Source: a virus
Lineage: Duplodnaviria > Heunggongvirae > Uroviricota > Caudoviricetes
Virus record (IMG/VR): IMGVR_UViG_2579778721_000001
Location: 1 to 6,104 of that record
Reading direction: 5' to 3' (one strand)
DNA length: 6,104 bases
This document shows positions 1 through 6,104 of this stretch, one piece after another. Each line of letters begins with the position of its first letter. Positions within the stretch are counted from its first letter, which is position 1. The notes below the pieces were generated by a model. The model searched no databases. It was not told the DNA's origin and worked only from the letters and a program-made list of their open reading frames with translations. Made by a program: the position numbers and the translations under genes.

Positions 1-351
1 TCACCAGAAAATTGATAACAGAGGGCGTTGCAGCGGGGTTGTCACTTAAGCGTATGGTCAACCTGACAACCCGGTGTCCTCAACGGGGGAAGGAATAACC
101 CCGCCATACTTACCGCCGCGCCATTTCGCGGATTGCCACAACCGGAAGCGCACGGTCGACGAAAATTTAACGACAGGCTATCTATGAACCAGCTACCTCG
201 CCGTGCGCTTTCGCGTTATGGTCTGACTTTTCAGGGAAATATCCTTTCAGTAAACTGTCAGTGCCGGATGCTCACCCGTGTCCGGCGCACGCACTCCACC
301 TCACCCGTGGAGAACTCCTTAATTACCAACCTTAGCTTCGTTGGTTATCTA

Positions 352-570
352 TTAACGCGGGTATGTAATCATTCTGGCAATGCTTAATGCCGCTGCTTTT
401 TCCAGCCTGGTGATATCCTGCTCCAGAGCGGACAGATTTTCAGCCTGCTTAGCTCTGGCTTCATTAGCCCATTTCAGATCCTGCGCTGCATTAATTTTCT
501 GGCGCATCCACTCATAAAGTTCATCATCGGTATAGTCTGGCGCGATGATGACGGGTTCTCGTTTCTGCAT
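352..570 (-). CDS. Hypothetical small protein (72 aa), distal gene of the leftward early operon; YdfC-like by size and position only
   Basis: ORF in supplied track. ATG at 570-568 with a GAGGA Shine-Dalgarno (complement of 577-581) about 6 nt upstream. Tandem in-frame stops TAA/TAG. Same strand and tight spacing with the two upstream small ORFs. Confidence 0.6.
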   Translation of the reverse strand: MQKREPVIIAPDYTDDELYEWMRQKINAAQDLKWANEARAKQAENLSALEQDITRLEKAAALSIARMITYPR

Positions 571-599
571 ACTGATTCCTCGCGGTGCTGTTTCGCTTA

Positions 600-710
600 T
601 CAGCCGTTAGATTTTCCCGAACTGGAAAGCGCCTGTTTAAATTCACTGAAGCTGAGAGCTTCTTCGCCTTCGGCAAGACCATCGAAGTATTCTTCGTAAG
701 CCTTTTCCAT
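600..710 (-). CDS. Small protein, 36 aa (MEKAYEEYFDGLAEGEEALSFSEFKQALSSSGKSNG); middle gene of leftward operon
   Basis: Manual translation of the minus strand; absent from the ORF track, presumably below its length cutoff. ATG at 710-708, stop TGA (complement of 600-602). Start lies 19 nt after the stop of the 730..885 ORF and its stop 29 nt before the next ATG. No clear SD, so it rests mainly on operon context and acidic, non-random composition. Confidence 0.4.
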   Translation of the reverse strand: MEKAYEEYFDGLAEGEEALSFSEFKQALSSSGKSNG

Positions 711-729
711 GATTGTGTCGAAATCCATA

Positions 730-885
730 TCACTCACCTGAGTTTCTTTCCAGCCAGCGACGGGCACCATTTTCGGTTTTAAACGTTTTGCTTTTGGTAT
801 ACGTCATCGCGGTGAATGTGCCGTCCTGGTTGGGAAACACGCCGTACACCAGAGATTCGTTGTTGCCAAGCTCGATAGTATCCAT
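730..885 (-). CDS. Small protein, 51 aa (MDTIELGNNESLVYGVFPNQDGTFTAMTYTKSKTFKTENGARRWLERNSGE); first gene after the pL-like promoter; possibly DUF1391 (YdfA/YdaF-type)
   Basis: Manual translation; absent from the ORF track. ATG at 885-883 preceded by GAGG (complement of 891-894) with a 5-nt spacer. Stop TGA (complement of 730-732). Size and position match the first small gene of Rac/Qin-type leftward operons; family assignment is from memory, not a search. Confidence 0.55.
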   Translation of the reverse strand: MDTIELGNNESLVYGVFPNQDGTFTAMTYTKSKTFKTENGARRWLERNSGE

Positions 886-954
886 GCTGACCTCATTTCC
901 CCTTAACGCCGGGTGGCGGAACTAAAACCTACAGCGCCGTGCTGTTCTTGATAG

Positions 955-977
955 AAATATTAGTAACGCGGATATTT
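955..977. promoter_or_regulatory. Putative operator (OL-type) palindrome AAATAT-N11-ATATTT overlapping the pL -10
   Basis: Inverted repeat AAATAT (955-960) / ATATTT (972-977). Contains the 9-mer AAATATTAG that recurs at 1044-1052 and, inverted, at 1671-1679 in the pR region. Confidence 0.4.
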
Positions 978-985
978 TAAGTCAA
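957..985 (-). promoter_or_regulatory. pL-like sigma70 promoter for the leftward operon
   Basis: On the minus strand: -35 TTGACT (complement of 980-985), 17-bp spacer, -10 TAATAT (complement of 957-962). About 65 nt upstream of the ATG at 885. The -10 sits inside the operator-like motif CTAATATTT. Confidence 0.45.
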
Positions 986-1042
986 CAGTATGGCGTATGA
1001 TATTTTTGATTTGGTAACTATGTAAATGTTTTTTCAAGGGAA

Positions 1043-1056
1043 AAATATTAGTTATA
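1043..1056. promoter_or_regulatory. Second copy of the operator-like 9-mer AAATATTAG (possible OL2 or secondary promoter)
   Basis: AAATATTAGT at 1044-1053 matches 955-964 at 10 of 10 positions (11 of 13 over the extended site). No convincing -35 at 17 bp, so more likely a binding site than a promoter. Confidence 0.3.
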
Positions 1057-1082
1057 CAGCTGATTTGCAGAAGTTATGGCAC

Positions 1083-1112
1083 AAAAAAACCGACTAAGAC
1101 GTCGGTTTTTTT
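1083..1112. terminator. Bidirectional Rho-independent terminator between the repressor gene and the leftward operon
   Basis: A-run (1083-1089), stem CCGAC (1090-1094), loop TAAGAC, stem GTCGG (1101-1105), T-run (1106-1112). The hairpin is followed by a U-run on either strand. Sits 27 nt past the repressor stop. Confidence 0.7.
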
Positions 1113-1138
1113 GTTGTGGATGGGGTAGTGAGCGGTGG

Positions 1139-1600
1139 CTACTGGTTACGTTTCTTTAGTGCCAGCATGTTCTCGAAGGCTTCCTCGTAGAGCTTGTTTA
1201 GTCCACGTAGCTGGTTAAGGAGTTTGGCTTTTTCTGACGCAGGTAGAATCTCGAAGAGGTTAAGTAACTCTGCCTGTTCTTCATTGACCAGCCTCCATCC
1301 TTTGCCTGAAAAGTTATCATCATAAGTATCTGATGATCTTACATAATTCATTAAGTCTTTAAGGTCTTCTCGAATGTCCTCTGGTTTTACCTTTAACAGA
1401 GCCGCAAATTTTAGCGCAGCGTCGGTATTTACCGGTATCTTGCCGTTCAGATACTGGCTAACGGTGCCTTGAGATTCGAATCCCAACAACTCAGCCGCCA
1501 GCTCTTGAGTCAGCTTCAGCTCTTTTTTTCTTGCATTCCATGCGGCTTTTAAATTCTTGCTCGCTTCTGGAGTTGCAATCACTTCGCGTGTTTTTTTCAT
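1139..1600 (-). CDS. Prophage repressor, HTH XRE/cI-type N-terminal domain, 153 aa, no S24 peptidase domain (DicA/RacR-type)
   Basis: ORF in track. The HTH segment QELAAELLGFESQGTVSQYLNGKIPVNTDAALKFAALLKV matches the lambda cI helix-turn-helix pattern ([39 protein letters not shown]). Divergent from a Cro-like gene. At 153 aa it is too short for a LexA-like C-terminal domain. No SD upstream of the ATG, consistent with a leaderless mRNA. Confidence 0.85.
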   Translation of the reverse strand: MKKTREVIATPEASKNLKAAWNARKKELKLTQELAAELLGFESQGTVSQYLNGKIPVNTDAALKFAALLKVKPEDIREDLKDLMNYVRSSDTYDDNFSGKGWRLVNEEQAELLNLFEILPASEKAKLLNQLRGLNKLYEEAFENMLALKKRNQ

Positions 1601-1606
1601 ACATAG

Positions 1607-1634
1607 AGTTTATTTGTTTTACCAATATTATCAA
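1607..1634 (-). promoter_or_regulatory. Candidate pRM-like promoter producing a leaderless repressor mRNA
   Basis: On the minus strand: -35 TTGATA (complement of 1629-1634), 16-bp spacer, -10 TAAACT (complement of 1607-1612), ending 6 nt before the ATG at 1600. Weak hexamers, as expected for an activated maintenance promoter. Speculative. Confidence 0.3.
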
Positions 1635-1648
1635 AGATAGTCTGGCTA

Positions 1649-1677
1649 TTGATCTTTAAAATTAGCGGGGCTAATAT
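1649..1677 (+). promoter_or_regulatory. pR-like sigma70 promoter for the rightward early operon
   Basis: -35 TTGATC (1649-1654), 17-bp spacer, -10 TAATAT (1672-1677). About 30 nt upstream of the cro-like ATG at 1708. Overlapped by the palindrome ATTAGC-GGG-GCTAAT (1661-1675). Confidence 0.5.
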
Positions 1678-1679
1678 TT
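1658..1679. promoter_or_regulatory. Putative OR operator palindrome (AAAATTAGCGGGGCTAATATTT)
   Basis: Inverted repeat ATTAGC / GCTAAT around a GGG centre. The right half CTAATATTT is the reverse complement of the AAATATTAG motif in the pL region and overlaps the pR -10. Confidence 0.45.
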
Positions 1680-1707
1680 GCTCGAGGCATAACGTAGAAG
1701 GTTGGCT

Positions 1708-1983
1708 ATGAACTTAAGAGACTATTTAAAAGAGAAACATATCACCCAGCTACAGTTTGGGAAGCTAACGGGTTTATCTCAGGTGCATGTAAGTCGAGTG
1801 CTGGGGGGCTATGAAAGATTCAGCCCTGAAAAAGCATTACGTGTTGCTGAAGTAACGAATTTCGAGGTTACACCTCATGAACTCCGGCCTGATATTTACC
1901 CGAATCCAACCGACGGCTTACCTGTTGGATTCAAGGCTAACACACCAAATGCATCGGAGTTGATTCATGAAAATCAGGCATGA
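1708..1983 (+). CDS. Cro-like early regulator, YdaS-type HTH protein (91 aa from ATG 1708; the track ORF begins at an upstream TTG at 1702)
   Basis: ORF in track. GAAGG SD (1696-1700) 7 nt before ATG 1708. Divergent from the repressor. HTH-like segment LTGLSQVHVSRVL and a C-terminal ELRPD motif typical of YdaS/Cro-type proteins (from memory). Confidence 0.75.
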   Translation: MNLRDYLKEKHITQLQFGKLTGLSQVHVSRVLGGYERFSPEKALRVAEVTNFEVTPHELRPDIYPNPTDGLPVGFKANTPNASELIHENQA

Positions 1984-2392
1984 GCACATCCGCATGGCGA
2001 TGAATGCCTGGGCGCATCCGGACGGTGAAAAAGTTCCGGCAGCTGAAATAACCCGGGCTTATTTTGAGCTTGGTATGACGTTCCCGGAATTATATGACGA
2101 CAGCCATCCGGAAGCCCTGGCTCGCAATACCCAGAAAATTTTCCGCTGGGTGGAGAAAGACACTCCTGATGCGGTTAAAAAAATTCAGGCGTTGTTACCA
2201 GCGATCGAAAAAGCAATGCCGCCTCTGCTGGTGGCCCGAATGCGCAGCCACAGTTCAGCTTATTTTCGGGAGCTGGTGGAGACGCGGGAACGACTGGTGA
2301 GAGACGCTGATGATTTTGTCGCAGTGGCGATCGCTGGTTTCAACCAGATGAATCGTGGTGGCCCTGCAGGAAATATTGTGGCTGTGCATTGA
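1967..2392 (+). CDS. YdaT-type protein (cII functional analogue), 141 aa
   Basis: ORF in track. ATG 1967 overlaps the upstream stop (1981-1983) by 17 nt, with GGAG SD at 1956-1959. N-terminus MKIRHEHI and overall size match my recollection of the YdaT family; not verified by search. Confidence 0.7.
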   Translation: MKIRHEHIRMAMNAWAHPDGEKVPAAEITRAYFELGMTFPELYDDSHPEALARNTQKIFRWVEKDTPDAVKKIQALLPAIEKAMPPLLVARMRSHSSAYFRELVETRERLVRDADDFVAVAIAGFNQMNRGGPAGNIVAVH

Positions 2393-2463
2393 CTCGCAAT
2401 ATTCATACCGGATCACTTCCGGCAATTTGTGAGTAAAAAGATTCGGTATCAGAAGAGGTGAGT

Positions 2464-3504
2464 ATGGCTAACGCCTGGCTCAGATTATGGCATGACATGC
2501 CAAATGACCCTAAGTGGCGAACAATTGCCAGGGTGTCAGGGCAGCCAATTGCAACAGTGATGGCAGTGTATATCCACCTTCTGGTGAGCGCGTCACGAAA
2601 TGTCACGACATGTCACGGCGTGTCACTACGTGGTCACATTGATGTCACGACGGAAGATTTAGCAAGTGCGCTTGATGTGACGGAAGAAGTAATTGATTCA
2701 ATTTTACAGGCAATGCAGGGGCGGGTACTTGATGGAGATTTAATCACCGGATGGGAAAAACGCCAGGTACTGAAAGAGGACAATGGCAACGTTTCACAAA
2801 CCGCGAAATCCCCGGCAGAGCGCAAGAGAGCGCAGCGCGAGAGGGAAAAATTACGAAAACAGAATGAGGGGTGTCACGACGAGTCACGCATATGTCACGA
2901 CATGTCACGACGAGTCACGACAGATAAAGATACAGATAAAGAATTAAACCCCACACATAACGCGCACGTGCGCGAGAGTGCTCCGACCAGTGAGTCGAGT
3001 GGTACGCCGTTGCAGGCAGCAGAACCTGCATCCCTGGATGGACTGAGCGAACCCATCGGGAAATTTCCGATGGTCGATGACTGGCATCCGTCGCCGGATT
3101 TTCGACGACGGGCTGCGTTGTGGGGGATGGCTTTGCCGGAGCCGGAATTTACACCTGCTGAACTTGCCGCTTTCCGGGACTACTGGGCAGCGGAGGGGAA
3201 AGTTTTCACGCAGGTTCAGTGGGAGCAGAAATTCGCCCGTCACGTAAATCACGTCAGGGCGCAGGTTAAGCCAGTCAGCAAGGGGGTAAACCATGCAGCA
3301 GCACCAGGTGGCACCGCATCACGGGCAGTTCAGGAAATTCGGGCAGCACGTGAGCAGTGGGAACGTGAAAACGGATTTATCAGCGACGGAAACGGTCTGG
3401 AAGCTGTGGGAACTCATGGGGGAGGTTTATTCGAACCGCTGGACCCAGAAGAACGGGGCCGCACCTTCGAAGCTCTGGATTGCACAGATTGGCGCGATGA
3501 CTGA
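2464..3504 (+). CDS. Replication initiator (lambda O analogue): N-terminal DNA-binding region plus DnaT-like C-terminal domain; contains the putative origin
   Basis: ORF in track (GTG 2458; ATG 2464 preferred, GAGG SD at 2455-2458). Residues around FPMVDDWHPSPDFRRRAALWGMALPEPEFTPAELAAFRDYWAAEGKVFTQVQWEQKFARH align closely with the E. coli DnaT C-terminal domain ([59 protein letters not shown], from memory). Iteron arrays lie inside the gene, as in lambda O. Confidence 0.8.
   Translation: MANAWLRLWHDMPNDPKWRTIARVSGQPIATVMAVYIHLLVSASRNVTTCHGVSLRGHIDVTTEDLASALDVTEEVIDSILQAMQGRVLDGDLITGWEKRQVLKEDNGNVSQTAKSPAERKRAQREREKLRKQNEGCHDESRICHDMSRRVTTDKDTDKELNPTHNAHVRESAPTSESSGTPLQAAEPASLDGLSEPIGKFPMVDDWHPSPDFRRRAALWGMALPEPEFTPAELAAFRDYWAAEGKVFTQVQWEQKFARHVNHVRAQVKPVSKGVNHAAAPGGTASRAVQEIRAAREQWERENGFISDGNGLEAVGTHGGGLFEPLDPEERGRTFEALDCTDWRDD
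2591..2651. repeat. Iteron array 1: six direct copies of GTCAC(G/N)(A/N)C at 10-11 bp phasing
   Basis: GTCAC starts at 2592, 2602, 2612, 2622, 2633 and 2644. Spacing is not a multiple of 3, so the repeat is at DNA level, not protein level. Confidence 0.7.
2871..2921. repeat. Iteron array 2: five direct copies of GTCACGAC-type repeat at 10-11 bp phasing
   Basis: GTCAC starts at 2873, 2883, 2894, 2904 and 2914. Same orientation as array 1. Immediately followed by an AT-rich tract. Confidence 0.75.
2922..2947. other. AT-rich tract with direct repeat CAGATAAAGA x2 next to iteron array 2 (candidate DNA-unwinding element of the origin)
   Basis: cagataaagatacagataaagaattaaa is far more AT-rich than the surrounding coding sequence and directly abuts the last iteron, mirroring lambda ori architecture (iterons followed by an AT-rich region). 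Confidence 0.5.
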
Positions 3505-3958
3505 GCAGCAAATCCGACAGGTCTGCCGCCAGTGCATGGACCGCTGCCGGGCGGGTGAAACATGGCCTCCGGACCTGGCTGAGTTTGTGGCGCTGATTTC
3601 AGAAAGCGGGGCCAATCCATTTGGCCTGACGGTGGATGCTGTGATGGAGGAGTACCGCCGCTGGCGTGATGAGTCCTGGCGATATGACGGAAGCGACAAA
3701 TATCCGTGGCCTCAGCCTGTGCTGTACCACATCTGCCTCGAAATGCGTACCAGAGGGATTGAGCGCCAGATGACGCAGGGTGAGTTAAAACGACTTGCGG
3801 AACGGCAACTGACGAAATGGGCAAAGCATGTTGGTAACGGGATGAGTGTTCCGCCAGTGCGACGACAACTGGAAGGGGCGAAACACCCGCAAGGGCCAAC
3901 GCCAATTGAACGGCTGAAACAGGAATACGAACGCCGGAAGGCAGCTGGTTTTATTTGA
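3293..3958 (+). CDS. Lambda P-like replication protein (helicase loader), 221 aa
   Basis: ORF in track. Strong SD AGGGGG (3281-3286) 6 nt before ATG 3293. Colinear similarity to lambda P from memory: WIAQIGAMTEQ vs WVLAFRENGITTMEQ, YPWPQPVLYHICLEM vs YPWKSNAHYWLVTNL, ELKRLAERQLTKWAKHVGNG vs EFRRKAADELVHMTARINRG. The alignment register supports the 3293 start over the downstream ATGs. Confidence 0.7.
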   Translation: MQQHQVAPHHGQFRKFGQHVSSGNVKTDLSATETVWKLWELMGEVYSNRWTQKNGAAPSKLWIAQIGAMTEQQIRQVCRQCMDRCRAGETWPPDLAEFVALISESGANPFGLTVDAVMEEYRRWRDESWRYDGSDKYPWPQPVLYHICLEMRTRGIERQMTQGELKRLAERQLTKWAKHVGNGMSVPPVRRQLEGAKHPQGPTPIERLKQEYERRKAAGFI

Positions 3959-3991
3959 ATCTGAGAAACGATTTTGTCGGAGGAAATTTTA

Positions 3992-4762
3992 ATGGAAACC
4001 GTATTTGACGCACTGAAAGCAATGGGAAAAGCCACATCGGTAGAACTGGCCGCGCGACTTGATATCAGTCGTGAAGAGGTTCTCAACGAGCTGTGGGAAC
4101 TCAAAAGAAATGGCGTCGTTGATAAAACTGGTCACACCTGGTTTCTGGCTGGCGAAGGTGAATCCCGGGTAACCGAAGAGCGGCCAGTAAAATCTGAAGC
4201 ACAGGATATGCTGACCGGGGAGGTCGAACAAAAAGTTACCGCAGACATGATGATTGAGTTTATCGGTCAGGATGGTGCTAAAACGTGTGAGGAACTGGCG
4301 GGTAAGTTCGGCGTCAGTACTCGCAAGGTTGCCTCCACGCTGGCGGTGGTAACCGCAACGGGGCGGCTGGCACGCGTTAATCAGAACGGTAAATTTCGTT
4401 ACTGCATGCCGGGCGATAATTTACCAGCAGAGCCGAAAGCCGCGCTGGTAACGGAAAGTGATGGTAAGGCCTTTCCTCAGCCAGCAGGTGCTGCGTTACC
4501 AGTCCGGGAAGCCGCAACACAGGAAGAAATTAAAACAGAAACTGTGGCGGACATTGTGCAGCCGTTGCCATCGTTTACCGAAACGCAAGCAGATGAGCTG
4601 ATTTTTCCGTCCCTTCGCAGGGCAAACCTGGCGCTGCGCAGGGCGAAAAGTGATGTTCAGAAGTGGGAGCGAGTCTGCGCCGCGCTGCGGGAGGTGAACA
4701 AGCACCGGGATATTGTTCGACAGATTACTGATTCTTCCCGCCGTGTTGTATCGGAAAAGTGA
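3992..4762 (+). CDS. Hypothetical protein with two tandem winged-helix-like modules (256 aa from ATG 3992; the track ORF begins at TTG 3974)
   Basis: ORF in track. GGAGG SD (3979-3983) 8 nt before ATG 3992. Two internal HTH-like repeats (residues about 7-50 and 90-135). Confidence 0.7.
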
Positions 4763-4777
4763 TTGCCGGAGGCGCTT

Positions 4778-5170
4778 ATGGCAAAAGTATTTACACCAGA
4801 AGAGCGGGAAGAAGTGAAGGCGCGCATTGTGGAATTCGTGCGCCTGAGCGGACGAGAAACTTTTCGACAACTGGCAGATAAAACGGGTGTCAGTAAGACC
4901 GCTATTCGTCGTTTATCTGGTGCGCTTGCGGCCAGTGGTGATGTCTGGCTCTCTGGTTGCGGGGTATTTCCATCAGAGCAGGCGTATCGCGTATGGCGTA
5001 AGACACCGGAGAAGGCTGCTGACCCGACACTGATTCGAAAGTTACCTGACGGAGAAATACGTCGTTACAACAGACGGCAGAACATAATTTGTCGTGAGTG
5101 CCGCCAGAGCGAAGTTATGCAGCGTGTGCTGGCGTTCTATCGGGGAAACTTTCAGGAGGTGATGGAGTGA
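4778..5170 (+). CDS. Hypothetical winged-helix protein with C-terminal CxxC motif (130 aa from ATG 4778; the track ORF begins at TTG 4763)
   Basis: ORF in track. GGAGG SD (4768-4772) 5 nt before ATG 4778. The wHTH module EFVRLSGRETFRQLADKTGVSKTAIRRLSGALAASG is paralogous to module 2 of the upstream protein ([36 protein letters not shown]). Confidence 0.7.
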   Translation: MAKVFTPEEREEVKARIVEFVRLSGRETFRQLADKTGVSKTAIRRLSGALAASGDVWLSGCGVFPSEQAYRVWRKTPEKAADPTLIRKLPDGEIRRYNRRQNIICRECRQSEVMQRVLAFYRGNFQEVME

Positions 5171-5463
5171 GGGTCAGAGTTTATATTGCCGGTCCAATGA
5201 CGGGATATGAAAATTTCAACCGTGAGGCGTTTCACAAGGCGGAAGAGGAACTGAAACGGGAAGGGCATACCGTCTTAAACCCGGCAGTACTTCCGGACGG
5301 GCTGACACAGCCGCACTACATGGATATTTGCATGGCAATGATTCGTTGTGTGGATGCGATTTACATGCTGAATGGCTGGCAGCGGTCAGCGGGCGCTAAG
5401 GCAGAGCTGGCACTGGCGGAGAAACTGGGGCATGCAGTGATTTATCAGGAGGTGGCTCAATGA
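5167..5463 (+). CDS. DUF4406-like protein (nucleoside 2-deoxyribosyltransferase-like fold), 98 aa from GTG 5167
   Basis: Track ORF 5098..5463. Preferred start is GTG 5167, overlapping the upstream stop as GTGA, with GGAGG SD (5155-5159) 7 nt upstream. The N-terminal V-Y-I-A-G-P-M-T-G motif is typical of DUF4406 proteins (from memory). Confidence 0.65.
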   Translation: MRVRVYIAGPMTGYENFNREAFHKAEEELKREGHTVLNPAVLPDGLTQPHYMDICMAMIRCVDAIYMLNGWQRSAGAKAELALAEKLGHAVIYQEVAQ

Positions 5464-5921
5464 GAGAGGTTAACTATGAGGCGCTTCGTGAGGCAGCACA
5501 AAACTATCAGTCGACGCTGGCGTGGTATCAGGCTATCCCGGACAGCCCAAATGCTGAACGGGATTGTGATGCGGCTCTTGCTGCGTTTAAGCGTCACATC
5601 CGTCATCGGGAAGCGGATATTATCGCTGATTTGCTGGATGGACTGGAAGAAGCAAAATCACAACTCAACGAGCAGCGTGAGTATTACGAAGGCGTTATCT
5701 CTGATGGGAGCAAGCGTATTGCTGAACTGGAAGCGCGGGAAGTTCAATTACCGACTCGCTACGACCTTCGATATGGACACCCGATAAATGCAGATGAGCG
5801 ACATGTCATGATACCTAAAGAAAATGGCAGTTGGCTTTACCTGATTGACTTAGAACACGCATTACGCGTCGCTGGCATTCGCATCAAAGGAGAGGAGCAT
5901 GGAAATAAAACCAGAGGATGA
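5460..5921 (+). CDS. Hypothetical protein, 153 aa; N-terminus weakly reminiscent of Ead/Ea22-like phage proteins
   Basis: ORF in track. ATG 5460 overlaps the upstream stop as ATGA. AGGAGG SD (5447-5452) 7 nt upstream. The ALREAA N-terminal motif resemblance is from memory and low confidence. Confidence 0.6.
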   Translation: MREVNYEALREAAQNYQSTLAWYQAIPDSPNAERDCDAALAAFKRHIRHREADIIADLLDGLEEAKSQLNEQREYYEGVISDGSKRIAELEAREVQLPTRYDLRYGHPINADERHVMIPKENGSWLYLIDLEHALRVAGIRIKGEEHGNKTRG

Positions 5922-6104
5922 GTTAAGCAATATCGTTTTATTTCCGGTAAAAGAGGATGACCCTCGTAATCAGGTTAATTTTCTTTATGAGCCATCGGAA
6001 AGACCATATTGTCATCACGCCTCTGTTCGGGTTGACGAAAAAGAGCGTCAGGTCCGCTGTAAAATCTGCGGTGCAGTTGTGGAGCCGTTTGACTGGATGC
6101 TCTC
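5899..6104 (+). CDS. Hypothetical protein with Cys/His zinc-ribbon-like motif, 5' partial (runs off the window end)
   Basis: Manual translation from ATG 5899: MEIKPEDELSNIVLFPVKEDDPRNQVNFLYEPSERPYCHHASVRVDEKERQVRCKICGAVVEPFDWML..., open to the window end. SD AAGGAGAGGAG (5888-5898). Overlaps the upstream gene by 23 nt. Not in the track because no stop lies within the window. Confidence 0.5.
   Translation, partial: MEIKPEDELSNIVLFPVKEDDPRNQVNFLYEPSERPYCHHASVRVDEKERQVRCKICGAVVEPFDWML

Follow-up and report, generated by a model that had tools for sequence, protein, structure and literature searches.

The left end of the analyzed window (the whole stretch of phage DNA under study, 6,104 nt) carries a tract of about 350 nt in which an initial annotation noted hairpins, a direct repeat and no convincing gene, and the question is what kind of element this tract represents. 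Its non-coding character was borne out by stop codons, which occur in all three minus-strand frames as had been stated (longest open stretch: 57 codons), by the lack of a Pfam match for the ORFs 133..387(+), 74..187(+) and 58..153(-) and by indels of non-triplet length in the homologues (the module B region measures 95-98 nt and the H2 loop varies in length; Table 1). The plus-strand ORF 133..387 was thus rightly regarded as non-genic, and no ORF was kept in frame in the homologues or matched a protein family. A 10-codon ORF (GUG at 304) behind AAGGAG at 316-321 was also considered as the source of a small protein, along with the listed ORFs of 31-84 aa. This strong Shine-Dalgarno-like AAGGAG is conserved, and two loop variants share the position at which the short frame stops (UGA or UAA). 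However, the GUG start is replaced with GUC, GUU or GUA in several variants, one type contains an in-frame UAG, and the larger ORFs have no Pfam match and are broken by non-triplet indels in homologues; we regard a small protein as most improbable.

The repeats themselves were found as described. The inverted repeat 36-44/64-72 is 9 nt long and 100% complementary, those at 84-88/99-103 and 116-120/127-131 can be read directly from the sequence, and the one at 325-330/340-345 extends to 322-330/340-348 at 89%. The 10-nt direct repeat CTCACCCGTG at 271-280 and 300-309 is exact, and a repeat of this kind within 40 nt was obtained in 0.6% of 1000 dinucleotide shuffles. The longest perfect stem, AAGCGCACGG/CCGTGCGCTT within 143-155/201-213, was absent from the earlier list; a perfect stem of at least 10 bp was formed in 1% of 1000 dinucleotide shuffles. 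The description of the tract as hairpin-rich held only in part. There are 10 perfect stems of at least 5 bp versus a shuffle mean of 6.1, but 13% of shuffles reach this count, so that it is not significant on its own. The fold of the whole tract had a z-score of -1.77, with 5 of 100 shuffles folding as well.

Judging by sequence comparison, the tract forms the untranslated spacer, 341 nt long, that separates ydfC from dicF in the dicBF (pL-type) operon of a Qin-type lambdoid prophage. This identification is based on its position between ydfC and dicF, the gene order of K-12, the match to the K-12 Qin gap plus dicF (98% identity over the full length) and the Rfam DicF match at window position 9/10. 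The order in K-12 is dicA, ydfA, ydfB, ydfC, a 340-nt gap, dicF and dicB; here, the tract is flanked by ydfC and dicF, both on its own strand, and ydfA-ydfB and the repressor gene precede it. Since only the first 9-10 nt of DicF are inside the window, a DicF match is impossible within the window alone, and the remaining 43 nt are located past its left edge. In locus L001, whose sequence is identical to that of the window up to about 800, the Rfam model of DicF (RF00039) matched positions 2958-3009(-), that is, window -42..9, with 76.7 bits and an E-value of 8e-17 (gathering score: 48 bits). No family matched the tract itself in the Rfam scan that had been suggested (whole window and tract 1-360, E up to 10; only sn3071 noise, 13.6 bits, E 6.9).

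In the identical CFT073 sequence, dicF and then dicB and ydfD continue on the same strand to the left of the window. The earlier placement of the tract downstream of the leftward operon was therefore wrong, and its description as the 3' part of the leftward early transcript is correct as regards leftward, pL-type transcription but not as regards the 3' end of the operon. The comparison with the Qin ydfC-dicF interval that had been proposed proved apt, as the tract is that interval. The K-12 Qin spacer and the window copy share the locus, gene order, hairpins, DicF start and length (340-341 nt), but the window copy belongs to a prophage with a different immunity and replication region. Window 1-600 was matched in 4339 of 5426 complete E. 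coli genomes, at a median of two places per genome.

Table 1. Features of the ydfC-dicF spacer and adjoining genes (window coordinates; x joins the two strands of a helix).
Feature	Position	Strand	Basis
DicF sRNA, first 10 nt (UUUCUGGUGA)	1..10	-	Rfam and alignment with K-12 dicF annotation
A/U-rich single-stranded linker (GCCCUCUGUUAUCAAU)	11..26	-	putative RNase E cut between 11 and 10
Module C, pseudoknotted domain of ~120 nt, most of the 190-nt precursor body	23..145	-	model R1
P0, closing stem of module C (GUUGUGG/CUGCAAC)	136-142 x 27-33	-	proposed here
H1	127-131 x 116-120	-	module C helix
Pseudoknot, GUAUGG (H1-H2 linker) x CCAUAC (H3 loop)	104-109 x 52-57	-	proposed here
H2	99-103 x 84-88	-	module C helix
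H3	64-72 x 36-44	-	module C helix
Module B, long interrupted hairpin of ~21 bp	137..220; arms 198-220, 137-159; apex 160-197	-	RNAalifold and inverted repeat
Module A, mosaic 5' part of the spacer	222..351	-	folding, repeats, 44 variants, nested coverage
Module A hairpin	340-345 x 325-330	-	inverted repeat
Module A hairpin (CUCCAC/GUGGAG)	307-312 x 294-299	-	fold
Module A hairpin (GCCGGA/UCCGGC)	281-286 x 263-268	-	fold
Module A hairpin (CUGAC/GUCAG)	257-261 x 223-227	-	fold
ydfC, last protein gene upstream of the spacer	352..570; stop codon 352-354	-	ORF list and RefSeq CFT073
ydfB	between ydfA and ydfC	-	RefSeq name in the same identical genomes
ydfA	730-885	-	RefSeq name in genomes identical over window 1-600, e.g. 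CFT073
Repressor gene	1139-1600	-	ORF list

Some features around the tract should be noted. The window coincides with CFT073 to about position 800, and ~800-6104 is unrelated to L001 and contains another repressor/cro/replication module. Its 153-aa repressor resembles the 154-aa repressor adjoining the Salmonella DicF locus L005 (4701-5165). Past the end of the repressor gene, positions 1084-1111 form a perfect hairpin, AAAAAACCGAC-UAAGAC-GUCGGUUUUUU, which is flanked by A and U runs on both sides and resembles a bidirectional terminator; the weak Rfam matches in 997-1119 (STnc370, IS128, AgrB) are all due to this hairpin. The dicF-dicB interval contains an STnc100-like stretch (L001 2806-2946 (-); 38.8 bits, under the gathering score of 47), which sits 55-195 nt past the left edge of the window and has a long stem, UUUUGUGAUGCGGUG...CACCGCAUCACAAAA.

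The processing of DicF has been described for K-12. DicF is made there from a polycistronic transcript starting upstream of ydfA, an internal promoter was not found in the spacer, and the terminated 1146-nt ydfABC-dicF RNA is the main species (PMC10448788). Species of 190 nt and 53 nt were reported in Northern blots with DicF probes; the former disappears when RNase III is missing and builds up on RNase E inactivation, and the 53-nt DicF needs RNase E (PMC10448788). On DicF processing, Ragunathan et al. 2023 confirms Faubladier et al. 1990 (PMC10448788).

By analogy with K-12, the window copy would be transcribed leftward from a repressor-controlled promoter upstream of ydfA into one RNA with ydfABC, dicF and dicB, and the sequence scan gave no minus-strand promoter within the tract. 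RNase III would then create the 5' end of the 190-nt precursor and RNase E that of the 53-nt DicF; for the window copy both steps are presumed from K-12, and what was seen here is the substrate structure and the site sequences. The linker/DicF border reads CAA followed by UUUU, which we take to fit the preference of RNase E. The proposed RNase E cut follows from the K-12 dicF annotation and the published RNase E dependence of the 53-nt species (PMC10448788). For RNase III, we infer a cut at about window 147/148, between GCGC and UUCC in the 3' arm of module B, because the 5' end of the precursor should lie 190-53 = 137 nt upstream of DicF; this position is derived from the gel size of the 190-nt species and not from a mapped coordinate. 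A cut in the 3' arm agrees with the sequence of the published figure, whose first bases belong to the apex of module B (PMC10448788). The early suggestion of a processed RNA is thus right, given that RNase III/RNase E processing has been published for the 98%-identical K-12 copy. Taken as one explanation, the identity of the spacer, its role in the DicF precursor and these published and inferred steps are very probably correct.

Comparison of phage records revealed that the spacer is a nested mosaic of three modules (A, B and C). Module B, the long hairpin that the initial annotation overlooked, is the putative home of the RNase III cut mapped in K-12. RNAalifold analysis of 20 variants gave a consensus stem of 21 pairs, conserved at its base and hypervariable at an apex of about 39 nt, and among the E. 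coli variants no pair was changed on both sides. In cdtI-type phages and the Salmonella prophage, the position of module B is filled by long stems of other sequence. The base of the module B stem (CAUAAC/GUUGUG) and the closing stem P0 of module C use the same GUUGUG (137-142). RNase III cleavage would free GUUGUG(G) from the base of module B, and it could then pair with CUGCAAC and close module C. A 17-nt direct repeat with 82% identity was also observed at 114-130/199-215 (CGCCGCGCCATTTCGCG / CGCCGTGCGCTTTCGCG), linking H1 with the 5' arm of module B. The variants L021, L069 and L344 read CAUAACGCGAAAUGGCGC at this repeat, which is the product expected if its two copies had recombined and most of module B, with the 5' strand of P0, had been lost.

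Module A contains the direct repeat. In the RNA (CACGGGUGAG), most of each copy (300-309 and 271-280) is loop sequence, belonging to the second and third module A hairpins of Table 1, respectively, and the first three bases of each copy (CAC) are in or beside the stem. The copies were considered as paired binding sites and this candidate was rejected, as the repeat-bearing loops vary (GGGUCAG, GGGUUAG, GGAUAAGAA); in variant L014, the intervening segment is missing. The lack of conservation of the direct repeat as such argues against the protein-binding sites proposed earlier. The hairpin 325-330/340-345, the fourth of those annotated at first, is imperfect in K-12 and straddles a mosaic joint. 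A 575-bp insertion (L246 1832-2406) was observed at window 331/332, in the loop of this hairpin; it carries two small opposite-strand genes, and its carriers are the closest full-length relatives (ABU 83972 and others, 99.8%). The spacer is a mosaic joint accepting moron-like inserts. No specific function was detected for module A, which we read as a mosaic structured spacer.

A cluster of terminators or attenuators, as suggested earlier, was not found either. The tract contains no minus-strand terminator-like site, and no U run follows the listed hairpins: H1, H2 and H3 are followed by CGGUAAG, UUGAGG and CUGCAAC, respectively. Nor are these three hairpins independent units, since they are helices of one pseudoknotted domain, module C. 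Rather than a series of loosely strung hairpins, most of the body of the 190-nt precursor is a pseudoknotted domain with covariation. The folding and covariation analysis across homologues proposed at the outset gave a divided result: compensatory changes were found in the module C helices and the H1-H3 domain is conserved, whereas the direct repeat and the fourth hairpin are not.

In order to describe this domain, copies of module C were collected from IMG/VR, metagenomes, P1-like plasmids and phage records, and the covariance model R1 scored 148 bits in the window. In alignment A5, which contains 80 distinct phage and prophage copies, standard pairs occupy 94% of the pair cells and in 18 of the 32 pairs both partners have changed. 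For A5, the covariation score was 0.173 versus 0.096 for shuffles (reached by 0 of 500), and slid partners gave at most 0.10. A MAFFT alignment of 31 diverse copies gave the same picture: 92% of the cells were paired, and both partners had changed in 8 pairs. Note that the harvest patterns fixed most pseudoknot bases and that alignments A3 and A5 were fitted to the model; the invariance of the pseudoknot bases is thus partly due to the patterns used in sequence collection.

The individual helices contribute differently to this result. H2 is hypervariable yet paired (CGGGG/CCCCG, CUGGG/CCCAG, CCAGGUG/CACCUGG, UGGUG/CACCA, CCGGU/ACCGG). H3 changes from GUUGUCA/UGACAAC to GUUGCCA/UGGCAAC and reads AUCACCA/UGGUGAU in L307, and P0 covaries in the lambdoid copies. 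H1 is almost invariant and therefore provides no evidence for or against itself. Two pairs of the pseudoknot covary across the collected copies: U-A is replaced with C-G in P1-type copies and, independently, in the Qin/DicF background (L313/L358), and G-C is replaced with A-U in L218/L230; a few single uncompensated changes are also present. Single-sequence minimum free energy folding of the 190-nt RNA did not recover the full domain, and the folds of the 190-nt and 222-nt RNAs were ambiguous.

The H2 loop (89-98) varies in length and sequence in A5 and is nearly always pyrimidine-rich with UCCU or CUCC (anti-Shine-Dalgarno-like). In many types, but not in all, it could pair with GAGGA/AAGGA in the next linker. 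A second pseudoknot between the H2 loop UCCUU and the J2 GAGGA is possible in several types but was rejected, as it fails in P1-type and GAAAAUGC-type copies.

These data bear on a simpler possibility, in which the tract is a passive, structured, G-rich spacer that keeps Rho off and owes its conservation to recent common ancestry. Most copies are indeed 90-100% identical, the RNA strand contains 103 G versus 83 C (unfavourable for Rho loading), the energy of the whole-tract fold is only marginally unusual, and module A is a mosaic with varying loops and a repeat that is not conserved. However, without selection for the fold one would not expect divergent lineages to show compensatory changes in H2, H3, P0 and the pseudoknot; module B corresponds to an RNase III site mapped experimentally in K-12, and module C moves as a unit between unrelated phage backbones. 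A passive role is plausible mainly for module A; as an account of the whole tract, we consider it improbable.

Module C was found in three settings, namely the Qin-type operon, the pL leader of cdtI/Stx2c-type phages, and P1 with P1-like plasmids. In the cdtI/Stx2c-type phages, no N-like ORF is located between the repressor and module C. In P1, the module starts about 35 nt downstream of the C1-controlled Pban start, and part of the P1/P1-like copy is annotated as a 'dicF-like region'. Directly downstream of module C, at least 8 different payloads consisting of a seed and an intrinsic terminator were found. Of 13 loci scanned, which cover most payload types, the Rfam DicF threshold was reached only by L133 and Salmonella L005. 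As only two payloads reach the Rfam DicF score, several payloads are probably unannotated DicF-family sRNAs with different seeds. DicF-type sRNAs also exist without module C: it is absent from Salmonella L005 and from phiSTEC1589 (L153), both of which keep a long stem and a DicF-type payload. Module C is thus not required for making such an sRNA.

A number of these loci deserve separate mention. Payloads in the DicF position, directly after module C or the long stem, were observed in L012, L014, L045, L053, L061 and L108, as well as in L133, L142, L152, L153, L285 and L296. In L152 (1590-1760; record of the Actinobacillus phage vB_Apl-pPE4), the payload is tandemly duplicated (CCCCGCCACAACAACCCAUGUUGAUUACCUUUUGGCGGGUAUCC... 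twice); the region is closely similar to E. coli prophage sequence, and the stated host may deserve a check. The isrK and C4 antisense RNAs (Rfam, above the gathering score) are adjacent to each other in L133 (5046-5234), L108 (1171-1359) and L012 (40-228). Their distance from the DicF-like payload is a few hundred nt on the downstream side in L133 and L108, whereas in L012 (phage cdtI) the pair is encoded on the other strand, over 2 kb upstream and past the cI/cro region.

The 'dicF-like region' of P1 (NC_005856) allows a direct comparison with the window. It contains the same domain, with H1-H3 and the pseudoknot bearing compensatory changes, and a terminator hairpin comes after it. Unlike the window, the P1 region lacks a long RNase III stem and a clear P0; its payload did not qualify as DicF in Rfam, and the copy, instead of being internal to an operon, begins ~35 nt after the transcription start.

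A more far-reaching interpretation, to which we give somewhat less than even odds, takes window 23-145(-) as a copy of an undescribed conserved pseudoknotted domain of lambdoid and P1-like temperate phages of enterobacteria that is a discrete functional unit, be it a portable pro-sRNA cassette, an excised RNA or an antiterminator. In that case, the classic 190-nt DicF precursor would consist of module C plus DicF. The literature searched contained no experiment that shows the role of module C. We hypothesise that it may act as a self-contained scaffold or insulator that is portable between sRNAs. With such a scaffold, the sRNA seed and the A/U-rich RNase E site would stay unpaired irrespective of the upstream sequence; in addition, a structured by-product of roughly 137 nt, consisting of module C and perhaps functional, would be set free by the RNase E cut.

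Other sRNAs derived from 3'UTRs or operons offer a parallel. For example, flanking stem-loops direct RNase E processing of MicL, as reported by Updegrove et al. 2019 (cited in PMC9438474). Like DicF, MicL-type sRNAs have a 3' end formed by a terminator and are cut out of a longer mRNA by RNase E at an A/U-rich site adjoining a stable structure. DicF differs from them in that the RNase III step comes first and in that its upstream domain is a ~120-nt pseudoknotted multi-helix structure rather than simple stem-loops. In addition, module C is common to sRNAs with different seeds, unlike the flanking stem-loops of the MicL type.

The by-product itself could be the functional molecule. Module C would then be an independent structured non-coding RNA that acts alone, for example through binding to a protein of host or phage, and is excised by a 5' cut of RNase III and a 3' cut of RNase E or at a second RNase III stem; the DicF-like sRNAs would merely be neighbours in a processing array. 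This agrees with the strong conservation of the structure, in which the J1 and H3-loop sequences are invariant while H2 varies, and with the occurrence of the module both in lambdoid phages and in P1-like plasmid prophages. A long stem built on CACAAC/GUUGUG also comes after the sRNA payload of cdtI-type phages; two such stems, both candidates for RNase III, thus enclose the sRNA, and the region resembles an array of excisable units. In L307, module C lies between two long stems and no terminator payload is present within 260 nt, an arrangement that fits an independent RNA better than a scaffold. This divergent copy (L307 1254-1900 (-)) has many compensatory changes and is preceded by an apparent 3' part of a tRNA (GGGUUCAAGUCCCGG). 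However, nearly all copies are fused directly to a seed-plus-terminator payload, there is no match to a known family or ligand, and a stable upstream fragment was not found, the published Northern blots having carried DicF probes (PMC10448788). Action as an independent RNA is thus possible but rather unlikely.

Module C could also be a cis-acting RNA antiterminator like HK022 put or the Bacillus EAR element, in which case the modified polymerase would partly read past the DicF-type terminator into dicB/kil/exo or, in P1, ban. The module is always located upstream of the first intrinsic terminator of the early operon, whether ~35 nt after the Pban start in P1 or in the pL leader of cdtI/Stx2c-type phages without an N-like ORF, and phiSTEC1589, the sole examined phage with an N gene, lacks it. 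The EAR element is pseudoknotted, and so is module C. HK022 put has about 70 nt, two stem-loops and a triplex (PMC9378689); like module C, it is a structured leader RNA of the early operons of N-less phages upstream of the first terminator. On the other hand, module C differs from it in shape (~120 nt, three hairpins, a closing stem and a pseudoknot), no likeness to putL/putR was found in sequence or structure, and the best hit of R1 against the whole HK022 genome with filters off scored 8.1 bits (E 1.3). The correlation with N is based on a single case, and Salmonella L005 has neither module C nor, by its ORF list, a recognisable N gene. In K-12, moreover, the terminated 1146-nt RNA dominates, so the terminator works (PMC10448788). 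We therefore consider antitermination quite unlikely.

Two related ideas were rejected. A link between the absence of N and module C has one case for it (L153) and one contrary (Salmonella L005), which are too few and phylogenetically confounded. A riboswitch-like antiterminator pairing of the 3' side of the domain with the payload terminators showed no consistent complementarity by eye. Among the rivals, an independent excised RNA ranks above a put/EAR-like antiterminator and the latter above a passive spacer.

DicF, which influences cell division and metabolism and, in EHEC, also virulence, is among the oldest known bacterial regulatory RNAs. That this locus is the DicF precursor region was known before; it has reportedly been studied since 1990 (by Faubladier et al.), and finding the tract is in itself a re-identification of that region. 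The published work on K-12 Qin maps cleavage sites, and the accessible papers contain no pseudoknotted precursor fold or spread among phages. The fold, spread and role of module C appear to be undescribed in the literature searched, although an older drawing may exist. If module C does control processing, stability or read-through, it would explain how phages time the release of a toxic sRNA as well as the expression of the downstream division inhibitors, and the module would be a useful marker for phage sRNAs missed by current models.

Follow-up and report, generated by a model that had tools for sequence, protein, structure and literature searches.

DicF, described as early as the 1980s, is a well-known small RNA of prophages and an inhibitor of cell division. 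In the Qin prophage of K-12 the annotation runs dicC, dicA, ydfA, ydfB, ydfC, dicF (an ncRNA of 53 nt), dicB and ydfD. There, dicF is without its own promoter and the RNA is excised from a polycistronic ydfABC-dicF(-dicB) transcript (PMC5069750; bioRxiv 10.1101/2023.04.14.536235). The 5' end of the 53-nt form is made by RNase E, its 3' end is a Rho-independent terminator, and a downstream RNase III cut gives a 72-nt form (PMC5069750), while an upstream RNase III cut yields a 190-nt species that accumulates upon RNase E inactivation (bioRxiv 10.1101/2023.04.14.536235). The 53-nt species was found to be RNase E-dependent and the 190-nt species RNase III-dependent, primer extension gave no internal promoter, and reference is made to an older report that places a promoter upstream of dicB (all bioRxiv 10.1101/2023.04.14.536235). 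DicF base-pairs with xylR mRNA through its 5' end (PMC5069750). Its 3' region pairs with the ribosome-binding site of ftsZ, Hfq being required, and the published targets are ftsZ, xylR and pykA. O157:H7 prophages carry multiple DicF copies, and dicF occurs in several prophage contexts (PMC5069750). In the E. coli genomes listed, RefSeq/PGAP leaves the DicF stretch without any annotated feature, and it appears that dicF routinely goes unannotated outside K-12.

Here we describe the left end of a 6,104-nt stretch of viral DNA (hereafter the window, i.e., the whole stretch that was analysed), whose boundary, in the reading that we favor with a probability of about 0.93, cuts through a dicF gene, window bases 10 to 1 on the minus strand being the first 10 nt of DicF.

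The left edge and the operon leading to it

Window positions 1-12 read tcaccagaaaat on the plus strand and ATTTTCTGGTGA on the minus strand, along which the sequence leaves the window. The sequence-only reading had given these 12 bases exactly so and had taken them for the possible 5' end of DicF, which it gave as beginning UUUCUGGUGACG, a start that both the K-12 dicF sequence and the consensus of Rfam RF00039 bear out. Of these bases, 10 to 1 alone are part of the mature RNA, 12 and 11 (A and U) lie upstream of its 5' end, and the remaining ca. 43 nt of DicF together with the terminator fall to the left of the edge. The single-stranded 5' segment of DicF, which starts UUUCUGGUGAC, is present as far as the 10 available nucleotides reach. 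The 10-mer TTTCTGGTGA has a single exact copy on both strands of the window, at 1-10 (-), and the next-best copy, at 2578-2587, is the sole one with one mismatch; simple arithmetic puts the expectation for an exact 10-mer at ~0.012 copies in 2 x 6104 positions. No Rfam DicF match was obtained in the window alone (E <= 10) because just 9-10 nt of the RNA are inside it.

The comparison with K-12 fixes the register of these few bases. Window 1-923 aligns with the dicBF operon of K-12 Qin in one piece at 97.4% identity (2892-1970 of the K-12 locus, L012), and the alignment terminates inside dicF at the left edge of the window. Annotated K-12 dicF occupies 2883-2935 of that locus and its +1 (2883) aligns to window base 10. 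Window 10..1 is identical to K-12 dicF nt 1-10 and, going by the alignment of a close relative (L002), to positions 1-9 of the Rfam model. The 20 nt upstream of the DicF start are identical in the window and K-12.

Upstream of this start, and on the same strand, are ydfA, ydfB and ydfC (Table 1), with dicF following ca. 340 nt past the ydfC stop, i.e., the composition of the dicBF operon. The sequence-only reading had proposed the same succession, ydfA-ydfB-ydfC and then DicF as in Qin, and it holds, given near-identical minus-strand genes and a +1 at base 10; its estimate of about 350 nt between the stop of the 72-aa gene and the DicF start comes to a measured 341 nt (340 nt in K-12). As neither YdfB nor YdfC matched any Pfam or NCBIfam model, their identity rests on the direct comparison with K-12 and on RefSeq names. 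Homology to K-12 ends at window position 923, 38 nt upstream of ydfA.

Table 1 Features at the left end of the window (arms of the duplex in 5' to 3' order of the minus strand)
Feature	Position	Strand	Basis
DicF sRNA, first 10 nt, UUUCUGGUGA	1..10	-	K-12 alignment, Rfam register, Tritos annotation
Putative RNase E site, AUCAAU↓UUUCUGG	9..13, cut between 11 and 10	-	K-12 literature, identical sequence
Untranslated spacer between ydfC and dicF, 341 nt	11..351	-	ORF ends; K-12 340 nt
23-bp duplex, probable RNase III substrate	136..221 (arms 221..196, 161..136)	-	Fold and conservation
ydfC, 72 aa	352..570	-	71/72 identical to K-12 YdfC; YdfC label in relatives
ydfB, 42 aa, internal ATG of a 56-aa ORF	600..728	-	40/42 identical to K-12 YdfB
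ydfA, 51 aa, DUF1391	730..885	-	PF07151, 96.4 bits; 50/51 identical to K-12 YdfA
Promoter-like hexamers, putative promoter of the ydfABC-dicF operon (dicBp counterpart)	957..1026	-	Hexamer match
Perfect 14-bp inverted repeat with A7/T7 flanks	1081..1114		Repeat finding
153-aa HTH repressor in the position of DicA	1139..1600	-	PF01381 HTH_3, 38.6 bits

Continuation of dicF in related prophages

As the window itself holds 10 nt of DicF, the sequence beyond its edge was read in 22 related loci. DicF is absent from none of them, and in 20 of the 22 it is canonical or near-canonical and in the exact register, i.e., it scores 63-77 bits with Rfam RF00039 (gathering score 48) or differs from the K-12 53-mer by 0-3 mismatches; in the other two the hairpin has diverged or decayed. 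Eleven loci were scanned with RF00039, and nine of these gave 63.1-76.7 bits in a register coinciding with the window edge (two stayed below threshold). The locus of E. coli ABU 83972, 99.4-99.7% identical to the window, scores 76.7 bits, and that of phage Tritos, 97.1% identical over window 1-930, scores 72.5 bits, model positions 1-9 falling on window 9..1; both read on as ...GGTGA / CGTTTGGCGGTATCAGTTTTACTCCGTGACTGCTCTGCCGCC(C/G)TTTTT. Tritos moreover carries the annotation 'DicF antisense sRNA', one end of which is the base equivalent to window 10. The sequence-only reading had suggested extending the sequence leftward to look for a continued DicF match with an intrinsic terminator, and for a small cell-division inhibitor gene further on; in the relatives that are 99.4-99.7% identical the extension reads CGTTTGGCGG... 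and ends in a terminator hairpin and U-tract, and the gene encountered downstream in relatives is dicB, then ydfD. ABU 83972 has a frameshifted ydfC, which is intact in the window.

A GC-rich terminator hairpin (GGCGG...CCGCC) with a U-tract is present in 21 of the 22 loci and decayed in one (L006). Wherever gene calls or annotation exist, in 13 relatives (L001, L002, L012 and L013-L022), dicB (PF05358) and ydfD (DUF1482) lie downstream of dicF, e.g., L002 with DicB (129 bits) to the left of DicF, and in the nearest relatives exonuclease VIII comes after these two genes. Ten contigs encode an identical YdfC, and every one of them has DicB and DUF1482 downstream; their DicF shows 0-1 mismatch to the K-12 53-mer in nine cases and three substitutions, one of them at position 10, in the remaining one (L018). 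In eight of these ten loci DicF starts 340-341 nt past the ydfC stop, and in two with an insertion in the spacer it starts 902 nt (L016) and roughly 940 nt (L018) past it. In each of the relatives closest over the adjoining 330-930 nt (L002, L015, L017, L019 and L022; 98.5-99.5% identity), DicF matches the K-12 one exactly.

No record identical to the window was found, and the best full-length matches (99.8%) carry an insertion of ~557 bp in the ydfC-dicF spacer. This insertion, present in several close relatives, lies just after ydfC (L002 3332-3887, also in L016 and L018) and maps to window 313-331, where the two alignment pieces overlap by 19 bp. Its open reading frames (106 aa on the operon strand, 86 aa on the opposite one) matched no Pfam family.

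Among complete E. coli records, 4,093 hold at least 80% of window 1-150 and 4,121 hold at least 80% of a 300-nt query that straddles the edge and includes the entire DicF; some 80% of complete E. coli genomes contain DicF, and many of them have more than one copy. In species-representative genomes a scan for exact 100-mers found none, and the exact 40-mer of window 1-40 was recovered from nine loci/genomes (E. coli, E. ruysiae, E. albertii, S. flexneri and two MAG contigs that were probably mis-binned), in seven of which DicF is above the gathering score and in the exact register. In E. albertii the first 20 nt of DicF are kept, while the hairpin, followed by U5, is rewritten yet paired and falls below the Rfam gathering score; in S. 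flexneri SFBU1023 (L006) the stem is degenerate and the U-tract broken. The two MAG contigs, binned as Veillonella parvula (JAGZPX010000007.1, L009) and Collinsella sp. (JAIIUG010000151.1, L010), contain this prophage segment of Escherichia, DicF included in full (72.5-72.6 bits), and their assignment to these taxa most likely reflects faulty binning. A few hundred nucleotides downstream of DicF, S. flexneri SFBU1023 and E. coli ECMA0423 carry a module unlike dicB-ydfD, with the genes for the isrK and C4 antisense RNAs (59.6 and 76.7 bits with Rfam; L006 963-1151, L007 2162-2350).

Spacer, processing and alternative readings

The minus strand of window 1-1080 would thus represent the promoter-proximal part of a lambdoid early-left ('dicBF') operon, in the order promoter, ydfA, ydfB, ydfC, a 341-nt untranslated spacer and DicF. 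On the basis of K-12 experiments, we infer that its transcript is processed in two steps. By homology to Qin, RNase III would cut the spacer duplex (~136-221) to leave an intermediate of ~190 nt, and RNase E would then cut between window 11 and 10 to release the mature 53-nt DicF, the 3' end of which would be its own Rho-independent terminator just outside the window. The mature RNA would bind Hfq and repress translation through base pairing, its 5' region, including the 10 nt seen in the window, with xylR and its 3' region with ftsZ, thereby inhibiting cell division. Since pairing with xylR involves the 5' end of the RNA, the 10 nt at the window edge would belong to a functional seed.

The sequence-only reading had described the spacer as structured, which is the case locally and much less so over its whole length. 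The fold of the entire spacer is modest (z = -1.77; 5 of 100 shuffles fold as well), and within it is a strong, conserved duplex of 23 bp with a mean pair probability of 0.97 in the predicted fold. Across five distinct relatives, three of them ~81% identical in this stretch, the duplex is paired in 98% of cells; 20 of the 23 pairs are invariant, the two changes seen are one-sided (U-G to C-G and C-G to U-G), and the sequence of the loop between the arms is largely rewritten. No compensatory changes were found in these five relatives, the near-invariance leaving a covariation test without power, so that the conservation is consistent with an RNase III substrate and is not a proof by covariation. 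Taking the published sizes, the RNase III position would be 190 - 53 = 137 nt upstream of the DicF +1 (bioRxiv 10.1101/2023.04.14.536235), and a cut near window 143-147, a position that the duplex spans, would be the probable origin of the 5' end of a 190-nt DicF precursor.

The putative RNase E site is predicted to be paired in the truncated fold; in the predicted fold of the 190-nt intermediate, taken from the nearest relative, it lies in a hairpin loop (z = -2.27), and the upstream GGCGCGGCGG pairs with the 3' arm of DicF. The site itself presumably conforms to the RN↓WUU preference of RNase E. The 137-nt leader of the 190-nt product (~147..11, minus strand), all of it inside the window, is nearly invariant in the relatives examined, even where the sequence just upstream falls to ~81% identity. 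It is conceivable, though rather doubtful, that this leader is a conserved, structured control of DicF maturation or activity and not an inert spacer; it could for example pair with the terminator arm and seed of DicF until RNase E frees the 53-mer. A predicted 9-bp hairpin within it (GGGUUGUCA/UGACAACCC, window 72-64/44-36 on the minus strand, pair probability 0.97), at window 36-72 and ca. 25 nt upstream of the DicF 5' end, gives no sign of being under selection: the two substitutions seen in relatives (G to A in the 5' arm and U to C in the 3' arm) are uncompensated.

With only 10 nt of the RNA visible and no Rfam DicF match inside the window, one might regard the resemblance of 10-12 nt as a product of chance, with no sRNA start at this place. 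However, these 10 nt are the end of a 923-nt alignment that runs into annotated K-12 dicF, all relatives examined run on into DicF or a DicF variant, and the expectation for an exact 10-mer in the whole window is about 0.012; the K-12 alignment and the continuation in relatives effectively refute a chance resemblance, and its probability is negligible. A different question is whether the edge marks a true dicF start whose copy has diverged or decayed, with an intact seed and an altered hairpin or U-tract, which would imply an sRNA of changed stability, or none. Such copies exist, as the rewritten hairpin of E. albertii and the degenerate stem and broken U-tract of S. flexneri SFBU1023 show, both of which share the first 40 nt of the window, and as the three substitutions in L018 indicate; yet 20 of the 22 loci are canonical or near-canonical and the five closest relatives are all identical to K-12, and we regard a decayed copy here as improbable. 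From these relatives we infer that an intact DicF lies in the flank of this genome to the left of the edge, and the doubt that remains (ca. 6-7%) concerns whether this copy is intact beyond the edge.

It could also be argued that DicF has a promoter of its own in the spacer and is transcribed from there directly, not processed from the ydfABC transcript, a notion in line with the older report of a promoter upstream of dicB (cited in bioRxiv 10.1101/2023.04.14.536235). Against it, no sigma-70-like hexamer pair is present on the minus strand of window 11-351, and in K-12 the 53-nt form needs RNase E, the 190-nt form needs RNase III and primer extension shows no internal promoter. The lack of a sigma-70-like site between ydfC and base 10 fits processing and not a separate promoter, making an own promoter very unlikely. 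We retain a dicF gene cut by the window boundary, within an operon transcribed from upstream of ydfA, as the best explanation, and the DicF interpretation of the sequence-only reading is supported by synteny, the unique 10-mer, the K-12 alignment and the register in relatives.

The immunity module and comparison with known systems

Two promoter-like hexamer pairs on the minus strand, TTTACA-18-TATCAT (10/12) at 1026..997 and TTGACT-17-TAATAT (9/12) at 985..957, are located between the 1081-1114 hairpin and ydfA and are candidates for the operon promoter. The 1081-1114 repeat looks like a bidirectional terminator hairpin between the repressor gene and the early-left operon; a simple terminator scan did not pick it up, and the weak Rfam matches (STnc370, IS128, AgrB, RNAI and others) all fall on it, below their gathering scores. 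Owing to the end of K-12 homology at 923, the promoter/operator and the repressor differ from the K-12 ones. Control of the operon by DicA itself, acting on its promoter, does not apply here, as the repressor reaches 35.1 bits against a cut-off of 101 for NF007257, and by its sequence it appears only distantly related to DicA. Beyond it are divergent plus-strand genes for a YdaS-like Cro and YdaT, and then replication genes, and the region is the immunity and early region of a lambdoid prophage. Judged by sequence, the operon body is of the Qin type and the immunity module (window 924-1700) is different.

A search for operators by repeat finding returned AAATATTAGY as the sole suggestive word, present three times in the window against 0.25 expected (one of 200 shuffles reaches three), at 955-964 and 1043-1052 (+) and 1670-1679 (-). 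The hexamers of the putative early-left promoter have a AAATATTAGT word on either side, at 955 and 1043, and the copy at 1670-1679 is inside a near-palindrome, AAATTAGCGGGGCTAATATTT (1657-1679), between the repressor and Cro-like genes. This hints that the words are candidate operator half-sites and that the local repressor might control the operon as DicA does in Qin. With a repressor other than DicA, the induction signals of this dicF copy may differ from those of K-12.

The element is an already known one, DicF in its standard operon, and it matches the published description throughout. Its significance is small beyond correct annotation, i.e., flagging a real and commonly unannotated gene, and the case illustrates that the gene of a small RNA may be split by the edge of a window and that synteny plus a 10-nt match sufficed for the correct call. 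The sole local twist is that the dicF operon adjoins a non-DicA immunity module, which is ordinary lambdoid mosaicism.

The closest described counterpart is DicF of K-12 Qin (b1574; RF00039), with which the window shares the first 10 nt, the upstream 20 nt, the ydfA-ydfB-ydfC genes, a spacer of nearly equal length and the same duplex at the RNase III position, and the relatives of the window carry the K-12-identical 53-mer followed by dicB-ydfD. Where Qin has DicC, the window has a YdaS-like Cro and YdaT, its 153-aa HTH repressor is not DicA, and the prophage appears more complete, with replication genes on the right and exonuclease VIII on the left in relatives. Escherichia phage Tritos (OV696610) shows a like order of repressor, ydfABC-like genes, DicF, dicB, ydfD and exonuclease VIII; it differs, however, in its CI/Cro pair and in the base directly preceding the U-tract (G in place of C). 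More generally, DicF is released endonucleolytically from a longer mRNA, with a terminator hairpin as its Hfq-binding 3' end and a single-stranded 5' seed, and in contrast to sRNAs at mRNA 3' ends it resides in an intergenic untranslated stretch of an operon, between coding genes, and is matured by a two-step pathway, RNase III and then RNase E.

Follow-up and report, generated by a model that had tools for sequence, protein, structure and literature searches.

Two small genes, ydfA and ydfB, at the head of a leftward early operon of the Qin dicBF type

The window, by which we mean the whole 6104-nt stretch of viral DNA that was analysed, carries near its left end three small leftward genes, ydfA, ydfB and ydfC, and at the very edge the first nucleotides of the gene for the small RNA DicF. 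Upstream of ydfA lie a conserved leader, a candidate promoter and a repressor gene (Table 1). The first gene, ydfA, was found just as the initial annotation had described it, as a 51-aa ORF preceded by a good SD sequence. The second ORF proposed there, an acidic one of 36 aa, proved right as to the acidic frame ending at position 600 on the minus strand but probably wrong as to the length. That frame contains three ATG codons, at 770 (56 aa), 728 (42 aa) and 710 (36 aa); the third had been picked, and the 42-aa form is favoured here. Its net charge is -7, against -5 for the 36-aa form. The tight spacing with the 72-aa gene was confirmed, with an intergenic gap of only 1 nt from ydfA to ydfB and one of 29 nt from there to ydfC.

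Table 1. Features of the leftward operon and of its upstream region (window coordinates).
Feature	Position	Strand	Basis or remark
ydfA, 51 aa, DUF1391 protein, first gene of the leftward operon	730..885	-	ORF list
ydfB, 42 aa, acidic helix-loop-helix mini-protein	600..728	-	K-12 b1572 and RefSeq annotation
36-aa ORF of the initial annotation, the C-terminal part of ydfB	600..710	-	
ydfC, 72 aa	352..570	-	1 aa off K-12; PHROG 1744
ydfA SD GAGG (894..891) and 5-nt spacer to the ATG	886..894	-	sequence
ydfB SD AGGTGAG, inside the 3' end of ydfA	733..739	-	4 nt before the ATG
ydfA stop TGA (732..730) and ydfB ATG (728..726), 1 nt between		-	sequence
ydfC SD GAGGA, 6 nt before ydfC	581..577	-	sequence
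dicF sRNA gene, first 9-10 nt, cut by the left window edge	1..10	-	
Candidate pL-like leftward promoter TTGACT-17 nt-TAATAT, sigma-70-like	957..985	-	consensus scan, 9/12
Conserved leader GTTCCGCCACCCGGCGTTAAGGGG, then SD	886..923	-	38 nt before ydfA
Palindrome/hairpin ACAGCACGGCGCTGT, then T-rich run	931..945	-	just downstream of the candidate -10
Terminator-like hairpin, a perfect inverted repeat of 14 bp that has runs of A and of T	1081..1114	.	separates the leftward promoter from the repressor gene
HTH (cI/DicA-like) repressor gene, 153 aa	1139..1600	-	Pfam HTH_3, E 1e-9

Comparison with the Qin prophage of E. coli K-12 identified all three genes. Over window positions 1..923, a stretch bounded by the leader of ydfA on one side and the first 10 nt of dicF on the other, DNA identity to Qin is 97.4%. 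The order, the lengths (51, 42 and 72 aa) and the spacing of the genes are shared with the K-12 dicBF operon (ydfA b1571, ydfB b1572, ydfC b1573). In the K-12 annotation, ydfA spans 156 nt, ydfB follows after a 1-nt gap and spans 129 nt, and ydfC (219 nt) follows after 29 nt, exactly as in the window. The stop-start geometry that ydfA and ydfB have in the window recurs unchanged in K-12 and in strain ABU 83972. At the protein level, YdfA differs from its K-12 counterpart by one residue (E5D, 98% identity), YdfB by two (40/42 residues, 95%) and YdfC by one (99%). The initial annotation had noted a likeness to ydfA-ydfB-ydfC-dicF-dicB at the head of the leftward operon of Qin; these are in fact the same genes, equally spaced.

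Family searches gave the same assignment. YdfA matches the Pfam family DUF1391 (PF07151) with 96.4 bits (cutoff 27.3), its residues 2-49 corresponding to model positions 1-48. It also has the placement of that family, being a stand-alone 51-aa protein encoded in the early leftward region just downstream of a repressor gene and promoter. PHROG 751 matches YdfA (E 5e-36), PHROG 2061 matches residues 1-42 of YdfB (E 6.8e-27) and PHROG 1744 matches YdfC (E 2e-39); all three PHROGs are of unknown function. The locus is common in E. coli: DNA matches to window positions 1..1700, which span the repressor gene, are present in 4376 of 5426 complete genomes; in all, complete genomes hold ~9800 copies of ydfA and ydfB. 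The best complete-genome matches are 99.4% identical and bear the RefSeq PGAP labels 'ydfA: DUF1391 family protein', 'ydfB: protein YdfB' and 'ydfC: protein YdfC', and an ORF identical to that of the window is named 'protein YdfB' in RefSeq. Over its full length the window matches a prophage of ABU 83972 and related strains at 99.8% identity. RefSeq annotation of the three genes covers genomes of 99.4-99.8% identity.

The dicF gene is represented only by its beginning. The reverse complement of window positions 1..10, TTTCTGGTGA, equals the 5' end of K-12 dicF. The left edge cuts the gene after 9-10 nt, and Rfam does not see DicF in the window. In the ABU 83972 locus, where position 3001 corresponds to window position 1, Rfam detects DicF with 76.7 bits at 3009..2958, and dicB and ydfD come after it. 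The gene order is therefore that of dicBF, with ydfABC and the start of dicF in the window and with dicF and dicB continuing in this close relative; the body of dicF, dicB and ydfD of the Qin operon lie beyond the window. In K-12, ydfABC-dicF-dicB-ydfD is one operon under DicA and DicC repression, and dicBF RNA is made as one polycistronic transcript, on which RNase E and RNase III then act (PMC5069750; PMC9438474). The functions of the first three products of the Qin operon are described as unknown (PMC5069750), and a 2024 survey of the y-ome still counts ydfA, ydfB and ydfC as uncharacterised (PMC11551758).

We consider it very probable that 730..885 and 600..728 are real, conserved genes, ydfA and ydfB, and that they form the head of an operon of the Qin dicBF type in a lambdoid E. 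coli prophage. Their identity is not new. ydfA, ydfB and the operon are long known and routinely annotated, and the discovery value is small, as the genes, their order and the operon have been described since the K-12 dicB/dicF work and pipelines annotate them. Accordingly, the expectation that genes of this size are left unannotated does not hold here, both K-12 and RefSeq PGAP annotating them, although it does hold for some phage records, which omit or misname them.

To characterize the selection acting on these frames, we used 80 viral contigs with YdfA and roughly twelve loci of diverse origin (Cronobacter phage phiES15, phage mEp460, Salmonella phage SW-37, phage 683R6, and loci from Citrobacter, Salmonella and metagenomes). 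The pN/pS set for ydfA comprised 19 alleles; a second set comprised 33 gap-free haplotypes. Across the region, 66 of the 80 viral loci align without gaps. Polymorphic sites at codon positions 1, 2 and 3 number 7, 6 and 29 in ydfA, 15, 15 and 26 in ydfB, and 5, 8 and 13 in ydfC. In the annotated frames pN/pS is 0.10 for ydfA, 0.30 for ydfB and 0.37 for ydfC, whereas the same-strand off-frames give 8.9 and 4.9 for ydfA, 0.96 for ydfB, and 1.99 and 0.62 for ydfC. Over the 33 gap-free haplotypes the values are even lower (0.02 for ydfA and 0.19 for ydfB), and internal stops are absent from both genes in all 33. Homologues from Salmonella, Citrobacter and Cronobacter, at 69-78% identity, keep both frame and length. 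Given the gap-free frames, the low pN/pS and the distant homologues that stay in frame, ydfA and ydfB are conserved and constrained; the lack of conservation or the tolerated frameshifts that, according to the initial annotation, would have argued against these genes were not observed for either. Size by itself does not set ORFs like these above chance, given that 31 ORFs of 20 aa or more lie wholly or partly in the first 1.6 kb; we accept ydfA and ydfB as real because of homology and the substitution pattern.

Judging by its sequence context, the main product of ydfB is probably the 42-aa form initiated at ATG 728. This ATG is the sole start with an SD, and it lies 1 nt past the ydfA stop, in a geometry suited to stop-start coupling. 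Neither the window nor any long-form locus has a purine-rich SD within 15 nt of ATG 710. Some loci open the operon with ydfB (phiES15, two from Citrobacter and two from Salmonella). In these, the leader SD precedes the counterpart of ATG 728 by 5-6 nt, and a stop closes the frame 5-26 codons ahead of this ATG, the distance being 5-6 codons for phiES15 and Citrobacter; none of these loci has an SD before M7. BLAST homology with phiES15 begins exactly at ATG 728. Moreover, the first ATG and the length of the six-codon extension are invariant among 23 alleles from four genera, with no stop or indel, and AF2 models residues 3-17 as one helix, placing residues 3-6 within helix 1 at a pLDDT of ~89. 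Both K-12 and RefSeq give 42 aa.

Alternatively, the second gene might start at ATG 710 and encode 36 aa, the six upstream codons being an untranslated spacer. M7 is invariant in 24 aligned homologues, and a large class of homologues of 29-30 aa begins at M7 with an SD of its own; it is represented by SW-37, by two loci from metagenomes and by numerous database entries. Codons 2-6 are also weakly constrained, with a pN/pS of 0.65 (from few sites) compared with 0.20 for the core (codons 7-31); the tail has 0.46. Set against the absence of an SD before ATG 710, the SD and coupling geometry of ATG 728, the uninterrupted extension, its place in the predicted helix and the existing annotations, such a start appears unlikely. 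As far as the sequence goes, it is possible that a 36-aa product, or the 36-aa and 42-aa products together, would be made from ydfB. Of practical use is the revision of the probable ydfB start from that of the 36-aa form to that of the 42-aa form.

Not all copies of the region are intact, and some cryptic prophages tolerate disruption. In the nearest relatives of the window, such as ABU 83972, ydfC is a pseudogene, frameshifted by a 1-nt insertion in an A run (ABU 83972 locus 3927..4146); the window copy is intact. In 9 of the 80 viral loci homology ends at about window position 631. Other sequence there takes the place of the final ~9 ydfB codons and of the whole of ydfC, and what is left of ydfB is joined to a long frame (...KQALRIRMCSHNDAEHKYEK...) that exceeds 130 aa. 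A strain without ydfB is mentioned in one paper. It could be asked whether the ORFs are conserved merely as DNA or RNA, for example because they belong to a long precursor of DicF or to prophage DNA that has spread only recently, and are not functional protein genes. The prevalence of third-position substitutions in ydfA and the pN/pS far below 1 in the annotated frames alone make this very unlikely, even though most copies are more than 95% identical and reside in cryptic prophages, the ydfC frameshift and the ydfB 3' replacement are on record, and the literature offers neither function nor expression evidence for YdfA or YdfB. The retention of frame and length in the homologues from the three other genera, the movement of the genes as separate modules with boundaries at start codons and the confidently predicted compact folds also speak for protein-coding genes.

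The only ORFs of at least 60 aa in this part of the window are 524..733 (-), 585..782 (+) and 713..925 (+), and it is due to the 60-aa floor that the ORF track displays these shadow ORFs and hides ydfA and ydfB. The idea that these are the true genes, being longer (65-70 aa) and open in most haplotypes, is most improbable. All three were rated poor in the initial annotation, and none is annotated in related records (RefSeq relatives, K-12). With pN/pS of 1.66 and 1.25, 524..733 (-) and 585..782 (+) behave as non-coding, and the former has stops in 4 of 33 haplotypes. The pN/pS of 0.18 for 713..925 (+), which is antisense to ydfA, is to be expected, as the coordinates show that it shares its wobble positions with ydfA. 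Thus 713..925 (+) is a trap for coding-potential tests. The practical value of this comparison is in showing that a 60-aa floor hides genuine genes here.

Upstream of ydfA, the candidate promoter has counterparts elsewhere: TTGAC and TAAnnT hexamers are found at the aligned position in Qin, in mEp460 and in other immunity types. The leader that follows is conserved. In all compared loci, which represent several immunity types and genera, it precedes the first ORF, whichever that is (ydfA, ydaG or ydfB), and it follows the pattern GTTCCGCC(A)CCCGGCG(T/A)TAAGGGG plus the SD. The ydfA SD and its spacing are the same in Qin, mEp460, phiES15 and the Salmonella loci. The homology between the window and Qin starts at 923, exactly at the leader. 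The leader contains a 4-bp stem, CGCC/GGCG, for which K-12 provides one compensatory variant (CGCT/AGCG). The leader of the window folds no better than shuffled sequences (z = +0.95), and the consensus structure, made up of the conserved 4-bp stem and a variable 5-bp stem, is weak (-5.8 kcal/mol). An Rfam scan of the whole window revealed no RNA family in 600..885 or in the leader, the only hits being sub-threshold ones to the hairpin at 1081..1114. The leader might have a regulatory role, or it might mark a joint at which mosaic modules have recombined.

The repressor gene and its surroundings distinguish this prophage from Qin. The 153-aa repressor scores only 35 bits against the NCBIfam DicA model (cutoff 101), and no DNA homology to Qin was found upstream of window position 923. 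Where Qin has DicA and DicC, the window has the 153-aa HTH repressor and YdaS/YdaT-like genes. By sequence, the repressor is of an immunity type other than Qin DicA. Hence, the body of the operon is of the Qin type, but the immunity module, and with it the repression of the promoter by DicA and DicC, is not. Because the repressor is not DicA, regulation may differ from that in K-12. On the right, genes at 1702..3958 (+) encode a YdaS-like (HTH) protein, a YdaT-like protein, a protein with a DnaT-like ssDNA-binding domain and a homologue of replication protein P. A Rac/YdaST-like replication and immunity module is thus combined with a Qin-like leftward operon, which makes this a mosaic prophage.

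Plausible operators of the 153-aa HTH repressor can be proposed from sequence repetition. The motif AATATTAGT occurs at 955-964 and 1043-1052 and, inverted, at 1619-1629, and a related copy, CTAATATT, is found at about 1671-1680 in the divergent promoter region. The copies are spread over the leftward and the divergent promoter regions, and one of them overlaps the -10 hexamer of the leftward promoter. The palindrome at 945..931 was also considered as a repeated operator, but it is probably not one, as it has no second copy in the window and AATATTAGT is the repeated motif. A different palindrome occupies the matching place in other immunity types, e.g. ACACCGCACGGTGT in Qin, mEp460 and locus L090.

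This arrangement suggests how the operon might be expressed. In a lysogen, the adjacent HTH repressor would hold the leftward promoter (about 985..957) shut, and derepression would give rise to a single transcript. On this transcript ydfA would be translated from its strong SD. Translation of ydfB would start at ATG 728 through coupling to the termination of ydfA, the stop and the ATG being separated by 1 nt and the SD lying within ydfA, while ydfC would be translated from its own SD. The same RNA would then yield DicF and DicB.

The genes of the operon head appear in various combinations in other phages. BLAST searches against phages showed that ydfA, ydfB and ydfC also occur separately, with homology boundaries at their start codons (query positions 273 and 431). 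A known parallel to the operon head, also pointed out in the initial annotation, is the small-protein operon of the Rac prophage, where ydaG-ydaF lie next to racR and before kilR. Its YdaF is a 51-aa DUF1391 paralogue of YdfA and is likewise encoded at the head of a leftward operon, with the same conserved leader upstream and a cell-division inhibitor downstream. There are also differences. The first gene in Rac is ydaG (44 aa), whose product by eye has no evident resemblance to YdfB; ydfB and ydfC are lacking, and the inhibitor is KilR instead of DicB/DicF.

YdfB has relatives well beyond this type of operon. A search of 1.84 billion representatives with the YdfB profile returned 82 proteins, the majority of them peptides that measure 30-90 aa and contain the motif YExYFxSLxEGEEALSFxEF. 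P0269, a Calx-beta protein, and P0282 are multi-repeat hits that were rejected as spurious motif matches. Short forms of YdfB, of 29-30 aa and ending in ...SFAEFVEALS, are encoded in other prophages. These short-form peptides and gp1 of Vectrevirus phages have the core Y-E-x-Y-F-x-x-L-x-E-G-E-E-A-L-S-F-x-E-F in common with YdfB, and their genes are likewise promoter-proximal or early. In contrast to YdfB, they are devoid of the MDFDTI N-terminal extension and the SSSxKSNG tail, and their carriers are either virulent phages or other prophages, in which they take the first place in gene order. In gp1 of phage ACG-C91 (L093 860..997; annotated as similar to SP6 gp2) the YdfB core makes up the C-terminal part. 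Vectrevirus gp1 is the first annotated early gene, situated about 1.1 kb upstream of an Ocr-like gene. In Cronobacter phage phiES15 an intact ydfB homologue (MDNSTIMEKAYEDYF...) is located at 1501..1629 and is missing from the GenBank annotation.

We tentatively put forward a more far-reaching reading, to which we would give a low probability: that the ~29-residue acidic core of YdfB (YExYFxxLxEGEEALSFxEF) defines a widespread family of phage mini-proteins. The occurrence of the core in the promoter-proximal gene of temperate lambdoid prophages as well as of virulent Vectrevirus podophages would hint at a specific early host-directed role, such as neutralising a host protein or a defence. As a separate point of this reading, the invariant leader GTTCCGCCACCCGGCGTTAA, which precedes the first gene whichever that is, might be an undescribed regulatory or recombination site.

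In the AF2 prediction for YdfA, a disordered N-terminus is followed by three beta strands, and a helix forms the C-terminus; the mean pLDDT is 78.8, and values in the core are close to 90 or higher. YdfB is predicted as a helix-loop-helix (mean pLDDT 84.6), its helices comprising residues 3-17 and 27-39. We conclude that both are small soluble proteins under purifying selection. Fold searches with YdfA against PDB and BFVD and with YdfB against PDB gave nothing at E <= 0.001, and no significant or informative functional match emerged from Pfam, PDB, BFVD and PDB-sequence searches. YdfA showed a loose topological likeness to the N-terminal domain of lambda Int (TM about 0.46-0.49, E > 2), which we do not regard as evidence of relatedness. 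Nor do we build on a relationship of YdfA to the lambda head decoration protein gpD, to which the YdfA profile gave only a weak 19-residue PDB-sequence match (E 0.023). Several phage records label YdfA/YdaF homologues as 'head-DNA stabilization protein D' (e.g. L006 1492..1644). The label was probably propagated from weak gpD similarity and is almost certainly a misannotation. An EF-hand in YdfB was also rejected. Just 1 of 21 members has a weak EF-hand_6 match (E 0.14), no EF-hand is present among the PDB fold hits, and the putative loop, with Leu at position 1 and Glu at position 6, departs from the canonical DxDxDG...E.

YdfA, YdfB and YdfC are functionally uncharacterised, although the constraint on them is clear and a large proportion of E. 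coli genomes encode them. In the literature we found no report of function or translation for YdfA or YdfB, only screen lists and statements of 'unknown function'. The experimental mentions consist of lists from overexpression screens for resistance to oxidants and of lists of Rac genes that perturbation of RacR control induces. Our best guess, offered with low confidence, is that YdfA and YdfB might be accessory early proteins that bind host proteins. The guess draws on gene position and distribution; it is prompted by their behaviour as independent mosaic modules and by the finding that virulent Vectrevirus phages, too, carry the YdfB core in their first early gene.

A further variation concerns the distal part of the leftward operon. 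The closest E. coli genomes contain an extra 575 bp between ydfC and dicF (at window position 331/332; ABU 83972 locus 3332..3906). This insert encodes a 106-aa ORF (MEFKDLP...) and is absent from both the window and K-12 Qin; in mEp460 a related ORF of 121 aa follows ydfA.

Follow-up and report, generated by a model that had tools for sequence, protein, structure and literature searches.

The analysed window (6,104 nt) represents, judged from its sequence, the immunity region of an E. coli prophage of the lambdoid Rac/Qin type. The locus matches E. coli chromosomes at 100% identity and phage Rac-SA53 at 97%. A repressor gene and a YdaS-like gene diverge from each other with 107 nt between them, a layout that is the same in all relatives. 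From the repressor rightwards follow genes for YdaS, YdaT, a DnaT-domain protein and a lambda-P-like protein, and on the left lies a ydfA/B/C leader, with the operon downstream of the leftward promoter pL being of the ydfA/ydfB/ydfC type. Relatives of this locus were gathered by exact-protein look-ups together with viral and metagenome scans, and a scan of genome contigs gave 3 loci. The genes of the switch region and the elements next to them are the following:

1081–1114, both strands: bidirectional intrinsic terminator (A7-CCGAC-loop-GTCGG-T7) immediately past the repressor gene, formed by the perfect 14-nt inverted repeat I1
1139–1600, minus strand: repressor gene (153 aa; lambda-CI-like N-terminal HTH domain followed by a short helical DicA-like C-terminal domain)
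1708–1983, plus strand: Cro-like YdaS-family HTH gene heading the pR operon (Pfam YdaS_toxin and HTH_3)
1960–1977, plus strand: YdaT-box-like inverted repeat TTGATTCATGAAAATCAG, covering the ydaT start codon
1967–2392, plus strand: YdaT-family gene, the CII equivalent (Pfam YdaT_toxin)

The HTH of the repressor is recognized by Pfam HTH_3 at 38.6 bits, and a phmmer search against PDB aligned residues 12–78 of its N-terminal domain with lambda CI (3kz3, E=2.6e-4; 1lmb, E=8.4e-4). The C-terminal domain matches residues 91–132 of DicA (BLASTP E=8e-6) and carries a helical motif of the ELLxLFxxLPxxE type. In a structure model, the N-terminal domain reaches a pLDDT of 78–92, and the C-terminal domain consists of two helices with low pLDDT (42–59). 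A Pfam search found no match to the S24 peptidase domain PF00717 in this protein of just 153 aa; the domain is present in more distant repressor homologues (P0023–P0030). Orthology to RacR of K-12 Rac was rejected upon finding no BLASTP match at E of 10 or below and different operators (ATTAGY-N3-RCTAAT versus TTAGGC-N3-GCCTAA in K-12), as was homology to PaaR2 of CP-933P, to which BLASTP gives no match either, so that neither protein is usable for transferring operator specificity. A C-terminal motif of the ELLxLFxxLPxxE type is also visible by eye in PaaR2.

On the rightward side, the YdaS-like protein scores 30.9 bits against PF15943 (cut-off 30) and shares 32% identity with K-12 YdaS (BLASTP E=5e-7) and 28% with YdaS of CP-933P, and the YdaT-family protein scores 39.1 bits against PF06254 (cut-off 21) with 32% identity to K-12 YdaT (BLASTP E=2.5e-14). 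The inverted repeat over the ydaT start codon has 1 mismatch to the YdaT box consensus TTGATT-N6-AATCAA (PMC9986795), at a chance expectation of 0.03. On the leftward side, a kilS homologue in 1–350 was considered and rejected, as the only BLASTN match to the left arm of K-12 Rac is the ydaF/DUF1391 gene, and RNAalifold on the pL leader returned a consensus hairpin with covariation nearly absent.

Three promoters are predicted around these genes:

957–985, minus strand: pL-like promoter with TTGACT (985–980), 17 nt and TAATAT (962–957), from the promoter scan
1607–1634, minus strand: pRM-like promoter with TTGATA (1634–1629), 16 nt and TAAACT (1612–1607), from the promoter scan
1649–1677, plus strand: pR-like promoter with TTGATC (1649–1654), 17 nt and TAATAT (1672–1677), read from the sequence

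As the first-pass annotation had it, a single lambda-CI-like repressor gene lies between leftward and rightward sigma-70 promoters. The arrangement at pL is repeated in relatives and corresponds by position to dicBp of Qin. The pR-like promoter scores 8/12, which is under the cut-off of the promoter scan, and its TTGATC-17-TAATAT is kept across nearly all relatives; the -10 TAATAT of the homologous K-12 promoter PydaS has been confirmed by primer extension and mutation (PMC9638921). A shared sequence motif had previously been put forward in support of both promoter calls, yet these stand more firmly on their conservation in relatives and on the mapped K-12 homologue. The -10 of the pRM-like promoter stops 6 nt ahead of the repressor ATG at 1600 with no Shine-Dalgarno sequence, implying a leaderless repressor mRNA as a prediction. 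A -10-like hexamer (TAAACT, TAAAAT or TAGAAT) is found at the same distance from the repressor ATG in all relatives, and leaderless paaR2 and racR have been mapped experimentally in analogous prophages (PMC8630535, PMC9638921).

The motif in question is a 9-mer, AAATATTAG or, on the opposite strand, CTAATATTT, with three exact copies in the window at 955–963 (+), 1043–1051 (+) and 1671–1679 (-); the middle copy had originally been placed one nucleotide off, at 1044–1052, and the outer two correctly:

955–963, minus strand: 9-mer copy 1, CTAATATTT, built from the promoter-proximal OL1 end, the pL -10 and a trailing TT
1043–1062, minus strand: 9-mer copy 2 (1043–1051) together with the candidate distal site S2 (1046–1062; core AGCTGTataACTAAT, 10/14)
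1671–1679, plus strand: 9-mer copy 3, CTAATATTT, built from the proximal OR1 end, the pR -10 and TT, unchanged in 62/63 same-immunity loci

Dinucleotide shuffling of the whole window gives an expectation of 0.06 copies, with 0/200 shuffles containing three. A fairer test, restricted to the two AT-rich intergenic stretches 886–1138 and 1601–1707, found some 9-mer at least three times, with both strands counted, in 57/5000 shuffles (about 1%). At pL and pR alike, the -10 TAATAT does lie inside the 9-mer, oriented identically with respect to transcription. On sequence grounds, the 9-mer is a composite and not a unit, namely the promoter-side end of larger, putative lambda-style operators fused to a -10. 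Its C, at operator position 11, would be characteristic of the immunity type, TAAT would be common to operator and -10, and AT would finish the -10 TAATAT, with the terminal TT apparently unconstrained at pL. Only the first 5 to 6 bases of the 9-mer (CTAATA) fall within the predicted dyad of 15–17 bp.

The likely operators are these 15–17 bp dyads with the consensus TATTAGY-N3-RCTAATA, for which we propose three strong sites and two weak ones:

958–974, no strand: predicted OL1, strong 17-bp dyad TATTAGTAACGCGGATA, 12/14 against TATTAGYNNNRCTAATA, reaching 5 nt into the pL -10
983–999, no strand: OL2 candidate, weak, core ATACGCcatACTGTT in pL orientation, 8/14, whose end overlaps the pL -35 in its first bases
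1611–1627, no strand: predicted OR3, strong dyad TATTTGTTTTACCAATA, 12/14, between pRM -35 and -10, without 9-mer
1635–1651, no strand: OR2 candidate, weak, AGATAGTCTGGCTATTG, 9/14, its last TTG beginning the pR -35 and adjoining the pRM -35
1660–1676, no strand: predicted OR1, strongest dyad AATTAGCGGGGCTAATA, 13/14, reaching 5 nt into the pR -10

Three 17-mers in the window score at least 12/14 against the palindromic consensus, compared to 0.03 expected and with 0/300 shuffles reaching three, and all of them (OL1, OR1 and OR3) fall in the two regulatory regions; the match count of a degenerate 15-mer pattern, derived from these very sites, is circular. Both early promoters bear, as had been proposed, a repressor-type dyad running into the -10 with the same geometry. 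The claim of a longer, imperfect palindrome around each 9-mer applies well to pR (6/7 dyad pairs), modestly to pL (4/7, counted by hand) and not to the middle copy (3/7). The modest symmetry of OL1 means that the consensus of the distal half-site is loose (ATCCGC versus ATTAGC). Common variation at OR1 is restricted to core positions 6–10 (Y6, N7–9, R10) with fixed arms, as seen across 29 natural haplotypes and among 63 same-immunity loci, and OL1 varies naturally at core positions 3, 4, 6 and 7–9. Among 13 immunity representatives, family-wide dyad symmetry is maximal at the OR3 centre at 1619 (4.9/7 versus a background of about 2), with a second peak at 1667–1668 corresponding to OR1. OR3, a strong third operator candidate, had been overlooked in the first-pass annotation.

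The 15-bp cores of OR3 (1612–1626), OR2 (1636–1650) and OR1 (1661–1675) are set 24 bp (OR3 to OR2) and 25 bp (OR2 to OR1) apart, and the cores of OL1 and OL2 lie 25 bp apart, so that a lambda-like geometry of 24–25 bp spacing, as against about 2.3 helical turns in lambdoid switches, seems likely for the putative sites on both sides. Taken alone, OR2 is not above chance in shuffle statistics and shows no family-wide dyad peak at 1643 (13 representatives), and OL2 alone is not significant in the same kind of test; OL2 is backed by its spacing and by the retention of G5, Y6, R10 and C11 in most variants rather than by its own score. At the position of a canonical OL3, approximately 24 bp past OL2, we found a half-site only (TTTGGT or TTTAGT, 1010–1015), in which base 1013 is polymorphic.

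A motif search of homologous immunity regions, suggested as a check on the motif, shows that the 9-mer goes with the immunity type, being present in exact form at pR in 62/63 same-immunity loci and in 0/48 loci with a recognition helix ending in H. Nearly every immunity type retains TAATAT, relatives with other repressor helices included, which marks it as promoter sequence; the leading C of the 9-mer and the distal half-sites change along with the repressor helix. Those helices that end in Q (QGTVSQ, QATVSQ) pair with ATTxGY half-sites (G at position 5 in 27/30) and helices ending in H (e.g., QSTVSH) with ATGAAY or ATTAAT (A at position 5 in 32/56 half-sites), with locus L013 (helix QATVSH, half-site ATACGT) as an exception, in a covariation that draws on few independent lineages and for which the OR1 and OR2 registers of non-window relatives were read with an offset of 1 nt.

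Two other readings of the 9-mer have to be weighed against its composite nature. The 9-mer itself could be the recognition unit, with the repressor or the Cro-like protein recognizing all three occurrences of CTAATATTT as such and the middle one being a third operator, which would agree with the excess of exact copies over expectation, with the high conservation of all three copies in same-immunity loci and 92–93% relatives, and with the missing exact 9-mer in relatives whose helix ends in H. We regard this as very unlikely and would not retain the 9-mer as the shared operator that it had been taken for: it contributes only 5–6 bases to the dyad, and OR3, among the three best dyads, does without it. 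At pL, the trailing TT is free to vary, with positions 955 and 956 polymorphic among same-immunity loci and the full 9-mer absent in 12/63 of them, where ACTAATAT is still kept. Furthermore, the asymmetric 9-mer is unlike the dyads to which lambda-CI-type domains bind, TAATAT is retained under other helices, and the identical 9-mer occurs at the mapped PydaS of K-12 Rac under the control of RacR, an unrelated repressor. Conversely, the 9-mer could be promoter sequence only, i.e., a conserved -10 with flanks from the promoter stock of the Rac family, and the repressor would then act elsewhere. That TAATAT, usually as TAATATTT, is kept at the pR of different immunity types, K-12 Rac included, with the K-12 -10 validated experimentally, would be expected on this reading, but the base ahead of TAAT (C versus T) changes with the repressor helix, the 9-mer runs on into the 6/7 dyad at pR, and the dyad family recurs at OR3, where there is no promoter in that orientation. 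Since the middle copy is also conserved though without a -35, and a repressor site overlaps the matching -10 in all three characterized analogues (RacR, PaaR2 and DicA), we hold this reading, too, to be highly improbable.

The middle copy is not at any recognizable promoter, as neither strand offers an acceptable -35 or extended -10 there and the promoter scan lists none. The associated S2 has one perfect half-site, but its 3/7 dyad is not convincing against a background of about 2, and S2 alone is not above chance in shuffle statistics. The 9-mer is kept here in 62/63 same-immunity loci and both 92–93% relatives, and the sole common polymorphism in the S2 region is spacer base 1055. It could be a separate element other than an operator, either a weak leftward -10 or a plus-strand small RNA ending at the 1081–1114 terminator: compared with Rac-SA53, 1025–1110 is almost invariant, unlike 987–1024 with its many substitutions, and ACTAATATTTTT is still retained in L005 and L017, in which the left half of this copy differs. 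Rfam in E-value mode gives sub-threshold matches to STnc370, IS128 and FuFi-1 around 1041–1117, of which STnc370 and IS128 both begin at 1041–1043 on the plus strand. These scores are far under gathering (30.5 versus 54 for STnc370 and 24.5 versus 80 for IS128), none of the three families reaches its gathering score in the K-12 Rac, CP-933P or Rac-SA53 loci, and the matches probably reflect the terminator hairpin, for which reason we rejected a small RNA at this position. Given also the lack of a usable -35 or extended -10, a separate element of either kind appears unlikely.

We consider it probable that the window encodes a lambda-style switch in which a repressor with a DicA-like tail acts on 15–17 bp dyads overlapping pL, the pR -10 and pRM. 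The earlier logic of one repressor controlling divergent early promoters is broadly right, though with the wrong definition of the motif. The repressor would bind as a dimer to TATTAGY-N3-RCTAATA dyads and, from OL1 and OR1, which reach 5 nt into each TAATAT, would exclude RNA polymerase from pL and pR. OR3 would lie in the core of the pRM-like promoter, with transcription predicted to begin at or beside the repressor ATG, so that filling of OR3 by high levels of repressor or by the Cro-like YdaS would switch off repressor synthesis. Such a lambda-Cro-like role of YdaS is uncertain, given the report that racR of K-12 is not repressed by YdaS (PMC9638921). The weak OR2 and OL2, 24–25 bp from OR1 and OL1, may be filled cooperatively, and OR2 adjoins the pRM -35, i.e., the place where lambda CI activates its own promoter, which makes activation of pRM conceivable here as well.

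The immunity region is an ordinary, uncharacterized example of a well-known genetic switch. It shares with lambda CI/Cro a homologous N-terminal repressor domain, the divergent repressor and cro genes (about 107 nt apart in the window), predicted 17-bp dyads spaced by 24–25 bp with OR1 reaching into the pR -10 and OR3 inside pRM, a predicted leaderless repressor mRNA, and a second set of putative operators at the leftward promoter past the repressor gene. In lambda, OR2 ends in a TTG with which the pR -35 begins, and so does the OR2 candidate of the window. Unlike in lambda, the repressor lacks the S24 peptidase/RecA-cleavage domain and has a short helical DicA-like segment instead, the half-site is TATTAGY and not TATCACCG, the Cro and CII equivalents belong to the YdaS and YdaT families, a left operon of ydfABC/dicB type takes the place of N, and OL3 is not evident at canonical spacing.

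K-12 Rac (PMC9638921, PMC11879457) has homologous YdaS and YdaT and a pR with TTGA..-TAATAT including the identical CTAATATTT. Footprints of RacR there cover three inverted repeats of the form 6-N3-6, of which O1 lies on the PydaS -10 TAATAT, and the racR promoter is leaderless (PMC9638921). The RacR monomer site ATTAGGC is close to ATTAGC of the window, but each arm of TTAGGC-N3-GCCTAA is one base longer and differs by 1 nt in its position to the -10, and K-12 O3 overlaps the racR start codon. CP-933P of E. coli O157:H7 encodes PaaR2, YdaS and YdaT with PR, PRM, PL, OL1–3 and a leaderless paaR2 (PMC8630535), and its YdaS footprints the same region (PMC8630535, PMC9986795). Operators at each of PR, PRM and PL and a leaderless repressor are similarly predicted in the window, and the YdaT box at the ydaS/ydaT junction has its counterpart at 1960–1977. 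Differences are that the PaaR2 repeats can be read as TTAG-N6-CTAA (the paper describes 18-bp palindromes with half-site GTTTAGTAA) and that the paaA2-parE2 toxin-antitoxin pair following paaR2 has no equivalent in the window. Qin (PMC10448788) shares the homologous left operon (ydfA/ydfB/ydfC, with dicB beyond the window), the C-terminal domain of its similarly short repressor DicA without cleavage domain, and a dicBp operator TTAG..CTAAT running into a TAAT.. -10. Conversely, the N-terminal domains of DicA and the window repressor do not align (BLASTP), DicC has no match to the YdaS-like protein, and the operator arms are spaced by N6 for DicA and N5 in the window. DicA is antagonized by the antirepressor Rem (PMC10448788).

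Beyond the lambda-style switch itself, we tentatively put forward a combined reading that is rather doubtful as a whole, in which the -10 TAATAT is a fixed anchor with the operators of unrelated or distant repressors moulded around it and S2 is a looping operator. As for the anchor, the arms would be shared and mainly the spacing would differ, with TTAG-N5-CTAA in the window, TTAG-N6-CTAA for DicA and PaaR2, and TTAG-N7-CTAA for RacR. If true, immunity specificity would be set largely by arm spacing and the distal half-site. S2, about six helical turns from OL2, may be an auxiliary distal operator for OL-OR looping by a repressor that may oligomerize via its C-terminal domain of the DicA/PaaR2 type.

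The present locus leaves the current understanding of such switches unchanged and adds a fourth example, beside RacR, DicA and PaaR2, of short, non-cleavable lambdoid repressors. About 180 complete E. coli genomes and many gut viral contigs carry its immunity type, which governs a dicB-type operon for a cell-division inhibitor on one side and the potentially toxic ydaS and ydaT on the other. The operator map is testable base by base, and known operators would allow the prediction of cross-immunity among Rac/Qin-type prophages and the design of reporters.

The window comes from a Rac/Qin-type lambdoid prophage and represents its immunity and early region. Across 880-2000 it is 97.4% identical to Escherichia phage Rac-SA53, several E. 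coli chromosomes match 880-1720 at 100% identity, and at least 80% of that segment is present in 180 of 5426 complete genomes. The dicB gene lies farther left in the full genome. The DnaT-domain replication gene contains direct repeats of the GTCACG(A/G)C type, grouped in two clusters (~2596-2660 and ~2871-2925; e.g., atgtcacgacatgtcacggcgtgtcac). They resemble the iterons of an origin embedded in an O-like gene, the arrangement seen in lambda.

Genes, predicted promoters and predicted operators (scores out of 14 are matches to the 17-bp consensus)
352-570, leftward operon: ydfC-like gene
leftward operon, listed between its two neighbors here: ydfB-like gene
730-885, leftward operon: ydfA/DUF1391 gene
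985-957, minus strand: leftward promoter pL, TTGACT (985-980), 17 nt, TAATAT (962-957), from the promoter scan
958-974: operator OL1, 12/14
983-999: operator OL2, 8/14, a weaker site at lambda-like spacing
1046-1062: candidate site S2 holding the middle 9-mer, 10/14, 3/7 dyad pairs, one half-site perfect and the second poor
1139-1600, minus strand: HTH repressor gene, 153 aa
1634-1607, minus strand: repressor promoter pRM, TTGATA (1634-1629), 16 nt, TAAACT (1612-1607), from the promoter scan
1611-1627: operator OR3, 12/14, between the pRM -35 and -10 and without the 9-mer
1635-1651: operator OR2, 9/14, its terminal TTG starting the pR -35; adjoins the pRM -35
1649-1677: rightward promoter pR, TTGATC (1649-1654), 17 nt, TAATAT (1672-1677), 8/12 and just below the scan cut-off
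1660-1676: operator OR1, 13/14
1708-1983: YdaS-family Cro-like gene
1967-2392: YdaT-family gene
beyond the YdaT-family gene: DnaT-domain replication gene and lambda-P-like gene

The 9-mer AAATATTAG occurs at 955-963 (+), 1043-1051 (+) and 1671-1679 (-), confirming the three copies described in the first-pass annotation, which had placed the middle one a base too far right (1044-1052). Whole-window shuffles predict 0.06 copies. Since the 9-mer and its intergenic surroundings are AT-rich (all copies lie in intergenic DNA of 39% GC, versus 50% for the window), a second shuffle test was restricted to the two intergenic segments, where any 9-mer reached three copies in 57 of 5000 shuffles (~1%). 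The repeat is real, and a chance origin is unlikely.

At pR, the 9-mer extends leftward into a 6-N3-6 dyad, ATTAGC-GGG-GCTAAT (1661-1675). Scanning the whole window with the palindromic consensus TATTAGY-N3-RCTAATA recovered three sites scoring at least 12/14 (OR1, OL1 and OR3) against 0.03 expected; none of 300 shuffles held three, and the excess persists with a background trained on intergenic DNA alone. OR1 and OL1 share an identical geometry: each 17-mer runs into the -10, its final five bases doubling as bases one to five of that hexamer. The first-pass interpretation is partly supported. A predicted operator overlaps the -10 of each early promoter with matching orientation, and the logic of one repressor controlling both is sound. 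The first-pass account had not included the strong OR3 dyad and its implications for pRM. Core centers fall at 1619, 1643 and 1668 in OR and at 966 and 991 in OL. Neither of the weak sites OR2 and OL2 is significant alone in the consensus scan with shuffles, and a degenerate core pattern was derived from the sites themselves, making its match count circular. About 26 bp beyond OL2 lies a lone operator-like half-site (1010-1024; TTTGGT in the window and TTTAGT in numerous natural variants) containing the most polymorphic base of the spacer (1013; G, A or T); in Rac-SA53 and two further loci (L005 and L017) it becomes an 11-bp perfect palindrome, TTAGTAACTAA.

We assembled about 120 loci that encode repressor relatives and defined same immunity as at least 97% repressor identity (63 loci, 29 OR haplotypes). 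The exact 9-mer is present at pR in 62 of these 63 and in both of the 92-93% relatives, and in none of 48 loci whose repressor recognition helix ends in H; the latter carry TTAATATTT there and keep TAATAT, so that within the 9-mer just the first C is specific to the immunity type. At pL, its final two T (955 and 956) are polymorphic among same-immunity loci, and the full 9-mer is kept in 51 of 63 and ACTAATAT in nearly all. The 9-mer is therefore no unit of constraint and, rather than the recognition unit first proposed, a composite of operator end and promoter core.

With the repressor ATG as anchor, averaging across 13 representatives drawn from different immunity groups gave a sharp dyad-symmetry peak at 1619 (4.9/7 pairs vs ~2 background) and a second, broader peak at 1667-1668, showing that the OR3 and OR1 dyads are positionally conserved despite sequence differences; no peak appeared at 1643 in this set, and OR2 is without family-wide support. 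Within the 63 same-immunity loci, common variation in OR1 touches only core positions 6 (C/T), 7-9 (spacer) and 10 (G/A), OR2 varies at positions 6, 7, 10 and 13, OR3 is nearly invariant, and OL1 varies at positions 3, 4, 6 and 7-9. Fixed arms around a free center are the pattern that would be expected of a dyad operator. OR polymorphism in these prophages clusters in operator centers plus Y6/R10 (1666-1670, 1645 and 1648) with nearly invariant linkers. Operator affinity may be under tuning, or the linkers may stay constant just because they contain the promoter hexamers. Repressors with helix QGTVSQ or QATVSQ go with half-site ATTxGY (position 5 is G in 27/30) and those of QSTVSH type with ATGAAY or ATTAAT (A in 32/56), a covariation comprising few independent lineages and OR1/OR2 registers of non-window relatives that are offset by 1 nt in the half-site count.

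At pR, TTGATC-17-TAATAT stands at an unchanged distance from the repressor ATG in essentially all relatives (repressor identities from 99% to ~50%), and for the homologous PydaS of K-12 Rac (TTGACA ... TAATAT), the start has been mapped and mutation of TAATAT abolishes activity (PMC9638921). The pRM -10 ends 6 nt upstream of the repressor ATG, no Shine-Dalgarno sequence was found before this ATG, and all relatives have a -10-like hexamer (TAAACT, TAAAAT or TAGAAT) at the identical distance, a layout agreeing with the mapped leaderless transcripts of racR (K-12 Rac) and paaR2 (CP-933P). The pL leader carries two conserved hairpins on the minus strand, ACAGC-ACGGC-GCTGT (931-945; ~5 nt past the predicted start) and CGCC-ACCC-GGCG (906-917; immediately preceding the ribosome-binding site of the ydfA-like gene). 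Relatives and the Qin dicBp leader likewise have hairpins at these two positions, their stems differing in part; RNAalifold found almost no covariation in them, and they may stabilize the 5' end or form a regulatory site. Four more distant relatives (L011, L006, L013 and L015) have boxB-like hairpins in this leader, their loops being GAAA or GAAGA (e.g., GCCG-GGAAGA-CGGC), suggesting N/nut-type antitermination there; the window's pL leader lacks such an element.

The middle 9-mer copy is the one that does not sit at a recognizable promoter: no -35 or extended -10 was found for its TAATAT. It is nonetheless conserved like the pR copy (62/63 same-immunity loci and both 92-93% relatives, which retain it despite a differing left flank), and the sole common polymorphism at this site is a spacer base. 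As a best guess, this copy may serve as an OL3-like auxiliary site that works through cooperativity or looping; its distance is 63 bp to OL2 and 88 bp to OL1. It could also belong to a promoter or RNA element of its own. The sub-threshold Rfam hits nearby are best attributed to the bidirectional terminator after the repressor gene (1081-1114), immediately to the right.

We propose that repressor dimers would load OR1 and OL1 first, keeping RNA polymerase off pR and pL by occupying the -10, and that cooperative filling of OR2 and OL2 would reinforce repression. By analogy to lambda and CP-933P, OR2 next to the pRM -35 may activate pRM, which OR3 occupancy would shut off. YdaS may compete for the same sites, as in CP-933P but reportedly not in K-12; the window's YdaS and YdaT are homologous to their counterparts in both. 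A YdaT-box-like inverted repeat, TTGATTCATGAAAATCAG (1960-1977), spans the ydaT start codon with one mismatch to TTGATT-N6-AATCAA, which is perfect at the corresponding place in CP-933P. It probably marks a CII-type establishment promoter directed at the repressor gene, as reported for CP-933P and K-12 (PMC9986795, PMC11879457).

Repressor residues 12-78 match structures of the lambda CI N-terminal domain (3kz3, E=2.6e-4; 1lmb, E=8.4e-4), with the helix-3 Gln aligned opposite lambda Gln44. In lambda, this residue makes contact with the position-2 adenine of the half-site TATCACCG, which begins with TAT just as the TATTAGY proposed here does at its outer end; we treat this correspondence as a lead only. 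The BLASTP comparison of RacR with the window repressor gave no match. The K-12 Rac pR (...TTAGGCGTCGCCTAATATTTCTG) shares the 9-mer, and footprinted RacR operators are TTAGGC-N3-GCCTAA. We read TTAG...CTAA arms as common to operators of four immunity types with inner spacings of N5 in the window (1660-1676), N6 for DicA (Qin, L123 ~1850-1930 and ~2410-2430) and PaaR2 (CP-933P, L121 ~1540-1630) and N7 for RacR (K-12 Rac, L018 2796-2836). The proximal CTAA(T) continues into a TAAT.. -10 in the window, K-12 Rac pR and Qin dicBp.

No S24 peptidase domain was found in the repressor. Its C-terminal segment (window 1139-1282, residues ~107-152; two helices predicted at low confidence in the structure model) shares homology with the C-terminal domain of DicA (E=8e-6), and together these features make RecA-stimulated self-cleavage an unlikely induction route. 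For DicA, an antirepressor acts as antagonist, and spontaneous switching occurs as well (PMC10448788). By eye, PaaR2 has a motif resembling this segment, and the N-terminal domains of the three repressors differ from one another. The shared segment suggests a module, serving in oligomerization or as the target of an antirepressor, that has been shuffled between the short repressors found in Rac/Qin-type prophages. The system is an uncharacterized immunity specificity of a class (lambda, Rac, Qin and CP-933P) that is already well studied.

Follow-up and report, generated by a model that had tools for sequence, protein, structure and literature searches.

The gene at positions 1139-1600 of the window, by which we mean the whole 6,104-nucleotide stretch of viral DNA analysed here, encodes a 153-residue repressor with a DNA-binding domain like that of lambda cI and a short helical tail like that of DicA, in which neither a LexA/S24 peptidase domain nor a cleavage site was found. 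RecA-stimulated self-cleavage of this protein is very unlikely because both elements are missing, in agreement with the original prediction that induction probably does not proceed by RecA-mediated self-cleavage. The protein is best explained as the lysogeny repressor (CI analogue) of a lambdoid prophage located at ompW in E. coli strains such as 042 and ABU 83972. We consider it probable (about 0.6) that the repressor is a two-part protein which binds operators at both of the flanking promoters, does not cut itself and is removed by a small antirepressor, the best candidate for which is the Rem-family protein Rem57. The gene and the two parts of its product are as follows.

1139..1600, minus strand: repressor gene (open reading frame), 153 codons plus stop; CI analogue of the prophage and member of the DicA family
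1331..1600, minus strand: N-terminal DNA-binding domain, residues 1 to ~90; five-to-six-helix bundle like the lambda cI N-terminal domain, pLDDT ~80-90
1142..1282, minus strand: two-helix tail at the C-terminus, residues 107-153; homologous to the C-terminus of DicA

The open reading frame, the all-helical model and a dipeptide check bear out the earlier description of a 153-residue protein with a short helical C-terminus and no Ala-Gly site; the C-terminal sequence quoted in that description corresponds to residues 111-153. The Pfam matches of the repressor are HTH_3 (residues 23-75, E 1.1e-9) and HTH_31, and nothing else. A search with the Peptidase_S24 profile (PF00717) gave no match even at E<=1, no peptidase domain was detected with NCBIfam or PADLOC, and neither Ala-Gly nor Cys-Gly dipeptides occur in any part of the 153 residues. 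The helix-turn-helix domain had been described as cI-like, and indeed the N-terminal domain of lambda cI (PDB 3kz3 and 1lmb) matches residues 12-78 in phmmer searches (E 2.6e-4 to 8e-4) and the modelled N-terminal fold resembles 1lmb (Foldseek, TM 0.77 normalised to the target). The AlphaFold model, for which ten family members served as input, places helices at residues 11-24, 32-39, 44-51, 59-69, 73-76, 78-89, 107-118 and 121-152, with no beta structure. A disordered linker separates the N-terminal bundle from the C-terminal helices in this model, and the monomer pLDDT is low, at 42-59, for the two tail helices (107-118 and 121-152). The tail may participate in oligomerisation and/or in contact with an antirepressor.

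Distant relatives of the N-terminal domain that bear PF00717 are 234-259 residues in length, i.e., ~80-100 residues longer than the repressor. They are 49-64% identical to it over residues 1 to ~80, where the similarity ends; past this point they run into the S24 domain, and the 153-residue protein has the short tail instead. The repressor thus appears as a mosaic, in which a cI-like DNA-binding domain that is elsewhere joined to S24 is joined to a DicA-type tail, and this constitutes a modest addition to what is known. Kinship of the N-terminal domain with cleavable repressors is also the sole link to direct RecA-stimulated cleavage through a hidden site or a catalytic fold that escaped recognition. 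Such cleavage is improbable in the extreme: the protein gives no S24 match at E<=1, contains no Ala-Gly or Cys-Gly, is 80-100 residues too short and is entirely helical, and the Gifsy repressors, which belong to the same class according to the grouping of Lemire et al., were found by experiment to remain uncut. The latter are short, lack a cleavage motif and are not cut after treatment with mitomycin C (Lemire et al. 2011, PMC3121763); small antirepressors, which are encoded far from the immunity region and for which cross-action has been documented, dislodge them from their operators (PMC3121763). DicA and RacR were listed in the same class, and homologues were noted in most E. coli genomes (PMC3121763). 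The present protein likewise proves to be a short repressor with a cI-like N-terminal domain and no cleavage motif. The class itself is already published, with the non-cleavable short repressors described in 2011 and DicA/Rem in 2023; our repressor is an ordinary, uncharacterised member of the DicA/Gifsy class, and the inference about self-cleavage restates a published principle.

Near-identical copies of the repressor occur in 276 of 5426 complete E. coli genomes, and full-length homologues (58-71% identical) are found in Hafnia, Serratia, Salmonella and a soil metagenome-assembled genome (MAG); the gene can therefore be regarded as real. An identical protein, WP_000753626.1, is encoded by E. 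coli 042 and ABU 83972. Rac-SA53, where the gene is labelled dicA, is the sole deposited phage with this repressor (99.3%). The RefSeq label for the family is just "helix-turn-helix domain-containing protein", and its identification is useful as annotation.

The repressor had been assigned to the DicA/RacR type, and the two halves of this assignment fared differently. As regards DicA, an hhalign comparison of the repressor family (10 sequences, 58-100% identical) with three DicA-class proteins aligned residues 23-153 with DicA residues 12-134 at 97.3% probability (E 1.9e-11), and the gene order is that of Qin. A BLASTP alignment of the tail with residues 91-132 of K-12 DicA covers 42 residues at 38% identity (E 8e-6). 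When the 55-residue tail was the sole query, the search returned only fragments of the same protein and did not reach DicA. The NCBIfam DicA model (NF007257 / PRK09706) aligns over profile positions 7-132 of 135, with a score of 35.1 bits that lies below the curated cut-off of 101 bits. Judging from these alignments, the repressor is a distant, full-length DicA homologue of the same architecture, and not a DicA orthologue by the NCBI criterion. Its position is also that of the DicA family, as the gene is divergent from a Cro-like gene and lies upstream of, and co-directional with, ydfABC-dicF-dicB. As regards RacR, sequence homology was detected neither by BLASTP (E 26) nor by hhalign (probability 1%), and the assignment holds only in function and neighbourhood. 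PaaR2-type repressors also gave no match to the repressor (tblastn, L014).

The region around the repressor (window positions 900-2000) is 100% identical across many complete E. coli genomes. The window as a whole matches prophages of the ABU 83972 type at 99.8%, and its differences from E. coli 042 are confined to the first ~400 bases. In 042, the prophage extends from an integrase adjoining ompW to an ompW remnant over ~53 kb (53.6 kb) and looks complete. The genes on either side of the repressor are the following.

1708..1983, plus strand: Cro-like regulator of the YdaS family, 91 residues from the ATG at 1708 (Pfam YdaS_toxin and HTH_3; PHROG 35)
1967..2392, plus strand: CII-like regulator of the YdaT family (Pfam YdaT_toxin; PHROG 163, CII-like activator, E 2.5e-45)
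352..885, minus strand: ydfA-like gene (730-885, DUF1391), ydfB (600-728) and ydfC (352-570) (PHROGs 751, 2061 and 1744, respectively; RefSeq in 042 and ABU 83972)

On the divergent side, the YdaS/YdaT-family pair is followed by DnaT-like and lambda-P-like replication genes. The Cro-like gene travels with the repressor, with 97-100% identity in Rac-SA53 and E. albertii and 59% in the Salmonella and MAG relatives. The YdaT-family gene is just 32% identical in Rac-SA53 despite the same repressor being present there; the ydaT allele is exchangeable, with the repressor and cro staying together, and does not belong to the immunity module proper. The left operon, which begins with ydfA-ydfB-ydfC, extends past window position 1 into dicF and dicB; in ABU 83972, the DicF sRNA (Rfam, 76.7 bits; L013 11958-12009) has its end right at the window's first bases, with dicB following it. 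An Rfam scan of the window itself returned no family.

The names of these neighbours (YdaS_toxin and YdaT_toxin in Pfam, "toxin YdaT family protein" in RefSeq) would suit a repressor that serves as an antitoxin-like regulator of a YdaS/YdaT toxin module, as was once proposed for racR-ydaST. We regard this as improbable, because the neighbours hold the cro and cII positions before the replication genes in an apparently complete prophage, PHROG calls the YdaT homologue a CII-like activator, YdaS and YdaT have been argued to be Cro and CII analogues by experiment and context (PMC5917428, PMC8630535), and the ydaT allele is exchangeable while repressor and cro are kept together. The prediction that derepression of the neighbouring genes can be toxic consequently requires a change of agent: toxicity is plausible because dicF and dicB lie downstream, and not through YdaS/YdaT acting as toxins (PMC5917428, PMC8630535).

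The elements that would control the two divergent operons are located in the intergenic regions on both sides of the repressor gene.

1601..1707, unstranded: divergent control region (promoter scan, motif search, direct sequence reading)
-35 at 1634..1629 and -10 at 1612..1607, minus strand: PRM-like promoter (promoter scan)
TTGATC at 1649-1654, N17, TAATAT at 1672-1677, plus strand: PR-like promoter (direct sequence reading)
955-963 (minus), 1043-1051 (minus) and 1671-1679 (plus): operator-like 9-mer CTAATATTT (motif search)
1624-1630: TAATATT core within the divergent control region
955..1051, minus strand: PL/dicBp-like promoter region, with TTGACT at 985..980, N17 and TAATAT at 962..957 (promoter scan)
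1081..1114, unstranded: bidirectional terminator-like hairpin downstream of the repressor, a perfect 14-bp inverted repeat flanked by A and T runs (repeat search)
886..950, minus strand: leader of the left operon, ~60 nt, near-invariant among relatives (alignment)

A transcript from the PRM-like promoter would start approximately at the ATG of the repressor and be nearly leaderless, as for lambda cI. The 9-mer CTAATATTT occurs three times without a mismatch in the window, each time within one of the two intergenic regions beside the repressor gene; with one mismatch allowed there are five matches, a count attained in one of 200 shuffles. It includes the -10 hexamers of both the PR-like (1672-1677) and the PL/dicBp-like (962-957) promoters, and a repressor bound at these sites would therefore occlude both promoters. 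The same overlap confounds the operator assignment, as the 9-mer holds a -10-like hexamer and could partly mirror promoter sequence. Blocks of the divergent control region are kept in the Salmonella and MAG loci, whose repressors are just 68-70% identical, and the -35 and -10 of the PL/dicBp-like promoter are also retained in these relatives. An exact 24-mer from the leader of the left operon is restricted to loci with this repressor type; no covariation, unusual stability or Rfam match was detected for the leader (886..950).

The mechanism that we favour would operate as follows. The N-terminal helix-turn-helix domain would bind TAATATT-containing operators over the -10 of the rightward promoter (cro/ydaT/replication) and would likewise cover the -10 of the leftward promoter (ydfABC-dicF-dicB), with the two-helix, DicA-like tail mediating oligomerisation. 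RecA would be unable to trigger self-cutting of a repressor that has no S24 domain and no cleavage site, and removal from the DNA would most likely occur through stoichiometric binding of an antirepressor, as for DicA and the Gifsy repressors. The best candidate is a 57-residue Rem-family protein, whose gene lies beyond the window, ~9 kb rightward within this prophage. Spontaneous, Cro-driven switching would be expected as a background route. The original prediction had left room for an antirepressor or another route, which fits the published class (PMC3121763, PMC10448788) and is matched by the presence of a Rem-family gene in the same prophage.

Rem of Qin antagonises DicA, such that the DicA-controlled promoter dicBp is derepressed 165-fold; the signal that induces rem in Qin is not known (Ragunathan et al. 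2023, PMC10448788). The Qin rem gene is situated between hokD and the DUF968 gene ydfU. In the matching position of the E. coli 042 prophage, ~9 kb right of the repressor, there is an intact open reading frame of 57 codons (L001 29884-30056), the product of which is 76% identical to Rem in its first 25 residues and unrelated in the remainder. RefSeq enters this reading frame in 042 as a 25-codon pseudogene stub; ABU 83972 has the same stub at the same position, where it is known from the annotation alone. A 90-residue hypothetical protein encoded just before the DUF968 gene was also considered as the Rem equivalent and was discarded, as it has no similarity to Rem and the 57-residue reading frame lies upstream of it. 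The 58-residue "rem" product of Rac-SA53 is 69% identical to the short Rem of 042 over its full length, and Rac-SA53 is the only entry in the phage collection with the full short form. All of the Rem homologues carry the Pfam family PF27490 ("Rem"), and one cluster of them is present on at least 1000 contigs.

Short Rem is present in all four of the repressor-family loci with enough flanking sequence, i.e., 042, Rac-SA53, Salmonella s1 and the soil MAG, of which the latter two have repressors 70% and 68% identical to ours. A long Rem of 83-85 residues is found in four DicA-class prophages (Qin, PPompW of O145:H28, mEp460 and PhiR42_1). Among seven of these prophages, the C-terminal part of Rem shows 71-84% identity within a class and ~20% between classes; the recognition of two Rem subtypes adds modestly to present knowledge. 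A strict co-variation of repressor and Rem, as proposed from the seven prophages, was weakened by a larger sample of 22 diverse contigs that contain short Rem and enough flanking sequence. A member of the repressor family (68-98% identical) lies 5-9 kb from short Rem in 16 of these 22 contigs, which are not phylogenetically independent, and the replication and nin genes between the two vary. The other six contigs carry PaaR2-type, S24-type and 139-residue-type repressors, and RacR itself. The association between short Rem and the repressor is strong, with exceptions. The two may form a cognate pair, Rem may be a promiscuous antirepressor, or the linkage may stem from common descent of the Rem-DUF1367-YbcO-Q module.

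The presence of short Rem beside unrelated repressors is in keeping with a different account, in which there is no dedicated inducer: repressor and Cro would form a bistable switch that flips spontaneously or under stress (heat, urea, changes in nucleoid proteins), and Rem would be irrelevant. For DicA, dicBp switches spontaneously in ~1-2% of cells independently of recA and rem, and both urea and elevated temperature induce it (PMC10448788). The PaaR2/YdaS/YdaT region of CP-933P is bistable without SOS input (PMC8630535). Against this, the prophage of ~53 kb looks intact and a controllable route of induction would therefore be expected, the homologous DicA system is derepressed 165-fold by Rem (PMC10448788), and short Rem and the repressor family occur together in 16 of 22 diverse contexts. 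An account of this kind, with a bistable or stress-labile switch and no dedicated inducer, has to be taken seriously, and we assign it a minor share of the probability. Rem need not be the main route, given that spontaneous derepression of dicBp in Qin is independent of both Rem and RecA (PMC10448788).

The repressor might also be removed by another protease, either a phage-encoded ImmA/IrrE-like M78 metalloprotease or host Lon/Clp. A protein with HTH and Peptidase_M78 domains is encoded in the 042 and ABU 83972 prophages, and ImmR-type repressors are cut by ImmA-type proteases in other elements (established knowledge, cited in PMC10432266). PADLOC, however, identifies this M78 protein and its neighbour as the Rosmer anti-phage defence pair RmrA and RmrT (E 6e-105 and 4.6e-25, respectively). 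The RmrA/RmrT cassette is inserted between hokD and its terminator, and it is missing from the Rac-SA53, E. albertii, Salmonella and MAG loci that have the same repressor family. The M78 protein was accordingly rejected as an ImmA-like repressor protease, being Rosmer RmrA and not co-inherited with the repressor, and removal by a protease of either origin is improbable.

The original prediction had also pointed to an SOS-controlled antirepressor elsewhere in the prophage, and this part found no support: none of the loci scanned has a LexA box upstream of rem. A search for CTGT-N8-ACAG yielded a count at chance level. A LexA weight matrix was built from E. coli boxes, which themselves score at least 13 bits. 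With this matrix, no site was detected in the window (best 7.8 bits), none in the 700 nt upstream of rem in each of the 22 contigs (at most 7.9 bits) and none near rem in the whole-prophage or whole-locus scans of 042, Qin, Rac-SA53, Salmonella and the MAG. One strong LexA-like site is present in the 53.6-kb prophage (24.5 bits, compared to a shuffle maximum of 20.1); it falls within a gene for a DNA methyltransferase downstream of Q (codons 3-9) rather than close to a regulator, and it is retained at 22.7 bits in the MAG relative, whose methyltransferase is 82% identical. A link between this site and derepression is not evident. The elements that are conserved upstream of rem are a terminator, a sigma-70-like promoter (TTGATA/TTGATC/TTGCTT, N16, TAGAAT) and a ~90-nt leader with a small hairpin, for which no Rfam family was found. 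With a sigma-70-like promoter, a conserved leader and no LexA box at rem, induction probably depends on a signal outside the classical LexA route. The lack of such boxes at rem again adds modestly to what is known.

A broader reading of these data, which we put forward as tentative and on balance doubtful, is that Rem-family proteins (PF27490) are modular antirepressors, in which ~25 conserved residues at the N-terminus are followed by a C-terminal module that is exchangeable and selects the repressor class, and that they serve induction by non-SOS signals. The 57-residue form would then act on the family that combines a cI-like N-terminal domain with a DicA tail, and the 83-86-residue form on DicA proper. 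The module of the short form is also fused to Rha/Ash regulators of the left operon, and on this reading the fusion would lead to feed-forward or trans-acting derepression. With rem under a conserved sigma-70 promoter and a structured leader in place of LexA, these prophages and their dicBF inhibitors would answer a non-SOS signal.

The finding about the repressor alone matters little. If the link to Rem is true, an apparently intact prophage carried by ~5% of complete E. coli genomes would respond to an inducing signal other than classical SOS under LexA control. The carriers include uropathogenic and asymptomatic-bacteriuria lineages and an LT-II toxin phage, and the link would bear on the timing of expression of phage-borne toxins and of the division inhibitors DicB and DicF. 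In the same genomes rem, the likely partner of the repressor, is mis-annotated as a truncated pseudogene, a useful point to correct.

Comparison with known systems places the repressor at varying distances from each. With repressors of the lambda cI, P22 C2 and LexA type it shares a homologous DNA-binding domain at the N-terminus, the same role and the position in the immunity region. Unlike them, it has no S24 domain, Ala-Gly site or Ser/Lys dyad and is ~80-100 residues shorter, with a 47-residue helical tail in place of the C-terminal domain that provides oligomerisation and cleavage in the lambda cI type. RacR of Rac and PaaR2 of CP-933P are likewise short, non-cleavable repressors, divergent from YdaS/YdaT-family genes and in the same functional slot, whereas homology between the sequences of RacR and our repressor is undetectable.

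The Gifsy repressors GfoR, GtgR/GftR and GfhR resemble it in being short (136 to ~150 residues), cI-NTD-like proteins in which the cleavage motif is missing; direct sequence similarity between the repressor and Gifsy phages was not detected at E<=1e-5 in the phage collection. The genes for the Gifsy antirepressors GfoA, GftA and GfhA lie beside an irsA homologue at a great distance from the immunity region; in parallel, irsA/DUF1367 comes after rem in Rac-SA53 and in many further loci. In the Gifsy phages, a LexA box and a dinI homologue stand before the antirepressor operon, whereas rem here follows hok and has a sigma-70-like promoter and no LexA box.

DicA of Qin in K-12 differs from the repressor in its sequence (~26% overall identity), in being 18 residues shorter without the extra N-terminal helix, and in its N-terminal domain, that of our repressor being nearer to lambda cI and the S24-bearing repressors than to DicA; its operators are presumably also unlike those described here. 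Qin is cryptic while the present prophage is apparently intact, and the C-terminal two-thirds of the 57-residue Rem are unrelated to K-12 Rem. The two systems nevertheless have much in common: an HTH_3 domain, a linker and a two-helix tail with the motif ELLxLFxxLPxSE, no S24 domain, the gene order repressor, ydfA, ydfB, ydfC, dicF, dicB with a divergent Cro-like gene, and a Rem-family gene at the same position of the nin region with a homologous promoter and leader.

The 57-aa Rem-family ORF (PF27490) is intact in the prophage of E. coli 042 (L001 29884-30056). The RefSeq entry for this ORF covers its first 25 codons only, in E. coli 042 as well as in ABU 83972, and is labelled as an "incomplete" pseudogene; a comparison to the longer Rem probably led to this mis-annotation. 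The segment upstream of the ORF contains a promoter with an invariant -10 element (TAGAAT), a variable, TTG-type -35 element and a spacing of 16 nt, followed by a conserved leader with a small hairpin. The hairpin stem shows a compensatory change (CCCC/GGGG versus CCCT/AGGG), suggesting that the antirepressor may be under post-transcriptional control. In the 042 prophage, a Rosmer pair is inserted after hokD and before the terminator and rem promoter, whereas in Qin the latter two lie directly 3' of hokD. The pair looks like a defence "moron" of the nin region. The features concerned are as follows:

L013 23359-23433: Rem-family stub, ABU 83972-type prophage
L001 29727-29883, L005 3404-3620 (reverse complement) and, in the contigs with short Rem (L014-L031), ~9870-10000: region upstream of rem
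L001 27992-29726: Rosmer anti-phage defence pair, RmrT (E 4.6e-25) and RmrA (HTH + M78; E 6e-105)

In the 042 prophage, another protein with a Rem-like segment is encoded in the left operon, adjoining dicB:

L001 17364-18218, minus strand: Rha/Ash-family protein

Residues 231-265 at its C-terminus are homologous to residues 21-55 of the short Rem (37% identity, E 2e-7), and the same Rem-like C-terminus occurs on two 187-aa Rha-like ORFs of the Salmonella locus (L008 1223-1786 and 4511-5071). The ABU 83972-type prophage contains no Rha/Ash gene. The Rha/Ash protein may serve as a second antirepressor, itself controlled by the repressor, and would then be analogous to FsoA of Fels-1.

The 53.6-kb E. 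coli 042 prophage harbors a single strong LexA-box-like palindrome, TACTGTAAAAATATCCAGTT, which scores 24.5 bits (shuffle maximum 20.1):

L001 33225-33244 (~12 kb to the right of the window) and L009 932-951: LexA-box-like palindrome

The palindrome falls in the coding sequence of a DNA methyltransferase (codons 3-9), the gene for which is placed downstream of Q and a tR'-like terminator. It is retained (22.7 bits) in the soil-MAG relative, the methyltransferase of which is 82% identical. Its conservation could reflect coding constraint, or it could indicate that LexA regulates either the methyltransferase or late read-through.

Comparison with phage Rac-SA53 bears on the extent of the immunity module:

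window 1967-2392 and L006 9884-10306 (Rac-SA53): ydaT alleles compared

The repressors are 99% identical and the cro genes 97%, but the ydaT alleles only 32%. Cro and the CII-like gene are therefore separated by a recombination boundary, and the immunity module proper consists of the repressor, operators and cro. The left-operon leader of ~60 nt (window 886-950, minus strand) is near-invariant across loci whose repressors are just 68-70% identical. It was found only alongside the window's repressor type, including in Rac-SA53 despite a different downstream gene. No Rfam match, covariation or unusual folding energy was found for this leader, which might act as a nut/put-like site or provide an additional site for protein binding. 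Further left, window positions 1-9 belong to the 5' part of the gene for the DicF sRNA, and dicB lies just past the edge. A 575-bp segment of ABU 83972, containing two small ORFs, is missing from the window between positions 334 and 335.

L013 11958-12009, minus strand: DicF sRNA gene (Rfam, 76.7 bits)

The replication gene (DnaT-like/O-like) of the window contains two repeat clusters:

window 2601-2651 and 2872-2921: four TGTCACGAC-like repeats each, ~10 bp spacing

Eight of the nine matches at ≤1 mismatch fall in these clusters, and none of 200 shuffles reached the count. The clusters form an iteron-type origin of replication situated within the initiator gene, an arrangement shared with lambda O.

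Follow-up and report, generated by a model that had tools for sequence, protein, structure and literature searches.

The window, the whole stretch of DNA analyzed here, comprises 6,104 nucleotides of the IMG/VR virus record IMGVR_UViG_2579778721_000001. The window represents the early-right part of a Rac/Qin-like lambdoid prophage of E. coli. The features discussed below are the following.

2464..3504, + strand: initiator (O-like) gene, encoding 346 amino acids with a winged-helix domain, a basic helix, a disordered linker and a DnaT-like domain.
Amino acids 1-100 of the 2464..3504 product: winged-helix domain.
2592..2651, + strand: array 1, six direct GTCAC(G) repeats (putative iterons) at 10/11-bp spacing.
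2675..2682, - strand: candidate inverted iteron copy, with GTGAC at 2677-2681 on the + strand and CCGTCACA on the - strand, 33 bp past array 1.
2812..2865, + strand: DNA for the basic helix of amino acids 117-134 (PAERKRAQREREKLRKQN), a helix (H117-134) in the AF2 model.
2873..2921, + strand: array 2, five direct GTCACG repeats (putative iterons) at 10/11-bp spacing, coded in the disordered linker.
Amino acids 141-187 of the 2464..3504 product: disordered linker.
2920..2950, + strand: A-rich purine tract, presumed DNA unwinding element, with ACAGATAAAGA twice and then ATTAAA.
2961..2974, no strand: perfect GC-rich palindrome of 14 bp, CGCGCACGTGCGCG, lying right of the A-rich tract and also found as a stem.
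3064..3264, + strand: DNA for the DnaT-like single-stranded DNA-binding domain, amino acids 201-267.
3497..3958, + strand: lambda-P-like helicase loader gene, overlapping the stop codon of the initiator gene.

The C-terminal domain of the initiator matched the C-terminal single-stranded DNA-binding domain of DnaT (PF17948) in both sequence and fold, and the DnaT domain was the sole match when the PDB was searched by sequence with the initiator. The N-terminal domain had no Pfam match except for a sub-threshold HTH_Crp_2. Weak PHROG matches were found for the initiator (PHROG 4880 'replisome organizer', E = 4.5e-5; PHROG 10469 'DnaD-like helicase loader', E = 4.8e-7). The initiator family, some members of which are named 'phage replisome organizer' by NCBI, includes no fewer than 1841 clusters at 50% identity and is spread through phages and prophages of Proteobacteria. 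The product of the loader gene matched Pfam PF06992 Phage_lambda_P (E = 5e-16) and PHROG 109 'P-like helicase loader', and its RefSeq name is 'replication protein P'. The initiator gene was placed downstream of cro- and cII-like genes. A scan of the window with Rfam returned no family, and partition genes were absent from the window. A sigma-70-like promoter was sought at 2300-3200 and none was found; an internal promoter near the arrays was thus rejected.

We then analyzed the repeats. The GTCAC starts on the + strand were at 2592, 2602, 2612, 2622, 2633 and 2644 in array 1 (mean spacing, 10.4 bp) and at 2873, 2883, 2894, 2904 and 2914 in array 2 (mean spacing, 10.25 bp). Two copies of array 1 were degenerate, reading GTCACT at 2622 and GTCACA at 2633. 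Array 2 started at offset 410 of the 1041-bp gene, and the two arrays were 222 bp apart. Using 1000 dinucleotide-preserving shuffles of the window as the chance test, we found that the window had nine neighbor pairs of the same 5-mer at 10 or 11 bp, while the shuffles had a mean of 1.1 and a maximum of 3. The phased GTCAC repeats are far beyond chance, and the eleven GTCAC(G) cores at 10/11-bp spacing in two arrays, as described in an earlier note on this DNA, were confirmed.

The same note had given the core as GTCAC(G)AC. While GTCAC(G) stood, the trailing AC was present in just 6 of the 11 copies in the window and was unconserved among relatives, so the core was taken to be (T)GTCACG. For the same reason, the 'GTC..GAC' pseudo-dyad in GTCACGAC was rejected as a dimer site. 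The GTCAC cores occupied all three codon phases. Array 1 was coded in a low-confidence loop (amino acids 46-62) ahead of the helix-turn-helix, and both arrays mapped to low-confidence or disordered protein segments in the AF2 model. The last-copy to last-copy distances between the arrays (270, 261, 258 and 249 bp) differed by multiples of 3 and not of 10.5; therefore, we make no claim of helical phasing between the arrays.

The candidate inverted copy was found at the same place in the loci L003-L006, and its GTG was kept in 84% of 25 homologs. In a Ralstonia phage of the GCAACG type, the corresponding site reads GTTGC, the reverse complement of GCAAC. The site is a possible inverted copy of the iteron, on weak evidence.

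Array 2 is followed by the A-rich tract, in which ACAGATAAAGA occurs at 2920-2930 and again at 2932-2942, as the earlier note had observed. On the top strand, positions 2920-2950 had a purine content of 71%; their A+T content was 74%, compared with 46% for the whole gene, and the GC minimum of the gene (0.30) was at 2920-2959. In the homolog alignment, the third codon positions of nnAGATAAA were almost completely conserved (approximately 1.0). Among 112 non-redundant loci, 108 to 110 had a tract behind array 2 that exceeded the winged-helix-coding region of its own gene in both purine and A+T, with medians of 0.80 versus 0.54 for purine and 0.63 versus 0.41 for A+T. The A-rich tract is short, however (about 31 bp), and part of its purine richness could simply follow from the charged D/E/K codons of the linker. 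We presume that 2920-2950 is a DNA unwinding element.

The A-rich tract was also the mosaic junction of the gene. In BLAST, positions 1957-2942 of the window aligned to L003 and positions 2922-4127 aligned to Rac-SA53, placing the junction at 2922-2942. Among relatives, the N-terminal module was combined with different C-terminal modules and loaders.

The two-array layout recurred in Gamma-, Beta- and Alphaproteobacteria, among their phages and prophages, and each clade had its own cores, of the form G-N-N-A-C-G. In about 190 diverse loci, array 2 and the purine tract were near-universal, while array 1 was present in about 40%. The copy number of array 2 was 3 to 10 across 112 non-redundant relatives. 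Close relatives varied in copy number in frame, with 4 to 6 copies in array 1 and 3 to 9 in array 2. Array 1 was placed at identical codons in E. coli, Pseudomonas and Aeromonas phages, with four copies there, and its gains and losses were in frame, for example as a 21-bp (7-codon) difference. The core of array 1 was that of array 2 in 44 of 49 loci, the remaining five being GA/AA calls in mixed arrays. Array 2 and the purine tract are the near-universal core of the element, with array 1 as an accessory.

The earlier note had held that selection acts on the DNA and not on the peptide, and had proposed a search for suppressed synonymous variation over the arrays in homologs. Using 25 homologs with a median amino acid identity of 70%, we found that the conservation of four-fold third codon positions was 0.96 inside the cores and 0.45 outside (Mann-Whitney p = 2e-5). 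Together with the use of all three codon phases, this suppression indicates that the repeats are kept beyond coding need and are selected as DNA, independent of their coding role.

To a large extent, the core class among relatives could be read from the protein. The classes GTCACG, GTAACG, GAAACG, CGAACG, GCAACG and GTGACG followed residues 121 and 124 of the basic helix, independent of the phylogeny of the winged-helix domain. Within this helix, R120 (2821-2823) and R125 (2836-2838) were invariant, while K121 (2824-2826) and Q124 (2833-2835) varied with the iteron class. Residues 121 and 124 had the highest mutual information with the iteron class of all N-terminal columns (1.45 and 1.35 of 2.23 bits, respectively); residues 117 and 128, on the same helix face, were also informative. 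The association of residues 121/124 with the class exceeded that in 2000 of 2000 within-clade shuffles. Where winged-helix domains were 80% identical and the cores differed, the helix residues differed too, and the L023/L041 pair also showed switched array 1 copies at identical codons. Conversely, winged-helix domains with just 24-27% identity had a core and a helix motif in common. When a lookup by residues 121 and 124 was applied to 60 unseen metagenomic loci, 52 were predicted correctly.

This co-variation looks like a simple protein-DNA recognition code, and it suggests that the basic helix (amino acids 117-134), not the winged-helix part, is the likely reader of the repeats. The co-variation of the helix with array 2 could come partly from physical linkage, as the two are 20-90 nt apart. 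On the other hand, array 1, which is distant and lies beyond conserved winged-helix codons, switched in concert. The concordance of array 1 argues against pure linkage, although it falls short of proving contact. It might also be that the winged-helix domain is the true DNA reader and that the helix only tunes the specificity.

The arrays, the tract and the co-variation can be accounted for together, and each prediction of the earlier note that could be checked at the sequence level agreed with an origin. We consider it quite probable that the GTCACG arrays are iterons bound by the product of their own gene and that, with the tract at 2920-2950, they constitute the replication origin of the prophage. 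Binding, oligomerisation, unwinding and helicase loading are what we infer from the sequence, and the element would best be read as an iteron-type origin which is analogous, not homologous, to lambda ori and SPP1 oriL. In such an origin, derepression would be followed by rightward transcription and synthesis of the 346-residue initiator. Initiator monomers would then line up head-to-tail along a single DNA face, with a monomer at each helical turn, on array 2 and on the accessory array 1 about 220 bp upstream. The basic helix of each monomer would enter the major groove, where the invariant R120 and R125 would read the constant ACG and residues 121/124 (K and Q here) would read the variable dinucleotide (TC here), while the winged-helix domain, possibly DnaD-NTD-like, would hold the monomers together. 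The nucleoprotein complex would strain and open the adjoining A-rich tract, and the DnaT-like C-terminal domain would hold the single strand and/or dock the lambda-P-like loader with host DnaB. Literature searches on oriJ/Rac, iterons, replication-gene repeats, replisome organizers and DnaT returned no description of the repeat or the family.

On the other hand, the arrays may be operators for autoregulation or a transcription roadblock, bound by the initiator or another phage protein, with the true origin elsewhere. Many relatives have an inverted copy after array 1, and in iteron plasmids an inverted iteron copy arrangement serves autorepression. Array 1 is also distant from the A-rich tract, and about 60% of relatives do without it. 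However, a purine-rich, relatively AT-rich tract comes after array 2 in 108 to 110 of the 112 loci, the position is that of the lambda and SPP1 origins, and a promoter-like site is absent nearby. A regulatory role would also be compatible with an origin role. We regard operators in place of an origin as unlikely.

A hotspot of recombination or slippage, in which the repeats bind nothing and persist because they promote module exchange and in-frame variation of linker length, is in our view very unlikely. The mosaic junction does adjoin array 2, and the copy number is polymorphic, but slippage alone cannot hold a 6-bp core invariant over about 60% amino acid divergence while the spacers drift, nor can it make arrays separated by 220 bp switch in step with a pair of protein residues.

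Another protein, either a host factor or YdaT, DUF1627 or DUF977, might bind the arrays as a centromere-like or nucleoid-organising site. Two arrays of about five short repeats phased at one turn recall plasmid partition sites such as R1 parC. Against such a site, the core class follows two helix residues of the initiator itself, even between unrelated hosts and neighbor genes, the arrays move with the N-terminal module and not with the downstream genes, and the window carries no partition genes, all of which makes this reading highly doubtful. Selection at the protein level, for example for a repeated Cys/His or Ser-Arg/Asn-Val-Thr motif with the DNA periodicity as a by-product, is hardly credible: while the GTCACG group does keep the peptide ASRNVT..GH..VT well, with recurrent Cys/His residues, the cores are read in three frames, synonymous sites are near-invariant in the cores but saturated at equally conserved residues outside, other clades retain the DNA periodicity with different peptides containing neither Cys nor His, both arrays code low-confidence or disordered segments, and the copy number is free to vary.

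With an origin inside the initiator gene as the preferred reading, a stronger proposal has, in our view, about even chances of being right. The free-standing basic helix would serve as a module for reading iterons by a nearly one-to-one code, in which residues 121/124 set the dinucleotide before the invariant ACG (K/Q for TC; T/aromatic for TG; V/aromatic for TA or AA; S/His for CA; and A, G or S with Trp for GA), and each initiator/origin pair would form a private, orthogonal specificity group. If true, a switch of group would need a concerted change of all iterons in two arrays, one of them inside the winged-helix coding sequence. The helix and its iterons would then represent a natural, re-programmable origin-recognition code and a rare case in which the binding sites of a protein and its own codons co-evolve at the same nucleotides.

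An origin inside the O-like gene is the expected arrangement in a lambdoid prophage, and the basic claim is therefore ordinary. For an initiator family whose N-terminal domain has no Pfam model and whose origin is undescribed, the analysis provides an annotation rule, namely, to look in the linker for a G-N-N-A-C-G array accompanied by a purine tract. The co-variation of initiator and iterons is clean enough for specificity to be predicted from two residues, so that origin specificity, prophage replication incompatibility and module exchange become directly testable, and it could yield orthogonal initiator/origin pairs for engineering. With iterons in the sequence that codes a loop of the initiator's own DNA-binding domain, the dual coding constraint would be resolved through loops and linkers and through in-frame gain or loss.

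Among known systems, the Rac prophage with oriJ, YdaU and YdaV has the same context of repressor, YdaS, YdaT, initiator and loader. Rac-SA53 has the C-terminal DnaT-like half and the loader in common with the window, at about 90-93% nucleotide identity, but the homology begins only at position 2922. Rac-SA53 and K-12 YdaU have a DUF1376 N-terminal domain and no GTCAC arrays, and the corresponding site of Rac-SA53 carries a perfect inverted repeat of 10 bp, TGTTCAAACA/TGTTTGAACA. An oriJ feature for comparison is missing from the K-12 record. The repeat that the earlier note had suggested looking for in Rac oriJ was thus absent, since only the C-terminal half is in common and the Rac-type YdaU has a different N-terminal domain, with the inverted repeat instead.

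In iteron plasmids (pPS10, R6K, RK2 and RepA_N plasmids such as pSK41), the iterons are about 17-22 bp long and are placed outside the rep gene, whereas the window has cores of 6-7 bp, spaced by one turn and located in coding sequence, and specificity maps to the basic helix. Satellite phage P4 has short octamer iterons about once per turn in ori and crr, two separated cis sites which are both bound by the alpha protein, a primase-helicase-initiator fusion. The short one-turn repeats in two separated blocks are alike in the two systems, but the P4 sites are 4.5 kb apart and are not inside a winged-helix coding region.

The SPP1 origin oriL resides inside the gene of its own organizer, G38P, and has bound repeated boxes with an adjacent AT-rich unwinding element; G38P also binds a distant second site, oriR (PMC5737612). 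Likewise, the origin proposed here is embedded in its own initiator gene, the initiator has no AAA+ domain, and the loader and helicase are separate. The repeat type differs, and the second array here is inside the same gene. No relation of the initiator to the SPP1 organizer families Phage_rep_org_N and Phg_2220_C was detected in Pfam.

The likeness to lambda is in layout. As in lambda, the putative origin is in the middle of the gene, between an origin-binding N-terminal part and a loader-recruiting C-terminal part, and, as in the annotated lambda ori, an A-rich, purine-rich tract comes after the repeats, with an inverted repeat beyond it, here the palindrome. This agrees with the lambda-ori-like position given in the earlier note. 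The P-type loader gene is immediately downstream in both, the cro- and cII-like genes are upstream, and the N- and C-terminal halves are exchanged as modules. The initiator differs from lambda O in that the N-terminal domain is not Phage_rep_O (PF04492 had no match with the whole protein or with amino acids 1-160 at E values up to 10), the C-terminal domain is DnaT-like and the presumed reader is a basic helix. In lambda there are four iterons, annotated at 39034-39118 and 18 bp long each; they have internal dyad symmetry, and a dimer binds each one (PMC6022878). The difference from the four long lambda iterons that the earlier note had pointed out also held, as the window has two blocks separated by 222 bp, with 5 + 6 asymmetric cores of 6-7 bp and a single core per helical turn.

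The window covers the early-right part of a lambdoid prophage of the Rac/Qin-like kind. Its sequence matches a prophage found in E. coli ABU 83972 and over 100 further genomes at 99.8% identity. The features used here are listed by coordinates, strand (where relevant) and description.

Features of the window
1139-1600, minus strand: repressor
1702-1983: YdaS-like cro analogue
1967-2392: YdaT-like gene
2464-3504: repeat-bearing gene for the 346-aa initiator
2961-2974: perfect 14-bp palindrome CGCGCACGTGCGCG, 3' of the A-rich tract
3497-3958: lambda-P-like loader

At window position 331/332, 575 bp of E. coli ABU 83972 (3332-3906 of comparison locus L001) are absent; the missing segment has a pair of small hypothetical genes (WP_000102677.1, WP_000394526.1). 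Elsewhere the window is 99.4-99.8% identical to L001. Downstream, positions 3974-5921 encode DUF1627, DUF977, DUF4406 and Ead/Ea22-like proteins, typical lambdoid "nin-like" filler, several with HTH-like segments.

An earlier note had described eleven GTCAC repeats in two arrays with 10/11-bp phasing, followed by an AT-rich tract with two copies of ACAGATAAAGA, and both elements were confirmed. On the plus strand, GTCAC starts at 2592, 2602, 2612, 2622, 2633 and 2644 in array 1 (mean spacing 10.4 bp) and at 2873, 2883, 2894, 2904 and 2914 in array 2 (10.25 bp), about one helical turn. Adjacent identical 5-mers 10 or 11 bp apart occurred nine times in the window, versus a mean of 1.1 and a maximum of 3 in 1000 dinucleotide-preserving shuffles. 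The core described in the note held as GTCAC(G); the conserved form is (T)GTCACG, not GTCACGAC. The two copies of ACAGATAAAGA (2920-2942) continue directly from array 2, and the A-rich tract (2920-2950; 74% A+T, 71% purine on the top strand) lies at the GC minimum of the gene. A single possible inverted copy of the core is found at 2677. Read on the minus strand, antisense to the initiator gene, 2952-2974 (the GC palindrome and then TTATGTGTGGGGTTTAATT) scores weakly as a terminator-like site.

The proposal that the repeats are selected as DNA was borne out by suppressed synonymous variation within the cores. When 25 homologs of the GTCACG type (median 70% amino acid identity) were aligned by codon, the mean major-base frequency at four-fold third positions was 0.96 in cores (n = 10) versus 0.45 outside (n = 15; Mann-Whitney p = 2e-5). 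In the window, the cores used all three codon phases. At the start of the tract (nnAGATAAA), third positions were conserved at about 1.0, even across amino acid differences. Array 1 codes for a low-confidence loop (aa 46-62), and array 2 with the A-rich tract codes for a disordered linker; thus, both arrays occupy sites where the protein tolerates DNA-imposed sequence. Copy number changed in frame: array 1 has four copies in most relatives versus six in the window (21 bp, 7 codons), and array 2 has 3-9 copies in close relatives and 3-10 family-wide.

We then gathered about 260 loci from annotated phages, one genome per species, and viral and metagenomic contigs. The initiator N-domain family is large: phmmer with aa 1-135 returned 1841 clusters at 50% identity (E <=1e-3). 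The core had the form G-N-N-A-C-G throughout, with the lineage variants GTCACG, GTAACG, GAAACG, CGAACG, GCAACG and GTGACG. Among the 112 non-redundant loci in which array 2 had at least 3 phased copies, the 30 nt past the last iteron were purine-richer than the gene's own winged-helix-coding stretch in 108 (medians 0.80 vs 0.54) and AT-richer in 110 (0.63 vs 0.41). Array 1 was found in 49/125 non-redundant loci, and 44 of the 49 had the same core in both arrays; the other five were GA/AA majority calls in mixed arrays. In L032 (Pseudomonas sp. JAI111), two direct GTCACG copies in the array 1 region are followed by three inverted ones (GTGAC) 10-11 bp apart; a convergent array 1 is thus possible. 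L054 (Serratia) and L071 (Pantoea) keep the winged-helix domain without the basic helix or ACG iterons; they have CTACGTA-type repeats instead, about +320 to +400 nt from the gene start, and a different, possibly T5orf172/GIY-YIG-like, downstream domain with a VGISxNPWAR motif.

Within the basic helix (aa 117-134), R120 is invariant and position 125 is a nearly invariant basic residue (Arg; Lys in the gGAACG sphingomonad type), while residues 121 and 124 varied with core class across 123 non-redundant loci.

Core class, residues at 121..124, and loci that agree
TCACG: K..Q; 54/57
TGACG: T..Y or W; 5/5
TAACG: V..F, Y or H; 8/10
AAACG: V..F, H or Y; 9/15
CAACG: S..H, F, Y or R; 8/10
GAACG: A, S, G or K..W, H or F; 23/24

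Columns 121 (1.45 bits) and 124 (1.35 bits) were the most class-informative of the N-terminal alignment (possible 2.23), ahead of residue 58, a trivial case since its codon belongs to array 1, and of 128 and 117 after it. Together with 121 and 124, the last two form one alpha-helix face. The association exceeded all 2000 shuffles confined to winged-helix clades, and the winged-helix phylogeny is decoupled from core class. L023 and L041, whose winged helices are 80% identical, differ in both core and motif: L023 pairs GTCACG with RKRAQ, and L041 pairs GTAACG with RVRRY. The switch extends to array 1, where the copies occupy the same codons in both. Winged helices only 24-27% identical can have both core and motif in common. 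Trained on the first 123 loci, a lookup gave the correct core for 52 of 60 new metagenomic loci; the eight misses all confused TA with AA or GA with AA. Physical linkage may account for part of the association, as the helix and array 2 are 20-90 nt apart. It cannot account for the concerted switch of array 1, located beyond the conserved winged-helix codons.

On the best-supported reading, the repeats and tract are probably an iteron-type replication origin of the prophage, and the odds slightly favor the basic helix as the reader of the cores; binding, unwinding and replication are what we infer from sequence. Initiator monomers would bind the arrays one per turn on a single DNA face, each reading one core with its basic helix, and the winged-helix domain would keep the monomers together. 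The nucleoprotein complex would open the adjoining A-rich tract, and the DnaT-like domain and P-like loader would recruit host DnaB. An autoregulatory operator role for array 1 is possible and would be compatible with an origin role. Three other proposals are each contradicted by the evidence from synonymous sites, three-frame reading, comparison across clades and co-variation: that the repeats are selected at the protein level, that the arrays serve a different protein as a site, and that they are a slippage or recombination hotspot and nothing else.

The initiator gene is mosaic, and the junction falls in the A-rich tract. E. coli phages of which vB_EcoS-689R5 is one example align to window 1957-2942 at about 90%, and Rac-SA53 ydaU/ydaV aligns to 2922-4127, also at about 90%; the two matches overlap by 21 bp, the A-rich repeat (2922-2942). 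This repeat, common to all partners, is a candidate recombination linker. Rac-SA53 also matches window 898-1990, at 97% identity, and the YdaT-like gene and initiator N-module form one cassette with junction regions at 1957-1990 and 2922-2942. In E. coli, Pseudomonas and Aeromonas phages, the repeat-bearing N-module is joined to differing C-domains and loaders or helicases. This exchange follows the modular logic of lambda O, in which the N-half sets origin specificity and the C-half loader specificity. In L047, L255, L257, L228 and similar loci, a TCACG-type helix/array 2 module sits on a GAACG-clade winged helix, array 1 is absent and the loop reads ..AEDRGH.., suggesting that array 1 is lost upon a swap of the specificity module. 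The gene from 1501 in L004 (Escherichia phage 204576) is frameshifted upstream of array 2, with a stop after 165 codons and both GTCAC arrays and the A-rich tract intact; it may be a pseudogene, or the shift may come from a sequencing error. Genomes have the mosaic gene in several prophages each (median 2 places, up to 14). E. coli database entries matching aa 1-171 are mostly "partial" and from short contigs, which suggests that assemblies often break in this repeat-bearing gene.

The annotated lambda ori has repeats, a purine-rich AT tract and an inverted repeat in mid-gene, with the P gene downstream (PMC6022878). The likeness to lambda ori drawn in the earlier note stood for layout and mid-gene position, with a P-like gene downstream; it did not extend to the protein family or, as the note had already said, to the iterons. 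Membership in the lambda O family was rejected: the initiator had no match to PF04492, and the window element has none of the 18-bp dyad iterons of lambda. Nor did the suggestion of the same repeat in Rac oriJ hold, as Rac-type YdaU has a different N-domain (DUF1376) and no GTCAC repeats were found in it; the corresponding site in Rac-SA53 is occupied by a perfect inverted repeat of 10 bp. The layout also parallels that of SPP1 oriL within gene 38 (PMC5737612). Our literature search found no paper describing this GTCACG-type repeat or initiator family. Mentions of "repeats within the O-like gene" and the like are commonplace, so an origin is an expected feature of a lambdoid prophage; the novelty lies in the short one-turn cores, in a second array placed in the loop-coding part of the winged helix, and in a specificity code of two residues.

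Follow-up and report, generated by a model that had tools for sequence, protein, structure and literature searches.

The initiator and helicase loader genes described here probably form a lambda-type 'initiator plus helicase loader' module that is built from exchangeable parts and works by the stepwise mechanism proposed below; we give this reading a probability of about 70%. It builds on what the domains and their folds are, on the iterons, on a conserved 212-nt overlap of the two genes and on a mosaic pattern among related modules. The window, which is the whole stretch of 6,104 nucleotides that was analysed, is the immunity and replication region of a Rac/lambdoid E. coli prophage, which may be cryptic. 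Many E. coli genomes, ABU 83972 among them, contain this DNA with 100% identity, and the gene order is repressor, YdaS/cro-like, YdaT/cII-like, initiator, P, DUF1627, DUF977 (PHROG 'Ren-like'), DUF4406 and Ead/Ea22. The gene ydfC, a neighbour of the module, is annotated with a frameshift.

The pairing of a DnaT-like initiator with a lambda-P-type loader, to which an earlier note on this DNA drew attention, does exist, but it is common and has been annotated before. On identical DNA the RefSeq labels are "DnaT-like ssDNA-binding domain-containing protein" and "replication protein P". These names, the annotation of phiV10 and a 2017 study of DopC/DopE (PMC5509034) already have the architecture, so the pairing is no novelty. 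That study was the sole relevant paper found on DnaT in lambdoid phages, and a literature search for DnaT-like domains in phages returned no paper.

Domains of the initiator and the putative origin

The initiator gene and its parts are as follows.

2464-3504, plus strand: initiator gene, 346 aa, RefSeq WP_001262415.1 (ORF list, RefSeq annotation in ABU 83972, PHROG)
2464-2763, plus strand: N-terminal winged-helix domain, aa 1-100 (AlphaFold, weak Foldseek and PHROG matches)
3052-3267, plus strand: DnaT-CTD-like three-helix bundle, aa 197-268 (Pfam, PDB, Foldseek)
3316-3369, plus strand: conserved initiator tail helix, aa 285-302, ASRAVQEIRAAREQWERE, a candidate loader-docking element

The initiator ORF spans 2458/2464-3504 (348 aa from 2458, 346 aa from 2464) and matches PHROG 1408 and 3729, 'replication initiation protein', with E=9e-117 and 9e-93. 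It does not end before 3293; the frame stays open as far as 3504, within the P ORF. The core of the N-terminal domain is predicted with a pLDDT of about 87-93. Foldseek gave weak winged-helix matches for this domain (CRP, MarR, MntR; best prob 0.87, best E=0.7), and weak PHROG matches to replisome organizer and DnaD-like families were also found. It presumably binds the iterons, and together with its iterons it recurs with another C-domain and without a loader in phages Evi and 689R5. Searches against the lambda O family (PF04492 N-domain; O C-domain) gave no Pfam match and no BLASTP similarity. The initiator is predicted to work like O, yet it lies outside the O family.

The C-terminal half of the initiator resembles the C-terminal domain of DnaT, and here Pfam, PDB sequence matches and model superposition agree with what had been proposed. 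PF17948 matches aa 203-269 of the 348-aa ORF with 64.1 bits (cutoff 25, E=9.6e-18); this match covers nt 3064-3264, close to the 3040-3260 given earlier. In phmmer searches of the PDB only DnaT chains were matched (4ou6, 4ou7, 6aep, 2ru8, 9zbt, 9zbu; E about 4e-20), and the identity to solved DnaT is 54-58%. The AlphaFold model of this domain is of moderate confidence (pLDDT 54-69) and superimposes on DnaT 84-153 (Foldseek, 4ou6) with prob 1.00, a target-normalised TM of 0.76, an rmsd of 2.0 Å and 54% identity. The residues of DnaT that contact ssDNA are F124, Y127, W128, K133, F135, K143, R146, S147, I150 and G151 (PMC4132743). Seven of these ten are identical in the initiator, where F237, Y240, W241, K246, F248, K256 and R259 correspond to the first seven; S147H, I150H and G151V differ. 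Filaments of the DnaT C-terminal domain on ssDNA mark the site of helicase loading (PMC13377028), and the DnaT-like domain of the initiator may likewise handle the single-stranded DNA of the origin.

The similarity does not make the initiator a DnaT orthologue. The full-length match failed, with NCBIfam NF002770 (primosomal protein DnaT) reaching 97.4 bits against a cutoff of 201 and covering only profile positions 80-166 of 179, and the N-terminal oligomerisation domain is absent. The C-domain is also not of the lambda O type, as the earlier note had stated: it has no BLASTP similarity to lambda O, and the DnaT-like domain fills the position of the O C-domain. The idea that the C-domain of lambda O and DnaT are hidden homologues was considered and rejected on sequence searches, in which lambda O gave no DnaT match at Pfam E<=10 and a BLASTP comparison of lambda O with the initiator returned nothing; a more remote similarity may have escaped such searches.

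Several putative origin elements lie inside the initiator gene; none of them has an assigned strand.

2592-2651: iteron cluster A, with six repeats of the GTCACG type, for the most part spaced by 10 bp, in the region coding for the N-terminal domain (repeat families D1, D2)
2873-2921: iteron cluster B, with five repeats of the GTCACGAC type spaced by 10-11 bp (repeat search)
2920-2949: A/T- and purine-rich stretch adjoining the iterons (sequence)
2947-2959: conserved DNA box AACCCCACACATA, present in 88 of 128 loci
2961-2974: CGCGCACGTGCGCG, a perfect palindrome of 14 bp on the right side of the AT-rich region (from inspection of the sequence)

The GTCACG-type repeats number eleven in the two clusters. 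TGTCACG occurs six times in the window, where 0.7 copies are expected and none of 200 shuffles reaches six, and all copies are inside the clusters. The copy number in cluster A differs among homologues, for example in P0195 and phage Evi. The A/T-rich stretch at 2920-2949 is the likely unwinding region. It is also a mosaic joint between the N- and C-terminal halves of the gene, since megablast matches split at about 2922-2942 into two different phage sets. The box AACCCCACACATA is read in two frames (LNPTH or KTPHI) across initiator families, and its conservation must therefore act at the DNA level. A GC-rich stretch akin to the palindrome follows the box in several loci. The inverted-repeat pair I15 is a distant pairing that has only the GCGCACGTGC segment in common with the palindrome. 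The arrangement known from lambda-type origins, with clustered iterons followed by an AT-rich stretch within the initiator coding sequence, is thus present.

Exchange of tails and loaders and the proposed mechanism

The gene that follows the initiator encodes the loader.

3293-3958, plus strand: lambda-P-like helicase loader gene, long form, 221 aa (PF06992, PHROG 109, lambda P fold)

The assignment of this gene as lambda-P-like, including its coordinates, was correct. PF06992 (Phage_lambda_P) matches aa 55-188 with 59.3 bits (cutoff 26, E=5.2e-16), PHROG 109 'P-like helicase loader' matches with E=2e-63, and a profile built from 41 homologues finds lambda P in the PDB with E=7.5e-6. In a Foldseek search of the PDB with the loader model (mean pLDDT 76), each of the three matches below E=0.001 was to a lambda P chain in 9oa1 (205 aligned columns, E=1e-5), and lambda P also took ranks 4-6; the overall TM to 9oa1 is 0.45-0.50. 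Domain III alone aligns to 8v9s with a target TM of 0.89 and E=0.037. The loader is thus predicted to have the lambda P fold with helical domains II and III and the C-terminal lasso helix, and it would bring and open the host DnaB.

The partners of these domains in other phages vary. TL-2011b and ZX5 have an 88%-identical DnaT-like domain, which is followed by a lambda-O-like tail and by a P with a lambda-P-like N-terminus. A third type of tail and P N-terminus occurs in phiV10, Tyrion, BUCT554 and ST512. In pAEv1818 a more distant DnaT-like domain is paired with an IstB/DnaC-like ATPase, and in SPN1S and epsilon15 the domain is found without an adjacent loader. Where an adjacent loader gene is missing, the initiators end in the C-terminal tail of DnaT itself, EPDxEIPPGFRG. 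The P proteins of phiV10 and TL-2011b are 100% identical from about aa 88 on but diverged before, and their partner initiators differ in the tail. The tail of the TL-2011b initiator (LDWNNTDWIEGV) is similar to how lambda O ends (LDLTNTDWIYGVDL), and the N-terminus of TL-2011b P is similar to the one of lambda P. Conversely, every initiator upstream of the P subfamily of the window has the same tail motif downstream of its globular domain, and the C-domains of these initiators are DnaT-like, lambda-O-like or of other types. Because the domain has varied partners, the P subfamily has varied C-domains and the tail is shared, the two genes look like a normal lambda-type pair of interchangeable parts. 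Of the 'hybrid route' proposed in the earlier note the domain assignments stand, but the special route deduced from P docking on the O C-domain finds no support in this comparison of partners.

Since the type of loader tracks the initiator tail, the tail would dock P and the DnaT-like domain would be left to deal with origin ssDNA. We tentatively go one step further and suggest, as a proposal that may well prove wrong, that the tail and not the globular C-domain chooses the loader. Phages would then exchange the tail together with the loader's first ~85 residues as a unit, locked in this subfamily by the conserved dual-coding overlap of 212 nt. The DnaT-like domain would serve as a module for ssDNA filaments whatever the loader, and loaderless modules would use the DnaT tail to address the host machinery. 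Two points temper the docking role of the tail. The tail and the 5' end of the loader gene are adjacent and here overlap, so that their co-inheritance could reflect linkage and not protein contact. The second point concerns the distal tail (LFEPLDPEERG...LDCTDW), whose conservation is for the most part imposed by the conserved P sequence in the other frame, so that its resemblance to the end of lambda O is possibly accidental. Across the stretch coding for the tail helix, codon-position diversity follows the initiator frame; helix 285-302 itself is predicted at low confidence (pLDDT about 47-55).

The proposed mechanism has five steps. The N-terminal winged-helix domain of the initiator would first bind the 10-bp-spaced TGTCACGAC iterons within its own gene, after which the AT-rich region beside the iterons would open. 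The DnaT-CTD-like bundle could then bind the exposed single strand, where it would probably oligomerise, in parallel to the DnaT C-terminal domain on lagging-strand ssDNA in the host preprimosome. In the fourth step the C-terminal tail, consisting of helix 285-302 and a disordered end, would recruit the P-like loader via the N-terminal region of the latter. Finally, the loader would deliver the host DnaB, which may be opened through lambda-P-like domains II-IV. Binding of DNA and ssDNA, docking between tail and loader and loading of DnaB are the inferred parts of this scheme.

A different use of the DnaT-like domain comes closest to the earlier 'hybrid route'. The domain could dock PriA, beside or instead of P docking by the initiator, and so link the phage origin to the PriA-PriB restart primosome. 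The C-terminal domain of DnaT, to which the phage domain is 54-58% identical, uses a hydrophobic surface to dock PriA HD2/CTD and receives ssDNA from PriB; the segment before the DnaT-like domain is acidic, like the DnaT linker; and the DnaT tail on the initiators of loaderless modules would fit as well. We nevertheless regard such a route as unlikely for the window, whose initiator has neither a DnaT-type tail nor the N-terminal domain of DnaT and is followed by a dedicated loader. The iterons and AT-rich origin also point to sequence-specific and not fork-specific initiation.

Docking of P by the DnaT-like domain itself, which would replace the lambda O C-domain functionally and make the tail irrelevant, seems a little less likely still. 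The domain does hold the position of the O C-domain, rare single-chain DnaT-like plus P proteins exist (P0119, P0141, P0162), and DnaT is thought to aid recruitment of DnaB/DnaC (PMC4132743, PMC13377028). However, the part of DnaT proposed to recruit DnaB/DnaC is the N-terminal domain that the initiator does not have, and P0141 is a deletion product between direct repeats and no natural design. The partner comparison speaks against it in both directions: the 88%-identical domain occurs with a P of unrelated N-terminus and distant homologues with a DnaC-like ATPase or no adjacent loader, while the same P subfamily also follows initiators that do not carry a DnaT-like domain.

Gene overlap and the start of the loader

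Two further features concern the junction of the genes.

3293-3504, plus strand: overlap of the initiator 3' end and the loader 5' end, 212 nt, loader in the +1 frame (ORFs, comparison of loci)
3282-3286, plus strand: Shine-Dalgarno-like GGGGG, 6 nt before ATG 3293, made by initiator Gly codons

An overlap with the same frame relation is found in 25 of the 31 species loci of the genome scan (the 100%-identical L014 included) and in L004 and L005. The resulting set of 27 loci, made up of the window, 24 other scan species loci, L004 and L005, has overlaps of 113-239 nt. In these phylogenetically related loci, P codon positions 1/2/3 have a diversity of 0.14/0.12/0.40 across the distal overlap (P aa 36-70) and of 0.16/0.10/0.51 in the non-overlapping part, whereas across the proximal overlap (P aa 1-35) the third position of the initiator is the most variable (0.42). 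Among the same related loci, the overlap offers 319 synonymous stop opportunities and uses none of them, as compared to 27% in the rest of P. This count has a circular element, since the first stop is by definition where the overlap ends. These patterns support an overlap that is conserved and likely codes in both frames.

PHROG 15931 (482 positions) matches both the initiator and the loader. A programmed frameshift or a natural O-P fusion was considered and is unsupported, as the fused proteins found are rare; a +1 shift is still conceivable. The fusion in P0141 results from the loss of 49 nt between direct repeats (3353 and 3402); P0162 is joined at a different site.

The start of P annotated by RefSeq, at 3497, is probably too late. 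It would make P a short 153-aa form (3497-3958) that is translationally coupled to the initiator stop (ATGACTGA), with the upstream frame as an initiator by-product, a reading that we consider very improbable although RefSeq annotates it in about 1000 contigs and ATG 3497 overlaps the initiator stop in a classic coupling arrangement. The near-invariant residues W39, W50, K53, N54, G55, P58 and W62 are encoded upstream of 3497, and a start there would cut off the well-predicted helices 25-46, 48-54 and 60-67 of the domain-II-like core. M69 aligns near residue 80 of lambda P, about halfway through domain II (aa 30-119; PMC12661323), and is replaced by Leu in many homologues. Codon-position diversity over 3398-3502 follows the P frame, and P homologues that have no overlapping initiator retain the same N-terminal motif. 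ATG 3293 and its SD are conserved: in roughly 24 of the 27 loci (counted by eye) the homologous ATG has a GGAGG-like run 6-11 nt ahead of it, but no SD precedes 3497. A start at ATG 3416 (M42), where PHROG 33198 begins, was judged unlikely, with W39 and the helix from about residue 25 lying upstream and short homologues keeping W-x-L-W. The RefSeq start for this widespread 'replication protein P' thus probably drops ~68 residues, half a structural domain included.

Relation to known systems

The lambda O-P pair is similar in that cro and cII-like genes precede two neighbouring genes, the initiator binds the origin with its N-terminal domain (presumed here), and iterons and an AT-rich region lie within the initiator coding sequence. 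The loader belongs to the same family as lambda P by Pfam and fold, with top PDB matches that span domains II to IV, but it has only about 25% identity to lambda P over the C-terminal half. Unlike in lambda O, the N-domain of the initiator is not Pfam Phage_rep_O and the C-domain is DnaT-like; there are two clusters of 10-bp repeats instead of four 18-bp iterons, and the genes overlap by 212 nt instead of 4 nt. With the C-terminal domain of E. coli DnaT (4OU6, 4OU7, 2RU8, 9ZBT) the initiator shares a three-helix bundle at 54-58% identity. Here the bundle sits within a 346-aa initiator with presumed origin binding, and unlike DnaT this protein has no PhdYeFM-like N-terminal oligomerisation domain and no DnaT C-terminal tail.

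A DnaT-domain initiator followed by a P-family loader is also found in the Uetakevirus-type phages phiV10, Tyrion, BUCT554, TL-2011b and ZX5 and in Rac-SA53 ydaU/ydaV; for phiV10 p43 and p44 the depositors used the labels 'DnaT family' and 'Phage lambda P family'. These phages and Rac-SA53 differ from the window in their N-terminal DNA-binding domains and iterons. Save for Rac-SA53 and Chris1, they also have other tails, other P N-termini and only short gene overlaps.

DopC of Cellvibrionales and Oceanospirillales is an O-like HTH protein with a DnaT C-terminal motif at its C-terminus (Brezellec et al. 2017, PMC5509034). It is encoded beside DopE, a PF06992 P-like protein, and DopCE is chromosomal and domesticated, with no iterons reported (PMC5509034). 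The pair in the window has the domain architecture alone in common with DopC/DopE and differs in its prophage context and clear iterons. The phage examples of initiators with a DnaT C-domain suggest that this substitution is a phage design and not a product of domestication. In DopC it may be ordinary phage design and no adaptation to chromosomal use.

For the wider family, the comparison yields a concrete and testable guess at how an O-type initiator contacts a P-type loader. To our knowledge, such a contact is absent from all solved structures so far. If it is true that the tail chooses the loader, the contact in lambda would be made between the last ~15 residues of O and domains I and II of P.

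DnaT-like initiator and lambda-P-like loader

The 6.1-kb window comes from an E. coli prophage and covers its immunity and replication genes. Many complete E. coli genomes, ABU 83972 and NCTC86 among them, match the 1.8 kb tested (2300-4100) with 100% identity, and a related segment was found in 3226 of 5426 genomes. The gene order is repressor, YdaS/cro-like, YdaT/cII-like, initiator, P-like, DUF1627, DUF977, DUF4406 and Ead/Ea22. The genes up to the loader are listed here, the last two with their RefSeq names and coordinates.

1139-1600, minus strand: repressor gene
1702-1983: YdaS/cro-like gene
1967-2392: YdaT/cII-like gene
2464-3504: initiator gene, 'DnaT-like ssDNA-binding domain-containing protein'
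3497-3958: loader gene, 'replication protein P'

The genes 3′ of P (3974-5463), encoding DUF1627 with two HTH-like regions, DUF977 and DUF4406, are conserved companions of the initiator-P module. DUF977 corresponds to the PHROG 'Ren-like exclusion protein' and is called LygF in phage records. The neighboring ydfC is frameshifted according to RefSeq (L001, the ABU 83972 locus, 1052-1271; about 351-570 in the window, minus strand), which may hint at partial decay of the prophage.

The earlier note described the C-terminal half of the initiator as DnaT-like and the next gene as lambda-P-like, and both assignments are borne out: a DnaT-like fold and a P-like fold were each recovered. The Pfam DnaT family (PF17948) matches the initiator at nt 3064-3264 with 64 bits (E=1e-17), a phmmer search of all PDB sequences returned DnaT chains only (E about 4e-20, 54-58% identity), and three helices of the AlphaFold model superpose on DnaT 84-153 with an rmsd of 2.0 Å. 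The crystal paper on DnaT with ssDNA (PMC4132743) names ten residues that contact the strand; seven of them are identical in the initiator in the phmmer-match alignment. Lambda O, by comparison, gave no match to Pfam DnaT even at E<=10 and no similarity to the initiator by BLASTP. The initiator is no orthologue of DnaT either: its score of 97 bits falls below the cutoff of 201, and it lacks the DnaT N-terminal domain.

The loader belongs to the lambda P family. Pfam Phage_lambda_P (59 bits, E=5e-16) and PHROG 109 'P-like helicase loader' both match the 221-aa ORF at 3293-3958, a profile of 41 homologs recovered lambda P from the PDB (E=7.5e-6), and each significant PDB fold match of the loader model, three in all, is a lambda P chain from the 9oa1 structure of the DnaB-P complex (205 columns). 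P-family genes also occur without an upstream initiator gene, beside PTS or LysR-type genes (L006 4001-4570, L007 380-949, L038, L042); these may be remnants or domesticated copies.

Initiator-P overlap and the start of P

One correction applies to the initiator: its frame does not end ahead of the P gene but continues to 3504, sharing 212 nt (3293-3504) with the long P frame, which lies in the +1 frame. RefSeq sidesteps this overlap with a P that begins at ATG 3497 and is 153 aa long. That start is probably mis-set and 3293, as proposed earlier, the right one, since near-invariant residues, predicted helices and a Shine-Dalgarno-like run all favor the long form. W39, W50, K53, N54, G55, P58 and W62, invariant or nearly so in homologs down to 42-48% identity, all lie upstream of residue 69, and a start at 3497 removes about 68 residues, these positions among them. 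Helices 25-46, 48-54 and 60-67 of the P model belong to a well-predicted helical core (pLDDT 80-88). A GGGGG run stands 6 nt upstream of ATG 3293; the homologous ATG is conserved, and in roughly 24 of 27 loci it follows a GGAGG-like run that conserved initiator Gly codons supply. Residue 69 also speaks for the long form: it is Leu in many homologs and aligns close to lambda P residue 80, halfway through domain II (residues 30-119; PMC12661323).

With one genome scanned per species, the window's P subfamily was found at 31 loci. In 25 of them (L014, the exact twin of the window, and 24 others), as well as in L004 and L005, the long P ORF and an initiator ORF have 113-239 nt in common, and the frame relation is identical in every overlapping locus.

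Mean pairwise differences at P codon positions 1, 2 and 3 in 14 DnaT-type loci
P outside the overlap: 0.16, 0.10, 0.51
P aa 36-70, distal overlap: 0.14, 0.12, 0.40
P aa 1-35, proximal overlap: 0.28, 0.42, 0.36

Across the distal overlap, selection acts on the P frame. In the proximal overlap variability is highest at the third codon position of the initiator, which is the better-conserved frame there; the N-terminus of P is variable and predicted to be disordered (aa 1-27, pLDDT below 50). Synonymous P changes that create a stop in the initiator frame were used in 0 of 319 cases in the overlap versus 27% in the rest of P, a comparison that is partly circular and drawn from loci related by descent. 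Dual coding is well supported, not proven.

Direct repeats AGCAGTGGGAAC (3353-3364) and AGCTGTGGGAAC (3402-3413) lie 49 nt apart within the overlap. The protein P0141 (481 aa, two assemblies) is an in-frame initiator-P fusion by deletion between them, and such repeat-mediated deletion probably explains the 'fusion' family PHROG 15931.

Putative origin region within the initiator gene

GTCACG-type repeats (iterons) with a 10-bp period form two clusters in the initiator gene, A (2592-2651) and B (2873-2921). The core TGTCACG occurs six times versus 0.7 expected and is confined to these clusters. The adjoining elements are as follows.

2920-2949: A/T- and purine-rich stretch, 3′ of iteron cluster B
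2947-2959: DNA box AACCCCACACATA, just right of the A/T-rich stretch
2961-2974: 14-bp perfect palindrome CGCGCACGTGCGCG, adjoining the box

Iterons and an A/T-rich region inside the initiator gene resemble the layout of ori-lambda in gene O, where a palindrome likewise lies past the AT-rich region. Cluster A codes for a predicted beta-hairpin (aa 44-62) of the N-terminal domain; its copy number differs among homologs, for example P0195 and that of phage Evi, and the length of the protein therefore varies with the number of iterons.

The box is present in 88 of 128 loci examined (for example L008 2410-2422, L011 2395-2407, L025 2663-2675 and L040 2681-2693) and is conserved in initiator families that are unrelated to one another. 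Some initiators translate it as LNPTH and others, in a frame shifted by one base, as KTPHI, so that what is conserved is the DNA rather than the protein sequence. It is thus a DNA-level origin element or a recombination joint. Phage megablast matches split at 2922-2942: one set of phages matches to the left (cII-like gene, N-terminal domain, iterons) and a different set to the right (DnaT-like domain, P).

Module parts, tails and the proposed route

Every part of the module is found elsewhere with other partners. Evi and vB_EcoS-689R5 have the window's N-terminal domain and iterons with another C-terminal domain, no loader gene, and a tail of the type of DnaT's own C-terminus, EPDxEIPPGFRG. 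TL-2011b and ZX5 carry a DnaT-like domain 85-88% identical to the window's, a different tail and a P whose N-terminus resembles lambda P's. In phiV10, Tyrion, BUCT554 and ST512-KPC3phi13.3 the DnaT-like domain is more distant, the tail is VPHWNSPEAWEDFL and P has a third type of N-terminus. The P proteins of phiV10 and TL-2011b show a sharp joint at about residue 88: they are diverged ahead of it and 100% identical over all that follows. In pAEv1818 the DnaT-like initiator is accompanied by an IstB/DnaC-like ATPase. No adjacent loader gene is present in SPN1S and epsilon15, and the SPN1S initiator ends in the DnaT tail.

Initiators upstream of the window's P subfamily have a DnaT-like C-domain in 18 of the 31 species loci (L014 counted), and the subfamily also follows lambda-O-like (L031, L043, L005) and other C-domains (L004, L029, L030 and others). 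Their N-terminal domains include Phage_rep_O, DUF1376 and HTH_36. Common to all is the tail motif ASRAVQxIRAAREQWERE, in the window a predicted helix (aa 285-302). The TL-2011b and ZX5 tail LDWNNTDWIEGV resembles the lambda O end LDLTNTDWIYGVDL. Across these modules tail type goes with loader type, and the lambda-O-like end on initiators with a lambda-P-like partner may mark the O-P contact. The main weakness of a tail-docking reading is that tail and P N-terminus, being adjacent, may travel together by linkage alone; part of the distal tail sequence is also dictated by the P frame.

The recurrence of LDLTNTDWIYGVDL as LDWNNTDWIEGV is seen on comparing the lambda O end (L003) with the initiator ends in L008 and L128. 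Initiators without an adjacent loader end in EPDxEIPPGFRG (L130 2665-3735 from Evi, L129, and L011 from SPN1S), which is nearly identical to the last residues of host DnaT; Evi and 689R5 have this tail on a globular C-domain that is not DnaT-like. The peptide may dock a host factor.

The probable route begins with binding of the winged-helix N-terminal domain to the iterons, upon which the AT-rich region would open. The DnaT-like bundle would bind the exposed strand and probably oligomerize on it; in the mature preprimosome the DnaT C-terminal domain forms a filament on ssDNA that marks the helicase loading site (PMC13377028). The tail would then recruit the P-DnaB complex via the N-terminal third of P, and P domains II-IV would act on DnaB in the manner of lambda P (PMC12661323). 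Less probably, the DnaT-like domain would also engage host PriA/PriB. In the tail-mediated route it would be one of several interchangeable middle modules compatible with a P-type loader, and 'hybrid' would therefore describe a mosaic origin of the parts and no novel route. The observation in the earlier note is confirmed and its interpretation partly supported: the DnaT-like/P-like pairing stands, and a special hybrid route finds no support in the comparison, in which the parts recur with other partners.

The pairing itself is already known. The module works like lambda O-P, with an initiator outside the O family; DopC/DopE show the same pairing, an O-like HTH protein that has a DnaT C-terminal motif together with a P-like one (PMC5509034); depositors annotated it in phiV10, and thousands of RefSeq records carry it in their names. 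No experimental study of a DnaT-like initiator with P was found in the literature. The conserved dual-coding overlap, along with a P start that is probably mis-set, the association of tail type with loader type, and the frame-independent DNA box at the putative origin may merit the attention of annotators and of those who study the O-P contact.

Follow-up and report, generated by a model that had tools for sequence, protein, structure and literature searches.

A conserved out-of-frame overlap between a phage replication initiator gene and a predicted lambda-P-type helicase loader gene

In the 6,104 nucleotides analysed here (the window, belonging to an E. coli prophage, from the Caudoviricetes record IMGVR_UViG_2579778721_000001), the ORF listing places the 3' end of a replication initiator gene and the 5' end of a P-like loader gene on the same 212 nucleotides, positions 3293-3504 of the plus strand. 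The locus raises the question of whether this stretch is read in two frames, or whether one of the genes has been drawn too long. A first-pass annotation of the sequence had placed the initiator stop at the TGA at 3502-3504, had found both frames free of stops for 70 codons, and had left open whether this was dual coding or a read-through tail. ORF listing and sequence bear out the stop, the 212-nt overlap and the two open frames, the P frame being +1 relative to the initiator frame. As to the choice, we consider dual coding by a genuine and conserved pair of overlapping genes likely, the loader starting at the proposed ATG 3293. The features referred to are:

2458..3504, plus strand: replication initiator ORF, 348 aa from GTG 2458 (the PGAP start is ATG 2464)
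3064..3264, plus strand: DnaT DNA-binding domain (PF17948), initiator residues 203-269, 64.1 bits at a cut-off of 25
3280..3287, plus strand: Shine-Dalgarno (SD) sequence AAGGGGGT proposed for the loader, in a disordered initiator linker, 6 nt before ATG 3293
3293..3958, plus strand: predicted lambda-P-type helicase loader, long form, proposed true gene, 221 aa
3293..3504, plus strand: out-of-frame overlap, 212 nt, loader +1 to initiator
3296..3397, plus strand: segment a of the overlap, initiator frame dominant
3398..3496, plus strand: segment b of the overlap, loader frame dominant
3416..3418, plus strand: ATG of loader residue M42, PGAP start for the 180-181-aa forms in other genera
3497..3504, plus strand: ATGACTGA, the annotated loader ATG (153 aa; PGAP/GenBank) overlapping the initiator stop

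The two proteins and their shared region

The initiator is laid out as an N-terminal replisome-organizer-like part, iterons inside the gene, the DnaT domain and a C-terminal tail. Candidate iterons are TGTCACGAC-type repeats with a spacing of about 10 nt at 2591-2651 and 2872-2921; matches of this type number 28 where 15.5 are expected, a count reached in none of 200 shuffles. The DnaT domain is folded in the AF2 model (pLDDT about 90) and ends before the overlap. Within the overlap the tail comprises the helix ASRAVQEIRAAREQWERE at 3316-3369, modelled by AF2 as initiator residues 287-304, followed in segment b by GLEAVGTHGGGLFEPLDPEERGRTFEALDCTDWR, which is predicted to be disordered and carries the acidic motif GG.L.EPLD.EE at 3418-3456. 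Initiator residues 308-348 have an AF2 pLDDT below 50.

Profile, fold and gene position all point to the ORF at 3293..3958 as a lambda-P-type helicase loader. The 221-aa ORF matches Pfam PF06992 (Phage_lambda_P) with 59.3 bits at a cut-off of 26, residues 55-188 aligning to profile positions 27-161; the match therefore begins 14 residues upstream of M69, the first residue of the annotated 153-aa protein. A family profile search matches the lambda P chains 8v9t and 8v9s. The best Foldseek matches of the loader model (mean AF2 pLDDT 76) are chains Z, V and Y of 9oa1, with probability 1.00, E-values of 5e-6 to 2e-5 and alignments of 207-222 columns; the TM-score stays near 0.45, a low value that would be expected of a flexible protein with several domains. 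The top match, 9oa1_Z (222 columns, E=4.9e-6), is full-length lambda P bound to DnaB. The gene lies directly downstream of the origin-containing initiator gene.

The residues encoded upstream of 3497 (residues 1-68 of the long form) fall into two parts. The first 33 or so show little conservation, carry indels and have predicted disorder (pLDDT below 50 for residues 1-27), and residues 2-35, encoded by segment a, vary in sequence and length. Residues W36 to G67 are conserved, within the stretch AWxLWExMGEIYSNRWxxKNGxxPSxLWIAQIG; W50, K53, N54, G55, P58 and W62 occur in at least 90% of sequences. AF2 places helices at residues 26-46, 48-54 and 60-67 (pLDDT about 85), all upstream of M69. The first-pass annotation had argued that the register to lambda P calls for about 68 residues before the MTEQ motif, which begins at ATG 3497 within ATGACTGA. 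This holds: residue 86 of the loader pairs with residue 94 of lambda P, and the 222-column Foldseek alignment to full-length lambda P backs the same register.

Conservation of the overlap and of the loader start

Of the 34 intact loci over which the overlap was compared, all related and drawn from many Enterobacterales genera, 29 are non-redundant. Both frames are open in 34/34, with overlap lengths of 149-227 nt. It is kept in Escherichia, Salmonella, Citrobacter, Enterobacter, Klebsiella, Pluralibacter, Phytobacter, Kluyvera, Pectobacterium, Serratia, Rahnella, Rouxiella, Yersinia, Erwinia, Buttiauxella, Samsonia and Limnobaculum, with in-frame indels only and the two-frame layout preserved. 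In all intact loci the initiator stop falls within the conserved N-terminal region of the loader, 25-97 nt upstream of its WPPDL motif (-61 in the window); none of these initiators ends near 3300.

A single open overlap is not improbable. In codon shuffles of the window the P frame stays open with a chance of about 0.2 when the initiator protein is kept, and the initiator frame with about 0.1 when the P protein is kept; the density of off-frame stops in the remainder of the two genes yields 0.03-0.06 per locus. The weight rests on conservation over loci. Outside the overlap off-frame stops have a density of 4.2-5.1 per 100 codons, from which about 81 and 99 would be expected over the 29 non-redundant loci; the roughly 1950 codons per frame within the overlap contain none. 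An Erwinia locus (L042), in which the initiator is deleted, retains an intact loader frame and has acquired stops in the former initiator frame.

Sequence quality is not at issue, since the stretch 3100-3960, spanning the entire overlap, recurs in 1253 of 5426 complete E. coli genomes (1257 matching records, of which 315 reach an identity of at least 99% and several are identical). Carriers include E. coli 118UI, NCTC86 and O157:H7 strains with 4-6 copies. The overlap is neither chance nor sequencing error.

The start signals noted at first pass are present throughout. The SD (AAGGGGG), 6 nt upstream of ATG 3293, is encoded through a conserved Gly-Gly of the initiator. An SD and ATG lie 149-227 nt upstream of the initiator stop in 34/34 loci, the only start candidate present in all of them; the GGAGG-like motif, 6-10 nt before the ATG, is found in nearly all and is weak in L024, L026 and L027. 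Initiator-synonymous codons at the SD and ATG are strongly biased (GGA 16/18, p=2.5e-8; GGT 14/21, p=5e-5; CAT 14/14), and these codon choices maintain the SD and the ATG. Three GTGs considered as non-ATG starts between 3293 and 3398 (3308, 3350 and 3365) were rejected, being unconserved in the alignment. No sigma-70-like site for an internal loader promoter was found within 2300-4100. The RNA around the loader start has no stable structure (z=+1.2), and we therefore propose no structure-based coupling model.

Selection on the two frames and the alternative readings

Selection divides the overlap into two segments, and the codon-position-specific pattern is visible in each. In segment a (3296-3397) the constraint lies mainly on the initiator frame, whose codon positions rank I3 > I1 > I2 in variability and for which omega_I is 0.49 (CI 0.29-0.76). 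In the loader frame omega_P is 0.52-0.69 (CI for 0.52: 0.29-0.94) against a control null of 0.77-0.90, a difference that is not significant. Relatives of at most 15% divergence show 9 NN, 40 NS and 45 SN differences in segment a, double-hit changes being depleted. Selection in the initiator frame acts on the proximal tail (3316-3369). Segment b (3398-3496) is strongly constrained in the loader frame, with omega_P 0.10 (0.04-0.18), equal to the rest of the P gene, and variability greatest at P codon position 3. Nulls were obtained from non-overlapped control regions with a fake second frame and differ from 1; rate comparisons between segments assume one shared history across a mosaic region. 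OLGenie-like tests at the segment level were rejected as proof of dual constraint because the minor-frame signals were not significant against these nulls, and we therefore rely on site-level codon bias and on the conservation of open frames.

Dual coding fits better than a functionless read-through tail, and the distal tail has site-specific constraint only. Could the overlap be translated, with the initiator tail past about 3400 being functionless read-through that is tolerated because it is disordered? An omega_I of about 1 in segment b, the low pLDDT of residues 308-348, and a stop that wanders from -25 to -97 with the last 12-25 residues differing all speak for it. The relevant expectation under loader-only selection is not 1, however, but 1.35-1.48, the observed 0.94-1.07 lying below this without a significant difference. 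Three loader-synonymous sites are also strongly biased towards codons that preserve initiator residues, beyond mere stop avoidance: G43 is GGG in 12/14 (initiator Gly), S47 is TCG in 14/16 (Glu), and K53 is AAG in 26/29 (Glu), where AAA would give initiator Lys. The GGG bias could instead serve an SD-like GGGGGAGG element rather than the initiator glycine. Extreme loader-synonymous columns make up 5/25 in segment b and 1/120 outside the overlap (Fisher p=6e-4), and among close relatives loader-synonymous divergence is 0.113 in segment b against 0.369 downstream, 3-fold lower. Finally, no locus has an initiator-frame stop before -97, and stops appear in L042, where the initiator is lost. We regard a functionless distal tail as unlikely.

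Three loader start models coexist in databases, since NCBI holds forms of 153, 180-181 and 221-223 aa, the last as 'replication protein'. The middle model, used by PGAP in Salmonella, Citrobacter and Klebsiella, starts at ATG 3416 (M42, 180 aa) and reduces the overlap to 89 nt. This ATG, at -147, is present in 32/34 loci, the 180-181-aa forms are called 'replication protein P', a PGAP pseudogene call in L006 starts there, and loader residues 1-33 are unconstrained and disordered. Against this, M42 is Leu in L024 and L027, only a weak SD precedes 3416, and M42 sits in the predicted helix 26-46, which would be cut, downstream of the conserved A35, W36, L38 and W39. The model also leaves unexplained an SD and ATG some 105-150 nt further upstream, kept everywhere by biased initiator codons, and the lack of any stop between that ATG and M42. 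A start at 3416 is improbable in our judgement.

Less probable still is a start at ATG 3497, giving 153 aa, coupled to initiator termination via ATGACTGA, with the P frame upstream untranslated and seemingly conserved merely through conservation of the initiator tail. PGAP and three GenBank phage records annotate this start, the start/stop overlap is lambda-like, and the open P frame in the window alone has the chance of about 0.2 given above. The ATG at -66 is nevertheless missing in 10/34 loci (L025, L030-L032, L035, L036, L038-L040 and L043), and no SD precedes it. The constraint in segment b belongs to the P frame, and it is the initiator pattern there that is the shadow: much of the initiator FEPLDPEERG mirrors the loader YSNRWTQKNG, and loader TGG codons, for example, force xTG-Gxx. 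The upstream residues moreover have counterparts in the N-termini of lambda P and of a Klebsiella phage P, which are not overlapped, and form confidently predicted helices, so that the first-pass caveat of a loader beginning at 3497 with nothing conserved before it does not apply. With the ATG absent in 10/34 loci and the stop varying from -25 to -97, lambda-style coupling through an ATGA-type overlap of 1-8 nt, as the only link between initiator and loader, does not hold for all members. The 153-aa reference annotation is most likely an N-terminal truncation and at most a minor reinitiation isoform, for which ATGACTGA could be the termination-reinitiation site.

A frameshift error, or a programmed frameshift yielding an initiator-loader fusion, can practically be dismissed: the few database proteins in which DnaT and P domains are joined or the frame changes (P0119, P0180) are singletons on short or error-prone assemblies, a Leclercia locus (L041) has such a frame switch, and against these stand identical sequence in independent complete genomes, a two-frame layout conserved across genera, and a P frame that is +1 and not -1, so that common -1 slippage would not join the frames.

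Known systems, exchange of initiators and a possible role of the tail

The arrangement resembles lambda O-P in that an iteron-carrying initiator gene is followed directly, on the same strand, by a PF06992 loader whose fold matches lambda P bound to DnaB. It differs in the overlap, which is 4 nt in lambda (39582-39585) and 212 nt in the window, in a loader identity to lambda P of only 25% over 113 residues, and in the initiator, lambda O having no significant similarity to it; homology of the tail to lambda O was rejected on this ground. The N-terminal region of lambda P is functional and takes part in the loader ensemble on DnaB, and the disordered N-terminal domains have been proposed to engage lambda O (PMC12661323). 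This region lies upstream of the part retained in the 153-aa annotation, and the 68 omitted residues correspond to it.

The omission has practical consequences. Every annotated record inspected lacks these 68 residues, so a clone or model based on the reference annotation would represent a truncated protein. In an E. coli chromosome 100% identical to the window, the loader is RefSeq WP_000139457.1 (replication protein P, 153 aa), without the first 68 residues of the proposed long form, and the initiator is WP_001262415.1 (DnaT-like ssDNA-binding domain-containing protein).

A Klebsiella prophage (L046) has the same Pfam order, a DnaT-domain initiator (P0183, 263 aa) and a 260-aa P that aligns to window P residues 22-221 (E=2e-20). 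Its overlap is an ordinary 4 nt, its P N-terminus is not overlapped, and its initiator ends about 35 residues past the DnaT domain without the AVQ.IR..RE...EPLD.EE tail, which suggests that the long overlap is derived and belongs to one P subfamily. Homology of the tail to E. coli DnaT was rejected, as the DnaT homolog P0182 also ends about 35 residues past the domain and has no tail.

Classical overprinted phage genes, such as phiX174 A/B/K and D/E or lambda Rz/Rz1, encode two proteins in one DNA stretch, on the same strand, typically with disorder or weak constraint in one frame at places where the other frame is under constraint. The window pair is likewise read in different frames of one strand. 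Its genes are not nested, though; two long genes interdigitate tail to head, the dominant frame switches within the overlap, and the overlap lies at a mosaic recombination joint. No description of this overlap was found in the full-text literature, a search whose coverage was incomplete and which is not proof of absence. When long overlaps turn up on one strand of bacterial or phage genomes, they are as a rule put down to faulty annotation; the present one is conserved in at least 17 genera.

The same tail is found on DnaT, Phage_rep_O, HTH_36, DUF1376 and unclassified initiators, the Phage_rep_O, HTH_36 and DUF1376 types carrying it without a DnaT domain. It is therefore not specific to DnaT-domain initiators. 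Where distant initiators end was taken from genome loci; a protein search started from the initiator C-terminus gave mainly partial E. coli entries and little on the ends of distant initiators. Because one tail is attached to several unrelated initiator types, tail and loader travel as one module. The overlap is located exactly at the joint where different initiators are exchanged onto one loader.

In the dual-coding reading, one mRNA would encode the initiator up to the TGA at 3502-3504, and translation of the loader, in the +1 frame, would begin within the initiator tail, at ATG 3293 with an SD of its own. The 5' half (3296-3397) would combine a constrained initiator helix with an unconstrained, disordered loader leader. 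The 3' half (3398-3496) would encode the conserved N-terminal helices of the loader, corresponding to the N-terminal region of lambda P, and in the initiator frame the disordered acidic end GG.L.EPLD.EE, of which only some residues would be selected. Tail, SD, ATG and loader would then form one recombination module, fused in frame behind unrelated initiator types.

More tentatively, the loader 5' end might carry in its second frame a portable C-terminal adaptor for initiators. The tail would be a docking peptide, encoded by the loader module, that links the upstream initiator to the loader or to DnaB; this inferred role would parallel the proposed contact of lambda O with the lambda P N-terminus, and we hold it to be possible rather than probable. 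Through the overlap the two partner segments would be inseparable genetically, and the start of loader synthesis would be coupled to translation of the initiator. If so, any initiator recombined in frame upstream of the loader SD would gain the helix and acidic tail (AVQ.IR.ARE.W ... GG.L.EPLD.EE), initiator-loader specificity would be encoded by the loader module and not be separable by recombination, and overprinting would be a solution to partner matching in mosaic phage genomes. Since the overlap is conserved, clearly divided in labour between its two frames and placed at the swap joint, it offers a tractable test of whether overprinting hard-wires the co-inheritance of interacting segments.

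At its very end the tail is less uniform. The last 12-25 residues or so vary in length and sequence between loci and may be dispensable.

Gene content and annotated loader starts

The window carries the immunity and replication genes of a Rac-like lambdoid E. coli prophage, and positions 3100-3960 are 100% identical to several complete chromosomes, e.g. strain 118UI. Both components belong to known families, the loader to PF06992 and the initiator to the DnaT-domain type. The genes follow each other in this order:

1139-1600, minus strand: dicA-like repressor
between the repressor and the initiator: ydaS-like and ydaT-like genes
2458 or 2464 to 3504: replication initiator, DnaT domain at residues 203-269
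next after the initiator, ending at 3958: PF06992 lambda-P-type helicase loader
after the loader: DUF1627 and DUF977 genes

Two starts are ambiguous. The initiator ORF opens at GTG 2458 while PGAP takes ATG 2464, and the DUF1627 ORF opens at TTG 3974 while PGAP takes ATG 3992.

The loader start is placed at ATG 3497 (153 aa) by PGAP and three GenBank phage records, which gives an 8-nt overlap, ATGACTGA, with the initiator. A 180-181-aa form (equivalent of ATG 3416) is found in NCBI records of Salmonella, Citrobacter and Klebsiella relatives, and 221-223-aa forms are already present in some other database records; thus three start models coexist. In E. coli O111:H8 strain 8234 (locus L006, 2107-3400) the loader gene is split by an IS1203 insertion. 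The PGAP pseudogene call for its 5' fragment begins 81 nt before the ATG that corresponds to 3497, and the PGAP reference proteins therefore extend beyond the start annotated in intact E. coli copies.

Conservation of the overlap and of the loader start

The first-pass annotation had described 212 nt (3293-3504), or 70 codons, open in two frames. This stretch is real, since the initiator frame has no stop until TGA 3502-3504 and the +1 frame opens at ATG 3293, which is preceded by AAGGGGGT at 3280-3287. When synonymous codons of the window were shuffled, the probability of an open loader frame given the initiator protein was ~0.2, and ~0.1 for the reverse. The off-frame stop density elsewhere in the two genes (4.2-5.1 per 100 codons) gives 0.03-0.06 per locus. 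From a single sequence the overlap is not clearly beyond chance, and the case rests on conservation.

When one genome per species was scanned, 37 related loci were obtained from many Enterobacterales genera, 34 of them intact. The comparison of relatives that had been proposed for the initiator end was carried out on these: in each of the 34 the initiator stop precedes the loader WPPDL motif by 25-97 nt (61 nt in the window), and the loader frame runs open from an ATG that lies 149-227 nt before this stop. Within the overlap, 29 non-redundant loci have no stops in ~1950 codons per frame, where ~81 and 99 were expected, and every indel in the region is a multiple of three. A natural control is found in Erwinia sp. 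MMLR14_017 (L042), which has lost the initiator by deletion and retains an intact loader frame; its old initiator frame carries stops.

The initiator is also lost in Erwinia sp. CGal63 (L034), again with an intact loader ORF, but the last ~45 codons of its old initiator frame are still open, unlike in L042. These initiator-less loaders (around 2960-3620) adjoin a PTS-like gene in L042 and ttcA in L034; ttcA is where Rac attaches in E. coli. Frame switches or fusions of initiator and loader inside the overlap are seen in Leclercia NCTC13032 (L041, ~2940-3190), Symbiopectobacterium (L044) and two database proteins (P0119, P0180). These are probably assembly errors or pseudogenes, and here gene callers give chimeric products.

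The upstream ATG, equivalent to 3293, is present in 34/34 loci, while the ATG at -147 relative to WPPDL (window 3416) is missing in 2/34 and that at -66 (window 3497) in 10/34. No GTG or TTG start between 3293 and 3398 is conserved in the loci alignment. A GGAGG-like motif lies 6-10 nt before the upstream ATG in nearly all loci, being weak in L024, L026 and L027. It coincides with a conserved initiator Gly-Gly, the first codon of which is GGA in 16/18 (p=2.5e-8) and the second GGT in 14/21, followed by His or Asn written as CAT (14/14) or AAT (11/13). These biased synonymous codons keep the loader Shine-Dalgarno sequence and ATG in place. Around this start the RNA has less structure than its shuffled versions (z=+1.2).

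Conservation of loader residues 35-68 (AWxLWExMGEIYSNRWxxKNGxxPSxLWIAQIG) extends down to 44-50% overall identity. AF2 predicts helices at 26-46, 48-54 and 60-67 with pLDDT ~85, residues 1-27 being disordered. The register argument from lambda P was borne out: lambda P aligns with the loader at a register offset of 8, and the Foldseek alignment to full-length, DnaB-bound lambda P covered 222 columns. A Klebsiella phage P matches window loader residues 22-221 (E=2e-20), and its gene, unlike that of the window, overlaps the gene of its DnaT-domain initiator by the ordinary 4 nt. The residues upstream of 3497 are thus homologous to loader sequence that is free of overlap elsewhere. The start at ATG 3293 proposed in the first pass is supported by the invariant ATG and the conserved upstream residues, and we conclude that the loader probably begins there. 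The finding carries a concrete correction to loader annotation.

Frame-specific constraint switches midway through the overlap

Variability was measured by codon position, and an OLGenie-like test sorted each difference by whether it is non-synonymous in both frames, in just one, or in none; this test gave constraint ratios for the initiator (omega_I) and loader (omega_P) frames. It was calibrated on control regions outside the overlap to which a fake second frame had been assigned, and the nulls were 1.35-1.48 for omega_I and 0.77-0.90 for omega_P. This check of codon-position-specific conservation, suggested earlier, returned an initiator pattern in segment a (3296-3397) and a loader pattern in segment b (3398-3496).

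In segment a variability ranks by initiator codon position (I3 > I1 > I2) and omega_I is 0.49 (CI 0.29-0.76). The segment encodes a predicted helix, ASRAVQEIRAAREQWERE, initiator residues 287-304. Among close relatives, only 9 changes here alter both proteins, far fewer than the 40 and 45 that alter just one or the other.

In segment b the order follows loader codon position (P3 > P1 > P2), and omega_P is 0.10 (CI 0.04-0.18), with 0.11 for the non-overlapped rest of the gene. Initiator FEPLDPEERG overlies loader YSNRWTQKNG, and its xTG-Gxx pattern is forced by loader TGG codons; much of the apparent initiator motif here is a shadow of the loader. The minor frame of each half (omega_I 0.94-1.07, omega_P 0.52-0.69) lies below the control nulls, the difference not being significant.

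Evidence for initiator constraint in segment b is stronger at single sites than in that segment-level test. Loader codons are extremely biased (all p<1e-6) at G43 (GGG 12/14), S47 (TCG 14/16) and K53 (AAG 26/29), where the background prefers other codons, and each bias keeps an initiator Gly or Glu, beyond mere stop avoidance. Columns as extreme number 5/25 in segment b and 1/120 elsewhere in the loader (Fisher p=6e-4). Loader-synonymous divergence among close relatives is 0.113 in segment b and 0.369 downstream.

A strong Shine-Dalgarno-like run, GGGGGAGG, lies within both frames at 3418-3426 (loader codons G43-E44). The GGG bias at G43 could reflect a ribosome pause or an aid to internal initiation through this run and not the initiator glycine.

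The initiator tail and other observations

The initiators that precede this loader subfamily form a highly mosaic group, with at least seven N-terminal types. Their middle domains are DnaT, or Phage_rep_O, HTH_36 and DUF1376 types without DnaT, and some proteins have no Pfam match. Near the loader Shine-Dalgarno sequence all converge on one tail, GG..H[AV] ... (G)ES.A..Q.R.ARE.W ... GG.L.EPLD.EE. A DnaT-domain initiator whose partner is a more distant P does not have this tail. Tail, Shine-Dalgarno sequence, ATG and loader therefore act as a single inherited unit, a module with two conserved open frames and conserved initiation signals. Phages are well known for overlapping genes. A literature search found no description of a conserved 150-227-nt initiator/loader overlap, of its split into initiator-dominant and loader-dominant halves, or of its position at a mosaic joint.

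Ribosomes translating the initiator would pass through the loader initiation site, which would tie loader synthesis to initiator translation. Termination at 3502-3504 followed by reinitiation at 3497 may give a short loader isoform in lineages with that ATG. In the tail, a flexible linker is predicted to be followed by a helix and an acidic, disordered end, and the whole could plausibly dock onto the loader N-terminal region or DnaB; disordered N-terminal domains of lambda P have been proposed to engage O (PMC12661323). More tentatively, and with some doubt, overprinting might keep the two partner segments from being separated when one initiator replaces another.

A search of E. coli genomes found the loader region at 2468 places in 1253 genomes. 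Some O157:H7 genomes have 4-6 copies, and several co-resident prophages thus share the tail-plus-loader module behind different initiators.

P-paired initiators end in short acidic/aromatic motifs in differing coding contexts: LDCTDWRDD in the window (3475-3501), LDLTNTDWIYGVDL in lambda O (L045) and PEAWEEFL in Klebsiella P0183 (L046, 3700-3792). This could be convergence or chance; the window Trp is not clearly selected, because it rests on a loader wobble base that shows no bias.

Repeats of the (A/G)TGTCACGAC type, at ~10-nt spacing, form two clusters inside the initiator gene (2591-2651 and 2872-2921), with 28 matches against 15.5 expected. They are probably the iterons of the phage origin, in two arrays ~220 nt apart. 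The replication module of 'Actinobacillus phage vB_Apl-pPE4' (PP818812.1, L003) is 90% identical in DNA to that of the window. This record, attributed to Actinobacillus pleuropneumoniae, also has ydaT-like and Ead/Ea22-like genes, and its host assignment looks doubtful.

Follow-up and report, generated by a model that had tools for sequence, protein, structure and literature searches.

A DUF1627/YdaW gene and a long-form homologue of lambda ren behind the replication genes of a lambdoid prophage

The window analyzed in our study, a stretch of 6,104 nucleotides from the Caudoviricetes record IMGVR_UViG_2579778721_000001, carries on its plus strand an O-like (DnaT-domain) and a lambda-P-like replication gene, followed by a DUF1627 gene (gene 1, product P1) and then a DUF977 gene (gene 2, product P2). 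The open reading frames of genes 1 and 2, outlined in a preceding sequence-only reading, are present as described there and correspond to PGAP coding sequences found in identical form in E. coli ABU 83972, WP_000450708.1 for gene 1 and WP_001141099.1 for gene 2. The same reading placed them in the accessory slot 3′ of the replication genes, where lambda has ren, and did so correctly. The features of the locus are the following:

3979..3984, plus strand: Shine-Dalgarno sequence GGAGGA of gene 1, read from the sequence, 7 nt before the ATG at 3992
3992..4762, plus strand: gene 1, an open reading frame of 256 aa encoding P1
3992..4156, plus strand: module 1, the N-terminal winged helix (P1 aa 1-55; AF2 pLDDT 95-98)
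4232..4411, plus strand: module 2, the second winged helix (P1 aa 81-140; AF2 pLDDT 95-97)
4613..4753, plus strand: C-terminal helical hairpin (P1 aa 208-254; AF2 helices 208-237 and 239-254, pLDDT 88-96)
4768..4772, plus strand: Shine-Dalgarno sequence GGAGG of gene 2, read from the sequence, 5 nt before the ATG at 4778
4778..5170, plus strand: gene 2, an open reading frame of 130 aa encoding P2
4796..4969, plus strand: module 3, a winged helix (P2 aa 7-64; AF2 pLDDT ~93-96)
4970..5071, plus strand: segment additional to lambda Ren (P2 ~aa 65-98), comprising helix 67-81 and the beta-hairpin LPDGEIRRY, from alignments and AF2
5072..5143, plus strand: C-terminal Ren motif N.I..EC[RK].S..M.R.L..Y (P2 aa 99-122), the most conserved region of DUF977

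Both Shine-Dalgarno sites are strong, the genes are tightly packed, and a GTGA stop/start overlap connects to the next gene. A promoter-like site was sought in 3500-6104 and none was found, nor do palindromes or repeated operator-like sites flank genes 1 and 2; the sole strong repeats are the ori iterons ATGTCACGAC at 2590-2640 and 2872-2931, inside the O-like gene. Genes 1 and 2 are evidently co-transcribed with the replication genes, within the early rightward operon of a lambdoid prophage. In an Rfam and tRNA search of the window no family reached its gathering score and no tRNAs were detected, with nothing found in 3992-5170, and the antisense open reading frames at 4496-4870, 3712-4104 and 3989-4231 had zero PHROG matches.

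In regard to family membership, the sequence-only reading could not assign either gene, but both belong over their full length to curated families, gene 1 to DUF1627/YdaW and gene 2 to DUF977/LygF. Gene 1 matches Pfam DUF1627 (PF07789) over all of the model positions (1-155/155), with an E-value of 3.1e-98 and 326.3 bits at a cut-off of 28.1, and phrog_630 over residues 1-252 of its 253 positions (E 2.9e-135). A 100% identical cluster (P0002) has 2240 member sequences. Furthermore, 42 full-length relatives with 21-65% identity align with P1 end to end, in agreement with the AF2 model, and its architecture of a wHTH domain, a second wHTH domain, a linker and C-terminal helices is kept in relatives with 24-66% identity. 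Module 1 (AF2 topology H4-11, E13-15, H16-23, H27-39, E43-46, E49-52) is the best-conserved part of DUF1627, with L34 and W50 invariant in the 43-sequence alignment, while the top PDB sequence-profile matches of module 2 are wHTH domains, namely ADAR1 Zalpha/Zbeta and the AspA and ArsR types. A disordered linker of 25 residues separates the two winged helices, which are not packed together in the AF2 model. Before the hairpin come a disordered linker rich in Pro, Ala and Glu (aa 141-205) and the conserved motif IPSFT...EIRRTK; P206 and R216 are nearly invariant in the alignment. The C-terminus of P1 bears no similarity to that of P2 (hhalign probability 0.6%).

YdaW of the K-12 Rac prophage belongs to the same family and occupies the same slot after the replication genes as gene 1. 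However, the Rac deletion, which joins it to Rz/trkG, has truncated it behind the second winged helix, whereas the copy in the window is full length. K-12 matches cover only positions 1-449 of the query. The only experimental lead on gene 1 is that ydaW is listed among the prophage-gene blockers of RcaT, the effector of retron-Sen2; the truncated, two-wHTH K-12 YdaW, the product of a pseudogene, relieved RcaT toxicity in an overexpression screen (bioRxiv 10.1101/2020.06.22.160242).

Gene 2 likewise matches Pfam DUF977 (PF06163) over the whole model (positions 1-134/134; E 2.1e-41, 141.6 bits, cut-off 22.1), and at full length phrog_142, the 'Ren-like exclusion protein' (E 1.2e-43), to which lambda Ren itself (J02459 40280-40570) matches with 1.6e-41. 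A direct comparison of P2 with lambda Ren by BLASTP gave 4e-9 at 29% identity, and the DUF977 and Ren families align by hhalign with 96.9% probability (E 1.8e-10, 89 columns). The family occurs in Rac-like, Stx and other prophages of E. coli and Shigella, and 24 phage records name the gene as LygF, DUF977 or 'Ren-like exclusion protein'. Gene 2 is thus a long-form homologue of lambda ren, which is also the reason for its location in the position of ren. The two proteins are alike in having one winged helix followed by an invariant C-terminal motif, and their genes are transcribed in the same direction from a slot just 3′ of the replication genes. On the other hand, lambda ren follows directly after P, while in the window P and the Ren-like gene are separated by a DUF1627 gene. 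P2 has 130 aa compared with 96 aa in lambda Ren, with a 14-residue N-terminal extension and ~20-35 additional residues between the wing and the C-terminal motif. Lambda Ren also falls short of the Pfam DUF977 model.

The identity between P2 and Ren is carried mostly by the C-terminal motif. HMMs of the N-terminal wHTH domains alone recognize each other with only ~6-10 bits. Seven positions of the motif (N102, I104, E107, S111, M114, R116 and L118) are invariant in 17 DUF977 and 8 Ren sequences; AF2 predicts helices here at lower confidence (pLDDT 56-76). The segment of module 3 that holds helix 2 and helix 3 (P2 aa 31-55) is instead the second most variable stretch of the family, after the last eight residues (aa 123-130), with a mean column entropy of 1.25 bits compared with 0.35 bits for aa 85-122. 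Such a pattern, a conserved C-terminus combined with a variable putative recognition helix, fits a protein-contact module joined to a specificity module.

The three HTH modules that had been recognized across the two genes from the sequence are confirmed by AF2, which gives three winged-helix folds, all matched to wHTH domains by Foldseek, and the pattern EF..G..T...LA.K.GVS...A.G reported for modules 2 and 3 is literally present in both. The alignment of module 2 (P1 aa 76-150) with module 3 (P2 aa 1-70) has a Smith-Waterman score of 57, compared with 23.3 +/- 4.4 in shuffled sequences (z = 7.6; 0/2000 shuffles reached the observed score), so that the resemblance proposed earlier is significant at a Gumbel p of ~3e-5, as a comparison of single sequences. 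Module 1 is marginally similar to modules 2 and 3 in such single-sequence comparisons, with p ~0.01 and ~0.02, respectively. At the level of families the relationship of modules 2 and 3 changes. The module-2 family HMM scores module-3 sequences with 13.1 bits at most, and the copy in the window with 8.8 bits, while a module-2 profile from 22 of the sequences reaches 21-22 bits on unrelated wHTH domains from the PDB (Zalpha, TFE). Among PHROGs, module 2 fits the MarR type (5.1e-7) no worse than the Ren-like family (2.2e-6). By these scores the resemblance between modules 2 and 3 is one of the wHTH superfamily, which happens to peak in this allele, and the tandem duplication put forward for them finds no support beyond common membership of the superfamily. 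Only modules 1 and 2 look specifically related (hhalign 94%, E 1.2e-7; HMM scores up to 31.9 bits), making an internal duplication within gene 1 plausible.

Both by sequence profile and by Foldseek, modules 2 and 3 have Zalpha domains (ADAR1, ZBP1, PKZ and poxvirus E3) among their best matches. ADAR1 is matched by the DUF1627 profile in HMMER with an E-value of 4e-5, and the TM-scores of Zalpha domains, normalized to the target, are 0.73-0.82 at 1.1-1.6 Å. The Z-DNA contacts of ADAR1 are made by two residues of helix 3, Asn173 and Tyr177, and by Trp195 of the wing. In the HMMER alignment Asn173 and Tyr177 face Ala114 and Ala118 of module 2, although an aromatic residue is kept in the wing at the position of W195, Tyr137 in P1 and Trp in other DUF1627 members. 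Modules 1 and 3 presumably do not conserve the Asn and Tyr contacts either, judging by an alignment to the Zalpha sequence. With these key contacts absent, Zalpha function or Z-DNA binding was rejected, and the likeness reflects the minimal wHTH fold. For P1 as a whole chain, the top Foldseek matches are tandem-wHTH proteins (ScpB, ESCRT-II subunits, the SelB C-terminus and UFL1/DDRGK1), with E-values of only ~1e-3, whole-chain TM-scores of ~0.2 and identities of 15-17%, and nothing pointed to a partner of the kleisin type. Fold searches of PDB and BFVD for a specific functional analogue gave generic wHTH matches only. Likewise, all that PADLOC-DB gave were weak matches with E-values of 4e-5 or worse, and these fell on the wHTH parts of models such as Csa3/CARF and CapH.

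The C-terminal CxxC noted earlier in P2 is present as C105-R-E-C108 (5090-5101) within CRECRQS, yet a role as a functional element finds no support. Its first Cys is replaced by Phe in every Ren sequence aligned (8, plus lambda Ren), its second by Ser in one DUF977 member (P0138), and the only other Cys of P2, C61, is Tyr in most DUF977 members. Zinc binding was rejected, as there are two Cys in place of the usual four ligands, the Cys are not conserved, and the motif lies inside the AF2-predicted helix.

Related DNA is present in roughly half of complete E. coli genomes. In 143 of 143 near-identical contigs genes 1 and 2 are adjacent, which reflects relatedness only. The sequence-only reading implied a two-gene unit and suggested a survey of co-occurrence; among diverse loci, only about one in two has both genes, and about half carry one gene only. 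A profile search of genome contigs with an 8-sequence alignment yielded 11 loci, and in species-representative genomes co-occurrence was 1/11. The idea of an obligate gene pair was rejected on these counts. In 71 other loci, the DUF977 gene comes immediately after an O-like initiator gene 33 times and after a DUF1627 gene 38 times. The replication module immediately in front of the DUF1627 gene is of the O/P type, of the YdaU/DnaC type or one with a single initiator, in loci from Escherichia, Serratia, Citrobacter and Enterobacter. In addition, a recombination breakpoint lies inside gene 2, and its recognition helix is therefore not co-inherited with gene 1. Genes 1 and 2 are independently mobile, each able to stand alone directly after a replication module of any type.

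Genes 1 and 2 are ordinary prophage genes, very common in E. coli and already catalogued. Thousands of E. coli genomes have annotations for both, and the relationship to Ren is already contained in PHROGs and in RefSeq phage annotation, so that the finding as it stands adds nothing new and its remaining value is that of a pointer. Of the uncharacterized prophage genes of E. coli, those of DUF1627 and DUF977 rank with the most widespread, occurring also in pathogens such as the O157:H7 and ST131 lineages, and a single overexpression screen links YdaW to the relief of retron toxicity. Our search of the literature on DUF1627, DUF977, LygF, YdaW and Ren returned no functional study of either family beyond the items cited here.

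In regard to function, ren reportedly confers resistance to Rex exclusion, its defining phenotype and an observation attributed to Toothman and Herskowitz in 1980. The link of ren to Rex exclusion is also echoed, indirectly, in PMC8614690. Lambda ren shares its transcription from pR with O and P, and Rex proteins interacted with O and Ren in a bacterial two-hybrid assay (bioRxiv 10.1101/2021.04.19.439022). A knock-down of ren showed it to be non-essential when Q is supplied (PMC10695390). The reading that we prefer, to which we give about even chances, is that genes 1 and 2, two separate and already catalogued lambdoid accessory genes, have an early counter-exclusion role. Both proteins would be non-essential and made early, and could act as a shield for the replicating phage where the host or a resident prophage has an exclusion or abortive-infection system. 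The homology to Ren suggests that gene 2 would act against, and blunt, exclusion of the RexAB type. The invariant C-terminal helix of P2 could contact a conserved partner, either a sensor of the Rex kind or part of the replication complex, and its variable winged helix could serve for phage-specific recognition of DNA or protein. In P1, the C-terminal hairpin probably dimerizes the protein, which would then present four winged helices, and these may bind nucleic acid or a defence effector.

Alternatively, both proteins could act as ordinary sequence-specific transcription factors and adjust the expression of phage or host genes in early lytic growth. All three folds are canonical wHTH domains whose nearest solved structures are MarR, ArsR, IclR and GntR repressors, a winged helix would suit plain transcriptional regulation just as well, and the variability of the putative DUF977 recognition helix would be expected if DNA specificity diverges. 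However, neither P1 nor P2 has a domain for ligand binding or classical dimerization as in MarR, IclR or GntR, conservation in DUF977/Ren is highest in the C-terminus, outside the HTH, and operator-like repeats are missing beside the genes, the only strong repeats being the ori iterons. YdaW is included among the predicted E. coli transcription factors (PMC9308461), and Ren has been called a transcriptional activator (PMC8614690), but the papers cited for the latter statement deal with Rex exclusion and not with transcription. We consider such a regulatory role rather unlikely, though it is to be reckoned with.

Somewhat more doubtful is the view of both proteins as accessory replication factors, binding for example the origin, the initiator or the helicase-loading complex. 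The genes always lie immediately 3′ of a replication module, with which they are co-transcribed, and initiators and DNA organizers of the ScpB type typically have tandem winged helices. Thomason et al. also state, alongside the two-hybrid contacts with O and Ren, that ren is 'likely involved in DNA replication' (bioRxiv 10.1101/2021.04.19.439022). On the other hand, DUF1627 and DUF977 genes follow three unrelated types of replication module, and a specific protein partner within the module is therefore unlikely; about half of the loci, moreover, have a DUF1627 or a DUF977 gene but not both. Plaque formation does not require lambda ren (PMC10695390), and the nin5 deletion starts within ren and takes out the nin region.

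It is also conceivable, though we regard it as improbable, that the slot 3′ of lambdoid replication modules is a dedicated counter-defence island, in which DUF1627 and Ren/DUF977 would act as two independent winged-helix decoys or masks, hiding the nascent replication complex or its DNA from resident abortive-infection sensors. The targets would then be RexAB for Ren-like proteins and retron-type toxin systems for YdaW-like proteins. Should this be the case, the fast-evolving recognition helix of DUF977 would record an arms race, and a mechanism would be at hand for Ren, a gene unexplained since 1980. Finally, a two-gene, co-adapted prophage defence module for superinfection exclusion, expressed in the lysogen and derived by tandem duplication, is suggested by the high turnover of accessory genes in the slot and by the category of PHROG 142 ('moron, auxiliary metabolic gene and host takeover'), but it is highly improbable given the location of the genes inside the repressed pR operon with no promoter-like site nearby, generic wHTH matches in PADLOC, co-occurrence of ~50% in diverse loci and 1/11 in species-representative genomes, the breakpoint inside gene 2 and the unsupported paralogy of modules 2 and 3.

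Genes 1 and 2 of the window lie in the same frame, with one TGA and five codons between them, and in two singleton database proteins (P0003 and P0121) this TGA is replaced by Gly or Arg. The homologues of genes 1 and 2 are in different frames in Rac-SA53 and Shigella phage 75/02 Stx; the shared frame is therefore not a conserved feature, and both programmed read-through and gene fusion were rejected. The DUF977 allele of the window represents the short linker form of 130 aa, compared with the commoner 138-142 aa, and carries a particular variant of the recognition helix, being otherwise an ordinary DUF977.

In regard to its genomic setting, the window corresponds to the immunity and replication region of a lambdoid prophage, matched over its full length at 99.8% in more than 100 complete E. 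coli genomes, including ABU 83972, where the prophage adjoins an ompW remnant. Among 5426 complete E. coli genomes, 2752 contain related DNA, with a maximum of 8 sites in one genome, and 476 have at least 80% of the gene pair considered here. The genes are ordered as follows:

1139-1600 (minus strand), cI-like repressor
1702-1983, YdaS/Cro-like gene
1967-2392, YdaT-like gene
2458-3504, O-like initiator with a DnaT domain, holding two clusters of probable 10-bp iterons
ending at 3958, lambda-P-like helicase loader
3992-4762 (plus strand), gene 1, with modules 1 and 2
4778-5170 (plus strand), gene 2, with module 3
GTG start at 5167-5170, DUF4406 (nucleoside 2-deoxyribosyltransferase-like) gene, overlapping gene 2 by sharing GTGA with its stop codon, TGA
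thereafter, Ead/Ea22-like gene

The GTGA overlap suggests translational coupling along the operon. Since no promoter-like sites were found from the replication genes to the window end, and ribosome-binding sites are strong at both gene 1 and gene 2, the two genes are assigned to the early rightward operon. The direct repeats of 10-bp period within the O-like initiator gene (2590-2640 and 2872-2931, clusters 280 bp apart, about 3-4 copies in each, consensus ATGTCACGAC) very probably serve as origin iterons in this prophage. A perfect inverted repeat of 14 nt (ACAAAAAAACCGAC / GTCGGTTTTTTTGT, 1081-1114), situated downstream of the cI-like repressor gene, looks like a bidirectional intrinsic terminator and is overlapped by weak sub-threshold Rfam sRNA matches (STnc370, IS128).

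Both ORFs coincide exactly with PGAP-annotated CDSs. Their sequence features are real, yet the genes themselves are ordinary and already catalogued, with nothing new as families, and the sequence-only reading, which could assign neither to a known family, has to be revised. Gene 1 matches Pfam DUF1627 over its full length (E 3e-98), is a member of phrog_630, and belongs to the family of the Rac prophage protein YdaW; the K-12 YdaW copy is truncated past the second winged helix, whereas gene 1 is full length. Among 1.8 billion representative proteins, searched exhaustively, only 183 were relatives at E <=0.001, many of them full length with 24-66% identity and the three-part architecture retained. 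The family is small and, among the loci recovered (Escherichia, Serratia, Citrobacter, Enterobacter and one unclassified isolate), enterobacterial. Unexpected in this respect is Actinobacillus phage vB_Apl-pPE4 (GenBank PP818812.1, 9991-10806), with Actinobacillus pleuropneumoniae as recorded host, 85% DNA identity to the prophage region and 82% identity in its DUF1627 protein.

Gene 2 matches Pfam DUF977 (E 2e-41, full length), named LygF in many phage records, and phrog_142 (E 1e-43), the "Ren-like exclusion protein", which lambda Ren matches at 1.6e-41. BLASTP between gene 2 and lambda Ren gave 4e-9, and profile-profile comparison of DUF977 with the Ren family 96.9% probability (E 1.8e-10), covering all of Ren. 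Judged by these matches, gene 2 is a long-form ren homologue, which explains its position where ren sits, as had been pointed out before.

AlphaFold2 models, built on alignments of 43 (gene 1) and 25 (gene 2) sequences, predict the following parts:

gene 1, aa 1-55, winged helix (module 1)
gene 1, aa 56-80, disordered linker
gene 1, aa 81-140, winged helix (module 2)
gene 1, aa 141-205, disordered Pro/Ala/Glu-rich linker
gene 1, aa 208-254, helical hairpin
gene 2, aa 7-64, winged helix (module 3), pLDDT ~93
gene 2, after aa 64, helix, beta-hairpin and two C-terminal helices, the latter of lower confidence

The ordered parts of gene 1 reach pLDDT ~90-98. Three winged-helix modules across two genes, as originally proposed, are borne out by these folds and by Foldseek, where every match was a winged-helix protein, including for gene 1 some with winged helices in tandem, for example ScpB and UFL1/DDRGK1.

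The pattern shared by modules 2 and 3 is significant in an alignment test on this sequence pair (z = 7.6, p ~3e-5), but the tandem duplication proposed from it did not hold. Profile-profile comparison linked modules 1 and 2 (94% probability, E 1.2e-7), 2 and 3 (82%, E 1e-5) and 1 and 3 (16%, E 1.6e-3), and weak links among all modules are as expected for winged helices. As a control for paralogy, a module-2 HMM was scored on the same scale (Z = 177,635). Module-3 sequences reached at most 13.1 bits (8.8 bits for the window's own), below the 21-22 bits that unrelated solved winged helices (Zalpha of ADAR1 and ZBP1, TFE) scored with the profile from 22 module-2 sequences, while module-1 sequences scored up to 31.9 bits. 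The window's module 2 is the family member closest to module 3 (17.4 bits vs a median of 7.5), and for module 2 a MarR-type PHROG was no worse a match than the Ren-like one. From the HMM control and the MarR-type match, an intragenic duplication within DUF1627 (modules 1 and 2) is plausible, and a duplication between genes 1 and 2 is unsupported.

The CxxC noticed earlier in gene 2 is present (CRECRQS) and belongs to a conserved Ren motif, the C-terminal signature N.I..EC[RK].S..M.R.L..Y found in 25 of 25 aligned DUF977/Ren sequences. This motif is the best conserved part of DUF977; there is hardly any variation over the C-terminal 40 residues, although the last eight are the most variable stretch, followed by the helix-2/helix-3 segment. 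A metal-binding site was considered and rejected, since the first Cys is Phe in all Ren sequences aligned here, the second is Ser in one DUF977 member, the only further Cys is not conserved among homologues, and the CxxC lies within a predicted helix.

Furthermore, the two genes do not always occur together. They are adjacent in 143 of 143 near-identical viral contigs, which is due to the kinship of these contigs and not to linkage; in diverse data sets they are paired only in part. GenBank phage records held both genes in 12 cases, DUF1627 only in 12 and DUF977/Ren only in 13; a Ren-like gene was near DUF1627 in 1 of 11 loci from species-representative genomes; and around more diverse DUF977 alleles DUF1627 was upstream in 38 of 71 loci, with a replication initiator directly upstream in 33. 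The constant feature is the slot, each gene lying directly 3′ of a replication module, be it O/P, YdaU/DnaC-like or a single initiator. A recurrent mosaic breakpoint at ~4874-4889 (gene 2 codons 33-37) lies just 5′ of the recognition helix, and many E. coli prophages, ~94% identical to the window as far as this point, diverge beyond it, where the DUF977 helix-2/helix-3 segment follows. As these matches end within gene 2 before the recognition helix, the helix is not inherited together with gene 1.

Other occupants were also seen. In a Rac-like prophage of Escherichia ruysiae (locus L158, 4992-7070), DUF1627 is followed, in place of the Ren-like gene, by an ORF of 689 aa that carries a P-loop motif (GRRGTGKS) and may be a defence-type NTPase in the same accessory slot. 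Serratia prophages (S. fonticola, locus L161, 3486-3998) carry an extra 157-aa ORF between the P-like and DUF1627 genes, which suggests further turnover.

In regard to function, resistance to Rex exclusion is classically attributed to lambda ren, as reportedly shown by Toothman and Herskowitz in 1980. This link is loosely echoed elsewhere (PMC8614690); lambda ren shares its transcript with O and P, and two-hybrid assays showed Rex proteins interacting with both O and Ren (bioRxiv 10.1101/2021.04.19.439022), while plaques can form without ren (PMC10695390). An overexpression screen against RcaT, the toxin of retron-Sen2, recovered truncated K-12 ydaW among the blockers (bioRxiv 10.1101/2020.06.22.160242). 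We favour, at an even chance, that genes 1 and 2 both encode early, non-essential counter-exclusion proteins; the conserved C-terminus of gene 2 would then be the contact surface and its variable winged helix the specificity element. Plain transcription factors, for all their winged helices, are improbable, and replication accessory factors, encoded directly after the replication genes, are similarly doubtful. A prophage defence module or a duplicated two-gene system is very improbable.

Around 4760-4780, genes 1 and 2 share a reading frame, with only a single TGA and five codons between them. In two singleton database proteins (P0003 and P0121) the TGA is changed to Gly or Arg, which fuses the genes in frame. 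Programmed read-through is nevertheless unlikely, since the two genes are in different frames in Rac-SA53 and phage 75/02 Stx.
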